NCBI GenBank assembly: GCA_038874215.1
Contig: JAVZCV010000025.1
Span: forward strand, 1-16,732
Reading direction: 5' to 3'
Length of the DNA: 16,732 nucleotides
From: Candidatus Micrarchaeia archaeon
GTDB lineage: Archaea > Micrarchaeota > Micrarchaeia > Burarchaeales > JAVZCV01
Part shown: one piece after another, positions 1-16,732 of the stretch
How positions within the stretch are numbered: the first letter of the stretch is position 1
Layout: each line of letters opens with the position of its first letter
Position numbers and translations under genes: made by a program
The notes under the pieces: model-generated
The model's database searches: none
Told to the model about the DNA's origin: nothing
Seen by the model: the letters and a program-made list of their open reading frames with translations, nothing else

Positions 1-123
1 CCAAAAATAGGAGATCTGATAGGCAGGTTGCACGAAGCAGGTTTCACCGCATCAAGAACGCACTTCAAAAGCAACGGTGTAAAAACGAATGCTGATGTAA
101 AACAAATACGAGAGTTGCTTTAA
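1..123 (+). CDS. trm1: tRNA (guanine26-N2)-dimethyltransferase Trm1, C-terminal fragment (5' truncated by window edge)
   Basis: Frame 1 reads PKIGDLIGRLHEAGFTASRTHFKSNGVKTNADVKQIRELL*. The L..xGF.ASRTHF...G(I/V)KT.A motif is typical of the Trm1 C-terminus. Not in the ORF track because it has no start codon in the window. Confidence 0.85.
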   Translation, partial: PKIGDLIGRLHEAGFTASRTHFKSNGVKTNADVKQIRELL

Positions 124-181
124 TCTCCAAATTAAAACCCCAACCAGACTAAATAGGATAGTTAGAACACGTAAAGTTCGG

Positions 182-204
182 AAAAGCTATAAAAACGATA
201 AAAA
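182..204 (-). terminator. Putative oligo-T terminator of the L1-L10-L12 operon
   Basis: The minus strand just after the rpl12 stop reads TTTTTTATCGTTTTTATAGCTTTT, i.e. three T-tracts in a convergent intergenic region. Confidence 0.5.
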
Positions 205-216
205 AGGAGGAATGAT

Positions 217-522
217 TTAACCGAACAGGCTTGCGAGACCTGCTGCGGCCTCCTCTTCGCTTTTCTTCTCTTCTTTCTTCTCCTCCTTTTTCTCCTCTTT
301 CTTTGCTTCCTGTGCCGGTGCGGCTGCAACTGGCGCTGCCACAGGAACAGCGGCGCTCTTTATCGCCTCATCTATGTTCACATCTTTAAGAGAGGCAACG
401 AGTGCCTTCGCCTTTGCAGTATCCGCCTGAATGCCTGCCGCTTCCATTACTTTCACTATATTCTCCTCGTTTATCTCCTTTTTCGCAGCGTGAAGCAAAA
501 GCGCCGCATACACATACTCCAT
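217..522 (-). CDS. rpl12: 50S ribosomal protein L12 (archaeal P1 stalk protein)
   Basis: Starts [11 protein letters not shown], has an Ala-rich hinge and acidic tail ending [10 protein letters not shown]. The ATG at 522 is preceded by a GAGGTG SD, so the 552 start is rejected. Confidence 0.96.
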
Positions 523-561
523 ATCCAACACCTCTTTTTCTATTGAATACACATGATACTT

Positions 562-1452
562 TTATTTTTCTTCTCTACCACCAATCCTGGAATTTATTGC
601 GTTCGCATGCATGGCTGCACGAGCCAGAATCGCATCAATCACTTCCTTCTCATATATATTCGCATTTATTGCAAGGTTCCTTGCGTTATTATAAGCAATC
701 GCTATGAACAAGCCTGCGTTATCCTTTGTTGGATAATCGCAATTTATCGAAAGGTTAAAAGCATTCATTACAGCCGTTTTGATATCGGCAAGCGTTTTTG
801 CTGGGTCAACATCAAGTATATCGGGAGTGTATAGGAAGCCGTCCTGCCAGAGCGCTATTATAGACATTCCTATTTCCAATGGCTTTATCCCGAGCGTTTG
901 AAGCGCCTTCGCAACCCCGAGAGGCACCTTCTCGCCTTTCTTTGCAACAACAGAATCGGTTGCTATAACCACCTTACCCTTATCAAGTTTCACGTTTATG
1001 CCAACCTGCTTAAGCTCTGTCATGGCAGGCCCTGGCGGTATTGATGTCTCGCCTGCAGGAACAACTATATCAAAAGGCGCAGTCTGCCCAGGTTTAAGGA
1101 ACGCTCTCCCCTTGCTTGATTTTATTTTATTAAAAAGTTCAAAAGGATCCATGTCTGAAAGCAGTATGGCAGTCGGGCCCAGCATTTTTTCCGCAAGTTC
1201 CTGCGCCTTGCCAGATTTCTTCAAAGCCCTCTCTATTATCGTATTTTTGAAAACCTTGAATTTCACTTCCCCCCGAAAACTCTTCTTTATTCTCTGAAAT
1301 TGGCTGTCTGGAAGATTTCGTATGTCCACAAGCCCTATCAGGCTCGCTTTCCCTATCTCTTTTGATAGCTCAGCAACAGCACTCTTCTTCAATGTTATTG
1401 AGCGCCTTTCTTGCTTTTTCTCCCTTTCAGCTGAACTTTTCAGAGCTTCCAC
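562..1452 (-). CDS. rplP0: 50S ribosomal protein L10 (acidic ribosomal protein P0)
   Basis: Contains FKVFKNT, APFDIVVPAGETSIPPGP and LGIKP motifs. The GTG start overlaps the rpl1 stop (TAGTG), and the gene lies between L1 and L12. Confidence 0.95.
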   Translation of the reverse strand: MEALKSSAEREKKQERRSITLKKSAVAELSKEIGKASLIGLVDIRNLPDSQFQRIKKSFRGEVKFKVFKNTIIERALKKSGKAQELAEKMLGPTAILLSDMDPFELFNKIKSSKGRAFLKPGQTAPFDIVVPAGETSIPPGPAMTELKQVGINVKLDKGKVVIATDSVVAKKGEKVPLGVAKALQTLGIKPLEIGMSIIALWQDGFLYTPDILDVDPAKTLADIKTAVMNAFNLSINCDYPTKDNAGLFIAIAYNNARNLAINANIYEKEVIDAILARAAMHANAINSRIGGREEK

Positions 1453-2081
1453 TAAAACACCCTATGGGGCTTACCCATCGTCAGTTTTACATAAGCTGAG
1501 CGTATCTTCCCTTCCCCAACCGCTTTCTTTACTGCATCCAAAACTGCTTCAAGATTGTCTGCAAGTTGCTCAACGCTCATGTTCTCGCTTCCTATAAGGC
1601 AATGGACAACGGGAAGGTATTTTCCTTTCGTTTTCAAAACAACAGATTTTTTAGCCCTCTTTATAGCCTCCTCAACGCTTCCAGTTATCGGTTTTGGCAT
1701 CTTGTCTCTTATTGCAAGCTTCTGGCCTAAGTGCTTTCCTACTACAGCCATAAGGCTCGGTTGGGCGATAAAAGCATTCTTATAAAGTGTTTTTAGCCTT
1801 TTCTTATCCCCTGCGAGTTTAGGAATTTCATCAGACGAAATTACAACGCTCGCACCCGCCTTCTTTACATCAAGTGCAAGTTGGCCATCCGCAAATGCGA
1901 CTACGCCGACTTCCCTCCCCCTACCATGCGGAAGCACAACATCCACGTTTAGCCTGTTCTCGGGCTTGCTGAAATCAACTCCTTTGAAGTTTATCGCAAC
2001 TTCTACGCTCTGTAAAAACTTCCGCTTTCCCTTATCCTCAAGGCACTTTCTGATTGCTTCCTCAATTCCTTTCCTATCCAT
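1452..2081 (-). CDS. rpl1: 50S ribosomal protein L1
   Basis: Contains KRKFLQSVEVAINFKGVD, VVLPHG, KMPKP and YVKLTMG motifs. A GGAGG SD lies 6 nt upstream of the ATG. Confidence 0.97.
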   Translation of the reverse strand: MDRKGIEEAIRKCLEDKGKRKFLQSVEVAINFKGVDFSKPENRLNVDVVLPHGRGREVGVVAFADGQLALDVKKAGASVVISSDEIPKLAGDKKRLKTLYKNAFIAQPSLMAVVGKHLGQKLAIRDKMPKPITGSVEEAIKRAKKSVVLKTKGKYLPVVHCLIGSENMSVEQLADNLEAVLDAVKKAVGEGKIRSAYVKLTMGKPHRVF

Positions 2082-2085
2082 CTAA

Positions 2086-2129
2086 TCCCTCCTGCTTACA
2101 GCGCATAGCGCCAAGCAGTCCTTACGGGA
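2086..2129 (-). promoter_or_regulatory. 5'-UTR hairpin resembling an L1-protein binding site, overlapping the rpl1 SD (putative translational autoregulation)
   Basis: Minus strand folds as UCCC-GUAAGGA-CUGCUU-GGCGC-UAU-GCGCU-GU-AAGCAG-GA-GGGA. The asymmetric internal loop G-GA-G / C-GUAAGGA-C matches the L1 mRNA target pattern. Confidence 0.7.
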
Positions 2130-2153
2130 AAACAAAGATGGGAAATTCTACCA

Positions 2154-2170
2154 ATATAAAACTTATAAAC
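2154..2170. promoter_or_regulatory. Divergent archaeal TATA boxes for the rpl1 operon (-) and dsbA (+)
   Basis: ATATAAAACTTATAAAC gives TTATAAA on the plus strand and TTTATAAG/TTTTATAT on the minus strand, between divergent genes. Confidence 0.55.
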
Positions 2171-2210
2171 CTATGCTTAACATCTTCTCTACTATCCGCG
2201 GGGTGGTTTT

Positions 2211-3035
2211 TTGAAAGATGAAAAAAAAGAGGAACAGCAAGAAAAGCCAACATCTGAATTAACCTTTATTCTCTCAATAGGTTTAATAATAATCCTTGGA
2301 GCCTTAATAATATCCGCCAGCATTATCTACACTGGGTCAATGCTAAACAAGAATATGCAATCTCTCGCATCCGAAATCAGTAAACTGCAAATTTTAACTA
2401 ACATGAGTTCTATGGCTACACAGGAAAACAGAACCACAACAACTACAAATGCTTCCCATCAGCAATCCCAAACCACAATAAATATAACGGGCAAGCAGAT
2501 ACTTGGGCAGCAGAACGCCCCCGTGACAATCGTTATTTTCAGCGATTTTGAATGCCCATACTGCGGAGCGCTTGCTGGCGGAAACGAGGATGTGGTGAGT
2601 TACCTTAAATCACGGGACCCAACATGGGAACCTGCAATACCAAACATCATACGGGATTACGTGAACACGGGAAAGGTTAAACTCGTTTTTAAGCATTTCC
2701 CCATTCACGAAAACTCTCTTGCAGCAGCCCAGGCTTCTGAATGCGCCGCCAAGCAGGGAAAATTCTGGGAATACCATGACATTCTTTTTGCAAATCAGGA
2801 TAACCTCACAATTGCTGCCCTCAAAAAATACGCTTCTGATATAGGGCTTGAAAGGAGTTCTTTTGATAGCTGCTTGGAAAGCAATGAAACACAGAGCATA
2901 GCGATATCCGATTATCAAGAAGGCGTAAAGCTTGGCGTTCGTGGTACCCCCACACTTTACATAAATAACATATCTGTCGTTGGGGCCCAACCATACAGTT
3001 CTATAAAGAGAACGATAGATAGTGAACTATCCTAA
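2211..3035 (+). CDS. Membrane-anchored DsbA/thioredoxin-fold disulfide oxidoreductase
   Basis: N-terminal TM helix and Thr/Gln-rich linker, then G..NAPVTIVIFSDFECPYC, FKHFP, AAQASECA, QGKFWEYHD and cis-Pro GTPT. The TTG start has a GGGTGG SD. Confidence 0.92.
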   Translation: MKDEKKEEQQEKPTSELTFILSIGLIIILGALIISASIIYTGSMLNKNMQSLASEISKLQILTNMSSMATQENRTTTTTNASHQQSQTTINITGKQILGQQNAPVTIVIFSDFECPYCGALAGGNEDVVSYLKSRDPTWEPAIPNIIRDYVNTGKVKLVFKHFPIHENSLAAAQASECAAKQGKFWEYHDILFANQDNLTIAALKKYASDIGLERSSFDSCLESNETQSIAISDYQEGVKLGVRGTPTLYINNISVVGAQPYSSIKRTIDSELS

Positions 3036-3053
3036 ACAAGACGGATTTATGCC

Positions 3054-4955
3054 TCATCTTCCGCTGTTGCTTGCCTCAATCATAGCAGCGGTCAAACTCT
3101 CAACAAACCTCAAAGCAGCTTTATCGCTAGGGCCATACATGTTTATACCAAGTATGTCAATAGGCAAAACTATCTCATACTCTCTTCTGCCTGCCGTTAT
3201 CCTTATCCTGTATGTTGGCGTGTCATAAATGCTTTTTCCTTCGCAACCACCCAAAAATGCGGCATTAACAATAGCCCCACTCTTCATCTCAACAGTTACC
3301 GATGTCGGAATCCGCTGTATTGCCTTACCATCCGGCGTTGTTTTTAACTCTGAGTTGAAAGCGAGTGCTCTCCTAACTCCACAACCCATAATTGCAGTAG
3401 CCTGTTCCAAATCCATCCAAGTTGCTTCCTCTCTGGGTGGCGGATTTATCCTTTCATTTCGCATCTCGCCAGGCGTTTTTGGGAGCGTCCTCCCCTCTTG
3501 CGTTTGCGCTCTAATCCCTTCCTCTGGGCTCCATACCGTGCTCCACCTGTATGCGTAATCATGCATTAGGCTCCCATAATCACTCCTATAAGGTCTAAAA
3601 TACCTTCTCCATTCCCTTCCGCTGCAAAGCTCATCATAAACAGCACTCAGACGCCATATGAGCTGTCTCTTAATTTCTTCTATTCTTCGGACTTCTTTCA
3701 CCGCATTCTGGTAATTATCAAAAGAATGCGTTCCATCGCCAAAAGAGTATACTCTATACGCTCTCTCAACTTCACGCTGCATGGCTGTAAGTTTAGCCAA
3801 TATATCTCGCAACACATCCGCCTCCCTCATCAATGCCCTTGAAGTGTATCTCCATAGCTCAACACCTAATAAACTGCTCCTCAGCACCCCATCAACTGCA
3901 TCTGGAGGCAAACTAACATCCCACGTGCACATCCACCTATGTCGCAAATATTCATGATTGACTTCACGCCAATCAACAGGGTTCCAAGTAAGCCCCTCTC
4001 GCCTCTCGTACCAGTTTATGTAATCCCCAAATCTAGCATACGCACCAATCAGCCTCTCAAACTTATTATTGTATGACGCAACATCGTGATAGAGCTTTAC
4101 ATACTGTTCGTATGTTTGCGGGCCTCTCTTGTAAGCAGTAATCATGGCAGATATATGCCGCGATAACCTATCCAAATATCCTCCCACCATGCTGCGATAA
4201 CGCTCAGCAACCTTCGGCGCGAGCTGCATTCCATGCGGGTTTATCTCGCATATCTTCATCTCCTCTTCGCTTATTATCGGTTCAATCTTCTCACGCGGTT
4301 CCTTCTGAACTACTCCGACTTCAGGCGCAGCAGCAGTTGCTGCCGCCGATACATAAACAGCATGTATTGCAGGCGGGCTTGCTGTCTGAGCGTATGCTTT
4401 TTGCTCAGGTGCTGAGAAAACTAGTGTTCCGACAACAGCAGTCATTGCAGCGAAAAGCGATATCCTCACACCCAGTTTCCCTCCTCTATGAACCTTCGCC
4501 GATACAATACTATCACCAAACGCATTAAACTCGTTAGTAGTAGAGGCAGAATTAGGTTCTTTCCTTCTTATCACAATACCTCCATTTGCTGGTAAAACTT
4601 CAACAGTATATCTCCCGCCCAACCGATCCTCCACTGACCTAACAAATGGCTCTACGGGTATGCGGCTACCATCAGAGCATATCGGCACTATCATGCCTCT
4701 CTCAAGAAAAAAACCCGTACTAGCGATATTCCTTGCATCATTTGCAATATCCCTTGCCATATTTCTTGCCTGCGCAGTAAGAGCCTGCGGCTGTTCAAAA
4801 ACACGCTCGGGATAATGGGGGGCAGAGGCTCTTATAACGAACTGCCGGGGTCTATCTGGTTTCATCGGATGGGGTATTCTGGTACTTCTCCCCTCCCCTA
4901 AGCTTGCTTTAATCTTTTGGCTACGCATATGCATAAATGCAGGCGGCTGTCTCAT
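3054..4955 (-). CDS. Large orphan protein with one TM/signal-like segment and a long helical C-terminal region
   Basis: 633-aa ORF filling the gap between genes. Hydrophobic segment ISLFAAMTAVVGTLVFSA is followed by AYA-Q. No family recognised. Confidence 0.8.
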   Translation of the reverse strand: MRQPPAFMHMRSQKIKASLGEGRSTRIPHPMKPDRPRQFVIRASAPHYPERVFEQPQALTAQARNMARDIANDARNIASTGFFLERGMIVPICSDGSRIPVEPFVRSVEDRLGGRYTVEVLPANGGIVIRRKEPNSASTTNEFNAFGDSIVSAKVHRGGKLGVRISLFAAMTAVVGTLVFSAPEQKAYAQTASPPAIHAVYVSAAATAAAPEVGVVQKEPREKIEPIISEEEMKICEINPHGMQLAPKVAERYRSMVGGYLDRLSRHISAMITAYKRGPQTYEQYVKLYHDVASYNNKFERLIGAYARFGDYINWYERREGLTWNPVDWREVNHEYLRHRWMCTWDVSLPPDAVDGVLRSSLLGVELWRYTSRALMREADVLRDILAKLTAMQREVERAYRVYSFGDGTHSFDNYQNAVKEVRRIEEIKRQLIWRLSAVYDELCSGREWRRYFRPYRSDYGSLMHDYAYRWSTVWSPEEGIRAQTQEGRTLPKTPGEMRNERINPPPREEATWMDLEQATAIMGCGVRRALAFNSELKTTPDGKAIQRIPTSVTVEMKSGAIVNAAFLGGCEGKSIYDTPTYRIRITAGRREYEIVLPIDILGINMYGPSDKAALRFVESLTAAMIEASNSGR

Positions 4956-4979
4956 AGAAATCTATATAACACTACGAAT

Positions 4980-5030
4980 TTTCAATATTTAAGTATTTTG
5001 ATTTAAGAAAAAAAGCCGGTATTTATAAAG
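4980..5030. promoter_or_regulatory. Divergent AT-rich promoter region, probably driving leaderless transcripts
   Basis: TTTATAAA at about 5022-5029 lies about 20 nt before ATG 5049. TTAAATAT on the minus strand at about 4985-4992 lies about 30 nt before ATG 4955. Neither gene has an SD. Confidence 0.45.
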
Positions 5031-5048
5031 CAGTAGTGAACTAATCTC

Positions 5049-5891
5049 ATGATAAACTTACTTAAAAAAGTGGAAGAAGGCCTTCTTACGCTTACATACA
5101 TATCACTCTTGCTTGTTTTACTCTCATGCGTTTTTGGGGTATTCCTCCTATTCGGCCAAGATAAAATCGGTACATCTCTAATCGGAATCTATACAATCGT
5201 TATTCTTCTCCTCCTATCCCTCCTTATTCTCTTAGTTTTTGTTTTTTGGCCCATTATAACAATCCTGCGGTTTTTTTGTTGTATAAGGGAAAGGAAGCTT
5301 GCAATAAACGAGAGCAGGCACGCGATTTTTGGAGCCCTCTTGATATTAGTTGACATAGCCGTTATCGCTCTATTTGCAGCTACCCAGCCAGCAAACGGAT
5401 CAAACAGTATCATTCCAATGATGGTAGGCCTCCTCCTTCTTCTGCTCGCTGCAACTTACATTATGTTTGAAGTCCATTCCTATAATAGTCTATCTTTATT
5501 TGCTGAGCAAACGGGTTTTGACGTTTTGACAGAGGACCGCCCAGCCCTCCTCTCATTCATCTTGCCGAATGTCAAAGCCATAGTAGGAAAGCATGGCGGG
5601 AGAGACTTCACAATCAGCGTAGTGCGAAGGGAAAACAGGGATGTTCTAAAAATTAAGGTGTTTGTAGAAACCCGAAGAGCCGCAGACATCCTCTATGCAG
5701 GCGGGACTAATGAAAAAATGCAAAGCGTATTCAAAAAATACGAGGATATACTACCCGACATACTTTCTTCCTATATGAATGAAGGCGAATTAATTATATA
5801 TGCGAAAGGGGATTTAGATATTGAAGGATTGGGCAAGGTGCTAAATTTCGCAGTAGATGTAGCAAGCATTGTGGAGAGAGAAAAAACATAG
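5049..5891 (+). CDS. Hypothetical membrane protein (about 4 N-terminal TM helices plus a soluble C-terminal domain)
   Basis: 280-aa ORF with four hydrophobic stretches in the first 140 aa. No family recognised. Confidence 0.8.
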   Translation: MINLLKKVEEGLLTLTYISLLLVLLSCVFGVFLLFGQDKIGTSLIGIYTIVILLLLSLLILLVFVFWPIITILRFFCCIRERKLAINESRHAIFGALLILVDIAVIALFAATQPANGSNSIIPMMVGLLLLLLAATYIMFEVHSYNSLSLFAEQTGFDVLTEDRPALLSFILPNVKAIVGKHGGRDFTISVVRRENRDVLKIKVFVETRRAADILYAGGTNEKMQSVFKKYEDILPDILSSYMNEGELIIYAKGDLDIEGLGKVLNFAVDVASIVEREKT

Positions 5892-5903
5892 GGTGTTGGC
5901 AGG

Positions 5904-5916
5904 CTTTTATTTTTTT
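5904..5916 (+). terminator. Oligo-T terminator
   Basis: CTTTTATTTTTTT begins 13 nt after the stop of 5049..5891. Confidence 0.5.
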
Positions 5917-5955
5917 GTGTCTAAATACCGTAAAACATCCAAGGGCCCGTAACTC

Positions 5956-5991
5956 AACCTACGGCCAAATTTAACAGACCGAGGTGTTGAA
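5956..5991 (+). other. tRNA intron 1 (36 nt, position 13/14)
   Basis: Central helix TAAC(5950-53)/GTTG(5986-89), 3-nt bulges TCA and AAA, inner helix ACCT-a-CGG/CCG-AGGT. Excision restores A14-G15 and the G15-C48 pair. Confidence 0.75.
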
Positions 5992-6018
5992 AGCTTGGCC
6001 TAGAGTGCCTGGCTTTTA

Positions 6019-6032
6019 ATTATGAAGAAGGC
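6019..6032 (+). other. tRNA intron 2 (14 nt, canonical 37/38)
   Basis: Strict BHB: helix CTTT/GAAG, bulges TAA and GCA, inner helix TT/AA, with the anticodon stem as outer helix. Confidence 0.92.
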
Positions 6033-6054
6033 ACCAGGAAGCCGCGGGTTCAAA

Positions 6055-6093
6055 TGGCACCTTCCCAATTGGGAAGTTCTTCGCTGATGAAAA
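6055..6093 (+). other. tRNA intron 3 (39 nt, T-loop, position 59/60)
   Basis: Helix TTCA(6049-52)/TGAA(6088-91), AAT bulges, T-stem as outer helix, relaxed inner side (GGC/GCT). Contains the hairpin CTTCCC-AATT-GGGAAG. Confidence 0.82.
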
Positions 6094-6126
6094 TCCCGCC
6101 GGGCCCGCTCTTACTATGGGGATTGC

Positions 6127-6780
6127 ATGAAGGAACTTTTTGAGGGAGTTTATCTGATTGAAGGAAAACTCGCAACAAAAAACCTTTCCCCAGGTTTCCG
6201 AGTTTACGGAGAAAAACTCGTAAATGTCGGCGGAGCAGAATACCGCTTCTGGGATCCTTACAGAAGCAAGCTTGCAGCCGCCATAAAGAATGGGCTCAAA
6301 ACTCTTCCGATAAAAAGAACCGCACGAGTGCTATACCTTGGCGCAGCGAGCGGGACAACGGCTTCCCATGTCTCCGATATCATAGAAAAGAACGGTGTTG
6401 TATTCTGTGTTGAATTTGCTCCCAGAGCAATGCGGGATTTGCTCAAAGTCTGCGAAAAGAGGGAAAACATGGTACCGATACTTGCGGACGCGCGGATGCC
6501 AGAAAGCTATTCAGATATAGGAAAGGTTGATGTCATATATGAGGATGTGGCACAACCAGAGCAGGCGGAGATAATGGTCAGGAATGCAAGCCGCTTTCTA
6601 GTTAAAAGCGGTTGGGCTATGATCGCTATAAAGTCCCAGAGCATAGACGCCGTTCGGGATGTTGAGGAAACCTTTAAAAATACCGTTTCTGAATTAGAAG
6701 AGACATTTGATATTGTTGAGAAAATCCGTCTTGAACCATACGATAGGGCGCATCTTTTCCTTCTAATGAGCTATCGGTGA
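6127..6780 (+). CDS. flpA: Fibrillarin-like rRNA/tRNA 2'-O-methyltransferase
   Basis: Contains VYGEKL, EYRFWDPYRSKLAAAI, VLYLGAASGTTASHVSD, EDVAQPEQ and LEPYDRAH motifs. Confidence 0.97.
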   Translation: MKELFEGVYLIEGKLATKNLSPGFRVYGEKLVNVGGAEYRFWDPYRSKLAAAIKNGLKTLPIKRTARVLYLGAASGTTASHVSDIIEKNGVVFCVEFAPRAMRDLLKVCEKRENMVPILADARMPESYSDIGKVDVIYEDVAQPEQAEIMVRNASRFLVKSGWAMIAIKSQSIDAVRDVEETFKNTVSELEETFDIVEKIRLEPYDRAHLFLLMSYR

Positions 6781-6784
6781 GTAA

Positions 6785-7381
6785 TTGCCCGATGGACTTA
6801 CGAATATAAAAGATATAAAACTGAAAATCCGTGCTCTTGTAGCACGTGCCGCAAAAATCGGCACGATAGGCTCAATCAGCAACGTTGCCGAAGGCATAAC
6901 AAAGCAGGTCGGCGTTTTGGATGAGGCGTGGGTGCAATACACAACCATTGCGCTTAACAACAGCCTTAACGAGGGCTTTTTCAAAAAAATCCCAAAATCA
7001 CAGCGGATGGTTTTCATACCCCACTGCCTGCGAAATACTGCCAAATGCAAGGCTACTTACGATGAAGAGGGCCTTCACTGCGTCGCTGGATGTAGGGAAT
7101 GCAAGATAGCAGAAATAATAGCGGCTTGCGAAAAAAACGGAATGAGGTATTTCGTCGTAGGGGGCGGCCAGCAGGTAATAAACCTCATCAAAAAATACGA
7201 ACCCAAAGCCGTTATCGGAATTGCCTGCTTCCCAGAGATAAAAATGGGATTGGAAAGAGTCACGATACCCGCACAGGCAGTTCTGCTTAGAAAAGCGGGC
7301 TGCGCAAACACCGATGTTGATCTCTGGGAAATACTTGAAAAGATAGATATGGAGGAGAACCCAAACGGAGAGAAGCAGTAG
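6785..7381 (+). CDS. DUF116 family Cys-rich (probable metal/Fe-S binding) protein
   Basis: Contains FIPHCLR...C, C...C..CKI, GGG, AVIGIAC and C.NTDVD motifs. The TTG start has a GGTGA SD overlapping the flpA stop. Confidence 0.85.
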   Translation: MPDGLTNIKDIKLKIRALVARAAKIGTIGSISNVAEGITKQVGVLDEAWVQYTTIALNNSLNEGFFKKIPKSQRMVFIPHCLRNTAKCKATYDEEGLHCVAGCRECKIAEIIAACEKNGMRYFVVGGGQQVINLIKKYEPKAVIGIACFPEIKMGLERVTIPAQAVLLRKAGCANTDVDLWEILEKIDMEENPNGEKQ

Positions 7382-7410
7382 TTGCCCCTGAATTACGCGT
7401 TTTGCACTTC

Positions 7411-8382
7411 CTACCATCTGCACTGCGTTATGTTCGGATAAGCCCAGCAGATGGCATTCTCAATCGTGCTCGGGCTTGCAAGATATTTGCAGTTAACAAG
7501 AATTGCTGGAGTCGTAATCTGCTGCATGTATGTCTCAGCTAGTTTGTTGCCGAACCGCAATTCTTCATCTATCCGTGGCAGGCACTCGTCCATCTTTGTT
7601 ATGTTCAAGCCCGTCTTCACAGAGCATTGAATAAGCTCCGCCTCAGAAAGTGGTATCCCAGTGTGGTTCATATAGCGCTCCCCCACACAGTCAAGGAACT
7701 CGTGAATCTTGTTCTGTTTTTGTGAGCATAAAACATATTTGCTTGCAAGCTCAACACGCGACGCATCAAAACTCTTCATAAGATTAAGAGAAGAGGTATA
7801 TGCCACATAATATTCAAACGACGCATTATACTTCATTATAATTGGTTTAATTCTCTCCTGCGATTCAATGCAGTAAATACAATATGGGTCTGAAAACTCA
7901 ATTATCCTGAGCTTCTCACTTTCATTGCACTCCACTTTTTCAAGTTGAACAACACCTGAGGGAATAGTAAGAAGCGGAACGGGCGCATACATCCCATACA
8001 CGGAGAGGTTTTCATCATACAGCTCTACAATTATCCCCCTTTCTTTTCCTGCTGAATAAAAGCTCACGTTTATATGCCACTTCCCGCTTTCATAAACTGA
8101 TTCAGAGTGCGCATGCGGAGTTATCCCATAGTAAAGCCAGAGATAATGGTCAAGAGCCCTTACAACTTCATAATCCTTATGCACAGGCCCACCTTCCATC
8201 GTCTGATTATTCCCATGCATATCTGTGGGCTTTCCAGCATAAAACTTCTGGTAAACGAAAAATGCGAGCGAGCATAGGAGAAGAATTATAAGAAAGGGTA
8301 TGAAGATTCGCGGTGAACTTATGATTTCAAAATACGACGTTGTTTCTTTTACTACTTTCTCCTCTTTTTTCTTCTTTTCCAT
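7411..8382 (-). CDS. Membrane-anchored thioredoxin-fold (DsbA-like) protein with extra cysteines
   Basis: N-terminal TM, IIEFSDPYCIYC active site and TTP cis-Pro loop. The ATG at 8382 has a GGTGG SD. Confidence 0.8.
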   Translation of the reverse strand: MEKKKKEEKVVKETTSYFEIISSPRIFIPFLIILLLCSLAFFVYQKFYAGKPTDMHGNNQTMEGGPVHKDYEVVRALDHYLWLYYGITPHAHSESVYESGKWHINVSFYSAGKERGIIVELYDENLSVYGMYAPVPLLTIPSGVVQLEKVECNESEKLRIIEFSDPYCIYCIESQERIKPIIMKYNASFEYYVAYTSSLNLMKSFDASRVELASKYVLCSQKQNKIHEFLDCVGERYMNHTGIPLSEAELIQCSVKTGLNITKMDECLPRIDEELRFGNKLAETYMQQITTPAILVNCKYLASPSTIENAICWAYPNITQCRW

Positions 8383-8400
8383 CAAACCACCAAGCACTGT

Positions 8401-9081
8401 TCATTCAGTCGCACTCAGCCTATTTCCATATATATCAATATAATTTTTTCTGTATTCGTATGATATACGGTGAGTTTCCTTCTCAAATACCTTTTTCCCG
8501 TTTTTAATTATTGCGAGATGGGTTCCTATACCGTCAAAATCGTCAAGCCTGTGCGTCGCCAACACTATCGTCTTGTCGTGTTTTATATGTGCTACCAGTT
8601 CTACGATCGCATTCACGCTATCTGCATCAAGCCCTGTCGTAGGTTCATCCAACACGAGTAGCGATGGCTTAGGCAAAAGCGCCATCACAAGCTCGCATCT
8701 TTTTTTCATCCCCTGTGAGAGCTCCCTAATAAGAAAATCAGCCCATCCTTCCATCCCCATCATATGCAAAACGTTTTCAACCCACTTCTTATCTACCCCA
8801 TACATACACCCAAAGAACTCTATATTCTCCCTAACGCTCATATCCTCATAGAGCATTGGATTCTGGCGGCAGTACCCTATTTTCTTAAACGGGTTTATAA
8901 CTCTCCCAGCTGTTGGCGTAATAACTCCTGCAATGATATTGAGGAGTGTCGTCTTGCCCGAGCCATTAGGTCCGCCTATACAATAAACTGCTCCTTCTGG
9001 TATCTCCATTGAAACTCTGTCAAGCGCAACTACATTACCATATCTTTTTGTTACGTTCTCCAAAACTACTCCTCTGCTCAT
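8401..9081 (-). CDS. ABC transporter ATP-binding protein (exporter type)
   Basis: Walker A GPNGSGKT, signature LSQGM, Walker B LLVLDEPT and H-loop ATH. Confidence 0.95.
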   Translation of the reverse strand: MSRGVVLENVTKRYGNVVALDRVSMEIPEGAVYCIGGPNGSGKTTLLNIIAGVITPTAGRVINPFKKIGYCRQNPMLYEDMSVRENIEFFGCMYGVDKKWVENVLHMMGMEGWADFLIRELSQGMKKRCELVMALLPKPSLLVLDEPTTGLDADSVNAIVELVAHIKHDKTIVLATHRLDDFDGIGTHLAIIKNGKKVFEKETHRISYEYRKNYIDIYGNRLSATE

Positions 9082-10139
9082 CTATACCTACCCATAACAT
9101 ACACTGTCATAACGAACAAAACCAGAGCCGTTATCGTTATTATGCCAACATAGTCATAAAAAATAGCGAGAGGGGCCTCTCTAATTGCAAAAGAACGCAT
9201 GAGAATAGCTGAGTAGTAGGTGGGCATGAACTTTGGTATCGTTTGAAGGATGTCCCCGAAAACGGGCAGGCGTGGTAGGAATCCAACAGGGTAGAATAAG
9301 CCTGAAAAAACGAGAAGAAAACCAGCGAGAAGCACATTCAAAACCTGGCCCGCAATTGAAAAACGGGAAAGAAAGGAGACGAGAAGACCTGTTAATGAGA
9401 GATATACGCATGTGATAAAAAGCGTTATCAGGAATGTGCCATCTATTTTTATTAGAGGCAGCCCAAAAAAATACTCTGTGAGCAGCAAAAGAATAGTTTG
9501 AATTAGGACTATCGCGAATGCGAAAACCATCTTTGAAATCACGATATGTATTGGGCTGGCAATCGTCGTAAGTCTGCTGTAAACCAACCAATCCTTCCTC
9601 GTTGTGAAGGGAACAATAAGCAGGCCCGTAATGATTGCGAAAAGAAGGATTATTCCAGGCGTGAAAAACTGGTTCGGGAGCACGGGCGTTCCAAACCCTT
9701 TCACGTATATTTTGGGCACATGCGAAAAGTGCGTTGTTAGTTCATACATAATTATCTCCACCGCATACGTTGATAGTTCATACACGGGGGACATGGCGTT
9801 ATCTATGTAAATCGTCACGTTGCCCGCTCCTTTTGATATACCTTCACTCACCCCGACTATGAAATACAACTCCTCTCTGTAAAGCTTTGCTTCGCTTATC
9901 TCGTTTTCTATGCGCACATTGGAAAAAAGCGATACTACGGCGCTCGCAAACCTCACATCCTCCTCGTTTCCTCCAACCGAAACAACAGCAGATGGCGCGC
10001 TTTTCGGGACTATCTGCTTAAAAGTTCCAAAAAGAACACCGAATGTTATTGGGATTAATATAAGAAGCGATAGAAAAACAACACTGCGTTTCGCAGAATT
10101 AACTTCAAGCATGAGGAGGTTTGCCACTTTTTTCGGCAT
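9078..10139 (-). CDS. ABC-2 type transporter permease
   Basis: One N-terminal TM, an extracellular loop and five further TMs, with FSGLFYP and P...PTYY motifs. ATGA overlap with the ATPase gene. The start is probably ATG 10139 (alternative 10166). Confidence 0.9.
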   Translation of the reverse strand: MPKKVANLLMLEVNSAKRSVVFLSLLILIPITFGVLFGTFKQIVPKSAPSAVVSVGGNEEDVRFASAVVSLFSNVRIENEISEAKLYREELYFIVGVSEGISKGAGNVTIYIDNAMSPVYELSTYAVEIIMYELTTHFSHVPKIYVKGFGTPVLPNQFFTPGIILLFAIITGLLIVPFTTRKDWLVYSRLTTIASPIHIVISKMVFAFAIVLIQTILLLLTEYFFGLPLIKIDGTFLITLFITCVYLSLTGLLVSFLSRFSIAGQVLNVLLAGFLLVFSGLFYPVGFLPRLPVFGDILQTIPKFMPTYYSAILMRSFAIREAPLAIFYDYVGIITITALVLFVMTVYVMGRYR

Positions 10140-10221
10140 TTTACCGCCTTCACTATTTTGGCACACTATTTAAAATTGAAAAAAGTTTATTAGCGTATCA
10201 TCCGAAACGTAATCGGTTTTT

Positions 10222-11649
10222 ATGACTGGCAGAAGCGGAAAAATAAAAGTTTATAACAGCTTGACGAAAAAACTGGAGCCTTTTGTTCCGTTGCGCGACG
10301 AAGTTGGAATATATGTGTGCGGCGTAACCCCATACGACTACATACACCTCGGGCATGCTCGCACATATATTGCCTTTGACATAATAATACGCTACCTGCG
10401 TTATAAAGGATACAAAGTTCGCTACGTGCAGAACATAACGGATATAGACGACAAGATAATAAAGCGCGCGCGCGATGAAAAGCGAGATCCGTTAGAGTTA
10501 TCAAAAACGTTTTCAGAGATGGCTCTTGAAGACATGGACCAGCTTAAAATAAAGCGCGCCGACTTCTACCCCAAAGTTTCAGGGCATATCCCAGAGATAA
10601 TCTCGCTCATAGAGCGATTGATTGATAAAGGATATGCATACGTCTCACAGGGAAGTGTATATTACGATGTCTCAAAATTCGCCGACTACGGGAAGCTTTC
10701 GGGGCAGAAGCTTGATGAAATAAAAGCAGGCGCACGGGTTGAGCCTGGTGAGGACAAGCGGAGTCCTGAGGATTTCGCCCTTTGGAAGAAAGCGAAAGAA
10801 GGCGAAATCTCTTTTGATAGCCCGTGGGGGCGCGGCAGACCCGGCTGGCATATAGAATGCTCCGCAATGTCAATGAAATATCTTGGCGAAACCTTTGATA
10901 TACATGGTGGAGGACGAGACCTAATCTTTCCTCATCATGAAAACGAAATTGCGCAGAGCGAAGCAGCAACTGGGAAGCAATTCGTTCGCTACTGGATGCA
11001 CACAGGGTTCCTAACAGTAAACGGAGAGAAGATGGCGAAATCTCTCAACAATTTCATAACGGTGAGAGATGCGCTCAGGGAACATGACCCTGAAGCAATA
11101 AGATTGTTCTTCGCCCTGACGCACTACCGCTCCCCTATAGATTACAGCGTCTCAAGCCTTAGGCAGGCGAACAACTCATTGCAAACATTGTACAACACAC
11201 TTGAAAACAGCAAGGCTGCTCTTAGGCATGCCCACGAAGGAAAAAGGGATACTGATTTTGAGAGAGACATCAGCAATGAGAAAAAGAAATTCATCGCCGC
11301 AATGGACAACGATTTCAATACGCCTCTCGCTCTTTCCTCGGTTTTTGCTGTTTCTAAAAAAATAAACCAGTACATAACTGGGGAAGTCTGCAGGGAGTCC
11401 TTGGAGATGGCAGTGGCAACTTTGAAGGAGATGTGCGGCATATTCGGCATTTTAGAGAATGATGGGAAAAAAGCGCGGTTGAAAGAAGGAATAAATGAGG
11501 AGCTACTTAAATTAATTTTGGAGCTTCGCAAACTCGCACGGGAGAATAAGGATTACGAAACAAGCGACATGATACGTGCTCGCCTCAAAGAGCTTGGAAT
11601 AACATTAGAAGATAAGAGCGACGGGAGTACTGAATGGAAGATAGGATGA
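10222..11649 (+). CDS. cysS: Cysteine--tRNA ligase
   Basis: Contains YVCGVTPYDYIHLGHAR (HIGH), NITDIDDKII, DFALWK, GRPGWHIECSAM, HGGG.DLIFPHHENE and KMAKS (KMSKS). Confidence 0.98.
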   Translation: MTGRSGKIKVYNSLTKKLEPFVPLRDEVGIYVCGVTPYDYIHLGHARTYIAFDIIIRYLRYKGYKVRYVQNITDIDDKIIKRARDEKRDPLELSKTFSEMALEDMDQLKIKRADFYPKVSGHIPEIISLIERLIDKGYAYVSQGSVYYDVSKFADYGKLSGQKLDEIKAGARVEPGEDKRSPEDFALWKKAKEGEISFDSPWGRGRPGWHIECSAMSMKYLGETFDIHGGGRDLIFPHHENEIAQSEAATGKQFVRYWMHTGFLTVNGEKMAKSLNNFITVRDALREHDPEAIRLFFALTHYRSPIDYSVSSLRQANNSLQTLYNTLENSKAALRHAHEGKRDTDFERDISNEKKKFIAAMDNDFNTPLALSSVFAVSKKINQYITGEVCRESLEMAVATLKEMCGIFGILENDGKKARLKEGINEELLKLILELRKLARENKDYETSDMIRARLKELGITLEDKSDGSTEWKIG

Positions 11650-11654
11650 TTTAA

Positions 11655-11846
11655 TCAGAATTCAGCAATATCGTCAAGGTCGGTTTCTTCTCCTTCTTCT
11701 TCATCTTCAACCGTCTCAAAATATACCCGATAAGGGGTAACTATCTTAGCGAGCAATTTCAGCCCGCACGAAGGGCAAGCTACAATATCACCTTCTTTCC
11801 CGTCAAACTCAAACTCGCCCCCACATTCATTGCAGCGTACTTTCAT
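11655..11846 (-). CDS. Small acidic zinc-ribbon protein, LysW/ArgW-like
   Basis: MKVRCNECGGEFEF..KEGDIVACPSCGLKL... followed by an acidic tail. The ATG at 11846 has a GGTGG SD. Lacks the C-terminal EDWGE. Confidence 0.75.
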   Translation of the reverse strand: MKVRCNECGGEFEFDGKEGDIVACPSCGLKLLAKIVTPYRVYFETVEDEEEGEETDLDDIAEF

Positions 11847-11871
11847 ATATACCACCGCCGTATATCTAAAC

Positions 11872-12360
11872 ATGCCTGGGTTTTATCAACATATCGCAGT
11901 CGGGCTGTTGTTCGTTGTGGTAGTGCTTTTGTTTCTTCGCCCACAACTTAGCTTCTTCACTTTCGCCACCCTCCTCTTTTTCCTGATCGGGAGTGTCGCA
12001 CCAGACGTGGACCATCCATTTTCAAAACCGCGGAAGTACATCAAATTTGCACTCACCTCCCTGCTTTTTTTATCTTCTCTAATTCTCCTTATATTCCACC
12101 GGAATTCTCTCGTTGTTTTATTTGGCGTCTACTATCCTCTCGCAGCAACCTTCCTCCTTCTTCTGCCCGCTACAACGGGGTGGCTCCTTGATAGCATAAT
12201 CCCCCCTCACCGCGGGTTTATGCATACGATTGCCGGCGCACTACTGTTATCCCTCCTACTTCTCATTCTACTTAGTATAATAGGAATTGAGCAAGCCCTC
12301 TATTTGGCTGTTGCTTTCTTTTTGGGCTACCTTCTCCACATTCTCATTGATTTCGTTTGA
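11872..12360 (+). CDS. Membrane-bound metal-dependent hydrolase (YdjM/DUF457-like)
   Basis: Contains MP....H, PDVDH, HRGFMHT and GYLLHILID motifs with several TM helices. The start is ATG 11872. Confidence 0.88.
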   Translation: MPGFYQHIAVGLLFVVVVLLFLRPQLSFFTFATLLFFLIGSVAPDVDHPFSKPRKYIKFALTSLLFLSSLILLIFHRNSLVVLFGVYYPLAATFLLLLPATTGWLLDSIIPPHRGFMHTIAGALLLSLLLLILLSIIGIEQALYLAVAFFLGYLLHILIDFV

Positions 12361-12416
12361 CAAACGTCATAGATGTAAATATAAACACGAAATGCGTTAA
12401 TATTCTCAGTGATGGC

Positions 12417-13595
12417 ATGTCTGCCATGCAGCGGTTCAATGCTCGTGAATGGGATGCATACCTTCATGCGGTTGGGGACCCAAGGCTAAAGAAAACAGCT
12501 CAGGAAAGAGATGAATACGTTCTTTCTATGTATGCACGGAGAAGCAGGGGGGATTCTGCTGCCGCTGAATGGATTAGGTACTACGAATACTACTCCTCAG
12601 TAGATGTATTGAGAGCATATGCACGTAAGCTTTTTGAGAGAGCTCGTAGGGGGGATGATATAAGCAGGGAGCTCGCAGAATTACGTCATGAGGCGATAGG
12701 AAGAAGAGGAGAAGGAGGAATAAAACTAACTGCCGACAGGGCAAACGAAATACTCATAGAATACGAGAGACTTGCAAGTTTAGGAGGGATGCAACAAATA
12801 CCCAAACCACCACCTACAGCGCCCAAACCGAATTCACAACCAGCTTTACCAAGCCTCTCTACCAGACCCCCAAATCAACCAACCCAAAAGCAATTAACTA
12901 CGCCCAAGCAACCGCAAACAGCCAGCCAACCAGAGATAGAAGTCCCAGATTGGGCAAAGGTGGAAGCTGAGACATATCGGGCAGTTGTACGCTATCTGGC
13001 GAGGTATTATCACATAGAAACCGAAAGAGCACGGCGCATTTTAGGCAACGTGGTTTCACACATTTCTGAAAAATGGGGTGTTCCACGGTTAAGGATGTTA
13101 AAAATTCTTGATGCGATACACATGTTCAACGACCTTGGATTTGACCCGTTTCTTGTTTTGGGAGTATTTGCGCAGGAGAGCGGCTTTAATCCAAACTGCA
13201 TTACACGGAATGATGCCGGTCCTGGCAGGGACAGTATTGGGCTAGGGCAGCTTACACCCGACGAAATATTAAGGGCACGAAGGGAATGGAGAAAAACCAA
13301 GTGGTACAACGGCTCAAACGAGTGGCAGTGGAATGATATCCACCATGCTGTTTGGGGCTGGTTCCTCGTTGCAAAAACAAAGAAGGCTGCACTGGAAAGA
13401 ATGGGCTACCATCCAACGCATCTTCAAATCGTGTCTGCCAACAACGCGGGAGAAGGCGGCGTTAGTAGGGCCATAAGAAAGGGAGGAATTAATTGGATTA
13501 ACAACCTTCCTGGAATAAAAAGGAACCACATCTTGAAGGTTATTGGGTATCATCGCGAGTTTTGTGAAGCTGCAGGAATAAAACCACGTTATTAA
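12417..13595 (+). CDS. Lytic transglycosylase (SLT/lysozyme-like) domain protein with an unknown helical N-terminal domain and Pro/Gln linker
   Basis: Motifs DPFLVLGVFAQESGFNP (catalytic Glu codon 13176-78), SIGLGQLTP (GLxQ) and VSANNAGEGGV (AYNAG-like) occur in canonical order. ATG 12417 is preferred over TTG 12357 because TATAAA lies at about 12380. Confidence 0.8.
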   Translation: MSAMQRFNAREWDAYLHAVGDPRLKKTAQERDEYVLSMYARRSRGDSAAAEWIRYYEYYSSVDVLRAYARKLFERARRGDDISRELAELRHEAIGRRGEGGIKLTADRANEILIEYERLASLGGMQQIPKPPPTAPKPNSQPALPSLSTRPPNQPTQKQLTTPKQPQTASQPEIEVPDWAKVEAETYRAVVRYLARYYHIETERARRILGNVVSHISEKWGVPRLRMLKILDAIHMFNDLGFDPFLVLGVFAQESGFNPNCITRNDAGPGRDSIGLGQLTPDEILRARREWRKTKWYNGSNEWQWNDIHHAVWGWFLVAKTKKAALERMGYHPTHLQIVSANNAGEGGVSRAIRKGGINWINNLPGIKRNHILKVIGYHREFCEAAGIKPRY

Positions 13596-13645
13596 TAATC
13601 CCAGGCACCAGCCAACTCTTTTTAATATTTGACACGCTAAACTCT

Positions 13646-14500
13646 ATGGGTGGTTATTTGCTCAGGCTTGCCATTCCAAATAAGGGCAGACTTTACGAGC
13701 CAAGTGTTGCGATGCTTGAAAAAGCAGGAATGTCTCTGATAGGTGCAGGAAGGATGCTCGTTTGCAGGACATGCGACCCAGAGGTTAGCGTGCTCTTCGT
13801 AAGAGCTGAGGACATACCCCGCTATGTTGAGGTAGGCTCTGCCGATTTGGGAATAACAGGAAAAGACTTAATTGAAGAAAGAGGGGCAAAAGTCGCCGTT
13901 CTTTCGGAACTTGACTATGGCAAATGCCGTGTTGTTCTTGCAGCACCGAAAGGCAGTGCTAAAGTCATCAAGGGAAAAAGGATTGCCACTAAACTTCCAA
14001 ACCTAACGCGAAAATACCTTCGGAAGAAGGGTGTAAGCGCTCAAATAATAGAGGTTTCTGGCGCAACGGAAATTGCCCCATATATGGGCATAGCAGATAT
14101 GATAGTTGACCAAGTTGAGACAGGCCTAACGCTTGAAACGAACAGCCTGGAGATAGTTGATGAGATAATGGCATCTAACGCATGCCTTATAGCGAATAAG
14201 CGCTCTATTGTTGCAAAGAAAGATCAGATTATGGAGATAAAGCTCGCTTTTGACGGAATAATGAGCGCCAAAAGAAAAAAATATCTTATGGCAAACGTAA
14301 CAAGCCGTGCCATTCTTGAAAAGGCAGTCAAAGTGATACCTGCGATGGAAAGCCCAACAGTCCTCCAACTTGCGAAAGAAGGGGAGTATGCAGTGCATGC
14401 CGTTGTTGATGAGAGAGACCTTGGGAAGATTATACGAAGACTTAAAGAGGTAGGCGCAAAAGACATACTGGTTTTAGGGATGGAGCGCGTGATACCGTAG
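13646..14500 (+). CDS. hisG: ATP phosphoribosyltransferase, long form
   Basis: Contains LAIPNKGRL, DLGITGKD, IATK, SGATE and IVDQVETG..L..N.L, plus a C-terminal regulatory domain (PAMESPTV). An alternative TTG start at 13658 has a GGTGG SD. Confidence 0.96.
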   Translation: MGGYLLRLAIPNKGRLYEPSVAMLEKAGMSLIGAGRMLVCRTCDPEVSVLFVRAEDIPRYVEVGSADLGITGKDLIEERGAKVAVLSELDYGKCRVVLAAPKGSAKVIKGKRIATKLPNLTRKYLRKKGVSAQIIEVSGATEIAPYMGIADMIVDQVETGLTLETNSLEIVDEIMASNACLIANKRSIVAKKDQIMEIKLAFDGIMSAKRKKYLMANVTSRAILEKAVKVIPAMESPTVLQLAKEGEYAVHAVVDERDLGKIIRRLKEVGAKDILVLGMERVIP

Positions 14501-14510
14501 CGGTGTGCTG

Positions 14511-15101
14511 ATGATAGCAATAGTTGATTACAACGCAGGCAACATTTGGAGCATAGCAAAGGCACTTATTCATCTGGGGGCTGAGGTTGAAATAACAAAA
14601 TCTGCCGAGGTTTTAGAAAAAGCAGACGGGGTAGTTCTACCTGGCGTGGGTTCTTTTGCAAGAATGAAAGACCTTGAAAGATTGCGCGAGGCACTGGTTT
14701 TTGCTACTTCTGAAAAACCGTTTCTTGGAATATGCTTGGGAATGCAGCTGCTTTTTGAGGAAAGCGAAGAGGCGGATGGCAGGGGCCTAAGCGTATTTGA
14801 GGGGAAGGTTGCACGGCTTCGTGGAAACGTTAAAATACCGCATATCGGCTGGAACAGCGTCCGCATATTAAAGAAAAGCAGGATTATGGAGGGCATTCCT
14901 GATTGTTCTTACTTCTACTTCGTGCACTCATACGCTCCTCCTTTTAAAGAAGAGATAACAGTCGGGGTAACAGAGCATGGTGGGCTATTCCCGTCCGTGA
15001 TAGAAAAGGAAAATGTTTTTGCTTTTCAGTTTCATCCAGAAAAAAGCGGGCAAAATGGTTTAAGGTTGCTTGAAAATTTTGTTAAAATTACAAAGGGTTA
15101 G
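14511..15101 (+). CDS. hisH: Imidazole glycerol phosphate synthase, glutamine amidotransferase subunit
   Basis: Contains IAIVDYNAGN, LPGVGSF, GICLGMQ, PHIGWN, YFVHSY and QFHPEKSG. Confidence 0.97.
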   Translation: MIAIVDYNAGNIWSIAKALIHLGAEVEITKSAEVLEKADGVVLPGVGSFARMKDLERLREALVFATSEKPFLGICLGMQLLFEESEEADGRGLSVFEGKVARLRGNVKIPHIGWNSVRILKKSRIMEGIPDCSYFYFVHSYAPPFKEEITVGVTEHGGLFPSVIEKENVFAFQFHPEKSGQNGLRLLENFVKITKG

Positions 15102-15102
15102 C

Positions 15103-15834
15103 ATGCTCGTAATACCTGCCGTTGATATACTGCATGGAAGATGCGTTAGGCTTGCGCAAGGTGATTTTTCAAAAGTTGAGGATTTTGGTAGTCCTATTGA
15201 AAGCGCAAAGCGATGGGAAAAAGAGGGCGCAAAAATGCTCCACGTAGTTGATTTAGACGGTGCGAGAACGGGTAGCATGGAAAATTTACCAATAATAAAA
15301 AGGATAATAACAGACCTTGGAATTCCCGTACAAGTGGGGGGCGGCATAAGGGATTTCTATCGTGCCTCTGAACTTTTAGAGGCAGGAGCGCGCATAGTCC
15401 TTGGCACTGCCGCAATCAAAAATCCAGAAATGATAAGCGAACTCGTTGGAAAATTTGGAAAAGATAAGGTAGGGGTTGCCGTTGATGCGAAGGATGGCAT
15501 GGTTGCGGTTGAAGGATGGATGAAAAAAACAAGCATTCCTTACATAAAATTCTCTTTGGAAATGGAGAGAAAGGGCGTAGGATTCCTGCTTTTTACATCA
15601 GTTCAAAGGGACGGCATGCTCGGCGGTCCTGACGTTAGCCGTGTTTCAGAACTCGTTACGAGTGTGCGTATACCCATCATAGCTTCGGGTGGCGTGGCAA
15701 CGCTTGATGATATAAAAGCGCTTTCTAAAACAGGAGCTTACGGTGTGATAGTGGGAAAAGCTTTATACACAGGAAGGTTCTCGCTTAGGGATGCAATGCG
15801 CGTTTCCGCCGATGACCGACTCAAAATCCAGTAA
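15103..15834 (+). CDS. hisA: ProFAR isomerase (1-(5-phosphoribosyl)-5-[(5-phosphoribosylamino)methylideneamino]imidazole-4-carboxamide isomerase)
   Basis: Contains MLVIPAVDI..G.CVRL.QG, LHVVDLDGA, QVGGGIR, RDGML.GP, ASGGV and GKALY. The ATG lies 1 nt after the hisH stop. Confidence 0.96.
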   Translation: MLVIPAVDILHGRCVRLAQGDFSKVEDFGSPIESAKRWEKEGAKMLHVVDLDGARTGSMENLPIIKRIITDLGIPVQVGGGIRDFYRASELLEAGARIVLGTAAIKNPEMISELVGKFGKDKVGVAVDAKDGMVAVEGWMKKTSIPYIKFSLEMERKGVGFLLFTSVQRDGMLGGPDVSRVSELVTSVRIPIIASGGVATLDDIKALSKTGAYGVIVGKALYTGRFSLRDAMRVSADDRLKIQ

Positions 15835-16732
15835 GGCAAGCACAAAGCCCATTCCATAGAAAAAGTGTTGCAGCACGAGTATGGGGATAGAAAGAATAGC
15901 AAAAATTATGGAACCACTTTTCATCAAAACTTGTATCGAGTTTAGGAAAAGTGCAAGGAGGTAAATGCCAAAAAAGGCAAACAAGCCTGTAATGGGCATA
16001 ATTCCGAGAAAAACCAAAATGGGAAGTAAAATGCAAGCAAGGAAAAATCCTCCTGCGATGGGCGAGAACCACCTAACCAATTTTTTATACATAAGAAAAA
16101 GCCTACCCATGCTATACCCGTAACCACACATTTTTCTTATAAATTTACTCACGCTTTTTTCTCTATGGCGTAGAACATATGCATCAGGCAGATAGAGAAA
16201 TCTATAGCCCTTTCTAACTAATCTGAAATTCAGATCGGCATCATCGCTTTCATATCCCTCTTCAAAAAATCGCTCCTTATTGAATACCTCTTTTCTATAT
16301 AATGCATTCCCCGCAGAGATTGAATCCACAAACCTCTGTTTTTCGTAAACGTATTCCATTACCGAACCGCCAGAGCCAAGAAAAGTGTTTTGGGCATGTG
16401 CAATGGCTTTTGCAAAAAATCCGTCTTTAGGATGGGGAAGGCCGGGCCCGCCAACCCCTGCAACGTCCTCACCTGCCTTCGCAATGGCATCAATAAGTTT
16501 AGAGAGCCAACTTTCAGAAGGGACGCAATCCCCGCTTAAAAACGCCACGAATTTTCCGCTTGCAACATCAACACTACGGTTTTTTGACGGCCCCCAAGCG
16601 CCAGCGTTCTCTATAACCCTCACGTCATACTGCCGCACTATATCCAGCGTTCTATCTTTTGATGAACCATCAGCAATTATTACCTCCATCTTTTCTTTTG
16701 GGTAATCATTTTTGAAAAGGGCATCAAGTCAT
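15763..16732 (-). CDS. Family 2 glycosyltransferase with C-terminal TM helices, 5' truncated, with an in-frame TGA at 16729-16731
   Basis: Contains YP....EVIIADGSSKDRT, GKFVAFLSGD, GVGG and DADLNFRL...G motifs. Homology continues upstream of the Met at 16689 (LDALFKNDYPKEK) to the window edge. Confidence 0.88.

Follow-up and report, generated by a model that had tools for sequence, protein, structure and literature searches.

Anatomy of the tRNA-Lys(UUU) Locus

The window analysed here, by which we mean the whole stretch of 16,732 nucleotides, is contig C25 of a metagenome-assembled genome of Micrarchaeota (1.13 Mb in 38 contigs, 45% GC, 91% complete). It contains a tRNA-Lys(UUU) gene of 165 nt, positions 5943-6107 of the forward strand, which consists of four exons separated by three introns of 36, 14 and 39 nt, which take up 89 of its 165 nt. 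These limits, read and sliced from the sequence by script, agree to the base with the coordinates, intron sizes and intronic share of the original prediction. The features of the locus are the following.

5904-5916, + strand: A/T-rich box CTTTTATTTTTTT, read by eye, a putative TATA element of archaeal type, some 27-39 nt before tRNA position 1
5943-5955, + strand: exon 1, tRNA positions 1-13 (5' strand of the acceptor stem, positions 8-9, 5' strand of the D-stem)
5956-5991, + strand: intron 1, 36 nt, at 13/14, with a relaxed HBh' motif and cut sites TC|A and AA|A; recovered by the splice-aware scan
5992-6018, + strand: exon 2, positions 14-37 (D-loop of 11 nt, 3' strand of the D-stem, position 26, 5' strand of the anticodon stem, loop up to A37)
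6015-6017, + strand: anticodon TTT, inside exon 2
6019-6032, + strand: intron 2, 14 nt, at the canonical 37/38 site, with bulges TA|A and GC|A; recovered by the splice-aware scan
6033-6054, + strand: exon 3, positions 38-59 (3' strand of the anticodon stem, variable loop, 5' strand of the T-stem, T-loop TTCAAA)
6055-6093, + strand: intron 3, 39 nt, at 59/60, with bulges AA|T and AA|T
6094-6107, + strand: exon 4, positions 60-73 (T60, 3' strand of the T-stem, 3' strand of the acceptor stem, discriminator G)
6127-6780, + strand: fibrillarin gene (Pfam PF01269, E 3e-88), 20 nt downstream of the tRNA and not part of it

The introns thus interrupt the tRNA at the junction between D-stem and D-loop (13/14), at 37/38 and in the T-loop (59/60), namely once in each arm. 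Joining the exons (13+27+22+14 nt) yields a product of 76 nt with the canonical cloverleaf that had been proposed for it, having stems of 7, 4, 5 and 5 bp and being named tRNA-Lys(ttt) by ARAGORN. The acceptor stem of 7 bp is GGGCCCG/CGGGCCC, the D-stem ACTC/GAGT with a D-loop of 11 nt that includes GG, the anticodon stem CCTGG/CCAGG with the loop CTTTTAA (anticodon UUU, U33 and A37), the variable loop 5 nt long and the T-arm GCGGG-TTCAAAT-CCCGC. The discriminator is G, and CCA is absent from the gene. Exons and introns differ in composition, with a GC content of 64% in the former and 44% in the latter, the genome standing at 45%.

Upstream of the gene, the A/T-rich box at 5904-5916 may act as promoter element, and comparable boxes are present in related organisms at a comparable distance from the tRNA. 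A scan for promoters and terminators returned no site, its models being those of sigma-70 and of intrinsic terminators, which are inapplicable to archaea. The upstream ORF at 5049-5891 was considered as a candidate for Nop5 and rejected, with no Pfam match below E 0.03 and no PDB match below 0.028; the Nop5 gene sits elsewhere in the genome, on contig C36.

Splice Motifs of the Three Introns

According to the BHB rule, the 4 nt ending two before the 5' cut pair with the 4 nt ending two before the 3' cut. At intron 1 this central helix is formed by 5950-5953 (TAAC) and 5986-5989 (GTTG), flanked by a helix of 4 bp on the intron side (5957-5960 with 5982-5985), the exon-side helix being absent. 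At intron 2 it is formed by 6013-6016 (CTTT) and 6027-6030 (GAAG), flanked by the anticodon stem (5 bp) towards the exons and by no more than 2 bp towards the intron. At intron 3 it is formed by four Watson-Crick pairs between 6049-6052 (TTCA) and 6088-6091 (TGAA), where the T-stem (5 bp) serves as exon-side flank and the helix of the intron side is shifted by 1-2 nt. All 12 central-helix pairs are valid (10 Watson-Crick and 2 G-U), and each of 33 pairs listed for the acceptor, anticodon and T stems, the three central helices and the intron-side helix of intron 1 is either Watson-Crick or G-U. All three introns show the 3-4-3 geometry together with one flanking helix or more, and the first and third are relaxed forms because of the layout of their flanking helices, the HBh' form being that defined in PMC3488258. 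The original prediction had described each intron as a 4-bp helix between bulges of 3 nt, cut after the second bulge nucleotide; the helix and the cuts stand, while some of the bulges lack a closing helix on one side. Other splice registers, examined by hand, were rejected: the sole slide that leaves the same product (intron 1, one A rightward) has no central helix. Of the features of archaeal tRNA genes with multiple BHB introns, the restored cloverleaf, the motif geometry and the genes for the two splicing enzymes are present here, and splicing is predicted.

In energetic terms only the motif of intron 3 is favoured in the free RNA, those of introns 1 and 2 not being so. Folding of the free RNA places the conformer containing all three at -52.2 kcal/mol, versus -64.0 kcal/mol for the minimum-free-energy fold, and gives mean pair probabilities of the central helix at 37 C of 0.006, 0.032 and 0.85 for introns 1, 2 and 3, respectively, in calculations that ignore both the enzyme and the tRNA body. 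Raising the temperature to 60 C, or folding intermediates that are partly spliced, changes these values little. The motif of intron 3 appears in the minimum-free-energy fold of the precursor; that of intron 1 is predicted in less than 1% of free precursor molecules and, in nascent 5' fragments, lies 3.7-5.7 kcal/mol above the minimum. The weakness of the intron 2 helix follows from positions 32-35 being CUUU, which is inherent to a UUU anticodon, and the orthologous 37/38 introns of related organisms have central helices that are as weak or weaker. The weakness of the intron 1 motif, as modelled, counts against the predicted splicing of this intron, and we return to it below.

The intron sequences themselves were compared by blastn-short with the genome, with the 29 introns of 21 recovered tRNAs and with 51 related loci (74 kb), and gave only short matches at chance level. 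A shared module, or a transposed intron, was therefore rejected as source of these three introns, since no sequence is shared with the genome, the recovered introns or the relatives. The same search revealed that intron 3 holds a perfect palindrome of 16 nt (6061-6076), seen as a self-reverse match. Intron 3 was examined also as possible host of a C/D-box sRNA and this candidate was discarded: its best match, sR47, scores 15.9 bits versus a gathering score of 40 (E 0.17) and spans 6083-6145, from the end of the intron through exon 4 into the start of fibrillarin, and the UGAUGA of this region is due to the constraint of the splice motif (TGAA plus AA).

Detection of the Gene and of Other Interrupted tRNAs

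It had been anticipated that standard annotation would miss this gene, and this is indeed the case for the tools applied. ARAGORN reports no tRNA gene in the window, and Rfam gives no tRNA match at the gathering score in the window, nor at E up to 10 in the region 5850-6200. In the genome as a whole, which is 91% complete, ARAGORN and the Rfam tRNA model find only 15-16 tRNAs. A tRNA set annotated automatically would consequently seem to have a gap that is not real, here at the sole decoder found for AAA, a common codon.

We rely upon a splice-aware scan, which anchors on the T-arm, walks the cloverleaf and then submits the spliced product to ARAGORN, allowing up to four introns of 10-170 nt, each with a central helix of 4 bp and with 3 bp or more in a flanking helix. 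The genome as a whole yielded 784,671 candidate introns and 11,734 raw solutions, among which the tRNA-Lys(UUU) was recovered with the identical three introns. Its score of 48 is the top value, shared with two other tRNAs. ARAGORN confirmed 21 loci as tRNAs, with scores of 43-48; beyond these, only three solutions exceeded 41, all apparently further real tRNAs, including Gly-GCC and Arg-CCU. A control with reversed sequence, covering 435 kb of the 1.13 Mb in 5 contigs, gave at most 36 to solutions with up to three introns, while four-intron solutions reached 46, for which reason the four-intron calls of the scan are unreliable. Roughly 45 tRNAs are expected in this genome, so the 21 confirmed by the scan, which is stricter than tRNAscan-SE and SPLITS, are an incomplete set.

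Of these 21 recovered genes, 18 are interrupted, with 29 introns in total, and interruption is therefore the norm in this genome. Two of them, Ser-GCU (C1:111736-111934) and Val-GAC (C12:29235-29406), have three introns as well, one of which lies in the D-arm, indicating that D-arm introns are evidently tolerated here. The Gly-GCC gene (C4:38431-38617) is a further candidate for three introns.

A second gene for tRNA-Lys(UUU) had been named as the thing to look for, and none was found in the assembled genome (91% complete), either by short-word BLAST of the spliced product or by the scan. Besides the gene itself, BLAST retrieved a single relative, a tRNA-Lys(CUU) with an intron of 14 nt at 59/60 (C2:26439-26527), and the next best scan solution with UUU anticodon has four introns and a score of 39, within noise. 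Across 532 long ORFs AAA is used at 36.2 per 1000 codons versus 29.9 for AAG, and a decoder with UUU anticodon is therefore needed.

Splicing Enzymes Encoded by the Genome

The genome has a single EndA locus, on contig C2 (L001:895-2052), encoding a protein of 385 aa that matches Pfam tRNA_int_endo (E 1.9e-30). Its residues 5-385 align with PDB 4fz2, the epsilon2 three-unit enzyme of ARMAN-2 (E 1.3e-138), and the next best structures cover only the catalytic unit. Tyr160 and Lys161 of the ARMAN-specific loop, as well as the catalytic Tyr236, His251 and Lys282, which are among the residues named in PMC12397907 and PMC3488258, are identical in the two proteins. The presence of an endonuclease with relaxed specificity had been surmised from the introns, and the end-to-end match of the sole EndA with the ARMAN-2 enzyme, key residues included, bears this out as far as sequence can: the comparison supports an enzyme of epsilon2 type, which is predicted to cut relaxed motifs. 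The ligase RtcB is encoded on contig C11 (E 4e-177).

The EndA of ARMAN-2 cuts in vitro a strict motif at 37/38 and a relaxed motif at 59/60 (Fujishima et al. 2011, PMC3239211). In the literature searched, the in vitro substrates of the epsilon2 enzyme lie at these two positions only, and cleavage of both strict and relaxed motifs by the homodimer is presented there for the ARMAN-2 protein alone (PMC3239211). It follows that two of the three intron positions found here are demonstrated substrates of the enzyme type. For the third, our literature search found no report of an epsilon2 enzyme cutting an HBh' substrate in the D-arm.

Orthologous Genes and the History of the Introns

To place the gene among its relatives we assembled a comparison set of 51 loci, with some duplicates between its two parts. 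The first part derives from a BLAST search with the region 5900-6160 in 40 genomes belonging to the same order or class, which gave matches in 30 genomes and from which 19 loci were taken; the second comprises 32 loci retrieved by an exact pattern that requires the 5' half of the tRNA to be unsplit, a D-arm intron being excluded by construction. All these 32 are titled Candidatus Micrarchaeota, Micrarchaeia or Anstonellaceae. The splice-aware scan calls a tRNA-Lys(UUU) in 35 of the 51 loci, six of them intronless, 17 with one intron and 12 with two (after deduplication 29 calls, namely four, 13 and 12), and the introns of the 35 called loci lie at 37/38, 42/43, 56/57, 58/59 and 59/60. The remaining 16 loci were read by eye: two (L016 and L017) have one insertion each, in the T-loop, and the other 14 have an insertion at 37/38 and a second in the T-loop. 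Three of these 14 (L020, L025 and L046) end inside the second, T-loop insertion. The same tRNA is therefore present across the phylum with none, one, two or three introns, forming a natural series for the study of intron gain and loss.

When the spliced product is compared with the mature Lys(UUU) sequences of related organisms, 16 of which are distinct, 69-74 of 76 nt are identical. The fibrillarin gene is conserved in this phylum as a neighbour of tRNA-Lys(UUU), lying downstream of it in 29 of the 51 loci, many of the others being too short to tell. On the evidence of sequence and gene order, the gene is an orthologue at its usual place, upstream of fibrillarin. The intron positions at 37/38 and in the T-loop are also occupied in relatives. 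A D-arm intron is found in none of the 19 BLAST loci, and a pattern search for exon 1, a gap of 20-50 nt and exon 2 had no match in collections of genome contigs and metagenome contigs. With an orthologue at the usual place and relatives that do not have the D-arm intron, the simplest explanation is that the 13/14 intron was gained here, and a lineage-specific gain appears the most likely history.

Functional Interpretation

In functional terms, these observations lead to one question: Is a gene with 89 of 165 nt to be removed, in part through a motif that hardly forms in the free RNA, the working tRNA-Lys(UUU) of this organism? We consider it very probable that it is, namely that positions 5943-6107 constitute the single functional gene for tRNA-Lys(UUU), whose three introns are spliced by proteins, with EndA removing them and RtcB joining the exons. 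Transcription would produce a precursor of 165 nt plus leader and trailer, in which an EndA of the epsilon2 type, acting as a homodimer, would recognise the strict or relaxed BHB motif at each intron and make its cuts after the second nucleotide past either strand of the 4-bp central helix. Ligation of the four exons by RtcB would give the cloverleaf of 76 nt, to which CCA would be added after the joining.

The alternative that survives best, though improbable, is that introns 2 and 3 are spliced while the 36-nt insertion in the D-arm is incompetent, so that the gene either has been recently inactivated or follows another processing route, the working copy lying in the unassembled 9% of the genome. 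What speaks for it is that the intron 1 motif has no exon-side helix and a pair probability of at most 0.006, that none of the related Lys(UUU) genes examined has a D-arm intron (neither the two collection scans nor the 19 loci) and that the genome is only 91% complete. However, the junctions of intron 1, which are fixed by the cloverleaf, coincide with a central helix of 4 bp and an adjacent intron-side helix of 4 bp, at the correct offsets of 2 nt, a coincidence with a chance of about 0.2% for a random position pair, as estimated from the 784,671 candidates over about 2.3 Mb of strand and 161 lengths. Moreover, the exons are without decay, being identical at 74 of 76 nt to the nearest orthologue, Ser-GCU and Val-GAC of the same genome also bear D-arm introns together with two others, and BLAST found no second copy in the assembled genome.

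Even less credible is a dead tRNA gene that has collected three unrelated insertions which are never spliced. Such a pseudogene would fit the fact that standard tRNA models give the locus no score, but not the position of all three insertions within splice motifs, nor the contrast between exons that are conserved and GC-rich and insertions that are neither. The locus has also retained its syntenic place upstream of fibrillarin and the only decoder found for an abundant codon, in a genome where introns are present in 18 of the 21 recovered tRNA genes.

Finally, an artefact of assembly or binning, with the insertions being chimeric joins or the contig coming from another organism, has next to no credibility even for a metagenome-assembled genome in 38 contigs, since a contig assembled from a single public run, labelled hot-springs metagenome and perhaps the sample of origin and hence not fully independent, covers 5625-6500 at a depth of 10.3 without gaps or differences in the gene, its three differences (5888, 5892 and 5921) being all upstream, and since both fibrillarin and the tRNA exons match those of Micrarchaeota relatives. 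This run was one of three public runs listed by the search, none of them recorded as RNA.

Returning to the reading of a functional gene spliced at all three sites, one may speculate further, on the basis of the folding models and of the comparison with relatives, that an essential tRNA of single copy acquired its 13/14 intron recently and in this lineage only. If this intron were efficiently spliced, the epsilon2 EndA would have to work on a motif not formed in advance, by capturing or inducing it. We hold this combined proposal as tentative and rather doubtful. Were it true, help might come from the stacked acceptor stem, from folding during transcription or from an ordered sequence of splicing events; the range of the epsilon2 enzyme would extend past the tested substrates at 37/38 and 59/60, and three-intron tRNAs, the known maximum, would exist also outside Crenarchaeota. 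The weak motif in the D-arm would also offer a useful new substrate for probing the limits of epsilon2 specificity.

Comparison with Known Multi-Intron Systems

The layout of this gene is rare but already known. The phenomenon, the enzyme and the lineage have all been described. Three introns per tRNA is the maximum stated in the literature, with examples in Thermoproteales of the genus Pyrobaculum (PMC4390854, PMC4033280), namely tRNA-Glu(UUC) of Pyrobaculum calidifontis and tRNA-Pro(UGG) of P. islandicum (Sugahara et al. 2007/2008, as reported in PMC4390854 and PMC4033280). The expectation that multi-intron tRNAs belong mainly to Thermoproteales and ARMAN-type archaea agrees with these accounts.

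The closest system is that of Candidatus Micrarchaeum acidiphilum ARMAN-2 (Fujishima et al. 2011, PMC3239211; Hirata et al. 2012, PMC3488258), which belongs to the same lineage at phylum level and shares the three-unit type of EndA, the intron positions 37/38 and 59/60, the use of relaxed motifs and the existence of genes that standard finders overlook. However, the tRNAs of ARMAN-2, as described in PMC3239211, have at most two introns, both in the T-loop, and 56% of the genes are disrupted. In contrast to that description, the gene presented here has three introns, one per arm and including an HBh' motif in the D-arm, within a genome that has 18 of 21 recovered tRNA genes interrupted.

With Thermoproteales the present gene shares the three-intron maximum, the combination of canonical and non-canonical BHB sites and an endonuclease of broad specificity, as these features are reported. 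Thermoproteales are Crenarchaeota, however, and have a heterotetrameric (alpha-beta)2 EndA with a Crenarchaea-specific loop, whereas here the enzyme is predicted to be of the homodimeric epsilon2 type, with the ARMAN-specific loop. A further difference concerns the introns, which in Thermoproteales form sequence families suggesting transposition, a process described for that order (PMC4033280, PMC4090602). For the three introns studied here no match was found elsewhere in the genome or among relatives, and there is thus no sign of intron transposition of the Thermoproteales type. Micrarchaeota with an epsilon2 endonuclease would reach the extreme of Thermoproteales, with three introns in one gene, one in each arm.

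Our literature search found no paper stating a three-intron tRNA in Micrarchaeota, the published ARMAN tRNA tables, which may contain such cases, lying outside its reach. The mention of three introns in PMC5498576 was rejected as a case of this kind, because the count refers to the whole Mia14 chromosome. The arrangement of one intron per arm is likewise found in a eukaryotic nuclear tRNA gene, which relies upon the eukaryotic endonuclease and has no evolutionary link with the gene of this archaeon.

Multi-intron tRNA genes in the genome

Among the 21 tRNA genes recovered by our splice-aware scan of the 38-contig genome (G000), three have no intron, ten have one, five have two and three have three. 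Besides tRNA-Lys(UUU), three-intron genes were found at the following positions, the first two being confirmed by ARAGORN once spliced in silico and the third remaining a candidate, with a scan score of 46 and without such confirmation:

G000:C1:111736-111934, + strand, tRNA-Ser-GCU
G000:C12:29235-29406, - strand, tRNA-Val-GAC
G000:C4:38431-38617, + strand, candidate tRNA-Gly-GCC

At three other loci the anticodon called by ARAGORN is wrong, because the program misplaces the introns; splicing guided by the splice motif gives different identities:

G000:C6:39441-39554, 'tRNA-Stop(tta)' by ARAGORN versus Gln(ttg)
G000:C1:68719-68810, Gly(ccc) by ARAGORN versus Arg(ccg)
G000:C13:20247-20377, Ser(cga) by ARAGORN versus Thr(cgt)

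Introns of tRNA-Lys(UUU)

In the predicted minimum free energy fold of the precursor, the dominant pairing joins GGCCAA of intron 1 (window 5963-5968) to the complementary TTGGCC of the exon-2 D-loop (5995-6000), and this pairing is predicted to compete with the splice motif of intron 1. A perfect 16-nt palindrome, CTTCCCAATTGGGAAG (6061-6076), lies within intron 3; detected as a self-reverse BLAST match, it forms the inner hairpin of that intron in the predicted fold. From the end of the same intron, through exon 4 and into the start of the fibrillarin gene, runs a weak match (6083-6145) to sR47, a C/D-box sRNA model, scoring 15.9 bits against a threshold of 40 (E 0.17); it is probably due to chance, since the splice motif dictates the UGAUGA that it contains.

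The Lys(UUU) introns of several relatives (both introns of L030, and those of L035, L054, L025 and L046) share a common starting module, CCCTTTTT...CGCTCCAGATGG, which occupies introns at both 37/38 and 56/57; it is not present in the three-intron gene at 5943-6107.

Genomic neighborhood

Two open reading frames neighbor the tRNA gene:

window 5049-5891, + strand, 280-aa ORF
window 3054-4955, - strand, 633-aa ORF

Neither matches a Pfam family at E < 0.03, and a PDB search with the 280-aa product returned no match with E < 0.028. Directly downstream of the tRNA, after a gap of 20 nt (6107-6127), lies the gene for fibrillarin, and the same order is seen across Micrarchaeota in 29 of 51 related loci; the 51 include some duplicates, and many of those outside the 29 are too short to show the downstream gene. 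The two genes may be co-transcribed. Nop5, the usual partner of fibrillarin, is encoded apart from it in this genome (G000:C36:2715-3374).
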